Of a stretch of DNA of 64,000 bases, positions 1-64,000 are shown in pieces (position 1 is the stretch's first letter; the number at the start of each line of letters is the position of its first letter). A program made the position numbers and the translations under genes. Source of the stretch: Selaginella moellendorffii. Lineage: Eukaryota; Plantae; Lycopodiophyta. The stretch covers positions 1,713,882 to 1,777,881 of the forward strand of contig NW_003314281.1 in NCBI RefSeq assembly GCF_000143415.4. Reading direction: 5' to 3'. A model generated the notes under the pieces. The model did no database searches, had not been told where the DNA came from, and saw only the letters and a program-made list of their open reading frames with translations.

Positions 1-1402
1 TCGCAAGTAGTTTCTTCACCTTTGATTTCTTCGAATTCAAAATGCACTGCTCAATTTGTTGTAGTTCAAGGTTCTTTTGCACCTCATCCGTCATTTGTGT
101 AATCTTAAAATATGAGTTTTGATCCGCCTTGACAATTGGCTAAAAGGAAAACTTGTGAGTAGAAAACACAAGTTCATGCAAGAAAAGGATACTTTTGCCC
201 AAACTGCAACCCAAAAACCCGTAGGCATTTGATACCAAGTAAGCAACTCTGGGCCTTTACATGCTACAAGCTTTGCTTAAACTACTTCCATAACCTCACG
301 ACTATATAGCATTTGGATTTCCTCAAGAGAAAGCATGCCAATATATCAAAGATGCTCAATATCATGGACCAAGGCATGTGCTTGGAAAGCAAACAAATTA
401 ATCCTATAACATAGTTGGTGAGAACAAAGGTTACTAGTAAAAGATTCTTACATGTTGATTTTGTGATATGCCAAATTGAGCCTCATAATTTGGTTTTGAT
501 CCTGTGGCTCCACAAGTGTCACTAGAACACAAATATGTCACTCATTAGTCCTGGAACTTCTTTTGGATACACCTCCAAAACGTAAGCCACCAGTGGTTTC
601 CATCAATAATGAAGAACATCCAACCTACAAAGGCTTGTGTCCCTTTGTGGCACGCCATCAAAGTATCAAACTCCTAAGATTTCCCTTGCCATATTTGATC
701 CTAAGTCTACTTAATCTCGTGAGTAACCATGTCTATGCGATTTATTCTGGGGAATGATGATGACACAATAAATGATCCAGCAATATGCCTGAATCCAACC
801 TTTGTAAAAGAGGTATAAATAGCTATATTGAGGTCGTAGGCTAAACACACCTAGTGACTCTGCTTAAGACGGCAAAGTGGAATCTCAAGATGTTGGGATC
901 CTTTTTAAGCCATTTCACCTAACACTCTGCTGATAGTTTGTTCTTGAGCTTGGACAATAGTCTTGCGTACTTGCTCATTCAAGATTGTGTCAGCCTCTAG
1001 CATAGTTACCACCTTATTTCTATGACCTTTAGGAGCAGCAACATGTCTGCCATTTCCACCACCAAGATCTGCCCCACCACCTATAGCAATAGGTGCCTCA
1101 TTTCTGCCACCAAGTTCCACACCACCACCTATGGCACTACCACCAGTAGCTTCTCCTATGCTATAGCTAGCTTCTGCATTTCCACACTCTCTAGAACCAT
1201 CTGGCTCTTGCATGCTGACACTTGGATCAGGATCAACCATTACTTGGATCTGGACACCGCTGCTCCCACCATGATCTTCCTCTGAAGCAGCACTTTGAAC
1301 TTGTGAGGTGTCCCTAGTGAATCTAGCATAATGATCTATAGTTGTTTTCCTGGAGAACGGGTCCATTAAGGTTGACCGGCATGCTTCTTCTATTGTGGCA
1401 TG
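1..1402 (-). pseudogene. Degenerate ParB/Sulfiredoxin-like-domain gene, probably a transposon accessory ORF
   Basis: Minus-strand translation across in-frame stops gives IPLCRLK...GFRHIAGSFIVS...WQGKS*EFDTL...MFFIIDGNHWWLTFW (about 890 to 570). DGNHW is one CpG-type change (CGG>TGG) from the ParB/Srx DGNHR motif. A Gly/Ser-rich N-terminus lies in ORF 905..1459. The 3' end is not resolved. Confidence 0.55.
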
Positions 1403-1465
1403 ATTTATATATCTGTATGAAAATGACAAATAAACTTGAGTAAATATTAAAAAAACCACAAAGTA

Positions 1466-2018
1466 GTTCCCTTGGCACTAGGAAGATTGATTCGTCACCA
1501 AACTGATCTTCTCAGCACCAAGGGAACAAAAAAAAGAAGAAAAGAAGCAGTTCCCTTGGCACTGGGAAGATCGGTTTGGTGACAAACCGATCTTCTCAGC
1601 GCCAAGGGAACAAAAAAAAGAAGAAAAGAAGCAGTTCCCTTGGTGCTGAGAAGATTGGTTCATCACTGACCCAATCTTTTCAATGTCAACAGAACAAGAA
1701 AAAGGAAAAAAGAAGCAGTTCCTTTGGCACTAGGAAGATTAGTTTGTCGCCGAACCAATCTTCTCAACACCAAGGGAACAAAAAAAAGAAGAAAAGAAGA
1801 AGTTCCCTTGGCATTGGGAAGATTGGTTTGTCACCGAACTGATCTTCTTAGCGCTAATGGAATGACAAGAAACAAAAAAAAACCCAAATCTGATGTGCTG
1901 GGAAGATTGGTTCGTCGTTGAACTGATCTTCTCAGTGCCAATGGAATGACAAGAAATGAAAAACCTAGAATCTGGTGTGCTGGAAAGATCGGTTTGCTAT
2001 TGAACTGATCATTCCAGC
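1466..2018. repeat. Tandem array of about seven 84-bp units, each a ~62-bp hairpin plus an A-rich linker
   Basis: Units start at 1466, 1550, 1634, 1718 and 1802, with two more diverged units after. Unit 2 reads GTTCCCTTGGCACTGGGAAGATCGGTTT-GGTGAC-AAACCGATCTTCTCAGCGCCAAGGGAAC followed by AAAAAAAAGAAGAAAAGAAGCA. Confidence 0.95.
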
Positions 2019-2196
2019 GTGAAGTAGCCGTGAGGTGTAAGTTACTTGCGAGCTAGAAGCAAAAGATGGGATGGAAAAGCAGCAGAGAGAGGCATACCTT
2101 AATTGAGGAGTGTCTTTCTAGTGTCTTGAAGAGCACCTAACATCTTGATTGAGGCATCTTGAAGCATTCAAGTGTTTTTCTCTGCCCTTCCTTGTT

Positions 2197-2298
2197 CAAA
2201 CCCTAACAGTAAAACCCTAAAAATTAAAGGTCACAATCAATGGTCACGATCAATGGTCATGATCAATTTTTAAAGAGTACTTGGATATATTTATAGGA
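2197..2298 (-). promoter_or_regulatory. Putative promoter of the ParB-like gene: TATA box, two telo-boxes and a 13-bp triple repeat
   Basis: CCTATAAATAT on the minus strand (~2287-2297), AAACCCTAA twice (2198-2220), GGTCAYRATCAAT x3 (2229-2267). Minus-strand donor AAG|GTATGC at ~2097 and acceptor TTTTCATACAG at ~1413. Confidence 0.45.
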
Positions 2299-2362
2299 CA
2301 AATCCACTATGAACATAGATTTCACATGTTCTTTCCAAAAAGACAATCATTCAATGTTTTAA

Positions 2363-2687
2363 ATATTAATTGTATAATTGATTATGAAAGGAATAATACT
2401 GTTGAAATGAATGGGGTTATAAGCAAGAGGCACTGATTAATCATGAGAGTTGTAGTATTAATTGTTTATTCTCCCTCTCATCTCTATGCTTTTTTCCCTT
2501 CAAAAGAGTTTTATTCTTTTGTGATAAGTGAGAGATACTCAAGCTTGAAAAGGTTGGTGAGAGGCAAGATGAGAGGGAGAACAAGTAATTAATGCTACAA
2601 CTCTCGTGATTAATCAGCGCCTCTCGCTCATAACCACATTCATTTCAATAGTATTATTCCTGTCATAATCAATTATACAATTAATAT
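2363..2687. mobile_element. Foldback/MITE-like element with ~120-bp inverted arms
   Basis: 2363-2483 is the reverse complement of 2567-2687 with scattered mismatches; the spacer is ~84 bp. The ends are TA/TTAA-rich, so the TSD is ambiguous. Confidence 0.8.
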
Positions 2688-2869
2688 GGGCGGCTCTTTA
2701 ACATTCTCATATATCTCTAGATTCTAAATGGTTGTATATTTTGTTAAAATCTTTAACTTGTCCTTTGCAAGGACACAGCTAATTAAAGCTCACAATACAG
2801 AAGAATATCTTTGTTCTTTTTTGTCAGTTTCTCCTCAAATTTTTTCTAAGTGCTCGAGCAAGAAGAAGA

Positions 2870-5800
2870 TATGAGAGAATTCTACTTGAAGTTCGATCAA
2901 AAGCCTCCAATTGTTTTCTCTAAGAATGTTATATGGAAAGAGCTTCCTCTGCAAAAGATTCAAGTTGAACCCGGGATCAATTAGTTTGGAGAATATATGT
3001 CAGAATAAGGGTATCAGATAGAAAATCCATTCTTCTTGACAATGGTGTGGGGCAGAATGGGATTCAATGGGATTTTGATAGATGTACAGGTCAAGAGATT
3101 TTAGTTATAGGATCTCTAAAGCAAGCAGAGGAGAGCGCGTCAGTTTCACAGCTAACTATGCAAGGAGTGAAGGATGAAGTTGTTATTCTCTCCAATGATG
3201 AAAGTGAAGAAGATAAGCTTCCCAACATAGCTTCCCATACAAGTAGGTGCGTTTATTCTAGACCAGTTTTTGAAGTGGTGGATAAGGCATTTCGGCAATC
3301 TCGATCATTATGGTTGGAATTGAAAGAGTTTTAGTACATGAGAGGTGAGGAGCTTCCGTCTTCCTATAATGGGAATATATTCTTCAAATTTCGACCAGCC
3401 AGTTTATCAAGCAAGAAGAGGGGCATGGAAACATGCTTGATCCACATAATTGGTGCAGAGTAAAGACGACCCACTTCTCCCATTTCAATGAATCTGTGTT
3501 CATAGTCCATTGTGGTGGATAGCTTCAATGTGTCGCTGAGAAATGCATTTCTGATCATGGCAAGAATATGTGTTTCTTTGAAGGCTCAGCAATCAATCCC
3601 CCTAGGTGTGATGAGGTTGCTACAGGGTTTAGATGTCGCAAATGCAGGGCAACACCTATTTGTCAAGCATGTTACGATGCAAAAATGTATTATTTTCTTC
3701 CATGGGATGGATATTTAGATAGAGTAGTAGTGCATGTTGGATACCACCAACACGTAATAGAAGAAGGAATTCGCCATGATTCTTTTTGCAATTTGAAGGT
3801 TGCTATTACTACAGAGGTTGGGAAGAAAAGTGCCGTAACTCCAAAGTGTGTTCAATAGTTTGTACTAAAGGACTATGTGGTGGACATGTTGCTACAAGCT
3901 GATGGCAAAAAAGAGTTCATGGAGAATAGCTTGAAGGACTTGTTTCAAAATATAGAACCTGTGATAAATTTAAACAGATATAAGTTAATACTTAACTCTA
4001 CTTTATCACTAGAAACACTCTCTTTTTTAGCAAAATAAAGAACTGGATGCGAGAAGGGCGAGATAGAAAGCTTCAATATGGATTAGATGCAATTTTGGAG
4101 TTAAAAAGAAAATGTCCCTATAAATTTATTCATGGGAGTTTATTCATTGGCCAAGTGACTTACGCACTTTCATCTTTAAAATGTCCACCCTTGGTCCTGC
4201 TTCTAGTGTGGACCTTATACAACGAATGGATATGGATGGAGACGGGGACTTGGCTAATTCCTAGATCCATTTCAACCATATGGAATGAGTTTCAGGTTGT
4301 TCAACAATGGGAGCTCGTATTTATGATCACAAGTAAGTGGTTAATCATTTTTTAAGGATCCATACCGATTTACATTATAACCATTCCTTCTATAGGTTGT
4401 AATGAAACTTGACTATAGCTATAGCTGAATTTAAGGTTTAAGATTTCCAAGCACAAACTGTCTTTTGGACATGTATATCCGAGGTTGTAAAACAGCAAAC
4501 CGGGACGAAACCTAACTTTTGTGGTTTCATGGCAGATGCTGCTAGTGCTAACTGGTTGGCTGTACGACAAGTATTCGAAGGTGATAAAAGTGAGCTATTA
4601 CAAGGTAAAGAGAAGAGTTGTGAGTTTCATTGGGCAAAGAGCGTCAATGAACATTGCCGATGCATCAAGTCTAGCTTCTATCACGAGTTCAAATAACTTT
4701 GTCAGGAATGGATGCATGCACCAACTAAAGAGGAGGGCAAAAGCAAATGAGATGTGCATATAGTGGTGTGAAGGTACAAATGGAGTGTTGGCTTGCATGG
4801 TGGAAAGTTCAAATGTTTCAGTGGAGCCATTATATTTTCCATGTAAGTTTTCTCTCATTTTCTTTTTTTGTCATATTCAAATGTTGTATTTTTCCTAGGA
4901 TCAACCACTTGATGACATTGCATTTATACCAGCAATTAATCTCTCTAAGAGCAAACATTGGAGTTGAAGAGCTTCTAAAATACAGAAAGGAAAAATATCC
5001 TTCTATGAAGCTACACTCTCCAACCTCACTAGATCTCTTGAGTAATCATTAAAAGCTTTGGCTACACAGGAAGCAAAGTTTGCTGGTACAAGTCCAAACT
5101 TAGACAAACTTTGAGAGTGGGTTGGTAAAAGGACAACACTAGCAACAAAGTCAATATCTAAGATGGTTGGGGAAGTTATTATTAAAACTCTTATGGAATC
5201 AAGTTATGAACCACTTGGGGACATGAGGACAACCTGTTTGAAGCGTCAGTAGACATTTGATGGGCCTAACATCACTCCTTCTAGCTCTCATTATCTAGAG
5301 TTTGATTACCATTCTGTTCCACGACACTAGAGAAGAACTAAAGAACATGGAGTGGAGGAGGTGCTAATTGTTATACAAGTAAATCTAGTGTCAGAGGTTG
5401 AGAAAATGATTACTTATCAGCCAATTTCTCGTATCAACTAAGCAATTCAAAGAGTTAGTGCCAAGAGTAATGCACATTTCTCTAGGAGTCAAGGTCAGTG
5501 TCTTGCATTTGTGTGCTTAGGTTCAAATTCTTTAGCAGTACCATGTTTCTAGGGCTGTCAAGATCTAGGGGTAAAGGGCTACCAGTTAAGTTGGATTTAC
5601 TATTGTGGGACTAATGTTACTCATACAAACTGGATCCACAACTCAATTATTTCGAAGCCAGATTCTATGCTAGAGGAGTGCCTAATTGAGTGAAGCTGCA
5701 ATCTTTTGAAAAAAGAGATTGAAAGTCTGGAGAGAGCTAGTTTCATGCTGAAGATTTCCTTAAATGTTGCTATTGATATTGCTATGCCACCAATGTCAAC

Positions 5801-6182
5801 ACTAGACTGGCATACAAGACCAGCTAGAAATGGGAAGGTTGTACAATATAGGTTTTCCATTTCAAAATGTGCACAAGAGAAGATAAAGCTGGCAAAGGCA
5901 TTGAAGTGCACAATCACAAGGATAAACTACATCAGTATCGTGGTTAAGGAGTTTGTTCTTATGATTGAGTTGTCAAAGGGTATGAGCTACAATATTAGAA
6001 TCTACAAAAATCCATCTTGTACCTGTCCAAATTTTACACAAAGGGAGAATAGGGGAAAGGTATATTTAACCTACAAGCACATCTATTACATTTTTATGCA
6101 GAAATTAAACCAAGATCCTAAAGTGGAGCATCACATCCATCAGGCAAGCTTTGCAATTGCAAAGCTTGAGAAGTGTTTCTAG
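2870..6182 (+). mobile_element. Decayed Mutator-like (GCM/WRKY-fold plus SWIM) transposase gene
   Basis: Cys/His cluster CRKCRATPICQAC...RVVVHVGYHQH (3568-3858) resembles a GCM-type Zn module. SWIM-like motif YNIRIYKNPSCTCPNF...KHIYYIF (5706-6182). Many stops and frameshifts. Confidence 0.55.
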
Positions 6183-6280
6183 ATCACTTTTAGTGTTTGG
6201 ATCTATATTTATATTTGTATTTTATTGATCGAATTTACTTGGAAATATAGATTAAATCAAAATTTGAAAAATGAAAAGAT

Positions 6281-9200
6281 GTTGGTTTGGGACGAACCAA
6301 TGTTTTCCTTATATTTAAGAAGTCATGAGCTCAACTCGTGAACTCATAACCTACTCAGGCTTGAGTGAGCATGAACTCAAGTGGTGCCAAAAAGGCCATC
6401 TAAGAAAGTGCTTAAGAGCATCTCCCACTTCCCTTTGGGATGAAAGTGGGGGAGTAGGGATACCAATATTGGGTTGTTAGGCTATAGTGTTTCCCTCTCC
6501 CAAAATAAGAGATACACCTAAGGCTTGGGATTTAAACAGTCCTACAATTAAGTTTTGTTGTACCAATGGATATTAAGAACCTAGAGGCTTGGTGTCCTTG
6601 GTTTTTATGCTTGCAAAGAGTGTAGCCGAACCATAAATCTAGTTTAACCCTGGGAGGGGGAGTGGGAGAGAATTTGGAAATTTGTGGATAGATGGTTAAC
6701 ACCTCGTTGCTTGTGTAGTGAGTAGCTAAACAAAAATAAGACCAAGTAAAAGCTAGTACAATAGGTAGAAACCTTGGCAAAGAAATTTAATTAAATCCAA
6801 GATAGTGGTTATAAGATAAATGAGGTAAGCTGACAAATTTAAAAGGAAAATTTTATGACTTACAATTTGGTATTAGAGCCTTTTCCTTATTTCTAGCAAA
6901 AAGATAGAGGCAGATTGTTGAGTTTAAGACAGGGCATAAGCAGACCAAAGCAAAGACAGAACCTTCTCTAGAGATGGAGCTTTTGGTCGAACAAAAAGTT
7001 ATGGATGAGAAATTCTTGCATGAGGAGGACTTCAATTAGGAAACTTCCAAACAAGAGTTTAGTGGTGAGGTTCGGTCATCAAAAGCTTGATTAGATGCTT
7101 TAGAAGGACAACTAGCATAGACCAATACTTTGCAAAAGACCATCATACAAAAGCTAAAGCATAATAAAAAGCTAAAGAAAAGGCAAAAGACTGCAAATGC
7201 AAGTAGTGCAAAAGTTGTGGACCTTTGGTGGAGATTGATGTAGAACTAAACAAGGTTGAACAAACCAAAGTAGAATTAATCCTTTAATCAATTCCCAAGT
7301 ATAAACCAAAGCTCTCACCAATGTTCAAAGGAGTGAATGACTATAAAGTGGAAGAGGATTGGTTTATGATATAGATGATTACTTTTGAGCATTGCAATTA
7401 CCAAACTCGAAAAAAGTCCCATATGCAAAATTATACTTAATAGATAATACTAAGTCTTGGTGGAGAACAACAGAGGCCAACAAAAGACCAATGCCCACTT
7501 AGGAGGTGATGAATGTGAGGATTTATACAACTTACATTCCTTCGAATGCTATTCTATATCTAAAGGATGAGCTGAGTATGTTAAAGCAAACCCGGATGCA
7601 AGTGTGAATCTGGAAATTATTGCTTACTTCCTGTAAGCAACCAAAGAAAATGACTCAAGAGATGAACTATTGAGAAATATGAGAAATGTAGAGGGAAAGG
7701 GCCCATGAACAAGAGTGCACCCCCTTTTCCAATTAGTTAAGGGTCTTGGGATATTTAGGGTTAAGTGTCCTTGGTTTTGAATAGTACTGGGCTGGGTGAC
7801 CTCCCAAAAAGTCCAAACTCAAAAGCTTACATTTGGTATTGGAGCGGTCTCAGGTCCGACTCTGTTGATTGGCTAAGGGAATCACACCATATGTTGATTG
7901 ACATCTGGAGCTTACATTTGGTATCAGAGCGGTCTCAGGTCTGACTCTGTTGGTTGGCTAAGGGAATCACACCATATGTTAATTGACATCTAGTTGGTCT
8001 AGTTTGCTCCTGCTAGGCTCAACCCGAGGGGTAGGGTGTCAAGAGAGCAGGGCTCTCAGGAGAGCTGCGGCTCTCAGCTTTCGTTCACAAGGGCATGAAC
8101 TTGTAGGTTTCATTCACGAGGGCATGAGTTTGTAGGGAATGTAGGGTAAGGTGTCAAGAGAGCAGGGCTCTCGGGAGAGCTGCGGCTCTCAGCTTTCGTT
8201 CACGAGGGCATGAACTTGTAGGTTTCGTTCACGAGGGCATGAACTTGTAAGGAATATAGGGAAGTGTGGTGGATTGTAAACAACCAAAGAGAATGACTCG
8301 AGAAACGATCCGTTGGGATTCAAATATAGAGGGAAAGGGCCCATGAACAAGAGTGCACCCCCTTTTCCAATTGGTTAAGGGTCTTGGGATATTTAGGGTT
8401 AAGTGTCCTTAGTTTTGAATAGTACTAAGTTGGGTGACCTCCCAAGAAGTCCAAACTCAGGAGCTTACACTTCCATTTATAAAAGAGGAGGCGCGAGGAA
8501 CCATTCAAGAGTATGTGAATTTGTTTATAGCTAAGAAGATTTTTATTATAGATATGGGTGACATGGACACATTCCATGCCTTTATATTAGGCTTGCAAAC
8601 CTTATCTCAAAGCGATGCAATGCATTGGAACCCGACCAATTACAAGCATTGGATGCAACTATTAAGATGTATTTCAATGATAACTTATGCAAAGGGAACA
8701 CAATAGAGTTGAGGTCCTCATTTAGTAAAAGAGCCAAATCAAAGGGTATATATGGTAAAGGAAAATTTAGGAATACTTTTTCTAAGAATGAACCCTTAGG
8801 GTTTTGAAAAGATAGATTTGGTAGCCAAAGAGCAAGTATATAGAGGAGTCAGGCAAAAAGGATAAAAAATGAAGTCTACTAACAATGTGAGAAATAATAT
8901 ATGCTACAATTGTAATGAAGTGGGACACTTCTATATCCTTACTAGAAGAAGGCCAGAGTTAATATAGCCATTAAATCAAGTGAAGTCTAAATTAAGGTAT
9001 ATGATTTAGTCCTTAGCTTAAAGTTACTCATTACATAAATAATTTTGGTAGAGAATTATTTGCGACATTTATTAACCCTCCGAGGGAAACTTGGAGGTAG
9101 CTTTGTTAAGATGTTTATTGACAGGAGTGCTTTAGATAATTTTGTGGCTATAGACATAGTCTGGCAAGCCAAACTAACAATGCAGCGGCTGGGTGAATCA

Positions 9201-9400
9201 AGGACTAAAGAGTTTGTTCAAAGTAGCCAAATCATTGATGAAGTAATTTGACAAGAGTTAAAGTAGGGACATAAAATATGGACATGGATTTCACAATTTT
9301 AGACTTTGTGGGATTTGACGTGATCTTCAGAATGGATTGATTCAATCAATTTGTGGTTGTGTTGCATAGATAAAGTATAGATCTAGTGGTACTAGTGAAT
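6281..9400 (+). mobile_element. Degenerate Ty3/Gypsy LTR retrotransposon (5' LTR, PBS, gag, protease)
   Basis: LTR end ...TTACA at 6864 followed by tRNA-iMet PBS TGGTATTAGAGC (6868-6879). Gag-like KSWWRT at ~7455, zinc knuckle CYNCNEVGHF at ~8902, protease-like FIDRSALDNFV in ORF 9045..9251. Outer boundaries are approximate. Confidence 0.75.
7632..8469 (+). mobile_element. Cassandra-type TRIM with 5S-rRNA-related LTRs, nested in the gypsy gag
   Basis: LTRs 7632-7831 and 8275-8469 (TGTAA...TTACA), 5-bp TSD CTTCC on both sides, PBS TGGTATCAGAGC, PPT GGGAAGTGTGGTGGAT, non-coding interior. Each LTR contains GTTAAGTGTCCTTGG...AGTACTGGGCTGGGTGACCTCCC...AAGTCC, matching the plant 5S internal control region. 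Confidence 0.92.
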
Positions 9401-12400
9401 GTTTAAATGAAGTTTACAAGCAACCACAAGTCACAAAACAATCAACAATCACTCTTCAAGTTTCTTTCACAAGACCTAAACACTAAACTTACATCATTAT
9501 ATCATATATTGATCCAATAAAAAGGTAACACTTAGGTACAACATATAAAAATATGGGTAAGTACAAACAAAATGACTACTCAAATCCAATCATACAAAAA
9601 TAAACTTACCAATATGTTTAACCAATAGTTTTGAGTATAATTGAAGAGGTTAGCTATATATGAGTAACACTTAGCTGAAACTAAAATGAAGACCATGAGA
9701 TAAACTCATATAGATACACAACTTCTTAATAGACAAGGTTATAATATGGGTGGGTACTTACATCTACAAACAACTAAGTTGGATATTACCATGTTTAACT
9801 AAGGTGGAAGACTACCAAAACCAAGTCAAGATTAATAACAACTCACTACTCCCATAAAGTATAACCAAATGCAAAGTGCAACCTATCATCAAATATAATG
9901 TTATAAAGAAATGCACAAGGGTCACTTTTTAAAAAAAGTGTAATAGTTATTTTGCTATATTAACTCTAGACTTTATCCAACTCAATTGCTTTAGCTCTAA
10001 AAGTTAATATCCCTTTCAAGCCTCATCACATAAACTATCTATTAAGGTCTAAACCAATTAAAGTCAATGCCAACCCTTTCATTAGTTTATATTAGCTCAC
10101 AAAAATGGAATAAGTTTCAAGCAGAATGATTAACAAATCAATCATTGGAAAAGCCAAAGAAAATTTATAGAAAATTTTCTATTCTAAAAAAAGAATGGCT
10201 CTTTGTCCAGAAATGCAAATTTCTAAGACTCAATCAATTTCCTCCTATCTATAATTTCACATAGATTCAACTCAACATAAATTTGTATGACCATATTTAA
10301 GCATCAAACAACATACCCATATAACTGATATCAAATACTGACATTTACAAAATGTAAATGAATATCTAAGACTCAATCATGAAGATTATATTTTTGAATA
10401 TCTATATTACACTAACATTCTTCTTCAATCACCTTTAAATTTCAATATAAATCTAAAGTATTAATTAAAAATAATATAAAAATTCAAGATCTAAGAAAAA
10501 ACTTCTCATCACTTGAAATAATGACATCATTTACACTACACCAATGCTAACAATATTAATGCTTTAACTCCACATCTTTTCCATTCAATAATCTACTCCA
10601 ACTGCTAATGAATTTATCAACAAGCTATAACAAATGAATGTTATAACCTTTTTTAATATTTAATGGGCAAACTCTCAAGAAATCAAGGTACATCCATCAA
10701 CTTAGCATAAAATGGATCACTATTAAAAATACAATCAAAGCCACTATAATGCTATTATATGTAAGTAGACTAATATCTTTATCAACTACTTTAGGGTTGA
10801 TCATCATTTGACCAGGCAACCTCATAAAAACATTGCTCATAATTATTAGAATATGATGTAAAATTCATAATGACTTGATCATCAATTTAGCAACACCACG
10901 AGCAATGCTTATATCACTATTACAAATGTTTATATGAATATCAAGTGCCAACTTGACTTGACAAAATGCAACATAAATGCCACACCCTATCGATAAAGAT
11001 TTACAATACCTAACACCACCAACTTTGTTCATAATATCGACAAATTTATACCACTCTCTTTCTAACAAAACTCAAAACTAATATAATATCAAGCTACTTA
11101 AGAGCAATAGCAAGGTTTTCCAAAAAAGAATGGAGCATTGCAACCCAAGCCTTACAGTAATAAGCCTAAAAATGGTTTAGTGCTTCACCATTATCTATCC
11201 CATAACTCACCACTTGTAAAACTATTATAATCAATATGTATCAAAATAGAGGGTCTCAATTGCATGATATGAACATGAGCAATGATATCACATTTTATTG
11301 CAAATCATCTATCAAGAAAGAGAAAATTATATAGGTGTTTGATTTTTTATCCCTGATGACTCTCTTTTCAAACTTAACTTTAAGTAAACCTCAAGCTTGT
11401 GTTTGCACTACCTTCAGTTCAATCTAAGAAAGAAGTTTATTATAAAGCACAACAATGATTACTTGAACCATTAGGCTAATCTTTAGGGTTTACTTTTATC
11501 TATAGTAACATGGAACAATTGATAATAACTGTAGCATAGTGATCATGAGGTGAAATTTGGATATACTATCACCATAAATCCTTAGAACCTTGAGGGATAA
11601 ATAAGGATAAAATAGCCACTAAAGACTCTCTTATTAAACAATTGCCCCTTTTCTAATTGGTTTAAGGGGAGAGAGATAGAGTGTGCTATATGAACCATTG
11701 ATAAGCTAATATTAATTTTACCAACTCAAAGTATAACTTTGAGTTGCTAATATGCCTCACTTACGAGCCCAAACACAAACTTATGCAAATGGTACATCTT
11801 AAATCCATTCTATGAGCCCAAGTGAAAATTCATATTATCTAATATGAAAAGATAACCAAAATCTATATCTAAGGAACATATGTAAAGTCGTTACAACCAA
11901 ATGTATATTCACTTGGATCATTGTTTTTATTTCTACATATGCAATGAGATTAGGTACCCAATCTCATTGAATAGTACTCGTTAAGACTTACCTTTGATAT
12001 CAAATGTAGCACATATGGTTTTTACCCTTTAACCTATAGTAATTTATTATACGGAGCAGAAGCTAAACCCTTGAACATATGAATCAAGGGCAATAAAAAG
12101 AAACCTAAATCTAGAGCTTTGTGCCATTGAACGAAGGGATAGAACTAAACTCCCAAGCATATAGCTAAGGAATGTAAAAAACCAAAGCACAGAACAACTC
12201 CCAAGTTTACAACTTAAAGAGCAAAGGGATAGAAGCACAAAATGATATTAGAACAATCTTAGAGCTTCTAGCATCCTAATGCCAAGACAATTATACAAAA
12301 TAGAGTTAAATAAAGTCAAATTATTTCAACATACCAGCGGCATAAAGTGAGGATATGGGTATTCCACCAATTAACATGGTATGGAACTTAGGCTTAAACC

Positions 12401-14700
12401 CAAGTTAACTGCAAAATAAGGACAAACACGCAAACAGATACCTTAAGTTGGTTGGCTATCCCAAACATACCCACTATCCTTACAAAAACTTATTAAATAT
12501 GAAATGATGCTAAATTATGAATTTGGATGTGAGAATAACATCATTGTGTTCAAAACAATCTCTAAATTTGATAGATATGTCTAATTAACAAATCTAGATA
12601 ATTTCCATAAATAGCTAATAGGACCAAACTAAACCAACACATGGGGAATGATAGTGAAGGTATTTTAGCAGACATAGGAAATTACTTAGCAAATATTAAA
12701 GGACCAATATCATAAAGGTTTCCAACATTAGTAATTACAAGCCAATGAATAAGTTTCTCTAACCAAGTTACGTATGTTTGATTAATAACACTTAAGAATT
12801 CCATCCTTATGCTCTTCTGGCCAAGTGTACATATGAAGACTAATTTCTCAATTAGTTTAGATAGAGACTAAAAAAAGTTTAGCAATACCAACTTCTTACC
12901 ATTGTGGCAATAAAAAAAGAATATTTGAAAAGACTTGCTAACAAGTACCCATAATCATTTTTATAATAATTTATCACCTAATCTTTTGAGATTGTTTTAT
13001 TTTCAACTTTGCTAACTCAAGTATTTTTTGCATATTATTTTTAAAGTCTCTTCATTAATTTCTTTTATAAGTCACTACTTACAGGTTTTCTTAGCTTAGT
13101 CAAACCTTTTGTGATTTTGCATAAATCAATCTCTCCCTTACTAGCCAGTAGTGTTAGTCTTTAGCATCTTTTTGGAAAAAGGAAAATCTTTAAACTTTTA
13201 TTCTTGAGTTATACTTTGAAAATAGCATTATGCAAGAAGACATCATAACTGTTATTTTGTATCATGATCCTTCACTTGATTCAGCTCTTGCCAAGGGAAT
13301 CCACCCCTACTAACTATTTTGAGAATTAAATTGATGATCAAATATTGCTCACCAAGTCAATTAAGCCTAGAGTCAAGTGGCAAGCTGAGTGGTAAACCTT
13401 GCACATCCAAATCAATTTTCTAATTTTTTTGTTAGTACCTTAACCATGTTATAAGAGGATGCTATTAGATTTATTTAGTTTCAAGAAAAGATGAAAATTT
13501 TAGTAATGGATGGGGTGCAGCTTATCTAATCCAAATAAATTTTTTAATGATTAAATATATCTTTCTTATGAAGAGGTTTATGGTTTATCTAATCACCTTC
13601 ACAATACTTGTTTATAAAGGTTTATTTAATAATTTTTAATAAATATTTAATATATTTACATAAAAGCAAACCAAATATTTATTTTAAATTAGTTTACACA
13701 TTATAAATCTATACTAGATAAATTAAAATAAATATAAAATCCAAATTAATTAAGTAGCATAGTACTACTAAGAAAAAACAATGTAACAAAGAGTGAATAA
13801 GTAATATTTTATATTTGCAACAGTTGTATTTATTTTATATTAAAAAATAGAGGTAATTTCTAGAATTACATTTGTTATAACCAAAATAATTCCTTTTTTA
13901 CTATTATCAATGATAAGCAAAGGAAGCTCGTTTTTATTTCTATTTTGATTGAATGATGAAGTATCTATGGATATGGTTTAATATACTTGTAATACTTTTA
14001 TTTGGTAATATTCAATCACGAATTATTAGATTTGCTGATAACCGATGGCATTTTTCAAATTTCTATATTAATAGAATTATAACTATTGTTTCCTTAATGC
14101 TTGAAAGATTATATAATGAAGATGAGACTTATGAATTCGGTGCAACAGTTGTAGTTGATTCTGAAACTGTTTCTGATAAGAAGAATTATTCTCCGCAGCT
14201 TTAAAGAATCAGATATTGGTTATTCTAGTTGTTCTATGGATCCTAATTCAGTAGTAGAAATTACTAGTAAACAATTATTTAAAGGATTACAAGAGATTTA
14301 TCCAAAATTAGTAGGAGAAGCATTAGCTAATGGTCATCTCATTATACTTGTGAAAATTATGAGCTTGAGTATATAAATACTGGAAAATCTACTATCCTCC
14401 ACTTTATCCAGTAGATTTTCTTAATAATAATACATATTTAACATCAAATGATTATGATTTAACTTCTTGTTGGTCACATGCTTATGAACTTACAAGTGGT
14501 CCTAATCAGTTTATAGGAACTTATCTTCATGTTAAATGAGTCAAATTGTAACCTTATATTATATGATAGATACTATTTTTGTTTAAAATGCAATTTGTAT
14601 AGAAGAATAACTATTGCTATAAAAAATTCTGGTTTTATATGTTTGTATGATACAATTAAAAGAAAGAAAAAGATTTGGTGTTTTTAATTTTCTAAATTTA
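9400..14700. other. AT-rich, CpG-depleted decayed repeat DNA, family not resolved
   Basis: No intact ORF with recognisable motifs; composition typical of old methylated TE sequence. Confidence 0.5.
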
Positions 14701-14825
14701 CCAGAAAATAAAATAAAATGACAACATTTTCATAGCTAAAAGTGAGATCTTCTGAGTTATGTCTAAACTTTAATTAGGAACTAATGAGGTGATTATCCAG
14801 ATGGCAACGCTTTAGGGCAAAGCGG

Positions 14826-17800
14826 ATGTCTTCTCCTCCTCCAGGAATGCGTCAGGCGTCGTCGTCCTCAGCTTCTCCTTCCGTTCCAATGGCGCTGCCC
14901 AACGCAGCTAGCAATGCGTGCGATAGCAGCGGCGCTGGCGCCGGCGGAATCAGGTCGCAAATTCATGTCGACGGCAATCTGGGAGCTCTGTGCGAGCACA
15001 TTCAAGCTCAGGGCTGGAATTCCAGGGCATTCTCCGATATTGTGGTTCATGCCATGGGATCCACATTCTATCTCCATCGCCTGCTGCTGTCGCGAAGCTC
15101 CTTCTTCAGGTATTGCGAGGGTTTCTTCGTACTTGGTAGCGAGAGATTTACTCTGCGTGTTTCGTGTTTGTTTGTAAGAAATATGCTCCAGGGACCATGG
15201 AAGGAAGCCAGTGCTACCGAAGTGAAGCTCCAAATTGACGATGAGAACGTAAATGCCGAGGCAGTGGCGACTGCTCTGAGTTATTTATATGGCCATCAGC
15301 CGAGACTAGACGATGGAAATGCCTTTCGCGTGCTTGCTGCCGCGTCGTTTCTAGACTTACAGGTGAAAGAAAAAAATATTCTAGTCGATTTCTGACGAGG
15401 CAAAGTATCATGTGTTTGCAGGATTTATGCGCCTTTTGCACAGATTTCATTATTTCCGAGCTCTGGACTGAGAACTTCTTGTCGTACCAGGTGCGTGCGA
15501 CTAAGCTTTTGTCGTTCGCGGCGCAAGCTAGTAATATGTGTTTGCGTTTTTTTCGTAGGCCTTCGCAGAGACGCAAGATTATGGTATCCACGGAGAGCGC
15601 GTCCAGAAGGCGTGCTGGGGATATCTGTGCCGTGGTGCTGCAGTAGAACTTCGAGAGGTTGGTGACATTCATTTCACGAAATAGATTTTTGTTTTACGCT
15701 GCTCCGCTGCTGCAGATTCTTCCAAAACTTTCAGCTCAAACTCTACGTACATTATTAACGTCTGACGAGCTCTGGGTTCCTAGCGAAGAGAAAAGGTAGC
15801 ACATAAATCGCAGCAGCAGCTCTGATAGCTGACGTCTTGGTTTTCGGTTTAGGTTCGAGCTAGCATTGAGTGTGCTCATTGCTAGAGGTGTTGTTACGGA
15901 GATTGATTCGTCCTCCATTTCGGATGAACTCTCGGAAACAGGTCTTGGAGATACGTCCTCGGACGTGTATGTTATGCCGTTGAGGACCGAAGAAACAGGT
16001 GGTTCATACCAAGCCGAAGCTCATCAAAACAACGAGGGCGACGTCGTCCAAGCCATTCAAAGCATCATCTTGGAGATGGTGGATACAGCCACAACTGCCA
16101 AAGAACAGGCCACTCGTGGCTCGAGCTTGGGTTTGGAGGCAAATGTCACAGGTAGAATGGAGGCCGCTCGGGAAGAGTTTTGGAAAGGTGGTGGCGGCGA
16201 ATGTTCGTCCTCAACAAAATCTTCTTCCCATAACTGGGCTCGTCCGTCCCCATCTTGGGGTGGACGATTGGTTGGGCGAAAATCAATGAAGGCTTACCCA
16301 AACAGCGACTGGACCAACAACGACGAATGGGAAACGTTCATAAGCGTTTTTGAAAGTGGAGGGATACACTATTGTCACATGCCTTTTGAGGACTTGCTAG
16401 ACTCAAGAGCTCGTCTCGAAGAGCTGGGATTTCCTTGCAAGTCCGTTGCCGACGGGCTTTGGTTACAGGTATGTCTTTCTTAAGTTGGAAGTTTTACATC
16501 TATATGATATGAGACTTGTTGTCATTGTTGCAGACACTTCTCAGGCAACAAGTCTTGTCCGTTGCTGCGGATACGTGCAAACTCTGCAGCGTTTCTCTCG
16601 CTTTATGCCAGTGCAGGCAGTCGTATGTCTATCCACCACACGGTCGAATCTCGACGCCTATTCCTTACCGGGAAGAGCAAGACAAAAGCCAAGTTTTAGG
16701 AATTCATCCGCTGCCCGAGAATCAAAACTTGCCTGCTGCATCGAACGGGCAAGCCAGAGTCCATGTCAGAGGAGGCATGGACGGCCTCGCTGGTATCGGT
16801 CGCAATGGTACTACATGGCCGCCAGCTCGTATAATGTTTTCGAGAGTACCTTTCCCTGGTGCACACAGGGGGAACCAACAGCAGCAGCTCATAGCAAACG
16901 ATCAAGCGGTTGACTACACGGCAATGGATTTGCCAACTTATTCTGTGGATGGCTTGAATATGGTGGTCGGACTGAGCCAGGGGATGAGCAGCGTTCCAGT
17001 TCAGTCAGATAACAATGGCCGGCCAGAGGATCAAACGCTTCAAAGATCAGTGACCGGAGAATCCGTCAATTCTGAGAAGCTTGATGTTCAACTGGCCTCA
17101 GGAGAGATTGGCCAGGGGTCGTCAACAATATCCCTGGATTTGCGAACGCCTTTGCGAAGTTTCCCTCCATTTCGCTTCGGGTACGTACTGAAATGCCATT
17201 TGTATTGACCTGATGGCTTTGCTTGTCGCAGGGTAGAATTTGATGACGTGCAGAGACTAACAGATGGACAGTCGAAGCACTCACCTGAAGTGTTTTATGC
17301 GGGCTCGCTTTGGAAGGTACCCTCCGTTCGCTTTTTCCTCTTGAGCTTAATTTAATGACAATGAACTTTTGCATGGCTCAGGTGAGCGTTCAGGCTTTTA
17401 ATGATGAAGACCCACGCTGCAGGCGAACACTCGGTATGTTTTTTATGTCTATAAGGGGCTACAAGCTCTGATTGTTTTCAATCTTCAGGATTGTTTCTAC
17501 ATCGGCGGAAAGCGGATGATTCTGGACCTTTTAGAAAAGTAGAAAGTACAGCCGGAATTCTTGCTTCTAATGAATGTGCTTGTTTGTGCAGGTTTCTCTT
17601 TACATAGACACGAGAGAAAAGGTGACAGCACGGTATCAGGCAAGTGAAGAAACATTCTTGTTCCCTTTCCAAAAAACTTACATCTTTTGCCTTTTCTTTC
17701 AGTTGATATGTCCTGCAAAGCGAGGTGTTATGACTTTAGGCAGCCTAACTCAAGGAGGCACACTTCTCCCCAAAGCTCCCAAAGGCTGGGGTTGGCGAAC

Positions 17801-17894
17801 GGCGTTCCTATTCGATGAACTTGTGGATCTTCTTCAAGGAAACACGTTCCGAGTTTCAGCGGTGGTGCAAGTCGTGGCCAGCCAGTACGTCTGA
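14826..17894 (+). CDS. BTB/POZ-BACK protein, germ-cell-less (GMCL)-like, multi-exon
   Basis: SDIVVHAMGSTFYLHRLLLSRSSFFR|NMLQGPWKE...VLAAASFLDLQ|DLCAFC, ELWVPSEEKRFELA, C-terminal FPPFRFGVEF...YAGSLWK...LPKAPKGWGW. Short GT-AG introns plus a GC-AG intron at 17640-17702. Confidence 0.88.
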
Positions 17895-18255
17895 GAAGAA
17901 CTTTTATAGTAAGTCATGGAACTCCCTTTTATTCACTGGCTGATGCCGTGTGACACTGGGCGTTTTTTTTTATAATGCAGGGAATGTGGGCTGTTCACTA
18001 TTTGACGGAGCAAAACCGGTGTAAGTTTTATATCGCTTGTTTCTAAGTTAAGTCTCAGATGCGATCAATAGCCGGGCTGTTGGGCGCCCTGTTTTGGACA
18101 GATCTAGGGCTCTATGAGGTTGCTGGACGATAGAAATGGAGACTCATGACAATCCAAGTTTAGTAGCGACAGCGAAATAGAGCAGGGAAGAGCAATGTCG
18201 GGATCCAGCTAGAAGATTTCTACTTGGCTGGGAGGAAGGAGGATTACAATTCAGC

Positions 18256-20255
18256 ATGGAAGATGAGCTTTCAGGCGACTTGCTGGGCAACGTCTTACGA
18301 CCACCTTCACTGCGTGTTAGCAGAAGTTCAAGGACGAGCCGATCAGTTTCAAGTCCTCATGGGTCTCCATCGTTCAGGAGGCAGCATTCTCTGACCGTGA
18401 GGACTCCAAGGAAGGATGAAGACTCCAGTTTACTGTTCCGGTGGTTTTACTGGTTGCCGAGATATTTCAATCGGAGGTTACCGTGGGTGTTTCTCATCGC
18501 ACTTTGGGTCTTTCTGGTTTTTAAGGTGTACTCTAAGGATCCGGCCACAGTTGAGAACGTGATAGCGGAAGATGGTGAGGAATTGAGACGACATGTTGCA
18601 TTGAGGAGTCGAAGTGACGAGAATTCCGTGAAGTCGGGGCTGTCGAGACTGGCTAGAGATTGGATCTGGCTTGGCTACATGAAGAAGAACAGGACCGCTC
18701 CTCTTTTGCCAGGGACTACTCAAGTCGAGTCTGATATTATCGAGCACCGAAGGACTTTCCAGTACATACAAAATTCTTCCGACATGAATTTCAAGAGGTT
18801 TCAAGCTCTGCAATCTGGAGATTACTTTCTTGGTAGAGTTGTCGGCCCTTACGACGAATTGGAACAGAAGTTTCTGGGAATGTCGACCGAGAAGAAGACA
18901 CCAGCTCGAACATGCAGCTCAGACGAAGGCCGTTTCAAGGAGTTCGCGAGCGGCAAACGTGTAGTCGTGCTAATGCACGAACTCTCGATGACTGGAAGTC
19001 CTCTGGCAATGATGGAGCTTGCGAGCGAGATAATTGGTTGCGGTGGAAAAGTCTCCGTGGTGGTTCTTGATAGAAGAGGTGGTCTACTAAACGAGCTCGT
19101 TCAAAGAAGAATTCCCGTTCTGGCAGACAAGGCAGCAAAGAGCTGGAGGGCAGCAGCAAAGGCCGATCTCGTCATCGCTGGCTCAGCTCTATGTGCCTCA
19201 TGGATTGGTACGATAAGCTTGCAGTTTATGACTCGCGGGGTTGACTGACGTATGCATGTACAGGAGAGTACCTCAGATATCACAAGAAAGGAGCTAGCAA
19301 AGTTGTCTGGTGGGTGATGGAAAACCGCCGGTTGTACTTCGATCGTTCGAAGCGGATTCTTGATAAAGTCCGGGCACTGGTTTTTCTCTCCAAGACCCAA
19401 GCAGACCAATGGAGAGAATGGAGCAGGGGAGAGAACATAAGCCTCCCTTCATTGACGACTATCGTGAGCCTGTCAGTAAACGATGCCGTTCTCTCCGCAG
19501 CAGGGATAGACGACGCCCTGAAGATGGCAAAGCTGAGGGAAGAGGTGAGAAAAGATCTGGGCTTGAAACCGGACGACGTACTTCTTGCTACGTTGAGCAG
19601 CATCAATCCAGGGAAAGGACAGCTTATAGCTCTATATGCGGCTGCGAGTGTGATGGAGCAAAAGATGAATCAGTCCACGGCGTCGAATCTCAAGCTTCTC
19701 ATTGGATCAGTCGGTTCTAAGAGTAACAAGCAGGAGTATGTTGAGAAGATGCTGAGCTTTCTACACCAGCATCCAGCGCTAGCAGACTCCGTTTTGTGGA
19801 CTCCAGCAAGTGTGTCAGTTTCTGCTCTATACGCTGCAGCCGATGCGTACATCATGAACGCACAGGTTCGTGATATCTGTAGTTCCATCTTATAAATGGT
19901 GCTTGTTTGCAGGGCATAGGAGAAACTTTTGGTAGAGTTACTGTCGAAGCCATGGCCTTTGGATTGCCAGTAAGCTATTTCTGCTACCTTAGCTAGTGAG
20001 CTTGCTAACTCTGTTTGCTAGATTTTGGGGACGGATGCGGGTGGAACCAAAGAGATCGTAGACGCAAACGTCACTGGCCTTCTCCATCCCGTGGGAATCA
20101 AAGGCGCGCAAGCACTTGCCCAGAACGTTCTGGTTTTACTGAGGAGTCCCGCTTTGAGAAAGCAAATGGGTGGGAAAGGCAGGGACAAAGTTAAAGAGCT
20201 TTACACACAGGCGGCAATGTACGAGAAGTTAGCTGGAGTATTCACAAATTTGTAA
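18256..20255 (+). CDS. GT-B fold glycosyltransferase family 4 (Glycos_transf_1) membrane protein
   Basis: N-terminal TM segment, HELSMTGSPLAMMELA, SSINPGKGQ, NAQ|GIGETFGRVTVEAMAFGLP|ILGTDAGGTKEIV. Exons about 18256-19207, 19264-19865, 19913-19969, 20022-20255. Confidence 0.92.
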
Positions 20256-20352
20256 CCTTCTTCCAGTGACGTACCGTGCATAATAGCATGACCTCTGTTT
20301 TTTTATTTTTCCCTTCGTATTGGACTGTGTGTAGGTTAAGTCGAGTAAAGGG

Positions 20353-22456
20353 ATGGGAGATCGCCACCAAGAAGGTGGGTGTTTGGAATTCTATCCGTTC
20401 TAATGTTTCAGCTGTTTGATCTGTCCAGTGGTGAAGTTTTTTGGTGCAATTCCCTGGTTACAGCAGCTGTCTGAAGCCGATGTTGTCAAGGTTGCTCGAG
20501 CTGTTTCTCCTAAACGATTTGGTATGTCACTAAACCGTGCTCTTCATAAATCGATCATATTTTTTTGTAGGAGCTGGAGAAGTGATCGTCCACAAAGGCA
20601 CGACCGGTGATGGCTACTATTACGTCTGGAAGGGACAAGTGAGCTTCTTCCCTTTTTTAACTACCATTTTCAAAATCCTGCTTTGACACAGGCTGTCGTC
20701 GCTTCTACTGTCGACTCAGCTGAGTGCGTACTAGAAACTGGGCACTACTTCGGAACGAGTGCGTTTTCGAGATGTTTCTTAAGGCGCTCATGTGGGTTCT
20801 CTTCATTTGCAGTTGGCTTCGATTCCGAGGACATTCTTGAAACAACTGTTGCTGCTCGGGACGAGGTTGGGTTTCTGTATTACCTCGGTTATTTCTTACA
20901 GGGATTTTTTATTGCAGGTCATATGCTTAGTTCTTTACCATACAGATATTGCACTTTTGTTTCCGGATTATTTGTGGAAGCAAGGCATAACGGTGGAACG
21001 TATGCTGCGGCTTGAAAACTTGGAAGTAAGTACTTTCCTTGCGTCTGCCTTCTCAAATTACACATCGACTGTAGGAGGACTGCTGGCAAGGAAATAATTT
21101 GGAAGGAGCACCATGCGGGGTTTTATTCGGCCCGAAGGGGCAACCTCCTCGAAAAGTAATGTTTGGTGGACAGTTTGTTGGTCAGGTATGATGCCATGCT
21201 CTGTGTACATGAGGAAGGTTTTGCAACTTTTTCTACAGGCTCTAGCTGCAGCTGTGAAGTCCGTGGAACCATCCCTATCAGTTCACAGCCTTCATTCATA
21301 CTTTCTCTACGTTGGGGATTTTTCTTGTAAGTGTTTATAATGCTTGGGTCTAGAAATGTCCCTCTGTTGACGTGTTTCAGTGCCAGTTTCTTACAAAGTG
21401 GAAAAAATTCGAGACAGCCCGGCCTTCGCGACTCGAAATGTGACTGCAATCCAGAGAGGCCGAAAAGTTTTCACTTTGTTAGCGTCATTTCAGGTGAGGA
21501 TGTAGCCAGCTTTGAAAATAACATTCTTTGATTTCTTGTAGAGACAAGAAGAGAGTATCACGTACCAGGATCCTATGCCTGATACACCAGATCCAACTCG
21601 GGTTTGTGCTTGTGCTTTATTTGTTCTTTTATCCGCTGAAAGCTGTAAAAATGTAGCTCCGGTCTCTGGAACGGACAATGCTGTCGCAACTAGGTGATCC
21701 AAGGATTCCCATGTAAGAGTTTATTTCCATGTAAGACTTATTGACAAAACTTTCGTTAGGAAAATGAGGGAAAATCTTGCCGTTTATCCCATGAAAGTTC
21801 ATCCATTAGATGTTCGGCTGTGTGAACCAAACAACCATATAAGTCCACGAAATTTAGAACCAAGGTACTTCATTGCTCTTTTGTATTTATCTGTTTATAT
21901 TTGTTCATACAGCCAAAACCTCTGGCTTCGCTGTAAAGAAAGGTTGCCAGACGATCAAGCATTGCATCGGTGAGGTACTTGAAAAACTTAAAACTTCTCT
22001 TTACGTTTCATGTATCAGGTGTGTTGTGGCTTATGCGTCTGACTGGATGTTCGTCCAAACGGTCTTAAGGCCTTACGAAGGAGACAGGCGGGTGAAGTAC
22101 CGTTTATTGAGCCTAGACCACTCGTAAGCAAAGAGTGCTTCTAACAATCACATTCTTCATTCAAGCTTTACAGGATGTGGTTCCATAAAGATATCAAGGC
22201 AGACGAGTGGCTACTTTTCCAGGTTCAGTGCCTAATGGTATGTTTTCGTGGTATAAACATCTCTTCACAGATCACAAGTCCACGAGCAAGCGAGTCCAGG
22301 GGCCTAGTGATTGGACATATGTACAATCAGTCAGGCGAGGTTGGTTTGTAACTTCAAGCTTTGATATTTTTCTTCACTTTGTTTTTGCTGCAGCTGGTTG
22401 TAACGGCCGTCCAGCAAGGTCTCGTCAGACCACAAAATCTGAGCTCCAAGTTGTGA
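20353..22456 (+). CDS. Peroxisomal acyl-CoA thioesterase II (ACH2/ACOT8-like) with N-terminal cyclic-nucleotide-binding domain, copy 1
   Basis: VVKFFGAIPWLQQL, FGGQFVGQ|ALAAA, VHSLHSYFL, CVVAYASDW, SLDHSMWFH, ends QQGLVRPQNLSSKL* (PTS1). Many short introns. Confidence 0.88.
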
Positions 22457-22738
22457 CATGAGAGGACAGCTTTAATTCTCCAGGAGCTCCTAGACACCAA
22501 TTTAACTAACAGTTTTCTTGGTGAAGGTTCACCTTTCTGCCATTTTGTATTCTTGGCTTCGTGAATTTGTTGTAGGCTAGCTTCCTGAAATCTTTTAAAG
22601 GGGTGACTTTTGTTTGGTATTCACATTTACTCGTTCGCAGCAGCTGATGGAAGAGCGAGGCCAGGTTCGAATTAAAAATTCTACTGTGGATTTATACCGT
22701 GCTTGACCTGTGTATTGACTATCTTTAGGCTGAGGGCT

Positions 22739-23360
22739 ATGGTGAAAGGGGCGCTCGAGGTGCATCTCCGGGGAGCTACCGGCATAAAAAACACAGATTT
22801 CCTTAGTACCGGTGACTGATCTTGCCGTTCTATGTTTGCTGAAGTTCTATCTGACACAGAGAAATGCGATCCCTATGCTATCCTGACTTGCTGGAGGCAG
22901 AGCTTTCAGAGCACCACGGCAAAGAGTAAGCCAACTAGCTCCCTGTTCTTCTTACGATATAAACTTGATTTGCAGGACAAGGCTCCAACCCGATTTGGAA
23001 CCAGAAGTTTCTGTTCGTGGTTGAAGACGGAGTGAGCGAGCTTTTTATCAAGCTGTATGATGAAGACAGATTTACTGGAGACGACTTTATTGGCAGTGCT
23101 AAGTAATGTCCTATAATCTTGTCTTCGGATTGTTCATGAGTTTCCTTTTGAATTTTCAGGGTGCCACTGAACAGAGTCCTGTCTGAGCTTGATCATCCAC
23201 TGGCATCCTACAATGTTATTCGACCATCCGGCAAGGTCAAGGGAGAAGTCATGGTTGCATTGAAATTTACTCCAAAGGTAAGAAGGCATTACAGAGGAAG
23301 TCACTCGTTTTAAACTTGAAACTGCAGCAGGAAGAGGATGAGGGAAGCTCTACTTTCTAA
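22739..23360 (+). CDS. Single C2-domain protein (elicitor-responsive protein-like)
   Basis: MVKGALEVHLRGATGIKNTDFL|KCDPYAILTC...GSNPIWNQKFLF...LFIKLYDEDRFTGDDFIGSAK|VPL...KGEVMVALKFTPK. Canonical introns. Confidence 0.9.
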
Positions 23361-23446
23361 GAAAACACATGCATGTCAATAAAGGAGATCAATTCCGTTG
23401 CAAATTTTCCACTTGACTTCGCTTCTTTTCCCCCCGGCAACATTTT

Positions 23447-24709
23447 CTACTTGACTTCGTTTCTCTTCTCCTCGGCAACTGCAATCAGAACTCTTTTCAT
23501 CACCTCATAAACTGCAAAAGACACTGCCGTTGGTGGCACAATCTGGAGCAAGTCGAGCTCGAGTCCTCGGTACAAGCCTCTGAATCCTTCGCGAGCAGAC
23601 ACAGCTCTCAAAACGTCCCAGGTGCTGGAGAAGTGCAAGGCGGTGTTAGGAACAGCACTCAAGCTCAACTCCTTCCTTGCCAGCTCCAGGGGGTACGTCA
23701 AAGTCGTGGACAAAGCTCCAGCAGCAGCTCCAATCGCGAGTGAGGCCACAACTCCGATGTTTTTGGTTGCGGGATCTAAGAACTTGCTTTTCAGGGCCTC
23801 GTAGGCGTAAAACTCGGCAGCTGCGCTGGGAACCATCCGCAGAAGCTCGGGCCCCAGCCCCGTGTACAAGCCTCGGACACCTTCCTCGCGAAGAACTTTA
23901 CCAAAAGCCGAGAAAGTTGACGAGTAATCTTCTGGCTGGACAAAAACGAAAGGTCAAGTGGAAACAGGTGACGAAATCTCAAGGAGGAAGTGGACTCACT
24001 TGTAGCATCAACCGGTCCTGGATAGTGTTGAAGGGATACGTAGTGAGAAGGGAAGTCACAGCAGAGAGAGCTCCCGAAAGTGTGGAAATGGAGACCTCTC
24101 GCGGCAGCAGTGGAACAACCTTGGGATCTCTGGTGTGTCTTCTCTCCTCGCTCCTCTTGACGGACTCAAAGGTGAGGAACTGGACGCCCCTCTTGAGCGA
24201 CCCAATGAAGATCATCATCATCCAGCTAGAGAGCGAGGCCGGGAAAAGGCCGAGAATGCCTCCAGGCTTCTTGGACAAGTTGGTTAGGACTTCCGACGTG
24301 GAGGTTCCTCCTCTCCGAGCGATCACTCGCGTTTTAGCCGCCCCGAGTGGCGCACACGACGCCGAAGACACCGCCCCTGCTATGGTGCCGCAGATGAGCT
24401 ATACGGAGATCAAAAACGATGAAGAAGAGCTTCCAAGTAAGTCTACAAGCTTCTATGTTCTTTAAGCAAGTTTTTTTTTTCTCTCTTACATGTTTCAAGG
24501 CGAGGCTTTTGACGAATCCCAGAAATGGAACTGTGGTTTCCGGAACGGGAATGCGAAGATGCTGAACAGTCTCCTTGGGATCCTGTCGCAAAGAAAGAGT
24601 GACGAAAAGCTAAAGAGGTGAAAGCTACGCTTACTTTGTAGCCATCGCTCCAGGTGTTTCCAATGCTCGCAAGGCACAGAAGCGCTGCATTGTAGCCTCC
24701 AGACCCCAT
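23447..24709 (-). CDS. Mitochondrial carrier family protein, Brittle-1 (BT1)-like, divergent
   Basis: Spliced KSLALKH|LICGTIAGAVSSASCAPLGAAKTR, YPFNTIQDRL, REEGVRGLYTGL, YPLELARKE, EGFRGLYRGL; three carrier repeats. Confidence 0.85.
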
Positions 24710-24994
24710 TGCGCTGTGGAGATCGTGAGTTCTCTGTCTCGCACTTCTAATTTTTCGAAGTTTCTCGCCCCAGAGTAAAGCGCTTTGGGCAGTTCCAACG
24801 ATCGACAAGTGTTCCGAAATACGTGGCCAGATAAAGTCTGTAAAATCCACGTAATGTAATCGGGATTACGAACCTTTTGTACTAACTTTGCAACCAAAAA
24901 AAAAAAAACAGAAGAAAAAATAAATGTTGAATGCACAAAACTTTGGAGACAAAAAAAAAAGAAGTTTTGGTTGCAAAGAAAGAGATGGTACAAT

Positions 24995-25806
24995 TTAGTC
25001 GTAGGGGATTTGCATGTAGGCCGCATCCGAGATGAAGGGAATGTCGGCGTACATCCCCATGATGGCGCAGCGGATGGTCTCGAGCGTGGTCAAGAAGTAG
25101 GTCCAAAACACCGCCAGCCAAAAGTGCGCGCCAATCTTCCCCCAGTAGATCCCATGCGGGATCCAGTCGTTGAGCGTGCCCATCACCTGCAAGATGATCT
25201 CCAGCAGCATCCCCGTGACGACGTGGAAGCGGAAAAAGTGCGGCCAGACGTTGCGGCGCACGATGCCGAGGTAGGCGACGAAGAAGTAGGCGAGGAGGAA
25301 CCACGAGGGCAGGCGGCCCAGCAGGCGGAGCACCGGGTACGTCCAGAACTCGTACTGCTCGATGAAGCAGTGCAGGTTGTAGGCGGTCTCGGCGTACATC
25401 CACGACTCGCACAGCGGCATGATGTACGGCACCAGCGCCAGCAGCCGCCAGTACCACGCCGGCTTGCCCTGCATGGGCGGGAAGCCCTTGAACGCCGGCA
25501 CGTCCTCGGGGCTCTTCTGGGCCCTCGTTCTCGTGGTGGGCGATGGCGGCGCTGATGGTCTCCTCCTCCCCCTCCTCCTCCAGCCTCCACTGCCCAGCAA
25601 TCCACCACTCAGTCCAGCTCTCGCTGCCCGGATGGACAATCCGCGACTTGCTGGGAAGAAGAAGGCCGTGAGATGAAATGCGGGGTCCCTGGAGCAAGAG
25701 AGCTTTGCGTTTACGTACCTGGAGGTGGCACCGCGGTCCTTGCCCAGAGTGAGCTCCTCCCGGCGAGGAAGGAGCACTGGGCCGCGCAGCCCACTGCCGC
25801 GGCCAT
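24995..25806 (-). CDS. TIC20: Chloroplast inner-envelope translocon component Tic20 (TIC20-I type)
   Basis: Transit-peptide exon MAAAVGCAAQCSFLAG... (ATG 25806), one intron, then FPPMQGKPAWYWRLLALVPYIMPL...WPHFFRFHVVTGMLLEI...GMYADIPFISDAAYMQIPYD. Confidence 0.95.
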
Positions 25807-26329
25807 GACGAGCCCTAAAACATGTGATGACGTGTAGACCACCCTAAAAACACACTTCTCCACGTGGCACTTAATTACTTTGGAAATTTAGTTTAACGTT
25901 TTCTTTCTTTAATTTTTCTTTTCCTAGGGAGATATCATAGTTAAGCTCGCTCATTGGCACTTTAGGTGCAAGAAATCGAAGGGATTTTAGTTACTCTGTC
26001 TTCTTTTTTTTAAAAACTTTGTGAAGAACATGATTGAGTTGAGTAGATTGATTTTGCTTCTAGCGACTTCTTCCATGGTTGGTGTGGTAAGCTCTAGTAT
26101 GTTTGAAATTTATAGAGATTCCTCTTGTGCTACTGTTGTAATGACTCTATCAACGCTTAATCAGTGTTTTTCTGTTGTACCATTTTTCGGATACAAGTAA
26201 TTGCCCTCTTTTTACACACTTGTTCTAAGCAGTACTAATGTGTAATTGCGTTATGCAGTTTCATTTTCACAAATGAGTCTGGAATCTTGTTTTCTGAAGC
26301 AAATTGTTCAAGTGGGTTTACTACTTTGA

Positions 26330-27560
26330 CTAACAATACATCAGTATGTGGCTCAACAAAAGCAACCTCCTTAGGAATTTTTTCACAAGATCTTGACAAG
26401 TTAAACCTATATGTTATTTAAAGGTGTAGACAAACTAAGATTTGAATTTGAAACTACTTGAATCTTGATTATCTTTTAAAATTACTTGATATCTATACAT
26501 ACATCCTTAAAAAGTATCATTTTCAATCCAATGTGCCATTTGTATAGATTTGAAGTTCTAGTTTATGCTATACAGACCAAACCAAACAAGTCCAATGGCA
26601 CCTCTTCCTGGCCATTGTCGCAGTAGCTAAGCATCACCATATTCCAGGACATAATGTTGTAGTGAGGCATCTAATTTAGCCGCCATTTTCAATATCTCTC
26701 AATCAACTCAATTTTTAGGATGTTAGATGCATAAGCATTTGCATGGCTAGATCTGGAACCTGGTGGTGACTTTAAAAATGTTTATCTATCTTATACTATA
26801 ATGATGTTTGTTCAAGTTTAGAAGACTGTTTTGTTGATATATAATTGTATACTATCAAACTAACCGCTAGTATGATCTTTACAAGTGATTCCATTCTGAA
26901 ATGACAAGTGATGCAATTGATATATCAGTATATGGGTCAACAAAAACAGCCTCCCTAGGAATTATTTTACTAGATTTGACCAAGAATCTGTCAAATTTTA
27001 TGACAAGTTAAACCTGTATGTTATTTAGAGGTGTATGTGTTTTTTTAATCAAAATAAGGTTTCGATACGATTGTCCCTCCTTAAAAAATATCATATTCAA
27101 TGCAAGGTGCCATTTCTCTAAGTTTGGAGGCATTATACTATAACAACATTTATTTAAGTTTAGAATACTTTTGTTGATATATAATTATGCTATTCACAAC
27201 CACTGCTAAGGTCTTTATAAATGATTCTATTCTGATGTGACAAGTGACATAATTGATACATCAGTATCTATCTCAACTAAAGCAACCTTCCTAGGACTTA
27301 TTTCAGAATATTTTACTAAGAATCAGTCAAATTCTATGACAGTTTATTTTAATTTGAAACTATTTAATATTATTAGCTTTTAAATTAATTAATATCTTTC
27401 TTCAAAAATATTATATTCATGCAAGGTGCTATTTGTCTAATATAATGACATTTACTCAAGTTTAGAAGACTTTTGTTGATATATAAATTTATACTATCCA
27501 AAACCAACCACTACTAAGATATTTATAAGTGATTCCATTTGAAGTGATAAGTGACACAAT
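26330..27560. repeat. Degenerate tandem repeats of ~320-bp units
   Basis: ATACATCAGTAT...CAACCTCCYTAGGA recurs at ~26336, 26919 and 27257. CAAGTTTAGAAGACT...TTGTTGATATATAA recurs at ~26813, 27155 and 27457. Confidence 0.7.
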
Positions 27561-30500
27561 CTATTTAATTAAGAAAGTTTCAAATTTTGAGAGTTTCAAT
27601 CCTTAAATCTTTTGTTAATTCAAACCTTAAAGTACATTTAAAACTTTGGTGTTGCAACTCAAAATAATGTGCTTCTGACTAGTGAATCTTCTGAAAGTCA
27701 ATTACAATATTATAATAATATTTTTATATTTTTATAGATAATAAAGCCCAACTCTGGATGAATTAAAATGGTTTCAGAGTTTTAAAAATAAGGATAAAAT
27801 AAATATTTAATACAGATAACATTACTTGTAATAAAATCTAACATTAATGTTCATAGTGAAAGAACTTTATAAATGGGTGAAAATAATAACATAAACTTGT
27901 AAAATGAATTATTTTGAATTTTTAATGGAGAATATTGTAGTAAGGATGCTTTGAATTAATGTCCTCAGAATTTAGGGATAAGAAAATTATTAACAATAAT
28001 GACACACATTTTTAGAGGTTTTATATCTATTTAAAAACCTTCTATACATACATTTAGGTTCTAATATTTTAACACTTTAATATTAACTTCTACTATAATA
28101 GAAATTTTAAGCATTTTAGTTTTGAAATTTATAGTTTTATATCTTACATTTCTTAGAAAAATTATTTTTGTTTATTACTAATTTTATTTAAGAAATTATT
28201 ATCTTTCTTTAAATAAAAAATATAATTAATTTTTTGTAGCTTATTGATTTTTATAAATTCAATATCTATAGATTGTGATGATGTGCTGATATAGAAAAAA
28301 ATATTTTTAGATTATTAGGGTTTTATATTTATACAAATAATCTGTGTTCTAGATTATGATGATGTCCTGATATATACTATATAAATTGTGATTATGATCT
28401 TCAGATAATAAATATTGCAATAAATATTAATCTATAAGGTTTCTACATATGGTATAAATATTTACTACATAGATATAACATAAATTATTTATATAAATAT
28501 AAAACTCTAATAATTTAAAATTATCTTTTCCCTTAGGGTTCTCTCATTGTTACAGATTCTTATATAGAATTATTTATTATTTTGAAAGTTGTGATGTAAT
28601 AGGGTAAAATAGTCCTCCATTATAGCTAGAGGAGCAGCTAGCAAACTATAAGATTATGGTATGCAATTGTGATTATAGTAGAAGTATCACATGTGTGACA
28701 CTAGTGAGTATAAAGGTTATGGTTATGGTCTTGTCAAGGTTGAGAAATAATTATATTAAAATTTTCTAATTGTCATTTATAATATTTTAAATATCAATTA
28801 ATTCTATATATCCCAAAAGCTTTAACCAATTTTTAAAAATTGTGCACTTTTATTTATATGCCCTTTTCCCTTTATATTTGAATTTTAATTATCAAGTCAT
28901 TCTTTTTTATTGTTTACAGCTTCCACTCTATAGTAAAAAGCCCATGTGGCAAAAGTGGCAAAGTGGGAAGATTTTCAAAAACAGCCATTGAACCATATTA
29001 AACATAATTTATAACAACAAAAAAAAAACACTATTGAATAGAATAGAATAGAAAGGAGATTTTACACTACCCAATAACTTATAAGCAATTGACACACATT
29101 ATATGCAATAAAAAGGTGTGTTAATACTCCTTAAGTTGGAAAGTTATATATGCCATGCATAACAACCATAGAAGACTTTTATTTTGCAAACAACATGTGA
29201 AGAGTGTGTTTATATAAAGTTTCATATAACACAAGTGAGTACACTACTAAATGATGAATGGAGAATATATGGACTAATCCTGAGAAAACAAGCATAAACC
29301 TCTTATTTTCCATCAACTCTGTATCATATATATAGAAAGAGAGTAAGGCTGAACTCACACACTTTTGAGAAAGTATAGAGAATGATTAGGTTGCATAAGG
29401 GCTTATAAACTTTTGAGCAAGCATTAGTTGAGAAAAAATATTCTATAGCATCTTGATGATAGTTTATAAGTTATAGTTAATCATATTAATCAAATCAAGT
29501 TGCACTTACTCCACTCAAGATGCTTGTCCTATCAAAATAAGCATTTTTCAGTGATCTTGTTAAAATAAATAAATGAACAAGTGTATGAAGGAGATATTTG
29601 TCATTTGAAAATCACATAATTTATGGCTGTTGAGATATATTTTTTCTTAAACAAATGATATTTCTAAATGATATTATGGTTGTTGACTCAGATCCTTTAT
29701 TTCGAGTTGATGATACTCTAGGGAACATTGTTATTTCACTAAACTTAATATTGAGGTATTAAATAATACCTATAATTAATACTGAAGTAGTAAGTTCATG
29801 TTGGTGGGAGGGTTTTACCACATTTCAGAGTAAAATGGATGAAATGATAGAATTTTTTGAAGGGATTGCATAAGTTTATTTAGACAATTTGTTAATCTAT
29901 ATTGATAGCACGTGATATGATCATTTGTGACATGTTGAATAAATGCTTCAATAACTTGAAAAACACTTTCTCCAACTCAAACTTCCAAAATGTTATTTTA
30001 GGCAAAACGTTTTGAGATATTTAATTTTTAAATACGAAGTGTAGCCAGATTTTGAAAAGATTGATGATTTTCTTTATCAAGGCCCTATCCTAGCTTTTGA
30101 AGTTATTAAAATGCTGATATTAATTAGTCTTTTGCATCTAATTATCATCTTAAGATAGATGTATAACTTTGTTGAACAATTGAATCAAATATTCAAAAGG
30201 CATAATTGTGAAGTATATGATGTCATATTTGCAAATTATTTATATACTAGCATCACAAAAGTCTACTGACATCTCTCTATTCCATGTATTATTTGGGGGG
30301 AGCCTCCTATTGTGGGTTTGATGTCAATTACCCTATGTTATCTAGAGTGGAAAACATGGTTAAAATATTTGAATTGAGTGTTGCCAACATCATGTGCATA
30401 ATTTTTAGAGTCATAGGCAAGGGCGAAAGAGTATTATAAGTAAACCTATGTTGAGTTATCAACAAAGTGATATAATGTTAGTGAAGTTTCCTCACCTTGG

Positions 30501-30908
30501 AGATTCCTCACCTTAGAACTGATCTATTATCCCTGTGGATTGGACCATATCAAGTGCATATGTCTTTTGGATTCTACCATTTTACCAACAATAATACTTG
30601 AAGGGGAAAATATATACTATATAGATATAGACAAAATTAGCTTGGCTATAAAATTAGTTTTAATGTTGAGATTCCCTATTTCATAACAAATAAAAGCATC
30701 TTTAATCTATGAGCTGCAATCTATCAACAATGTAGCTTGTCTATTTTGTTCATAATAGTCATCAAGAATTTTTCATGAAATTGTAATTCCTTTGATTATA
30801 CTTAAATTCAAGTTTGAAAGTTGTGATTATATGCTAATTATCCAAAATAACCTGAGATTTTCTCCTTTTTCATTTATATTAAATAAACGATGAATATTAT
30901 TGCTTCCA

Positions 30909-33071
30909 TTACAACTTTGATCTCTTATATGGTCCAAAGACCCCTTCTTGTGCAACTGAAATAACAAGCTGAAAAGAAAACAGTTTTAGAATAAGATAAT
31001 ATTTTGGATTTTTATTCTCACTTCGCCAGATTGAGTGTACATATGTCCAGTTGCAAAGCCACGTCCATTACCAGCAAAAGGACTTTCCATCTGAAAAAGA
31101 TCATATAATAAAAAACAATATCAGGACAGCGTACTAACCACAAATAATAGCCATTCATCTGCTCTGAAAGGTTGATGGAACCACATCCTATACGAAAACG
31201 TATAAAAACATGGTAACAACCAAAAAGAGTAATAAATGCTTACGAGTGGTCTAAGCTCAAAATTCTAAATCTCTGCCCTGATGATGTTCTCAAAGGTCTC
31301 AGAGCCGTCCCAATGAATTGAGAGTCAGAAGCATAAGCAGCAACACAACTATATGAAAAATTTAAAGACTTTACCAGTAATGTAAACGTAGAATAATAAC
31401 ATACCAGTGAAGGGATTGATCGTCTGAGAGTTTTTGACGTGCTTTTAGCCACACTCGCTGCCTAAAAAAGAAAAATAGAAAAGGACATTAAACCTTAAAA
31501 CAGAAAAAAGAAAAGAAAGAAAGGAAATACCTCGGTTCAAGTTGAGTAGGATTTACAAGATCGACTGGATCACAAAGTCGCACTTCCATGGGATATTGTA
31601 GATGTGGAGCCGCTGCAAGCTTCTTCTTTATACGCCTGCCAAGGATATTAGAACCAAACATTGCCTACCTTTAAGAATCTTACAAGGGAATTCGGGCGTC
31701 TACTCGGTATCTTTGCTCAAGAACTTCTCTAGGCAAAACCTGCAAACTCAGAAAGAAACTCAAGACCATGCTCTAGAAAATAAAAGAATTACATCCTCGG
31801 GTCGAGGTGCTTCAGGCATGTCTCGTTGGTGCTCCAAACTTTTCTCTAATCTCTATGACAAAAGAATTGTGATCAACTTGAAAAAGATATGATGTAAATC
31901 TTACCTGGAAGGAGGCAGTCAGCCTGAAAATCTCTTGTCCTCTTTGCATTGCTCTGACGCACCTTGTTGCAAACCTGTGGCCATCTCGTACTCTTTCCAC
32001 TTGGTACATTATAGGCACTGCATCAGAGTTTTAGCTTTCTTCCTTCCAAGTTAGTTCTAACACAAACTGCCTACGAGCTTCATCTCCAGCCACGAGGAAA
32101 TTAGAGTGCAGACTGTGCACAAGAAGGGAAGGATCCACGGATTTACAAGCGGCTGCCAAAGCCTATCGAAAGGAAGAAAACGAAAAGAAGGAAAGAAAAA
32201 CAGAGTTCAAAGATTGTAAAACTAGTTACCTGGCCAATAAGTTGTCCACCAAAGACACGCCCAGTTTCAGAGGGATACGCAGTAAGACCACGATACAAGT
32301 CAACCTGGAAGAGCACAGATGAAAAAAGCCGATGTGGCCATTGAAGCTTACATCCAGCTTGTCCAGCTCAAGAACTCTCTCCACCGTAGCCACATCCTTT
32401 CTTTGATTGTCAGTCCATATAGAGTCCGAAGACACCAAGGCATGGTGTTCATGTGTGAGCACTAAGCATATCACCTGAGAAAAACAACATAAATCCTTAT
32501 CAAAATCTAGAAAGGAAAGGAAAGCATGAAGACCTCATCAACAGCAACAACATCAGCCTTGTGGATCTCTTGGAGATGTTCCGGACAAACTGTGGAGAAC
32601 AGATCGAGCAAAAGTTACCTCCAGGAGCAAACTCACCACTTCCAAAGTAGTCTCCTGGTTTTAATATCAAAGTGTTGCTCACACCAGCGACTTCAGCCTA
32701 ACGAGATCGAACAAACTTTTGATGAGGGAAAAAAAAAAGCTTTTAGAACTTCACCTCTCCTTTCCAGACAATGTAAAATCCTTCTCCCGCCTCGCCTTCT
32801 CTCACCAGCGTCTCACCAGGAGCTACAGAAGGATTAGAGAAAGGGAGGAAAGAAAAAGCTTCCCTTGTACTATACCAAAACGCATTGGCTTGAGAGCGTG
32901 AGCGATTTTCTTGATCAATCCGGCAGGGAGCTGCTGGAGCAGTGGAACAGAGCCTAGGAATTCCATGGCTGGGCGCGCAAAGTAAACGCTAGCATTCGAA
33001 AACAACTCAAGGAAAAGAGTACCTTGCTCCACGCTGACGTCCTTGTCGCCAATTGTGAACAAGATAGCCAT
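30909..33071 (-). CDS. Peroxisomal acyl-CoA thioesterase with cNMP-binding domain, copy 2
   Basis: MAILFTIGDKDVSVEQ|AMEFLGSVPLLQQL, PIMYQVERVRDGHRFATRCVRAMQRG, CVAAYASD, SLDHS, ends AQEGVFGPYKRSKL* (PTS1). Confidence 0.88.
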
Positions 33072-33246
33072 TGGCGGAAGAACCCTAAGCCTCGGCAGTG
33101 GATAAAAGTGCTCAAGCAAGCTAGCCGATAACAAAGGAAAGCATGACATACGACGCGGACTTTTGCGGATCCAAGGGATGCTTGAGTGAAGACCGTTCTT
33201 AAGTCACGCAGCCTTGCGATGATGCTGAGAAAGGTGGCTTCATTCC

Positions 33247-33720
33247 TTAGACTGGTTTGTGGAAGAACAGCAGTGCGAGCATCTCCTGGAAAGCCACCAA
33301 AGTCTTCTCCTTCCGAGACATCACAGTCCACGTTGCTACGACTTTCCGCTCGATCTGGTCGAAAGTTTCCCTCGCATCGTCCAGACTTTTGTACCTCCCA
33401 TACATGTTGACGAGCGCAGTGCCAATGCCGGATGCCAAGTTCGCCCAAGCACCCGTGAACTTTTGGCGCAGACTCGAGAAGGTGATCTTGTCCAGGAAAA
33501 CACTGCTCTCGAGCTTCTTCCTGGCCACACTGCTCGTATCTCCTCTCTATCCAAAAGAACATCTCCCTCACACCCTCCATGCTTCCACATTTCCTATACA
33601 TCTCCACAAGTTTCAAGTTTCCAGAGTTTTGGAGGTTGATCTCATTCTTGGAACGCTGTGCTTGCAGCTCTCCAATTCACGAGAATGTTGCTCGACGGCA
33701 TTGGACCTGACTGTGTGACG
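33247..33720 (-). pseudogene. PPR gene fragment
   Basis: KLVEMYRKCGSMEGVREMF and GTALVNMYGRYKSLDDARETFDQIERKVVATWTVM in different frames; truncated. Confidence 0.8.
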
Positions 33721-34242
33721 TTCTCTACGGTTGTGAGCTGGTGCAAGTCCAGCAGTAGATTTTTTTTATGTTTTCGTTATCCTCATTTCGTTTTCTCATC
33801 AGAGAATCCACCGTAAACATCGAACTGAAAAGACGTGTAACTCCCGACTTGCAAAGAAGTGTAACGTTTGAAAAAAGAATCAAAAAGAAGAGAGAGAGAG
33901 AAGCGTCATCTACGTTGTCTTTCGATTCGATCACGAGTGATCCAAGGCTGCCATAAAACTTGTCTATCTTCTTCCTTGAGATGAGTAAGAAAGAAACAAA
34001 AAGTGAAGTTAGCAGAAAAAAAAAAGAACAAACGACTTCTTCACACACAAGCTACAAGAAAATGCAGGCATGATCACATCTCGAACAGACAAATCCACAA
34101 AACCTCTTCACTATCATCTGGTTGAGCTTTGATGTTCTCGCGAACCGCTTCCTCAAAACTGTAGCAAAAAGAACTTCGTTTCCTCTTTTTTACCTGAGTG
34201 CTGCGCGCGAAAGGATTTCCTCAAAGAAAATTTTTACTAAAA

Positions 34243-34545
34243 GGATATCGGGCCTCCTTGGGCGCCCTGGGTACCAAGCGCTATCCGGTAGATCACGGTG
34301 GGGTTGACCATACCGACTTAGCACTACTGGGTCACCGACGAGGGGGGCCAAGTGGTCAAGGGTCAGCGACCCCATTTACTAAGCAACCCGAGTAACCATA
34401 CCTGCCACTCCATTTCTTTTATACCGGTGTTCCTCTACTGCACCTTGGCTGGTGGGATAGGTTTTCAGCTTACATGGCACAATACCCGCATCTCCGGGAT
34501 GACTAGGATTGTTGGTTGTCAACCTGGCATTATCCTATGGTAAGA
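34243..34545 (+). repeat. GC-rich ~300-bp non-coding element abutting PPR 3' ends; copies at ~40509-40790 (-), ~46372-46694 (-) and a fragment at 37082-37110
   Basis: GATATCGGGCCTCCTTGGGCGCCCTGGGTACCAAGCGCTATCCGGTAG...GGTCAGCGACCCCATTTACTAA is nearly identical in three places. Confidence 0.85.
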
Positions 34546-34547
34546 GT

Positions 34548-36548
34548 TTAGTTCCAAGAGCTCGCAAGTAAAATATAAGTAGCACCATTGGATGAATCCT
34601 TACCCAGCAATTTTCCAGCCGACATTTCCACAACCTTTGCATTTCGATGGATTCTCGATGCTCCCAGAAGAATCATCCACAGGCCCGGCTGTGGAACAAA
34701 TGGCATGAATTCCACCACTTCCATGGCTCGCTCCAGCTGACCGGCTCGCCCCATTGCGTCAACCAAGCAGTAGTAATGCTCGATCCTGGGAGAGATCCCA
34801 AAGTCTGCGATCATGGACAAAAAACCTCGGCAACACTGCTCGAGCTGGCTCGCTGCCGCTGCTAGAATTGTCGTGAAGATGATCTCGTCTGGCTTGAAAG
34901 CCAGCATGATCATCTCTCGAAAGAGATCCAGTGCCTCGCTCACGCGTCCGTTCTGGACATAGGCCGCAATGATCGAGCTCCATGTCGTGACCTCCTGCTG
35001 CTTTTCAAACCGCTCAAATGCTGTTCTCGAGGATTGAACGTAGCCATGCTGTGCGAGCGCCAAGATCACGGTGATGAGAGCTACTTGGTTGCGATCTGGC
35101 ATTGTTTCGTAGATGTCCATGGCACTCGCAAGTTGGCCATCCTGTGCATAAGCTTGCATCATTACAGTGGATGTCACAGCGTTTATCTCTGGCATTTCGA
35201 CGAAGATCTTCACTGCTTCCTCGGATAATCGGCAGCTGACCAATGAGGACAAGAGAGTGTTGTAAGACACCAGGTTGTGGCCAGGCATTTGCTCAAAGAA
35301 ATCTTTGCAGTGGTGGACGTCGGGTGCGTAGCAAGCGAGCATGGTGTTCCAGGAGACCATGTCCAGGCACGGCAAAGAATCAAACACCGCTCGAGCTTTG
35401 TCGATCTTGGAGTGATTGGCGTATAAGACAATCATGTTGGTCCAGGCTGACAAGCAACTGGGATCGTCGAGTGTGGTTTCTCGCATGATCTGAAACAAAC
35501 TCTCGCCATCTTGTACATGCCCAAACCGTGCAAATGCTTGAAGCATCACGCTCCAGGTGATTGAGCTTCGCTCTGGCATAATCGCAAACAGTCGTTTCGC
35601 CTCGTTAAGGCTACATGCGTCCGCGTAAGTTTTCAGCATAGTTGTCCAGGAAATCACGCTTCTACAAGGCATCGAATCAAACAGTGCCTTTGCTCCTTCC
35701 AAATCTCCCATTCTGGAATAACCCTGCAAGACAGCATTCCAAGAAATCTCGTTGCGCTCCGGCATGGCAACCGAAAACACCGATTCCAGGGCCTCTTCCA
35801 GCCCCAACTGAAGAAACACAAGCAAGATGGAGTTCCACGAGACAACATTGCGAGCGGGCATTCCGTCAAAAAACTCTTTTGCCAAAGACAAATCCCCAGC
35901 CTGAGCAAATGCCGAGATTATAGCGTTCCAAGCAGCTAATGTTCTTGCGCCTACGCTCTGGAACACGGCCATAGCCTTGCCTGTGTTGCCACTGAGAGCA
36001 TAGGAAGAGATCATAGTGGTCCACGTGTACTCATCGTGAACGGGCATGATTTGAAAGAGCTCCTCGGCTTCACTATAATGCCCGGTCTGGGCATATGCGC
36101 AAATCATGGAGTTCCACGACACCACGTTCCTCACGGGCATACTCTCGAACATACACTGTGCGAGATCCACAAGGCCGTGCTCGGCGTAGGCATTCATCAT
36201 AGCCGTCCACGCTACCACGTCCTTGGACGGCATCCTGTCAAAGACCCAGCGAGCGTCGTCCAGATGCCCCCTGTGGGCATATGCCTGGAGGAGGATATTC
36301 CAGGAGAAGGAATTGGGATCTTTGATCCCGGCGAAGACGGAGAGGGCACGCTCGAGGCTGCCGCAGCGTGCGTACATCTGGACGAGGAGATTGGCGAGGT
36401 AGCGATCGTCGCGGCATTGCGCGCAGCTCTGGATCGAGGCGTGGAGCAGCGCGCCGCGATCGAGGGTCTTGACATTGGCAATCCTGCGAGCAAAATCTTC
36501 TACTTGCTGCTCGTTTGCGCGAGAAGGAAGAGAGGAGGAATGGATCAT
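34548..36548 (-). CDS. PLS-class PPR protein with E domain (organellar RNA-editing factor type), intact copy A
   Basis: Intronless 666-aa ORF of tandem short PPR motifs (VVSWNSMICAYAQTG) ending HYYCLVDAMGRAGQLERA...MPFVPQPGLWMILLGA...TYILLAS; no DYW. Confidence 0.92.
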   Translation of the reverse strand: MIHSSSLPSRANEQQVEDFARRIANVKTLDRGALLHASIQSCAQCRDDRYLANLLVQMYARCGSLERALSVFAGIKDPNSFSWNILLQAYAHRGHLDDARWVFDRMPSKDVVAWTAMMNAYAEHGLVDLAQCMFESMPVRNVVSWNSMICAYAQTGHYSEAEELFQIMPVHDEYTWTTMISSYALSGNTGKAMAVFQSVGARTLAAWNAIISAFAQAGDLSLAKEFFDGMPARNVVSWNSILLVFLQLGLEEALESVFSVAMPERNEISWNAVLQGYSRMGDLEGAKALFDSMPCRSVISWTTMLKTYADACSLNEAKRLFAIMPERSSITWSVMLQAFARFGHVQDGESLFQIMRETTLDDPSCLSAWTNMIVLYANHSKIDKARAVFDSLPCLDMVSWNTMLACYAPDVHHCKDFFEQMPGHNLVSYNTLLSSLVSCRLSEEAVKIFVEMPEINAVTSTVMMQAYAQDGQLASAMDIYETMPDRNQVALITVILALAQHGYVQSSRTAFERFEKQQEVTTWSSIIAAYVQNGRVSEALDLFREMIMLAFKPDEIIFTTILAAAASQLEQCCRGFLSMIADFGISPRIEHYYCLVDAMGRAGQLERAMEVVEFMPFVPQPGLWMILLGASRIHRNAKVVEMSAGKLLGKDSSNGATYILLASSWN

Positions 36549-36600
36549 CCATCCAAACTTGCCAATTCCCTCACATTTGAATTTAGGGCTCCTCTGTGCT

Positions 36601-37026
36601 ATGGTTTGGAGCTGTTCTTCCGTCCTCGGCCACGCGAATGTTGGCTCTGGGAAAAGACGCTAGAGCAGCAGCTGGAATTCTCATGTTTGCGTCCGGGGAT
36701 TGGTCTCCAGTGCTGAGATTAAGCTTCTCAGGAGCAGACTCAGACGAATTCGTCCAGAGAAGAAGCTCTTCGGTGGAGATGGAACATTTGCAAGAAACCA
36801 AGTTCGTCATTCCCCTGGAACAACAAAAGAGAAAAGATGATCTATCCAAAAAACATATACCTTGGATTGGATCAACGCTCTGGCCTGCTTGACGCCTTGG
36901 TGCTACGCAAATCGATGCCCCGGCACAGCACAGAGACGCGGTGCTTGTAAGCCTCGAACATTTCTTCCTCCTCTGCAGAGCTTCTCGGATCAAACAGAGT
37001 CGATCGATAAGCTTTTCGTTTTCCTG
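36601..37026 (+). pseudogene. Rearranged 5' fragments of the PhyH dioxygenase gene (copy A)
   Basis: MVWSCSSVLGHANVGSGKR matches the start of the 37616..38804 gene; internal deletions and an inverted exon piece. Confidence 0.8.
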
Positions 37027-37184
37027 GATGAAGATTTAAATGTTCAAAACGTTAATCCTGAAAGAATGGCGCTTGTATCCCTAAATGGGGTCGCTGACCC
37101 TTGACCACTTCCCCTCTGGGTCGTCAGTCAACGCCACCGACAATCTTCCGAGGCCTAACTGGATTTTGGTTTAAAGCGCTGTTA

Positions 37185-37514
37185 TTTTTACAGACATCAA
37201 AATAGTATGGATCATTTCAGACCAAATGGTAGATGCGAGCTCCAATCTCATTTGCATCTTATTCTATTCTATCTTATTTGCATCACATTGTTTCTGCCAC
37301 GATAGCAATAAGGAAACAAAAACTTTCGTTTATTGTTTTCAGGTACTTTGTGCTTGATGCGTGATTCATCAGGTCCAGTGCTCGTCTCCGGCCACTTTCG
37401 AAGACAAGGAGCGGTATTCTCTATAGTTTTCTTCTTCCTCCAACGTTCGCATTTCGTTTATAGCTGGTGGTTTCTGCAGCACAGGAAGAAAAGAAGCTGG
37501 AATCCAGGCAGTGA
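37185..37514 (+). pseudogene. 3' fragment of acyl-CoA thioesterase (derived from copy 3)
   Basis: TTTTTACAGACATCAAAATAGTATGGATCATT and CTGGTGGTTTCTGCAGCACAGGAAG...AAGCTGGAATCCAGGCAGTGA match the reverse complement of 54585-54960. Confidence 0.8.
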
Positions 37515-37615
37515 CAAAAGCCAAAGTCTGAGAACTACGTTTGGTCCGCTCGTTTTGGCCTGAGGAACGACGAGAAAAGAGGATGGGAAGCAACTATCAC
37601 AGAAACCATACAATA

Positions 37616-38804
37616 TCAAACGAAGCCGTTGTTGTAAACTAGAGGAAGAAGCTTGTGGCGAACAACTTGTCCTTCTTTTACGTCCTTGAACCAGCCTCCA
37701 AAGCTTACCAAGTCTTCATCCTGGACTTTCCTCCTGCGTGAGCGTGATCATGAGATAAAAACAAACACCGCAAACAAAAACCAAAGACCTTGCGTGTTTT
37801 GTGCTCAGCAAGCGCGCTCCATCGCCAAAGTAGCTCACTGTCCATGCAAGACGAGAGGAGGAGCTACTAGCTGGTTGCTCGGGCGCAAAGTGCAAGGTCC
37901 AGCCATGGTGGACAGTCCTGGATTCACAAAGATACAAACTCATGGAACTCAAGAGAAAAAAAAACTACTTACGCGTCTCCAGCAGCGAGTTCTCTGTAAG
38001 TTTCGATCGAGTATCCCCTTCGCTCCAAGTTGTCCATCCCTCTGTTGGATTGCCAATACGGCAGAGCAAAGTCCGTGTGAGACGCGGACGCAAAGTGGAG
38101 CGTGGAGTCTGTTTGTGACAGTGAATGGAGTGGAATCCAAAACGTGAGAAAGGAGTTCGTGTCGAGCGGGACCATGTTGAGGTCCGAGTGCCAGTTTGTG
38201 ACACTGAATCCTGGGAGCTTGATGAAGAGACAATCCTGGTACAAACGAACCTACGAATCCAGAGACGAAGTTCTTACGTTTGTTCTTAGAAGAAGGAAAA
38301 CGAAAAGCTTATCGATCGACTCTGTTTGATCCGAGGAGCTCTGCTGCGGCCTGGCAGACTCGAGGGTGAAAGACGAATTCGTCCAGAGAAGAAGCTCTTC
38401 GGTGGAGATGGAACATTTGCAAGAAACCAAGCTCGTCATTCCCCTGGAACAACAAGAGAGAAAAGATGATCGAAAACTTCTAATCCAAAAAACTATAGAA
38501 ACTTATATACCTTGGATTGGATCAACGCTCTGGCTTGCTTGACGCTTTGGACGCTACGCAAATCGATGCCCGGGCACAGCACCGAGACGCGGTGCTTGTA
38601 AGCCGCGAGCCTTTCTTCCTCCTTGCAGATTTGTGCCTGGATCCTCTGCCTGAGAAGCTTAACCTCAGCGCTGGAGAACAATCCCCGGATGCAAACATGC
38701 CCCTTCCTCGCGAATTCCAGCTGCTGCTCCAGCGACACGACCGTGCTTCTTTTTCCAGAGCCCACATTCGCGTGGCCGGGGAGGGAAGAACAGCTCCAAA
38801 CCAT
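37616..38804 (-). CDS. Phytanoyl-CoA dioxygenase (PhyH)-family 2OG-Fe(II) oxygenase, apparently intact
   Basis: FARKGHVCIRGLFS, FLQMFHLHR, VRLYQDCLFIKLPGFSVTNWHSDLNMVPLDTN (HxD), GDATVHHGWTLHFAP (distal His), RLAWTVSYF; five exons. One donor (GTCGAT) is non-consensus and the start codon is uncertain. Confidence 0.82.
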
Positions 38805-38859
38805 AGCACACAGGAGCCCTAAATTCAAATGTGAGGGGCAAATTGGCAAGTTTGGATGG

Positions 38860-40500
38860 ATGATCCATTCCTTTTCGCGCAAACGAGCAGCAAGTAGAAG
38901 AATTCCCTTGCAGGATTGCCAAAGTCAACACCCTCGATCGTGGCGCGCTGCTCCACGCCTCGATCCAGAGCTGCGCGCAATGCCGCGACGATCGCACCTC
39001 GCCAATCTCCTCGTTCAGATGTATGCGCGCTGTGGCAACCTCGAGCACGCTCTCTCCTTCTTCGCTGGGGTCTACGATCCCAATTCCTTCTCCTGGAATA
39101 TCCTCCTTTAGGCATATACCCAGAGAGGGCATCTGGACGACGCTCGCCGGGTCTTTCAGAAGATGCCGTCCAAGGACGTGGCAGTGTGGACGGTTATGAT
39201 GAATGCCTACGCTGAGAAGGGCGTTATGGATCTCGCGCAATGTATGTCCTAGAATAGGCCCCTGAGGAACGTGGTGTTGTGGAGCTTTATGATTTGTGCA
39301 TATGCCCAGACCGGGCATTACAGTAAAGCTATGGAGCTCTTTCAAATCATTCACGCTCACGACGAGTACACGTGGACATCTATGATCTCTCGCTACGCTT
39401 AGGCTACGGCTGTGTTCCAGAGCGTCGGTGCAAGAACGGCTAGCTGCCTAGAACGCTATAATTTCGGCATTTGCCCATGCTGGGGATTTCTCCATGGCGA
39501 AAGGTCCCTTTAACGCAATGCCCGCTCGCAATATTGTGTCTTGGAAGAAGCGTGATTTCCCAGACAACTTTGCTGAAAACTTACGCGGACGCATGTAACC
39601 TTAACGAGGCGAAGCGACTGTTTGCGATTATGCCAGAGCGAAGCTCAATTACTTGGAGCGTGATGCTTCAAGCATTTGCACGGTTTGGGCATGTACAAGA
39701 TGGCGAGAGTTTGTTTCAGATCATGCGAGAAACCACACTCGACGATCCCCGTTTCTCGTCAGCCTGGACCAACATGATTGTCTTACACACCGTTCACTGC
39801 CAGAGATAAACGCTGTGGCCTCCTGGAACACCGTGCTCGTTTGATACGCACCCGACGTCCACCACTGCAAAGATTTCTTTGAGAAAATGCCCGGCCACAA
39901 CCTGGTGTCTTACAACACTCTCTTGTCCTCACTGGTCAGCTGCCGATTATCCGAGGAAGCAGTGAAAATCTTCGTCGAAATGCCAGAGATAAACGCTGTG
40001 ACATCCACTGTGATGATGCAAGTTTATGCACAGGAAGGCCAGGGACAACTACGAGACAATGCCGGTGGCGCTCATCACCGTGATCTTGGCGCTCACACGG
40101 CCCAATCCCCGAGAACAACCTTTGGGCGATCTGAAAAGAAGCAGGAGGCCTGGAGCTCGATCATTGCGGCCTATGTCCCTAACGGACGCGTGAGCGAGGC
40201 ACTGGATCTCTTTCGAGAGATGATCTTGCTGGCTTTCAAGCCAGACGAGACCATCTTCACGACAATTCTAGCAGCAGCAGCGAGCCAGCTCGAGCAGTGT
40301 TGCTGAGATTTTTTGGCAGACTTTGGGCTCTCCCAAGATCGAGCATTACTACTGCTTGGTTGACGCTGGAGCGAGCTGGTCAGCTGGAGCAATCCATGCC
40401 ATTTGTTCCACAGCTGGGCTTGTGGACGATTCTTCTGGGTCGAAATGCAAAGGTTGTGGAAATGTCGGCTGGAAAATTGCTGGGTAAGGAGCCATCGGGA
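38860..40500 (+). pseudogene. PPR pseudogene, copy B (inverted relative to copy A)
   Basis: Collinear with 34548..36548 but with frameshifts, deletions and stops (e.g. NILL*AY at ~39109). Confidence 0.9.
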
Positions 40501-43039
40501 TATGACAGCCAACCATCCTAGTCATCCCCGGAGATGCGGGTGTTGTGCCATGTCAGCTGAAAACCTATCCCACCAGCCAAGGCGCAGCATAGGAACACCA
40601 GTATAAAAGAAATGGAGTTGCAAGAAGGGTTAATCCGGGAGAGCCTGAAAGGGCGCTTGCATTTAGTAAATGGGGTCGCTGACCCTTGACCACTTGGCCG
40701 ACCCAGTAGTGCTAAGTCGGTATGGTCAACCCCACCGTGACCTACCGGATAGCGCTTGGTACCCAGGGCGCCCAAGAAGGCCCGATATCTTTTGCAAACA
40801 TTTCTGTGATCTTCCCTTCTAGAATTTCTTGGTGCACCAGGCCTTGAAGTCATATGAGAGGAAACGAATGTTTAGATTCAGACGGTTCTCAATTTCGCGA
40901 TCTCAACCTAATGCTGAAGAGGTCATGGTTGCGTTTTCTTGTAGCTTGTGTGTGTGTTATTCAGTGGAGCTTAGAAGATGGATGAGCTTTATATCATGTA
41001 TCACTTGTTCTGTAGATGACGCTTCGCTCTCTTTCTTTTTCCCAATGATGGAAGGATGGCTCTTTCAGGGGCCTGAGAAAGGATAGACAATTGCGCTCCA
41101 AACATCTAGTGGATAGTAGCTTATGGATAAATAAACATAAACCGTTTTTTTCAAAAATAAAGGTGGCTAAAAAAGTATAAACTAAGATATCTTTTCTCAT
41201 GAACATTTATTGTTTTATTGACGAGCATTTCTTTCCTTTTTCTTCTTATTTAGAGGGAAGAAAGTGGCAACAGACAGTGTGGCACACAGTATCATACTAT
41301 TCATAAAATGGGCTTCCATATGTTTGTATTTTGAAAAAAACTCTCTCTTGCTACCTTGCATGCATACATGGTGAATCCATTTATTGGCCTACACGGGTTT
41401 TCATCTGCTACAAGTATTAGATGGTATATTCCACTAACCCTTGGGCAGCCAAGAATCCAATAGTGAGTTCATATTATGGCTATACCCATCTACCATCATA
41501 TCCTCCATATACATAATTGATATAATTGTTGTCCATTCAAGAAATTTGGGTTTAGGGTTGGGTTTTAATAAAGATGGGGTGAACTGCAATAGTTTTGATT
41601 CTTGCCAAAACAGTAATTGTGCTTTATTTTTCATTTGGCAATTCCAGATGGGAAACTTTAGATATACAAAATATAAAATAATTACGAAAGTGTGAAAATG
41701 ATTACTTAAGGGATACCACATTATTCTAATAGTGAAAAATTCCTATCCTCTTTTCTAAAAACCTTTTTTGGAGAGCTTTCTATTACTTTAACTTGTAACA
41801 AATAAATTTCTTATTCAGGCAAAAGAGGAGAAGTATAATGCATACTTCATAATGGATGAAGATTTAAATGTCTATAAGCAAGTTATTTCTTTTTTGTAGA
41901 TTTAAAGTTTGCCATTTGAAAATATTGAATTAACAATTTTTACTCAAACTTTTAATAAAGCATAAGTATAACTTCAGCAAGGATCAACTATTATAGTGCT
42001 ACAACAATTAAATACCACTTCAAATATCTCTCTTGGACTACCCTCCTTCACCACTTGGACTGAAAGGCATTCTAGCTAATCTAATTTTATGAAGAATCTA
42101 AACTAGCAAATGAAACAAAGTGCCATGAATCTCATCTTACTCTTACAAAAAGTTTATCAAGACTCCTAATAAGATCAGGACTAGAAAATGCAAAAGACAA
42201 GAGAAAAGCTAGTGGAGACAAAGAAAATGCTTTAGATTAGTGTTGATTTAGATTGTGGTGAAATGGAACAAGGCTAGCCTATATATATTATAGGTTGATG
42301 AAGCTCCACCACTCTTGGATCGATGACGGCCTAAATATAATTGAGGTCAAGGAGGTGTCACATCATCATCAGGAATGTAGTTTGAGAATCAAAAATTGTA
42401 TGGGAAATTAAAAAATCAGGAATAAGAAAGTGTCTCAAGAGTCAGAAATGTGGTTTGTAGCTCAGGAATCCAACGAGAGAATGTGGCAAGAATTGAGAGA
42501 TTCCTGATAGTTCTTTTATGATACATTATCATTATTTGTATCCATCTAAACTGCCCATAAAAATAAAAGATTTCTCATGTTTATCACTCTTAGGAATATC
42601 TAGTAAATTTCCTTGTCACCATCCTTAACTTTATTACCATTAAGCTGGATTCTCAAGCATATTCCCACATAGTGCTCAATGGAATATACTAGGGAATCTG
42701 GTACTTCCAACAATCTGCTGCATGAACTCCATGTGTTCGATTTTATGAATAGCATGCCATAATTTCACACACAGCTAGTACCTAAAGATCTCATATCAGA
42801 CTCTTGTCTTTCATTGGAAACTTCAGTTTTTTTTTACTCTAAAGCTCAAATCAACTTGTTTGTAGATTAAGCAAGGACCTAGTCAAGAGCAATATTTTCT
42901 TCCAAATAACACCCTCAAAACTTGAGACTTTGAGAGTATGTCCATGCAAGTTAAGGGCACGTATCAGAGTAGAGCAATCCACTATTTTTCTCGACTCTGG
43001 TTTAGAATCCCACAGCTCAACATCCAGATTATTTAGATC

Positions 43040-43706
43040 ATTTGTGGAGAGTCTTGTGTCTCTAGCCATATCTAGTAAAATACAAGGAAACGTATTACCT
43101 TCTCCATAGTTTTTCTTTCTCTATGAAGATTCAACATTCTCCTTTTGGTTTCAGCTGGTGGTTTCCATAGCCCTCATCTGAAAAAAGCTGAATACATGTA
43201 ATAAGTGCCACATTTGAGGCCCTTTGATTAGAACTACATTGTGTTCACTCGTGGAAAACTAATGGAACTCAAAAGAAAACTCATGGAACTGAAGAGCAAA
43301 AATGCTTACGCATCTCCAGCAGCGACTTCTCTGTAAGTTTCGATCAAGTATCCCCTTATCTCCAAGTTGTCCATCCCTCGGTTTAATTGCCAATACAGCA
43401 GAGCAAGGTCTATGTGAGATGCAGATGCAAAGTGGAGGAGTGGAATCCAAAACGTGAGGAAGGAATTGATGTCGAGCAGGACCATGTTGAGATCAGAGTG
43501 CAGTTCGTGACACTGAATCCTGGGAGCTTGATGAAGAGATAATCCTTGTACAAGTGAACCTCCGAATCCAGAGACGAAGTTCTTACGTTTGTAATTAGAA
43601 GAAGGAAAATGAAAAGCTTATTGATCGACTCTGTTTGATCTGAGGAGCTCCAATGCGGCCTGGCAGACTCAAGGGTGGAAGATGAATTCGTCCAGAGAAG
43701 AAGCAA
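43040..43706. pseudogene. Thioesterase 3' fragment (+) and PhyH internal fragment (-); second copy at ~48540-49580
   Basis: LYKDYLFIKLPGFSVTNC (43410..43706) and VRLYQDYLFIKLPGFSVTNC / DNLEIRGYLIETYRELAAGDA (49188..49456) with frameshifts; CTGGTGGTTTCCATAG thioesterase last-exon remnant. Confidence 0.8.
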
Positions 43707-43862
43707 CCGGACTCTAGTGAGATATAAGGGTGGAAATTAAGAGATGTTTAATAAAACTCCCTTTTTTCAAAACTTTAAACACACATTTTCATCCCTTAAG
43801 CTTGTAAAAAAGGAAATATTTTAGGTTTTCATTTGTCCTTTTCAGTAGAGAAGCCAATAGTG

Positions 43863-44440
43863 ATGCCAAACAAGAGCAACAAGGTGTACAAGAAGCTTTA
43901 TCTTCTCCAAAACTACCCACTGTTTTGGTCTTCATCCTCCCAACAAAGTGGCCTCCAGTTTGAAAGCATGGATGAGTTGAAGATGTACTTGAAACAATAG
44001 CACCTAACCTGTATGAAATGCAATCATGATGAGTGCAGCAACTTTTACTACTTTAACAATAATAACATCAGCTAGCCAAGGTATCACTGCAATCTGTGCA
44101 AGAAAAAATTCACTTATGGTGGAAAAACAAGACCAACCTACATGAAACGGCCAAGGTCAAGCAACACTTAGGAAGTCGATAGGGCACATGAGAACAAGAA
44201 GCTCAAGTGCACTCCAGTTGAATATGAGACAAGGAAGGGTTCACTAGTCGAAGCGAAGCAAAGTGGTCAACAGGCCAATAAAGTTGGGTGGTGATTCGGG
44301 TGGAGGACATGGAAGATTTTGACATGGATGACCTGGAGGTGGCTAGAATCATGGCGCTGGTCGAGGAGAATGAAGTCCCAAGCGAGGAGGAACACATCCC
44401 TCTTGTGTTCCCTGAGGTGGTGGAAATTGTAGTGAGTGAC
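43863..44440 (+). pseudogene. Divergent Dof-like zinc-finger gene, copy 1 (truncated)
   Basis: CMKCNHDECSNFYYFNNNNIS*PRYHCNLCKKKFTYGGKTR at ~44010-44133, followed by an acidic region. Confidence 0.7.
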
Positions 44441-44713
44441 GAATGCCGAACTTGGTTTCTTGCAAATGTTCCATCTCCACCAAAGAGCTTCTTCTCTGGA
44501 CGAATTCGTCTGAGTCTGCTCCTGAGAAGCTTAATCTCAGCACTGGAGACCAATCCCCGGATGCAAACATGCGAATTGCATTAATCGCAGCTGCTGCTCC
44601 AGCGTCTTTTCCCAGAGCCAACATTCGCGTGGCCGAGGAGGGAAGAACAGCTCCAAACCATAGCACACAGGAGCCCTAAATTCAAATGTGAGGGAATTGG
44701 CAAGTTTGGATGG

Positions 44714-46370
44714 ATGATCCATTCCTCCTCTCTTCCTTCTCGCGCAAACGAGCAGCAAGTAGAAGATTTTGCTCGCAGGATTGCCAATGTCAAGACCCTC
44801 GATCGCGGCGCGCTGCTCCACGCCTCGATCCAGAGCTGCGCGCAATGCCGCGACGATCGCTACCTCGCCAATCTCCTCGTCCAGATGTACGCACGCTGCG
44901 GCAGCCTCGAGCGTGCCCTCTCCGTCTTTGCCGGGATCAAAGATCCCAATTCCTTCTCCTGGAATATCCTCCTCCAGGCATATGCCCAGAGGGGGCATCT
45001 GGATGACGCTCGCCGGGTCTTTGACAGAATGCCGTCTAAGGACGTGGCAGCGTGGACGGCTATGGTGAATGCGTACGCTGAGAACGGCGTTATGGATCTC
45101 GCGCAATGTATGCCCTAGAATAGGCCTGTGAGGAACATGGTGTTGTGGAACTTTAGGATTTTTGCATATGCCCAGACTGGGCATTACAGTAAAGCTATGG
45201 AGCTCTTTCAAATTATGCACGCTCACGACGAGTACGTGGACAGCTATGATCCCTCGCTACGCTTAAGCTGTGGCTGTGTTCCAGAGCGTCGGTGCAAGAA
45301 CGTTAGCTGTCGGCATTTGCCCAGGCTGGGGATGTCTCCCTGGCGAAAGATCCCTTTAACGCAATGCCTGCTCGCAATATTGTGTCGTGGAAGAAGCGTG
45401 AGTACCTAGACAACTATGCTGAAAACTTACGCGGACGCATGTAACCTTAACGAGGCGAAGCGACTGTTTGCGATTATGCCAGAGCGAAGCTCAATTACCT
45501 GGAGCGTGATACTTCAAGCATTTGCACAGTTTGGGCATGTACAAGATGGCGAGAGTTTGTTTCAGATCATGCGAGAAACCACACTCGACGATCCCAGTTT
45601 CTCGTCAGCCTGGACCAACATGATTGTCTTATACGCCGTTCACTCCAAGACCGACAAAGCTCGAGCAGTGTTTGATGCTTTGGCGTGCCTGGACATGGCC
45701 TCCTGGAACACCGTGCCCGCTTGATACGCACCCGACGTCCATCACTGCAAAGATTTCTTTGAGCAAATGCCCGGCCACAACCTGGTGTCTTACAACACTC
45801 TCTTGTCCTCACTGGTCAGCTGCCGATTATCCGAGGAAGCAGTGAAAATCTTCGTCGAAATGCCAGAGATAAACGCTGTGACATCCACTGTGATGATGCA
45901 AGTTTATGCACAGGAAGGCCAAGGACAACTACGACACAATGCCGGTGGGGCTCATCACCGTGATCTTGGCGCTCGCACAGAGAACAACCTTTGGGCGATT
46001 TGAAAAGAAGCAGGAGGTCTGGAGCTCGATCATTGCGGCCTATGTCTTTAACGGACGCATGAGCGAGGCACTGGATCTCTTTCGAGAGATGATCTTGCTG
46101 GCTTTCAAGCCTGACGAGACCATCTTCACGACAATTCTAGCAGCAGCAGCGAGCCAGCTCGAGCAGTGTTGCTGAGATTTTTTGGCAGACTTTGGGATCT
46201 CTCCCAAGATCGAGCATTACTACTGCTTTGGTTGACGCTGGAGTGAGCTGGTCAGCTGGAGCAATCCATGCCATTTGTTCCACAGCTGGGCTTGTGGACG
46301 ATTCTTCTGGGTCGAAATGCAAAGGTTGTGGAAATGTCGGCTCGAAAATTGCTGGGTAAGGAGTCATCGG
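44714..46370 (+). pseudogene. PPR pseudogene, copy C, preceded by a PhyH 5' fragment (44440-44665, -)
   Basis: First ~90 codons are identical in translation to copy A, then a stop at 45118 and further lesions shared with copy B. Confidence 0.9.
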
Positions 46371-49300
46371 GATAATGCCAGCTTGACAGCCAACCATCCT
46401 AGTCATCCCCGGAGATGCGGGTGTTGTGCCATGTAAGCTGAAAACCTATCCCACCAGCCAAGGCGCAGTAGAGAAACACCAGTATAAAAGAAATGGAGTT
46501 GCAAGAATGGTTAATCCGGGAGAGCCTGAAAGGGCGCTTGCATCCCTCGGGTTGCTTAGTAAATGGGGTCGCTGACCCTTGACCACTTGGCCCCCCTCGT
46601 CGGTGACCCAGTAGTGCTAAGTCGGTATGGTCAACCCCACCGTGACCTACCGGATAGCGCTTGGTACCCAGGGCGCCCAAGGAGGCCCGATATCTTTTGC
46701 AAACATTTCTGTGATCTTCCTTTCTGGAATTTCTTGGTGCGCCAGGCCTTGAAAGTCATATGAGAGGAAACGAATGTTTGGATTCAGACGGTTCTCTATT
46801 TCGCGATCTCAACCTAATGCTGCAGAGGTCACGCTTGCGTTTTCTTGTAGCTTGTGTGTGTGAAGGAAAATTCTTTGTTTTTCTTTGTTCTTGAAGGCTT
46901 ATTCAGTGGAGCTTAGAAGATGGATGAGTTTTATATCATGTAACTCGTTCTGTAGATGACGCTTCGCTCTCTGTCTTTTTCCCAATGATGGAAGGTTGGC
47001 TCTTTCAGGGGCCTGAGAAAGGATAGACACTTGTGCTCCAAACATCTAGTGGATAGTAGCTTATGGATAAATAAACATAAACCGTTTTTTTTTCAAAAAA
47101 TAAAGGTGGCTAAAAAACTAAGATATCTTTTGTCATGAACATTTATTGTGGAGCATTTCTTTCCTTTTTCTTCTTATTTAGAGGGAAGAAAGTGGCAGCA
47201 GACAGTGTGGCACACGGTGTCATACTATTCTGTATTTTGAAAAAAACTCTCTCTTGCTACCCTTGCATGCATGCATGGTGAATCCATTTATTGGCCTACA
47301 CTAATTTTCATCCACTACAAATAGTATATTCCACTAAACCTTGGGCAGCCAAGATTCCAATTGTGAGTTTATATTATAGCTATACCCATCTATCATCATA
47401 TCCTTCATATACATAATTGATATAGTTGTTGTCCATTCAAAAAAATTGGGTCTAGGGTTGGGGTTTTGACAAAGATGGGGTGAACTACAATAGTTTTTAT
47501 TCTTGCCAAAACAGTAACTATGCTTTATCTTTCATTTGGCAATTCCAGATGGGAAACTTTAGATTTACAAAATATAAAACAATTACAGAAGTGTGAAAAT
47601 GATTACTTAGGGGATACCACATTATTCTAATAGTGAAAAATTCCTATCCTCTTTTCTAAAGACCTTTTTTGGAGAGCCTTCTATTCCTTTGACTTGTAAC
47701 AAATAAATTTCTTATTCAGGCAAAAGAGAAAAAGTATAATGCATACTTCATAGTGGATGAAGATTTGAATGTCCATAGGCAAGTTATTTCTTTTTTGTAG
47801 ATTTAAAGTTTGCCATTTGAAAATATTGAATTAACGGTTTTTACTCAGACTTTTAATAAAGCACAATTACAACTTCAGCAAGGATCAACTGTTATGGTGC
47901 TACAACAATTAAATACCACTTCAAATACCTCTATTGGACTACCCTCTTTCGCCACTTTGACTAGCAGTGCATTGAAAAGTATTCTAGCTAATCTAATTTT
48001 AAGAAGAATCTAAACTAGCAAATAAAACAGATTATTCACGAATCTTACCTTGCTCTTACAAAAAGCCCACATCTTGTTCTTTTATGATACCTTGTCACTA
48101 TTTATATGCATCTAAACTACCCGTAACAATAGAAGATTTCTCATGTTTATCACTCTTAGGAATATCTAGTAAAATTCCTTGTCACCATCCTTAACTCTAT
48201 TACCGGTACTTCCAACAATCTGCTACGTGAACTACATGTGTTCATAGAGATATATGGATTTTATGAATAGCATGCCATAATTTCACACACAGCTAGTACC
48301 TAAAGATCTCATATCAGACTCTTGTCTTTCACTGGAAACTTCAGTTTTTTCTTACTCTAAAGCTCAAATCAACTTGTTTGTAGATTAAGGACATAGTCAA
48401 GAACAATATTTTCTTCCAAATAACACCCTCAAAGCTTGAGACTTTGAGAGTATGTCCATGCAAGTTAAGGGACGTATCAGAGTAGAGCAATCCACTATCG
48501 CAATGGATTTTCTCAACTCTGGTTTAGAATCCCACAGCTCAACATCCAGACTATTTAGATCATTTGTAAGTTAGTGATCATACTTTAGCAACAATTATAC
48601 TTCTGTCAAAGTGAATGACTGACAACTCTTTTTGGTACTATGGTTATAGATGGAGAGTCCTGTGTCTCTAGCCATATCTAGTAAAATACAAGTAAACGTA
48701 TTACCTTCTCCATAGTTTTTCTTTCTCTATGAAGATTCAACATTCTCATTTTGGTTTCAGCTGGTGGTTTCCATAGCCCTCATCTGAAAAAAAGCTGAAT
48801 ACATGTAACAAGTGCCACATTTGAGGCCCTTTGATTAGAACTACATTGTGTTCACTCGTTTTTGCCTAAAGAACAAAGAGAAAAGAGGATGAGATAAAAC
48901 CATCACAAAGACAATACCATATTAAACAAAGCCATTGTTGTAAAGCAGAGGAAGGCACTTGTGTTGAACAACTTGGCCTACTTTTAAGTCCTTCTACCAG
49001 CCTACAAATCTTACGAGGTCTTCATTCTGAACTTTCCTCCTCTGTGATCGTGATCTTGAGATAAAAAGAATGCTGAGCATGTGCACTCCATCGCCAAAGT
49101 AATCCTGGATTCACAGAGATATAGTTTAACTCATGGAAAACTAATGGAACTCAAAAGAAAACTCATGGAACTCAAGAGCAAAAATGCTTATGCATCTCCA
49201 GCAGCGAGTTCTCTGTAAGTTTCAATCAAGTATCCCCTTATCTCCAAGTTGTCCATCCCTCGGTTTAATTGCCAATACAGCAGAGCAAGGTCTGTGTGAG

Positions 49301-49732
49301 ATGCGGATGCAAAGTGGAGTAGTGAATGGAGTGGAATCCAAAACGTGAGGAAGGAATTGATGTCGAGCAGGACCATATTGAGATCAGAGTGCAGTTTGTG
49401 ACACTGAATCCTGGGAGCTTGATGAAGAGATAATCCTGGTACAAGCGAACCTCCAAATCCAGAGACGAAGTTCTTACGTTTGTAATTAGAAGAAGGAAAA
49501 CGAAAAGCTTATCGATCGACTCTGTTTGATCCGAGGAGCTCCAATGCGGCCTGGCAGACTCGAGGGTGGAAGACAGAGAAGAAGCAACCGGACTCTAGTG
49601 AGATATAAGGGTGGAAATTAAAACATGTTTAATAAAACTCCCTTTTCTCAAAACTTTAAACACAGATTTCATCCTTTAAGCTTGTAAAAAAGGCAATATT
49701 TTAGGTTTTCACTTGTCCTTTCAGCAGTAGTG

Positions 49733-50616
49733 ATGCCAAACAAGAGTAGCAAAGTGTACAAAGAGCTCCATCTTCTCCAGAACTACCCACTATTTTGGTC
49801 TTCATCCGTGGCCTCCAGTTTGGAAGCATGAATGAATTGAAGATGTACCTAAAACAGTAGCACCCAACCTATATGAAATGCAATCACAGTGAGTGAAGCA
49901 ACTTTGACTACTTCAACAATGATAACATTGGCCAGCCAAGGTATCGCTGCAATCTGTGCACGAAAAAATTCACTTATGGTGGAAAAACAAAACCAACCTA
50001 CATGAAGCAGCCAAGGTCAAGCAGCACTCAAGAAGTCGACATGGCACATGAGAACAAGAAACTCAAGTGCACTCCAGTTGAAGACGAGATGAGGAAGGGT
50101 TTGCTGGTGGACAAAAGTCAAGTGAAGCAGAGTGGTCAACAGGCCGATAAAGCTGGGGCGGTGATCCGGGCGGAGGACATGGAAGATTTTGACATGGATG
50201 ACCTGGAGGTGGCTAGAATCATGGCACTGGTCGAGGAGAATGATGTCCCAAGCAAGGAGGAACACATCCCTCTTGTGTTCCCTGAGGTGGCGGAAATTGA
50301 AGTGAGTGACAAAGAGATGACTGAAATTTTGTCATAAAATCTTGAGGACGTGGATGATGAGGAGATGCTAGATCTTGCGTTTGAGGAGGTTTTTGAGCAG
50401 CCAGAACATGAGGGCTTGGTGGAAATTCAAATTGGCAATGGGGAAACGAGCCAAATCCTCCAAAAGAATGTGGACAATGAAGATCTTGTGCTTGAGGGGG
50501 ATTCTCAGGAGGAGCAGGCAAAGGCAATGGAGGGGGACATTGATTTTGCTCTTGAGCTTGAACAAGATCTCGAGCCCGAAGAAGATAAGCGAAAAGAGGA
50601 ATCCATGATACTCTAG
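49733..50616 (+). pseudogene. Divergent Dof-like zinc-finger gene with long acidic C-terminus, copy 2
   Basis: YMKCNHSE*SNFDYFNNDNIGQPRYRCNLCTKKFTYGGKTK, then the D/E-rich ORFs 50002..50337 and 50350..50616 separated by a stop. Confidence 0.7.
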
Positions 50617-51049
50617 AAAATGGAATTGGAGAAAGCTAAATGTAGTGGTATTTTTAATTTCAAATCAAATCTGCAAGGTAATATTTTTTGTTGATTGAAT
50701 CAATAATTAAATCAATACAATCAGGATAGAAAAAAGAAAACAAATACTTCCATGTTTAATAACATTAGATCGAAATACCACTTTTTTGAATTAAAGATGA
50801 TGTTCACAACAAGAATTTTCCACTGTCCTGAAATCAGGAAGTAGTCTTATTGGCTTGGGCATGTATCAAAACCTTGCTTCCAGATCTAAGATGTGACTTT
50901 TTATTTGAAAGAAGTCCAATCTACTCATGCATACAATACTTTAATACTTTGTTTATGTTTCCGTTTTCACTGTGCTGGACAGCGGCAAGATTGGGTCCTT
51001 GGCCTTCTTTTCCGCAAGCCTCCAAACGCATTGGAGCCATGGTTACCAT

Positions 51050-51905
51050 TTTCTTTTGATGGTACGAACTGCAAGTGAAGTATCTGGAGGTAGCGTTTTA
51101 CTCCCGTGAGTCCCAAAATATCCACGGACACAAAGTACCGCCTCTAAATGCTCTGTCTAGCAAAGTAAAAACCAGTTGACGTTTTGACAAAACAAAACCA
51201 AGCATACCTTCTCAGAACACAACGCGACATATGGTAAAACCAGCATTGCCATTTTCCCTGTCGCCAGCACTCTTTTTAACATCAAAATTCTCCAACAAGA
51301 CTCGTTCCTGCACTGTCAAAAGTTTTACGGATTACCATAAAAGAAAACTAATCTCAAGCACCTTGTCGAAAGTAGGCACTAAAATCACAAACAGTTAGAT
51401 TACCTGCCATTGATACAGTCTTCTAACCCCTTTCCGAAAGTATCCTTCACATAATTCAGCCGGAAGCCAATTGGACAACTTCTCACCGGAGACTGAGGAC
51501 GACAGATCGTTCACGATTGCCTTTCCTTCGTCAATGGGAGCTGCAGCAGCTTCTTTGCCAACGTTGTCATGACTCGCAAAGTCGAAGGTAGCAGAGAGTT
51601 CAATAAACTCGGGCCGTCAACGACTTCACTTTCGAGCAGTCACCTTTCTTGCTCCCAAGGACGTGTATTGCCTCGTCCCAGAAGCTATCTCCTGGTGATA
51701 CATACTCGTCGAGTAGCCACTTCGGAGTGGGATCACCATTTCCAGCGCTTGCATGAGGAGTGCATGGTAGCTTCTTCGCACTGTGCTGAAAGGGCGGTAA
51801 TTGTCTGTCAGCCACTTTAACCATTTCAGCCACTCGTTCCACTTCGTTGCACTGAGAGAAATCGCCATCTCGTTTCTCAAAGCTTTGCTTTGAAGAGACG
51901 TCCAT
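51050..51905 (-). pseudogene. TEB: Fragment of DNA polymerase theta/TEBICHI (POLQ-HELQ helicase N-terminus)
   Basis: SPGDSFWDEAIHV, LSNWLPAELCEGYFRKGVRRLYQWQ|, LMLKRVLATGKMAMLVLPYVALCSEK|, EHLEAVL..VRGYFGTHGSKTLPPDTSLAV. Introns retained, frameshifts, an exon missing. Confidence 0.8.
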
Positions 51906-52169
51906 CTTCTCGGCAGAAATGGTTGAAGTGGCTGACAGACAATTACCACCCTTTCAGCACAGTGCGAAAAAGCTACCATGCACTCCACTGGAAATGGTGA
52001 TCCCACTCCGAAGTGGCTACTCGACGAGTATGTATCACCAGGAGATAGCTTCTGGGACGAGGCAATACACGTCCTTGGGAGCAAGAAAGGTGACTGCTCG
52101 GAAGTGAAGTCACTGACGGCCCGAGTTTATTGAACTCTCCGCTACCTTCGACTTTGCGAGTCATGACAA
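51564..52169. repeat. Near-perfect long inverted repeat (arms 51564-51827 and 51916-52169, ~88-nt loop)
   Basis: Arms are reverse complements with a few substitutions and one 10-nt indel; mirrored ORFs 51569..51820(+) and 51973..52164(-). Confidence 0.97.
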
Positions 52170-52241
52170 ATGAAGAAAACGAGAAGAAATCCTGGCGATC
52201 TGTCTCCAGTAAGTGACGATGATCTCTTTTCTTTCATTCCT

Positions 52242-52615
52242 CTAGAGATGTTTTGCAAGAGATTGCATGTCCTCTAAGAGATCCAAGGCCACCTGGCCTT
52301 CACCGTTTTCAGCGTAGCCCAGCACCAGCGCCGTCCAGGACACGACATCGTGCAGTGGCATCTTGTCAAAAACTCTGCGAGCGTCTGCCGAGCTCCCACA
52401 TTTGACGTAGAAATCCACCAGCGTGTTTGCAACGAAATACTCCAACTCGACACCACCTTTAGCAGCTTGCCAGACTTTCACTGCAGCAACGTAGCTCCGA
52501 GCGTTTGGCTGAGAACCCCGAGCTTTCATCTCCTGGAATAACTCTAGAGCTCTGGTTCACCATTGTCACCGTGTCCCACCATGACTGAATTCCAAGTACC
52601 CACGTCCCGCTGCTT
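52242..52615 (-). pseudogene. PPR gene fragment
   Basis: FVANTLVDFYVKCGSSADARRVFDKMPLHDVVSWTALVLGYAENGEGQVALDL; isolated and truncated. Confidence 0.82.
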
Positions 52616-52689
52616 TCTTTAATGTTCTCGGCACCGTGAAGCTGAAGCTGGATTCGTTGCCCATCAAGACATAAAGATCGAAACTAATA

Positions 52690-53420
52690 ACACCAATGCC
52701 TAGGAGAGGGTACACATCTCCAAGATGATCAAAGCCAAGATTGAGAACCAGGTAGATCTACACACTCGATGCAAGTAAGTAGACAACACCAAACTACATA
52801 AGAAAACCTTTGCTTTGACAATGTGCGTCGGTGCGTTTTTGAGGCAGTCAGCAGCGATTCCTCCATAAGCTCGAACGAGTCCTCCAGTTCCAAGCCTCGT
52901 TCCACCAAAGTACCTGGATTTCCAATTAGCTTTTGTTCTTTCGTTTGGAAAAACGATGATAGGTACCTCGTGACAATGATCATAACTCCATCCACACCAG
53001 AATTTTCTCTGGCAGCATAGATTGGCCGTCCTGCCGTTCCTCCAGGCTCTCCACCATCGCTAAAACGATAGCGTTCTTTGATCTAAGCTGGAAGAAAATG
53101 AAACATTCCAGCAAGGAAAAGAAGAAGGCGAAATAAAAGAACCACCTTGTAAGCTCAGCAATTGTGAGATGCGGATCCAAGACCTTGCAAAAAAAAGAAT
53201 GAGCTAAGATCGCGATTTTCTTCTTTCCAAAACTAGACCTCGGAGAGAAATGCCAATGCGCCTTGTTCATCGTCCACTGTCCAGAGCGGCCGTGGCGATG
53301 AACTTACTTCGTTTCATCTCGCACTGCGAAGAAACCCTGGACGAGATTGCTGTGTATGCCGATGCTGCGCCATCGCTCGAAGATTTCGCTCCTCCCTGGC
53401 GACTGAAATGCATATACATT
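52690..53420 (-). pseudogene. IMPACT/YigZ (UPF0029) family pseudogene
   Basis: Spliced minus-strand pieces [34 protein letters not shown]...GVMIIVTR|[18 protein letters not shown]; a TGA and frameshifts interrupt it. Confidence 0.85.
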
Positions 53421-54261
53421 GGCGCCAGCGCCGCCGTCCTTCCATCGATCTAGACGAGGAATCAAAGCACAAGCGCGAGTGCCTTTCGAAAATTGCGCTA
53501 CTATAGAATCTCAGACACGGGGTGGTCCTACGTGGCAGAACTCTAGTCAGGATCTTCTAGCGCAGCTAGGGCGACGAGGAGATCTGCAATCGATCGCGTT
53601 TCCCTGGAATGCCGCTGCTTCACTCGAGATATTCGCTGCTAGTCCGAGCCGTGCTTCGCCACTGCCGAGCGCAATGCCGGATTGCGCTGCGATGCTGTGA
53701 CGATTTCCACGCGAGGATCTTTGGACAGAGAAGTAGAATGAGATCTTTAGGTACTAGCTGTGTGTGAAATTCCATATATCTTCGTGCAGCAGATTGTTGC
53801 GAGTACCAGATTCCCTAGTATATTCAATTGAGCCCTATGTGGAGAAATCTTCTATTGTTATGGGCAGTTTAGGATGCATACAAATAATAACAAGGTATCA
53901 TAAAAGAACAAAATGTAAGCTTTTTGTAAGAGCTTTTTTGAAGAACAAGATGAGATTCATGAACACTGTTTTATTTGCTAGTTTAGATTCTTCTTAAAAT
54001 TAGATTAGCTAACCCTTCAATGTACTGCTAGTCAAAATGGTGGAGGGCAGCCCAAGAGAGGTACTTAATTGTTGTAAGAGTTGATCCTTCATGAAGCTAT
54101 AATTAGTCTGAGTAAATGCGCTTCCGGTGACTAGGATGGTTGGTTGTCGACGTGGCAGTATATGATAAGCTCGATGCTCCCAGAAGACAGGAACAAATGG
54201 CATGGATTGAGGTCCATGAGTTTGTTTCTTTGTGGGTTCCATGAGTTAAATTATATCTTCG

Positions 54262-54510
54262 TGGATTCCAGGCTTGCGCTTTGCGCCAGAGCAACTGCCT
54301 AGTAGCTCGTCCCTTCGTCTTGCATGGACAGTGAGCTACTTTGGCGATGGAGCGCGCTTGCTCAGCACAAACACGCGAGGTTTTTGGTTTTTCTTTTCTG
54401 AGTTTCTCTTTTATCTCAAGATCTTGATCACGCAGGAGTAATGTTCAGGATGAAGACTTTGGTAAGCTTTGGAGGCTGGTACAAGGGCGTGAAAGATTGT
54501 TCGCCACAAG
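54262..54510 (+). pseudogene. PhyH 3' fragment convergent with thioesterase copy 3
   Basis: RLAWTVSYFGDGARLLS and QDEDFGKLWRL... match the last two exons of 37616..38804. Confidence 0.8.
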
Positions 54511-54584
54511 GGGTTGATGGTACCTTTCGAAGAGAACTACGCTTGTAAAGAGCATGGGAAGAAGCTATCACAGAAACCATCTTG

Positions 54585-56791
54585 TCACAGCCTAGATTCC
54601 AGCTTCTTTCGGACGAGGCCTTCCTGTGTTGCGGAAACCACCAGCTAGAAACGAATTGCGAACGTTGATACTTCACAGTGGAAGAAAACTTATGGAAAAT
54701 ACCTTTCCTTGTCTCGAGTAAATATGGCCAGAGACAAATGCTCGACCTGATGCGGCACAGGGACTCTCCATCTGCAATGAGAAACTGTGAACACACGAAG
54801 AAAGTAAATTTGCAGCACCGAGAAGAGGTGCCAGTCAGTTGCTTTGACAGAAGTGTGGAACCATAGCCTGACAGCACAAAATCAATAAACAAAAGTTTAT
54901 GTTTTTGATGATCACAACTTACGAATGATCCATACTGAGTACTTTGATGTCTGTAAAAATCCCAGTTGGTCCGGATGTCCAGCCGTGGGGCCTTAAAGCC
55001 GACTCGAGAAAAATCCAGTCGGAAGCATAGGCCAGGATACAGCTGCTTACACGAAACAAAATACAAAAAAAGTCATGAAAATTACAATGGTGGCTTGTTT
55101 TTACCGGTGTAACGCTTGATCATCCGGAAGCGTTCCTTTGGCTCGAAACCATAACGCCAGTCTAGCAAACATCAAATTAAAATGAGTCGACTCTTATCTT
55201 ATTCTCTACCTTGACTCGCATGGTTCCGGGTCCACTTCATCAAAGTCCTCGCAACGACGCAAATCCAGAGGGTGTTCTTTGGAAGAATTGTTCTTCAGGA
55301 GTTCCTTCTTTGATCTGTGAACAAATGGATTTAAGCTTTAGAGCAAGAAGAAACATACGTTTACAGTGAAAGGCGAGGGTCCGAGAGGTAGCGCTGCTGA
55401 GCAATTTCTTCGCGTTCCAGCTGTGCAAATAAAACTCTTTCTTAAGAGCGAAATATGCAAAGGTAAAAAATTAATACCTCCTCGGGTGGTGGCACACAAG
55501 GCACGGGAAGCTGGTGTTCAGCGCCACTCTCTCCCCTCTAAAAAAGATTAGAAGTAAAAAACAAAGGAGAGAAAAGAAACGTTCATCAGCAAAACAATTG
55601 ATTTTCATATCGCACCCGAAATGATGCAGTCATTGTGAAGATAATTTGGTCGCTTTGGAATGCACTCACGGATCGATTTGCAAAGTTGTATCCATCCCGG
55701 ATTCTTTGGACGCGATAGATTATTGGGACTGCAAGAAAATCATAGCGACAACGATGAAAAACTCGTTACAAGCAAGGTAAACTAATCTATATGACAGAAA
55801 ACCCATCCAAACTTACTGCTTTTATCACCGGGAAATAGAAAATACGAGTGGAGGCTGTGTACCAGAAAGAAAGGATTTACGGACTTGCTCGCCGCAGCTA
55901 AAGCCTGCAACAGAAGAATTACAAGACGTAATATGGTTTCTCGTCATTCAAGTTTTGAGACTAAGCACAAACTTGCCCAACTAGTTGCCCTCCAAATATC
56001 TGCTTGAATTCTACAAGATTAGGATTAGAGAATCCACGGTAAACATCGATCTGAAAACGAAGAAAAAACCCAAAAAATAGGTGAAAGAAAAGCAAAATGG
56101 CGGACCTCCACTTTTTCGAGTTGTAGAAGTTTTTCTATGACACTCGTTCCACCGGGTGTCCAAATATGTTTGGTATGAATCAACGCAGCATCAGCAGAGT
56201 TGAGAACCAAGAAAACAACCTGGGGAAATAAATTGAAAGAATTAACACCCAGAAAATATAAGTAAAAAATGTTCCATGATTCACCTTGCCACTCGCTGTA
56301 GCACCTTGGAGCTCTTCTTGAGTTACTAGAAAGGAGATACCATAAGAAAATAATTCAAAGCTTACACACAAAACACTAACCAAAACCTCCTCGACTCAGG
56401 ATTTTTACGCTTGAATTCCCTGTGCCAAGCGCAAGCTAAAAGTCGCGTTCAAGTTAAAGAGAGAAAGCAACATTTTTCTTCTTTCTTTCTCGTTACCTCT
56501 CCACTCCAAACAATGTAGACTCCGCGAGGAAGATTTGAAAGCTCTAATGGTACTGAAAAAAAAAGCTAGACACCAAGAAATAAAGGCAAAAAAAAAAAGT
56601 ACTTACAACACTCTTTTGGTTGCACAGCAAGAGCTAATCTTTCAATTGCAGTGATTGGGAGCTGCTGGAAGCTTGGAATCGAGCCCAGAAATTCGAGAAC
56701 TAAAAAAATGGATGAGAAGTGGTAGAGAAAAGCGTTTGTTACCTTGCGACAGAGTGACTCCCGTCCCATTGATCCGGAAGAGATCGCCCAT
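54585..56791 (-). CDS. Peroxisomal acyl-CoA thioesterase with cNMP-binding domain, copy 3
   Basis: MGDLFRINGTGVTLSQ|VLEFLGSIPSFQQL, CILAYASDWIFLESALRPH, SMDHSLWFH, MESPCAASGRAFVSGHIYSRQGK|LVVSATQEGLVRKKLESRL* (PTS1). Confidence 0.88.
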
Positions 56792-56889
56792 TTAGGGTTT
56801 ATGATCATTAGGGTTTATGGGCAACGAGCAAAAACGAAGCAAAAAAGAAGAAAATGGGGCTTCTGGTTATTTAGGGTTTATCGTTGGTC
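56792..56889. promoter_or_regulatory. 98-bp bidirectional promoter/UTR with three telo-boxes
   Basis: TTAGGGTTT at ~56792, 56808 and 56871, between divergent ATGs at 56791(-) and 56890(+). Confidence 0.7.
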
Positions 56890-59324
56890 ATGTCGCAACC
56901 AAGAATCCTCCTGTGTGGGGATGTTGTGGGACGATTGGATCAGCTCTTCAAGCGCGTCGCCGCTGTAAGATCCCCGCTCCATTGCTGCATTGTGTGCTGA
57001 TCGCTGGCTCTCTTTGGCGATCGATTTCCAGGTAAACACGGCCAATGGGCCATTCGATGCGCTCTTTTGTGTGGGGCAGTTCTTTCCTCTGGACGAACAC
57101 GGCGTGTCCCAAGTGAGGGAATACATCGATGGCGCCAAGGAAATTCCTCTCCCCACGTATTTCACGGGGAATTATGGAGAGGAGGCTTTGCAATTGCTGG
57201 CACCGGCAAAAGATCGCGGCCTCGTCTCAGAGCCGGTGGTCGTCTCCAAAAATCTATTTTGGCTTCGAGGAAGTGGTGTGGTATTCGTTCATGGTACGTG
57301 TTCTTTCTTTTTTCTCTTTTTGCTCTGTTTGCTAAGACGGACATTGTGTATGGAAGAACTTCGTATCGCGTTTCTAAGTGGAAAGTCCGATGCTTTAGCC
57401 TACGAAGATGCAAAGCTTGCAGCGGACGTGGGGGCATTTCATCAGGATGATGTCGATGCTTTGCGAGCTCTAGCGGACGATTCTCAAGTCATCGATTTGT
57501 TTCTCACATATCCTTGCTATGTTTCTCCTAATCTGTTTTCTTTCTCTGTGGTCGTTTGGTCTTAACGTTCACACTAATGACTGGCCTCAAGGAGTGCTAT
57601 CTGGAAGCAAAGGGGAGATACCAAGCGAAAAAGTTTCTGGGAATCCAGTCATAGCAGAGCTAGCGGCAGAGCTCAGGCCTCGGTAAGACGTCTCACTAAA
57701 ACTATAAACACTATTAAAGGGCCTGCATTTCTTTTCCTTTCAGGTACCACATTGCTGGATCAGAAGGCGTATTCTTTACACGGGAGCCTTATACCAACCA
57801 AGGTGTGCCTCACGTAACGCGATTTGTGGCTCTGGGAGTCGTGGGGAATGATAAGAAACAGGTATGGTTGTGCTTAAACCAGTGCTAATCTAAGGATTTC
57901 TTTTTTCATTCTAACTTGCAGAAATATCTACATGCTCTTTCTCCAACACCAGCTTCAAAGTTGTCAAGCGAAGAGCTTGCTGTTACTCCTCCAAACAGCA
58001 CTCTTTCTCCGTATGAGAATCGTCCCTCGAGTAAAAAGCGTCCCTTGTCCGAGATGATACCGTCGTCGCAGTCCGAGGGACAATTCTGGCGTTACGACAC
58101 GTCCGATGCGAAGAAGACCAAGCGAGTGGAGGGAGCATGCTTCGATTTTGTCACCAAGGGCTCGTGTGCTCGTGGGGACAGATGCAAGTTTAAGCACGCG
58201 TTTGAAAACGGTGTGCTTATTCCAAAACGATCCTGCTACGATTTTATCACAAAAGGAAGCTGCGAGCGGGGCTCGGAGTGCCGATATCTACATTCATCAG
58301 ATGAGAATGCAAGCTCTACGGCAGCAGACAACGAACAACAGCTTCCACCAGGTTCTTGTTTCAACTTTTTCAAGAAAGGAAGCTGTGAGAAGGGAGATGA
58401 CTGCAGGTAATGGCTCTGTTCTATCTCTTTTGCTTTTTTCTAACATATAAGTTCTGAACAGATTTAGCCATTCTTCGGAAAGAAAGCAACAAGAATGCTG
58501 GTTTTGTTTGGCGAGCCCAAACGTCGAGACACATCTGGTTGCGAGCGTTGGAGATCATTGCTACGTTGCGCTTGCGAAAGGGCCTCTGATGGACAAGCAC
58601 ATGCTGATAGTTCCCATTGAACACACGCCGTCCGCCGTGTGTGTGTCACGAGAGGTTGAGAAGGAGCTCGAGATGTACAAAGACTCGCTCCGCAAGTTTT
58701 TTGAGAGCCAGGGATCGTCCATTATCATATTCGAGAGATACATCAACATAAGAGCAGGAACTCACGCGCATGTACAGGTACTATGGTCGCTCTTTATTTT
58801 ACGCTCCTTTAACAGTGTGTTTTTCTTTTCTTTTCTTTTTTATCTTCCAGGTAGTTCCTGTTTCATCGTCAGCAGCAGAATCCTGCCGTGAAGCATTTGA
58901 TGCAGCTGCAAGCGAGCTAGGATTCTCGTTCATCATAATGCGTAGTAAGGATCTCGATCTTCCCCTTTGTTCGTATGCATTAAATTCTTGTTTCTTTACA
59001 GGAAGCCAGTCCAATGACTTGAGACGTTTGCTGGACAGAGTAAACTACTTCGTTGTTGAGCTTCCCGATGGAACGACATTGGCTCATCCCTGTGCTGCCG
59101 GAGAGAAAATGCCAATGCAGTTTGGACGTGAGGTAAAGCTGAATTTATCCACGCATCTCTTTGCTTCTAGACTACAATTCTCTTCTCAGGTGCTAGCAGG
59201 CCTTCTTGGCACGCCAGAGAAGACGGATTGGAAGGCTTGCAAGCTAACCAAGGACGAGGAAACCAAACTGGTGGAAGACTTCAAGCACCAGTTCCAAGCA
59301 TTCGATCCGATGCAGTACCCGTAG
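56890..59324 (+). CDS. CWF19L1: CWF19-like 1 (Drn1) CCCH zinc-finger protein: metallophosphoesterase-like, three CCCH, CwfJ C-terminus
   Basis: MSQPRILLCGDVVGRLDQLFKRV, GPFDALFCVGQFFP, DLFLTNDWP, RPRYHIAG, HVTRFVALG, CWFCLASPNVETHLVASVG, QFGREVLAGLLG..DWKAC. Confidence 0.93.
57508..57574 (+). other. U12-type AT-AC intron
   Basis: 5' ATATCCTT, branch site TCTTAAC, 3' CAC; removal restores DLFLT-NDWPQG. Confidence 0.92.
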
Positions 59325-59996
59325 CTCGATTGAGTAAGAGACAACTTCGTTTCAAGATTGAGTAAAACGCTCTTCCATGTTTTTTCTCAGGTGGACGTTG
59401 CAAGAAAGAAAGAAAAAAGGAAACATTGTAAGGGAACCTGTAGTCATCGGTAAAAGGAAAACAATTTTGACAGCCCGAGTTTTCAGTAGCCGGTCCCGAG
59501 GACGAGATAAGCATTTGATCCCTGTCCTCGACCACTATGTAGTAAATTAAGAAATCATTTACTTCTTCAAGTGGTAGTCACTAGTTACAAAAAACAACAA
59601 AAAAAAAAAAAGAATTCCAGGAACTGTAATGAATATATAGAGCTCTTTTATCGGGACAAGATCTCTCCAATATCATGAAGGCAAGATCTCTCCAATAGGA
59701 ACAAGACAACTTTGACTGCTTCATGAGTCTCTGGCTGGAGGTATGTGGAATGGAGAAAACAAACGAAATATCCAACGTGTGCCAAACAAGGAATGCGATT
59801 GATCGAGATGGACAACAACAACGTTGAAATTACAAGCTGTTTCGCAATCAATGTCTTATATTGGAGTCCCAAGTACATCCTCTCCACCCATGCTTTCACC
59901 AAATTAGTACTATTGATAAGATCGCCCACTTGGACATCCTATTGGAAATATCACCCACTTGGACAATACAAGTTCCAACCTGAGGAACATGAGAAC

Positions 59997-62609
59997 ATGG
60001 ACGAGGAGATTGAGCTCGTCCGGCTCATCGATTCATGCAAGTCACTCTCCACGGCCCAATCCCTCCACTCGCGGATCAAACACACCAAAAACACGTTTCT
60101 TCTCAACAAGATCATCCAAATGTACGCAAAGTGTGGGAGTGTCACTCATGCTCGCAGGGTTTTCGAAAGCATCGCCACCAAAAACACTATGTCATGGGAT
60201 TTCATGCTTGCGGCCTACGCTGGGAATGCCCAGATCGAGGATGCAGCAGACTTCTTCTCCAAGATGCCCAGGAAAAGCGTCGTTTCGTGCACAGCAATGA
60301 TCGTTGCGTTCTCCCAGAGTGGCCACCTTCGTGACGCAAAGAACACATTCGATGAGATGCCCGAGAGAGATGCTATTTGCTGGAATGCGATGCTCTCTGC
60401 ATATGCCCGAAGTGGGCATCTGCAACGAACACAGGCTCTGTTTGAAAAGATGCCTGAGAGGAATGTTGCGGCTTGGAACGTTCTTCTTTCGGCTTATGGC
60501 CAAAACTCGAGCACTGAGATCGCGAAAAGGGTGTTTTATGATATGCCACAACTGAATGTCTCGTCTTGGAACACACTGCTTTGCACATATGCCCACAAAG
60601 GGCATATCGTCGAGGCGAAAGACATATTTGATTCAATGCCGGAGAGGGATCTCATCTCTTGGAAGGCTCTTTTATCCGGATATTCGCAAAACGGGCTCGT
60701 GGAAGAAGCAAAGAAAACTTTAGAGAAAATGCCAGTGAAAGATATCGTGGCATCAAATGCAATGCTCTCGGCGTATACCCAAGGAGGGCACCTGGAACAA
60801 GCGAAAGAAATGTTCGACCAAATGGACGAACAAAACATTGTGTCGTGGACGACAATTGTAACTGCTTACGCACAGAGTGGGAATCTCCGGGATGCCAAGC
60901 ACATTTTTGACAAAATGCCGCAGCGGGACATCGTATCCTGGAACTCTATGATAGCGGCTTATGCCCAAAACGGGCATCTTCACGAAGCTTTGGAGCTTTT
61001 TGACGAGATGCCGCAGGCAAACTTAACGTCCTGGAACACAATACTTTCGGTCTTATCTTTGCAGGAGAAAATATTCCGCGTTAAAGAAGTTTTCGATTCG
61101 ATGCCAAAGCACGACGTTGTCTCCTGGAACACACTTTTAACAGCGTATGCCCACAATGGGCAGCTTGAAAAAGCGAAGGAGACCTTCGATTTAATCCCCC
61201 ACAAGAACCTTGTGTCTTGGAAAGCCATGCTTTCGGCTTTCTACCAGCACAAGAATTTGGATCAAGCAAAAGCGCTGTTTGATCTCATGCCAGACCGTGA
61301 TCTAGTGTCTTACAATGCGATGCTTGCTGCTTATGCCCAGAGCGGGCATATTCACGAAGCAAAGCAAGTTTTCGACGCAATGTCGCAGAGGAATCTCATC
61401 TCCTGGACTGCCATGCTTGCTGCATACTCTCAAAACAATCTCCTCGACAAGGCAAAGCTCATCTTTGACGAGATGCCGGATCGGAATCTCGTCTCTTGGA
61501 CGGTGATGCTCTCGGCATATGCTCAAAACGGCAAGCTCGAGGAAGCAAAGCTCATTTTTGACCAGATTCCACGTCAAGATTCCGTCTCACGCACCGCCAT
61601 GATTGCGGCCTATGCCCAAAACGGGCATTGGGACGAGGCCAAGGCTATGTTCTTGAGCAGCAAAGAAGATGGTCGCGAAGAACACGATGTGAACGAAATC
61701 TCTTGCTCGGCATTGCTCGCTGCTTACACGAGACACGGCTGCCCGGATCGAGCAATAGATATCGATCCAACTCCAAGTGATCCAATCTCTCAAACAGCGA
61801 TCCTCTCGGCCTACGCGAGAACCGGCTTGATCGACAAGGCTCGAGAGATCTTCCTCGAAGCGCCCAAAGAGAACCTCATCGTCTGGAACGCGATGCTCTC
61901 GGCCTATGCCCAGAGTGGATCCCTGGACGAAGCCCAGCACCTCTTCCACCAAATGCCGCAGAGAAATCTCATCTCCTGGACGACGATGCTGGTGGGCTTC
62001 GCCCAGATCGGCCATCGGATGGATCGAGTGAGGCGATTCTTCGATTCCATGCCCGAGAAGGACTCCATCGCGTGGAGCGCGACGCTCGCGGCCTATGCCC
62101 ACAAGGGACATCCCATCCACGCCGCGAACCTCTTCGCGGAGATCAAAGTCATGGATTCCACCGAGCAGAGCTGCTTCGCGTCGGCGATCCACGCTTGCGG
62201 CCACGAGGGCGACGTGAATCGCGGCAGGCAATGCTTCGTGTCCATGGCCATGGATTTTGGAATCGAGGCGAGGAAGCAGCACTACACCTGCCTGATCGAT
62301 CTCCTGGGGCGAGCTGGGTACCTGATCGCGGCGGCGGAGCTCATCGATAGCATGCCATTCGTGCCGGATTCGCTCGAGTGGACGTCGCTGCTGGGATCCG
62401 CAGCGAGCTATCGCAGCGCCCAGCACGGGATCAAGGCTGCCAAGCACATCCTCCGCTCGGATCCCAAGAACACCGCCGCGTACGTGTTGCTGGGGAACCT
62501 CTCCGCGAGGCAGCGATTGGAATCAATCGCGCGGATCGACCAGGAACGTCACCTGGAAGAGAGATACTCGAAACATTCCAGACTCGCCAATAGGAGTTTG
62601 CCACGTTGA
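59997..62609 (+). CDS. Long PLS-class PPR protein with E domain, many tandem short motifs
   Basis: More than 20 tandem ~31-aa repeats (DIVSWNSMIAAYAQNGHLHEA), ending HYTCLIDLLGRAGYL...MPFVPDSLEWTSLLG...AAYVLLGNL. Likely start MDEEIELVRL at 59997. Confidence 0.92.
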   Translation: MDEEIELVRLIDSCKSLSTAQSLHSRIKHTKNTFLLNKIIQMYAKCGSVTHARRVFESIATKNTMSWDFMLAAYAGNAQIEDAADFFSKMPRKSVVSCTAMIVAFSQSGHLRDAKNTFDEMPERDAICWNAMLSAYARSGHLQRTQALFEKMPERNVAAWNVLLSAYGQNSSTEIAKRVFYDMPQLNVSSWNTLLCTYAHKGHIVEAKDIFDSMPERDLISWKALLSGYSQNGLVEEAKKTLEKMPVKDIVASNAMLSAYTQGGHLEQAKEMFDQMDEQNIVSWTTIVTAYAQSGNLRDAKHIFDKMPQRDIVSWNSMIAAYAQNGHLHEALELFDEMPQANLTSWNTILSVLSLQEKIFRVKEVFDSMPKHDVVSWNTLLTAYAHNGQLEKAKETFDLIPHKNLVSWKAMLSAFYQHKNLDQAKALFDLMPDRDLVSYNAMLAAYAQSGHIHEAKQVFDAMSQRNLISWTAMLAAYSQNNLLDKAKLIFDEMPDRNLVSWTVMLSAYAQNGKLEEAKLIFDQIPRQDSVSRTAMIAAYAQNGHWDEAKAMFLSSKEDGREEHDVNEISCSALLAAYTRHGCPDRAIDIDPTPSDPISQTAILSAYARTGLIDKAREIFLEAPKENLIVWNAMLSAYAQSGSLDEAQHLFHQMPQRNLISWTTMLVGFAQIGHRMDRVRRFFDSMPEKDSIAWSATLAAYAHKGHPIHAANLFAEIKVMDSTEQSCFASAIHACGHEGDVNRGRQCFVSMAMDFGIEARKQHYTCLIDLLGRAGYLIAAAELIDSMPFVPDSLEWTSLLGSAASYRSAQHGIKAAKHILRSDPKNTAAYVLLGNLSARQRLESIARIDQERHLEERYSKHSRLANRSLPR

Positions 62610-63093
62610 GATATTTTGCCACGTTGGCAACTTCTGCGACCGGAGTGGACAGTTTCTGACCACGTCGTCGTCGGCATTACAGTCCAATTTCAAATAAATA
62701 GTTTGGCGACCGCTGTACTAGATCGCATACAGCAGTGACGATCTGACGGTTCCGATACGATTGCGATTCCGAAATTTCCAGCTAATGCCTAGGCACGGAA
62801 TAAAGTGTTCGTGAGAAGGAAAGGAGAGGGAAAGGGTTTCGCGCGCCTCCTCTTCTATCCATGGAAGCAAGCGATAATTTCCAGATTCACGCTTGCATCC
62901 GGCGCTTCTAGCCATTGCTGGTGAGGAGCTTATTGATTTGGCCGGGAAAATCTTTGAAAATTGCGCTACATTCGTCTAATTAGGCACAGGTATAGGACAA
63001 GAGGCTTTCTCGCATGCTTTTGGGTGCTTTGACAACTCCTTGCGCAGGAATCAAGCAGGAAACCTCGAAATCTTTGATTCACAGCGCGAGACA

Positions 63094-64000
63094 ATGTCGC
63101 TGATCGAGGCGCACAACCTGAGGATCGTTGGGAATGGCCAGCGGATCGTCATCCTGAGCCATGGCTTTGGCACGGATCAATCGGTGTGGAAGCACCTCGT
63201 CCCCCACCTCGTCGATGAGTATCGCATGGTCCTCTTTGACATCATGGGCGCCGGCACCACCAACGCCGAGTTCTTCAGCTTCGAGCGCTATGCCACTCTC
63301 GCCGGCTATGCGCAGGATCTCCTCTCCATCATCGACGAGCTGGAGATCGACTCGTGCATCTACGTCGGCCACTCGGTCTCGGGCATGATCGGCTGCCTGG
63401 CCGCCGCTGCTCGCCCCGAAATCTTCTCCAAGATCATCCTTCTCTCGGCCTCTCCCAGGTAAGAAATCCAGTTTACTTTCGATTATACGCATAGATCTCT
63501 CGCGATAGATTACGCATAGATCTCTGTCTCTCTCTCTGAGCTCTCACAGAGCTCTCTCTAGCGGTTACTTAAATCACTGATAGCTTCTCTCTTCTATTCC
63601 AAGCTCTCTTCCTAGATTTCTAAGATCTCAAAGATCTCTTCCTTCTTTCTGAGATCTCCCATTCCAAATGGAGGATAGCTCTCTCTTTGGTAGTTTCTTT
63701 CTTTTGTCCATATGGAAAATGGATGGCTGATCTCGCGACTCTTCCAACTTTCTCCAGGTACTTGAACGATGAGAATTACTTCGGAGGCTTCGAGCAGCAG
63801 GATCTCAACGAGCTGTTTGACGCGATGCAATCCAACTTCAAGGCGTGGGTGTCCGGATTCGCTCCGCTGGTAGTGGGCGACGATATGGAATCGGCCACGG
63901 TCCAGGAATTCAGCCGCACGCTCTTCAACGTCCGCCCGGACATCGCCCTCGCCGTCGCCAAGAGCATCTTCCAGAGCGATTTCCGCCACATTCTTCCAGG
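63094..64000 (+). CDS. KAI2: KARRIKIN INSENSITIVE 2 / D14-like alpha/beta hydrolase (3' truncated by window)
   Basis: [34 protein letters not shown] nucleophile elbow, SASPR|YLND conserved intron (63459-63757), [16 protein letters not shown]. Confidence 0.95.

Follow-up and report, generated by a model that had tools for sequence, protein, structure and literature searches.

A hairpin-forming inverted repeat in the genome of Selaginella moellendorffii, built from coding sequence of a TEBICHI/POLQ-like (TEB-like) gene, is probably a neutral scar of an inverted duplication within a mosaic of gene scraps, and to judge from its context the locus appears to be inert. The repeat lies in the window, by which we mean the whole stretch of DNA that was analysed: 64,000 nucleotides (nt) of RefSeq assembly GCF_000143415.4, contig NW_003314281.1, positions 1,713,882 to 1,777,881 of the forward strand. 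We favor this interpretation because the hairpin sits inside a broken gene copy whose only strong relatives are truncated proteins and because its surroundings are themselves a mosaic of scraps, and also because the open reading frames (ORFs) of the window copy are absent from the protein collection searched, whereas its paralogues have RefSeq models. Against it speaks the position of the hairpin on the same strand as a gene-like unit whose paralogues have such models. The coordinates of the hairpin and of the gene remnants beside it are given in Table 1.

Table 1 Features of the hairpin locus and adjoining gene remnants, in positions of the window.
Feature	Positions	Strand	Details
Rest of truncated TEB-like pseudogene	51039-51561	-	LSNWLPAELCEGYFRKGVRRLYQWQ helicase start, degenerate Walker-A exon, ILMLKRVLATGKMAMLVLPYVALCSEK, TEHLEAVL..TLPPDTSLAV
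Left arm (L)	51562-51831	-	270 nt; resident copy, sense on minus strand
Loop	51832-51911	-	80 nt between arms
Right arm (R)	51912-52171	+	260 nt; inverted partial copy of L, sense on plus strand
PPR gene scrap	52245-52556	-	~2.5 repeats, no start; PF13041 E = 2.9e-16

The hairpin structure is real and strongly non-random. A repeat search returned two abutting inverted pairs, one of 182 nt at 98% (51564-51745/51988-52169) and one of 75 nt at 95% (51757-51831/51912-51986), and aligning L to the reverse complement of R joined both into a single arm pair. In this pairwise alignment the arms are ~96.5% complementary, differing by nine substitutions and one 10-nt deletion; the resulting gap lies in R, after 51985, and leaves L 51748-51757 unpaired. 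The predicted RNA fold of 51550-52185 (636 nt) has a free energy of -540.6 kcal/mol, compared with -196 +/- 6 for dinucleotide shuffles (z = -56.5), and the entire foldback (51562-52171) spans 610 nt. With arms of 260/270 nt around so short a loop, the repeat has the long, near-perfect intramolecular form that characterizes hairpin siRNA loci. An initial reading of the letters alone (hereafter the sequence-only reading) had placed near-perfect arms of ~260 bp at 51564-52169, and repeat search, alignment and fold all agree with it; its coordinates and arm length were essentially right, and its loop of ~88 nt is to be replaced by one of 80 nt. A possible extension of R past 52171 into the diverged next part of the exon was also considered and rejected, the local alignment score of 21 being not significant against 16.5 +/- 2.4 for shuffles (maximum 26).

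Translation of L on the minus strand and of R on the plus strand gives the same peptide, ...DPTPKWLLDEYVSPGDSFWDEAIHVLGSKKGD..., which in L is held by a 101-codon minus-strand ORF (51905-51603), with a premature stop at 51600-51602. L represents part of the first coding exon of a TEB-like pseudogene (..AEMVKVADRQLPPF..SPGDSFWDEAI..FDFASHD) and shows 85% identity to S. moellendorffii protein P0007 over residues 30-102. The loop matches the paralogous gene models at their N-terminal coding start (..RRWTSLQSKALRNEMAI..), residues 8-29 of paralogue P0006 aligning to 51910-51845; it also has an insertion of ~11 nt beside the arm, and the 101-aa ORF begins within it, with its ATG at 51905. Past L, the minus strand continues with ..LSNWLPAELCEGYFRKGVRRLYQWQ followed by GT, then with ..ILMLKRVLATGKMAMLVLPYVALCSEK, and then with TEHLEAVL..TLPPDTSLAV... 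When these exons were searched one by one, as separate pieces, against PDB sequences, the second minus-strand piece matched residues 54-97 of human POLQ (weak, E about 1, not top-ranked) and the third matched residues 126-154 (top-ranked but weak, E about 0.05), the two matches being collinear with the human protein. Among plants, P0006 aligns with a Taraxacum TEB-like fragment (40% over 212 residues), including VSPGDAFWKEAL and the whole helicase start, and the counterparts of SPGDSFWDEAI are VSPGDAFWKEAL in Taraxacum P0010 and ISPGDSFWNEAI in P0009, a Euphorbia fragment. The conserved N-terminal motif and the helicase start are collinear with known TEB/POLQ. Because of these paralogue, angiosperm TEB-fragment and human POLQ matches, the arm is, on sequence similarity, genuine TEBICHI/POLQ N-terminal coding sequence. 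That the arm encodes SPGDSFWDEAI and runs on the minus strand into a TEB/POLQ helicase start had been proposed in the sequence-only reading, and translations, plant fragments and human POLQ now bear it out.

The gene copy to which L belongs is short and broken. TEB similarity stops at about 51040, TEB-like sequence within the 64-kb window is confined to 51039-52189 (tblastn with Selaginella and angiosperm fragments as queries), and no later helicase or polymerase exons were found in minus-strand stop-free segments of at least 40 aa between 20000 and 52300. In the Walker-A exon, the earlier part of which is degenerate, SAGTS replaces SAGKS and is followed by a frameshift and a stop, and in comparison with P0006 the copy has at least four extra, copy-specific frame changes plus stops in this exon. 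The window copy thus described contains neither an intact superfamily-2 helicase domain with Walker A (GKS/T) nor a C-terminal family-A polymerase domain in the same gene. Exact look-up in a collection of 15 billion proteins found none of five window ORFs, and no ORF of the TEB-like copy is present there; for the 101-aa ORF, a word search limited in range to short proteins gave no relatives. The locus probably has no coding function, and its frame changes, SAGTS, stops and truncation confirm the initial view of the TEB/POLQ copy as a pseudogene.

The relatives of this copy are also truncated. When 1.84 billion representatives were searched exhaustively with phmmer, the 101-aa ORF being the query, one real relative emerged, P0001 (XP_024540932, "DNA polymerase theta-like isoform X1", S. 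moellendorffii; 283 aa, 89% identity, E = 8e-33), and no full-length protein bearing the N-terminal exon appeared. The P0001 cluster comprises six proteins (P0001 and P0004-P0008) of 168-298 aa from three S. moellendorffii loci (LOC112349916, LOC112351386 and LOC112351392), with several RefSeq isoforms modelled, and these paralogues are 85-92% identical in protein to the window copy. Dead sequence evolving neutrally would presumably have lost so high a similarity over the deep divergences within Selaginella, in keeping with an S. moellendorffii origin of the window. The cluster members that are long enough leave the TEB frame at one common place, after ..TEHLEAVLE, and share an out-of-frame tail (..EHVVSVDILGLTGVKRYLQILHLQF..), the TEB-homologous frame being the other one (..VRGYFG..TLPPDTSLAV.., cf. 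P0012). Since one out-of-frame tail is common to all, a single 5' fragment, truncated and frameshifted, is the ancestor of the family. By its similarity to these proteins, the window copy is a fourth member of this truncated polymerase theta-like family, one that lacks annotation and has decayed furthest, and it is neither a live TEB gene nor a simple TEB pseudogene. The multi-isoform RefSeq models suggest that the paralogues are transcribed, and these truncated loci may merit attention in their own right. Their stubs (168-298 aa) may be expressed or may merely be misannotated pseudogenes; they retain the N-terminal motif and an intact Walker A, and such products might be dominant-negative helicase stubs.

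The differences between the arms, polarized with the paralogue proteins as outgroup, reveal the order of events. Both arms carry two frameshifting deletions, between P0006 residues 102/107 and 117/121, which the paralogues lack, and in R the P0006 residues 30-60, 63-102 and 107-131 fall in three different frames; K for N and H for R are further copy-specific states common to both arms. Derived changes in L alone are E>K, E>K and P>L, and the 10-nt deletion is derived in R alone. Deletions in both arms together with changes private to each arm therefore indicate that the inversion took place in an already dead copy, the arms drifting independently since. Moreover, as the copied piece was already frameshifted, the rearrangement took place within junk, and no live gene was duplicated. 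The background cited in the sequence-only reading, that inverted gene duplications give rise to loci targeting the parent gene, is thus not supported here, the source being part of a dead, truncated paralogue family and already frameshifted when copied. The same independent derived changes argue against an artefact of assembly or cloning, for instance a palindromic chimera among the reads. Palindromes with short spacers are a known artefact class, but here the arms differ at nine sites and by a 10-nt indel, each arm shows private derived changes when set against the paralogues, and the repeat is internal to the 64-kb window rather than at a contig end; we consider such an origin exceedingly improbable.

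Eight of the nine arm substitutions are transitions, and four fall at CpG in one arm. Transitions at CpG are the pattern expected from deamination of methylated cytosine; with n = 9 the substitution pattern is not distinguishable from the ordinary plant mutation spectrum, and the CpG observed/expected ratio in the arms (0.77-0.85) is not depleted. At the rates usually assumed for plants, an arm divergence of ~3.5% would put the age at a few million years, by our own estimate and with the proviso that the Selaginella rate may differ, and the hairpin may accordingly be called fairly young, much as it had been described at first. The TEB hairpin is of interest mainly as a clean, datable example in which the inversion came after the death of the copy, the reverse of the order in the classic model, where a live gene gives rise to a hairpin that targets its own parent.

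The region around the hairpin is heavily rearranged, a description from the sequence-only reading that is upheld by a 5.9-kb tandem repeat, by inverted PPR copies and by the PPR scrap. The units of the tandem repeat occupy 38.0-44.3 and 43.9-50.3 kb, and each includes a decayed PPR copy that is inverted relative to the PPR gene at 34551-36659. At 53.7-54.75 kb there are older fragments of the unit, also in inverted orientation. The PPR scrap (~300 nt) adjoins R, directly upstream on the minus strand. The PPR ORF itself (34240-36679, minus strand, 666-703 codons) is long and open, and its inverted, decayed copies at 38996-40315 and 44583-46698, one per 5.9-kb unit, lie 2.6-12 kb from it with 86-99% complementarity. 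These PPR inverted repeats are of kilobase scale and face a possibly live gene, and they are far larger than the TEB hairpin. A protein search with PPR sequence from the window gave hits at 32% identity only. Part of the 5.9-kb unit is also an acidic, D/E-rich ORF without a Pfam family (50002-50616, plus strand), which has copies near 44200-44600 and extends up to the TEB scrap. Elsewhere in the window, a tandem array of ~7 copies of 84-bp units (60-82% identity to the reference) occupies 1377-1966, and a 938-codon ORF lies at 59793-62606 on the plus strand, its exact sequence being absent from the 15-billion-protein collection.

It could be speculated that a gene-capturing transposon, Pack-MULE- or Helitron-like, spread the TEB fragments as cargo and that the inverted repeat is part of the element. 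At least four dispersed copies of one truncated fragment would be in line with this, as would the adjacent scraps of unrelated origin (TEB, PPR and the acidic ORF). However, a search of 50300-53800 around the TEB scrap found no further inverted or direct repeats of at least 16 nt, and thus no transposon termini of that size, although termini that are shorter, more diverged or farther out would have escaped it; the arms, moreover, consist of coding-exon sequence that is continuous with the rest of the fragment. Transposon cargo is an improbable account of the repeat.

In plants, long near-perfect inverted repeats usually give siRNAs once transcribed. Such repeats can yield siRNAs without a trigger (10.1101/213314), and orthologues of DCL1, DCL3 and DCL4 are reported from all land plants including lycophytes, S. 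moellendorffii having no annotated DCL2 and no 24-nt peak (PMC5569507). Given this set of enzymes and the missing 24-nt peak, a transcribed hairpin would therefore plausibly give ~21-nt siRNAs, and at 96.5% identity the arms remain amply matched for processing by Dicer. An RNA that crosses both arms, read from either strand, would then fold and be cut by DCL4, DCL3 or DCL1 into heterogeneous siRNAs, which could act in trans on transcripts of the truncated TEB-like paralogues and, if similar enough, on functional TEB mRNA. This alternative draws on the 260-bp near-perfect duplex and on the protein identity of 85-92% that the paralogues show to this copy over the arm, which makes stretches of high nucleotide identity likely, as well as on the lycophyte Dicer-like enzymes and the trigger-free route. 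Yet the copy is unannotated and absent from the 15-billion-protein collection, which is weak negative evidence on a transcript, and the search of 1.84 billion representatives recovered no full-length TEB with the arm exon, so that functional TEB mRNA is a putative target. On balance, we regard a hairpin-siRNA locus acting in trans as doubtful. The nearest documented targets of arm-derived RNAs would putatively be the truncated paralogues, judging by similarity, and it is distinctly improbable that the hairpin is diced to 21-nt siRNAs repressing truncated TEB-like transcripts, functional TEBICHI mRNA, or both.

The sequence-only reading had offered a candidate proto-MIRNA or siRNA locus. Strictly taken, a proto-MIRNA would be a hairpin en route to a DCL1-processed precursor that releases one defined miRNA/miRNA* duplex against TEB. 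In the model of Allen et al. 2004, young plant MIRNA genes originate by inverted duplication, and the hairpin fits this mode of birth in that the homology of its arms reaches beyond any single 21-mer (reviewed in 10.1101/213314; PMC3237417). However, under the plant MIRNA criteria of 2018 foldbacks longer than 300 nt are not annotated as MIRNA (10.1101/213314), and at 610 nt the foldback exceeds this ceiling, so that at most the locus could be one for hairpin siRNAs. Furthermore, its near-perfect stem is without the bulge pattern that would guide precise DCL1 cuts, and Rfam 15 gave no match to a described miRNA family, neither at gathering score across the window nor at E <= 1 over 51300-52400. 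The proto-MIRNA proposal is thus not sustained, and we rate it as very improbable.

The neutral scar would have arisen in a few steps. A 5' fragment of TEBICHI/POLQ, comprising the N-terminal exon and the first helicase exons, appears to have been duplicated several times in Selaginella and is probably dead in all known copies. The window copy would first have acquired the two frameshifting deletions, after which ~270 nt of the first coding exon would have been copied in reverse to a site 80 nt upstream, likely through a strand or template switch or fold-back repair. Since then the arms would have drifted apart independently, to the nine substitutions and the 10-nt deletion now seen. Any read-through transcript might form a 260-bp duplex open to Dicer-like cutting, in which case siRNAs would be a by-product rather than a demonstrated TEB regulator. 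As a scar, the TEB hairpin is of little consequence, being another inverted duplication of a gene scrap. If siRNAs were to act on TEB or the TEB-like stubs, it would represent the early-stage birth of a hairpin-siRNA locus in a lycophyte, touching a DNA-repair polymerase, and microhomology-mediated end joining would come under small-RNA control.

Compared with known systems, the remnant resembles a TEBICHI/POLQ gene in its N-terminal SPGDSFW-EAI motif, its WLP..LY.WQ helicase start and its LMLKRV..GK.A.LVLPYV..C.EK block, all three in the same order as in human POLQ and in the TEB fragments of angiosperms. Unlike such a gene, the window copy covers ~250 codons only, with frameshifts and stops and with the Walker-A lysine gone, and the remaining helicase and the whole polymerase domain are missing. 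With the inverted-duplication model of MIRNA birth the hairpin shares a recent, lineage-specific duplication and arms whose entire length shows homology to a protein-coding gene. It differs in that its 610 nt and near-perfect 260-bp stem are too long for a MIRNA and in that its source was a dead, truncated paralogue and not a live gene. A parallel in form is offered by Arabidopsis IR71 and IR2039, which we take to be long endogenous inverted-repeat (hairpin) siRNA loci of angiosperms. Like these, the TEB hairpin combines a long near-perfect duplex with a short loop and would be open to cutting by several Dicer-like enzymes. IR71 and IR2039 are, however, defined by abundant siRNAs, whereas the TEB hairpin is known from its sequence, and its arms are much shorter (0.26 kb versus kilobase scale). 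In contrast to the hosts of the angiosperm loci, S. moellendorffii would process such a duplex with no annotated DCL2 and no 24-nt peak (PMC5569507).
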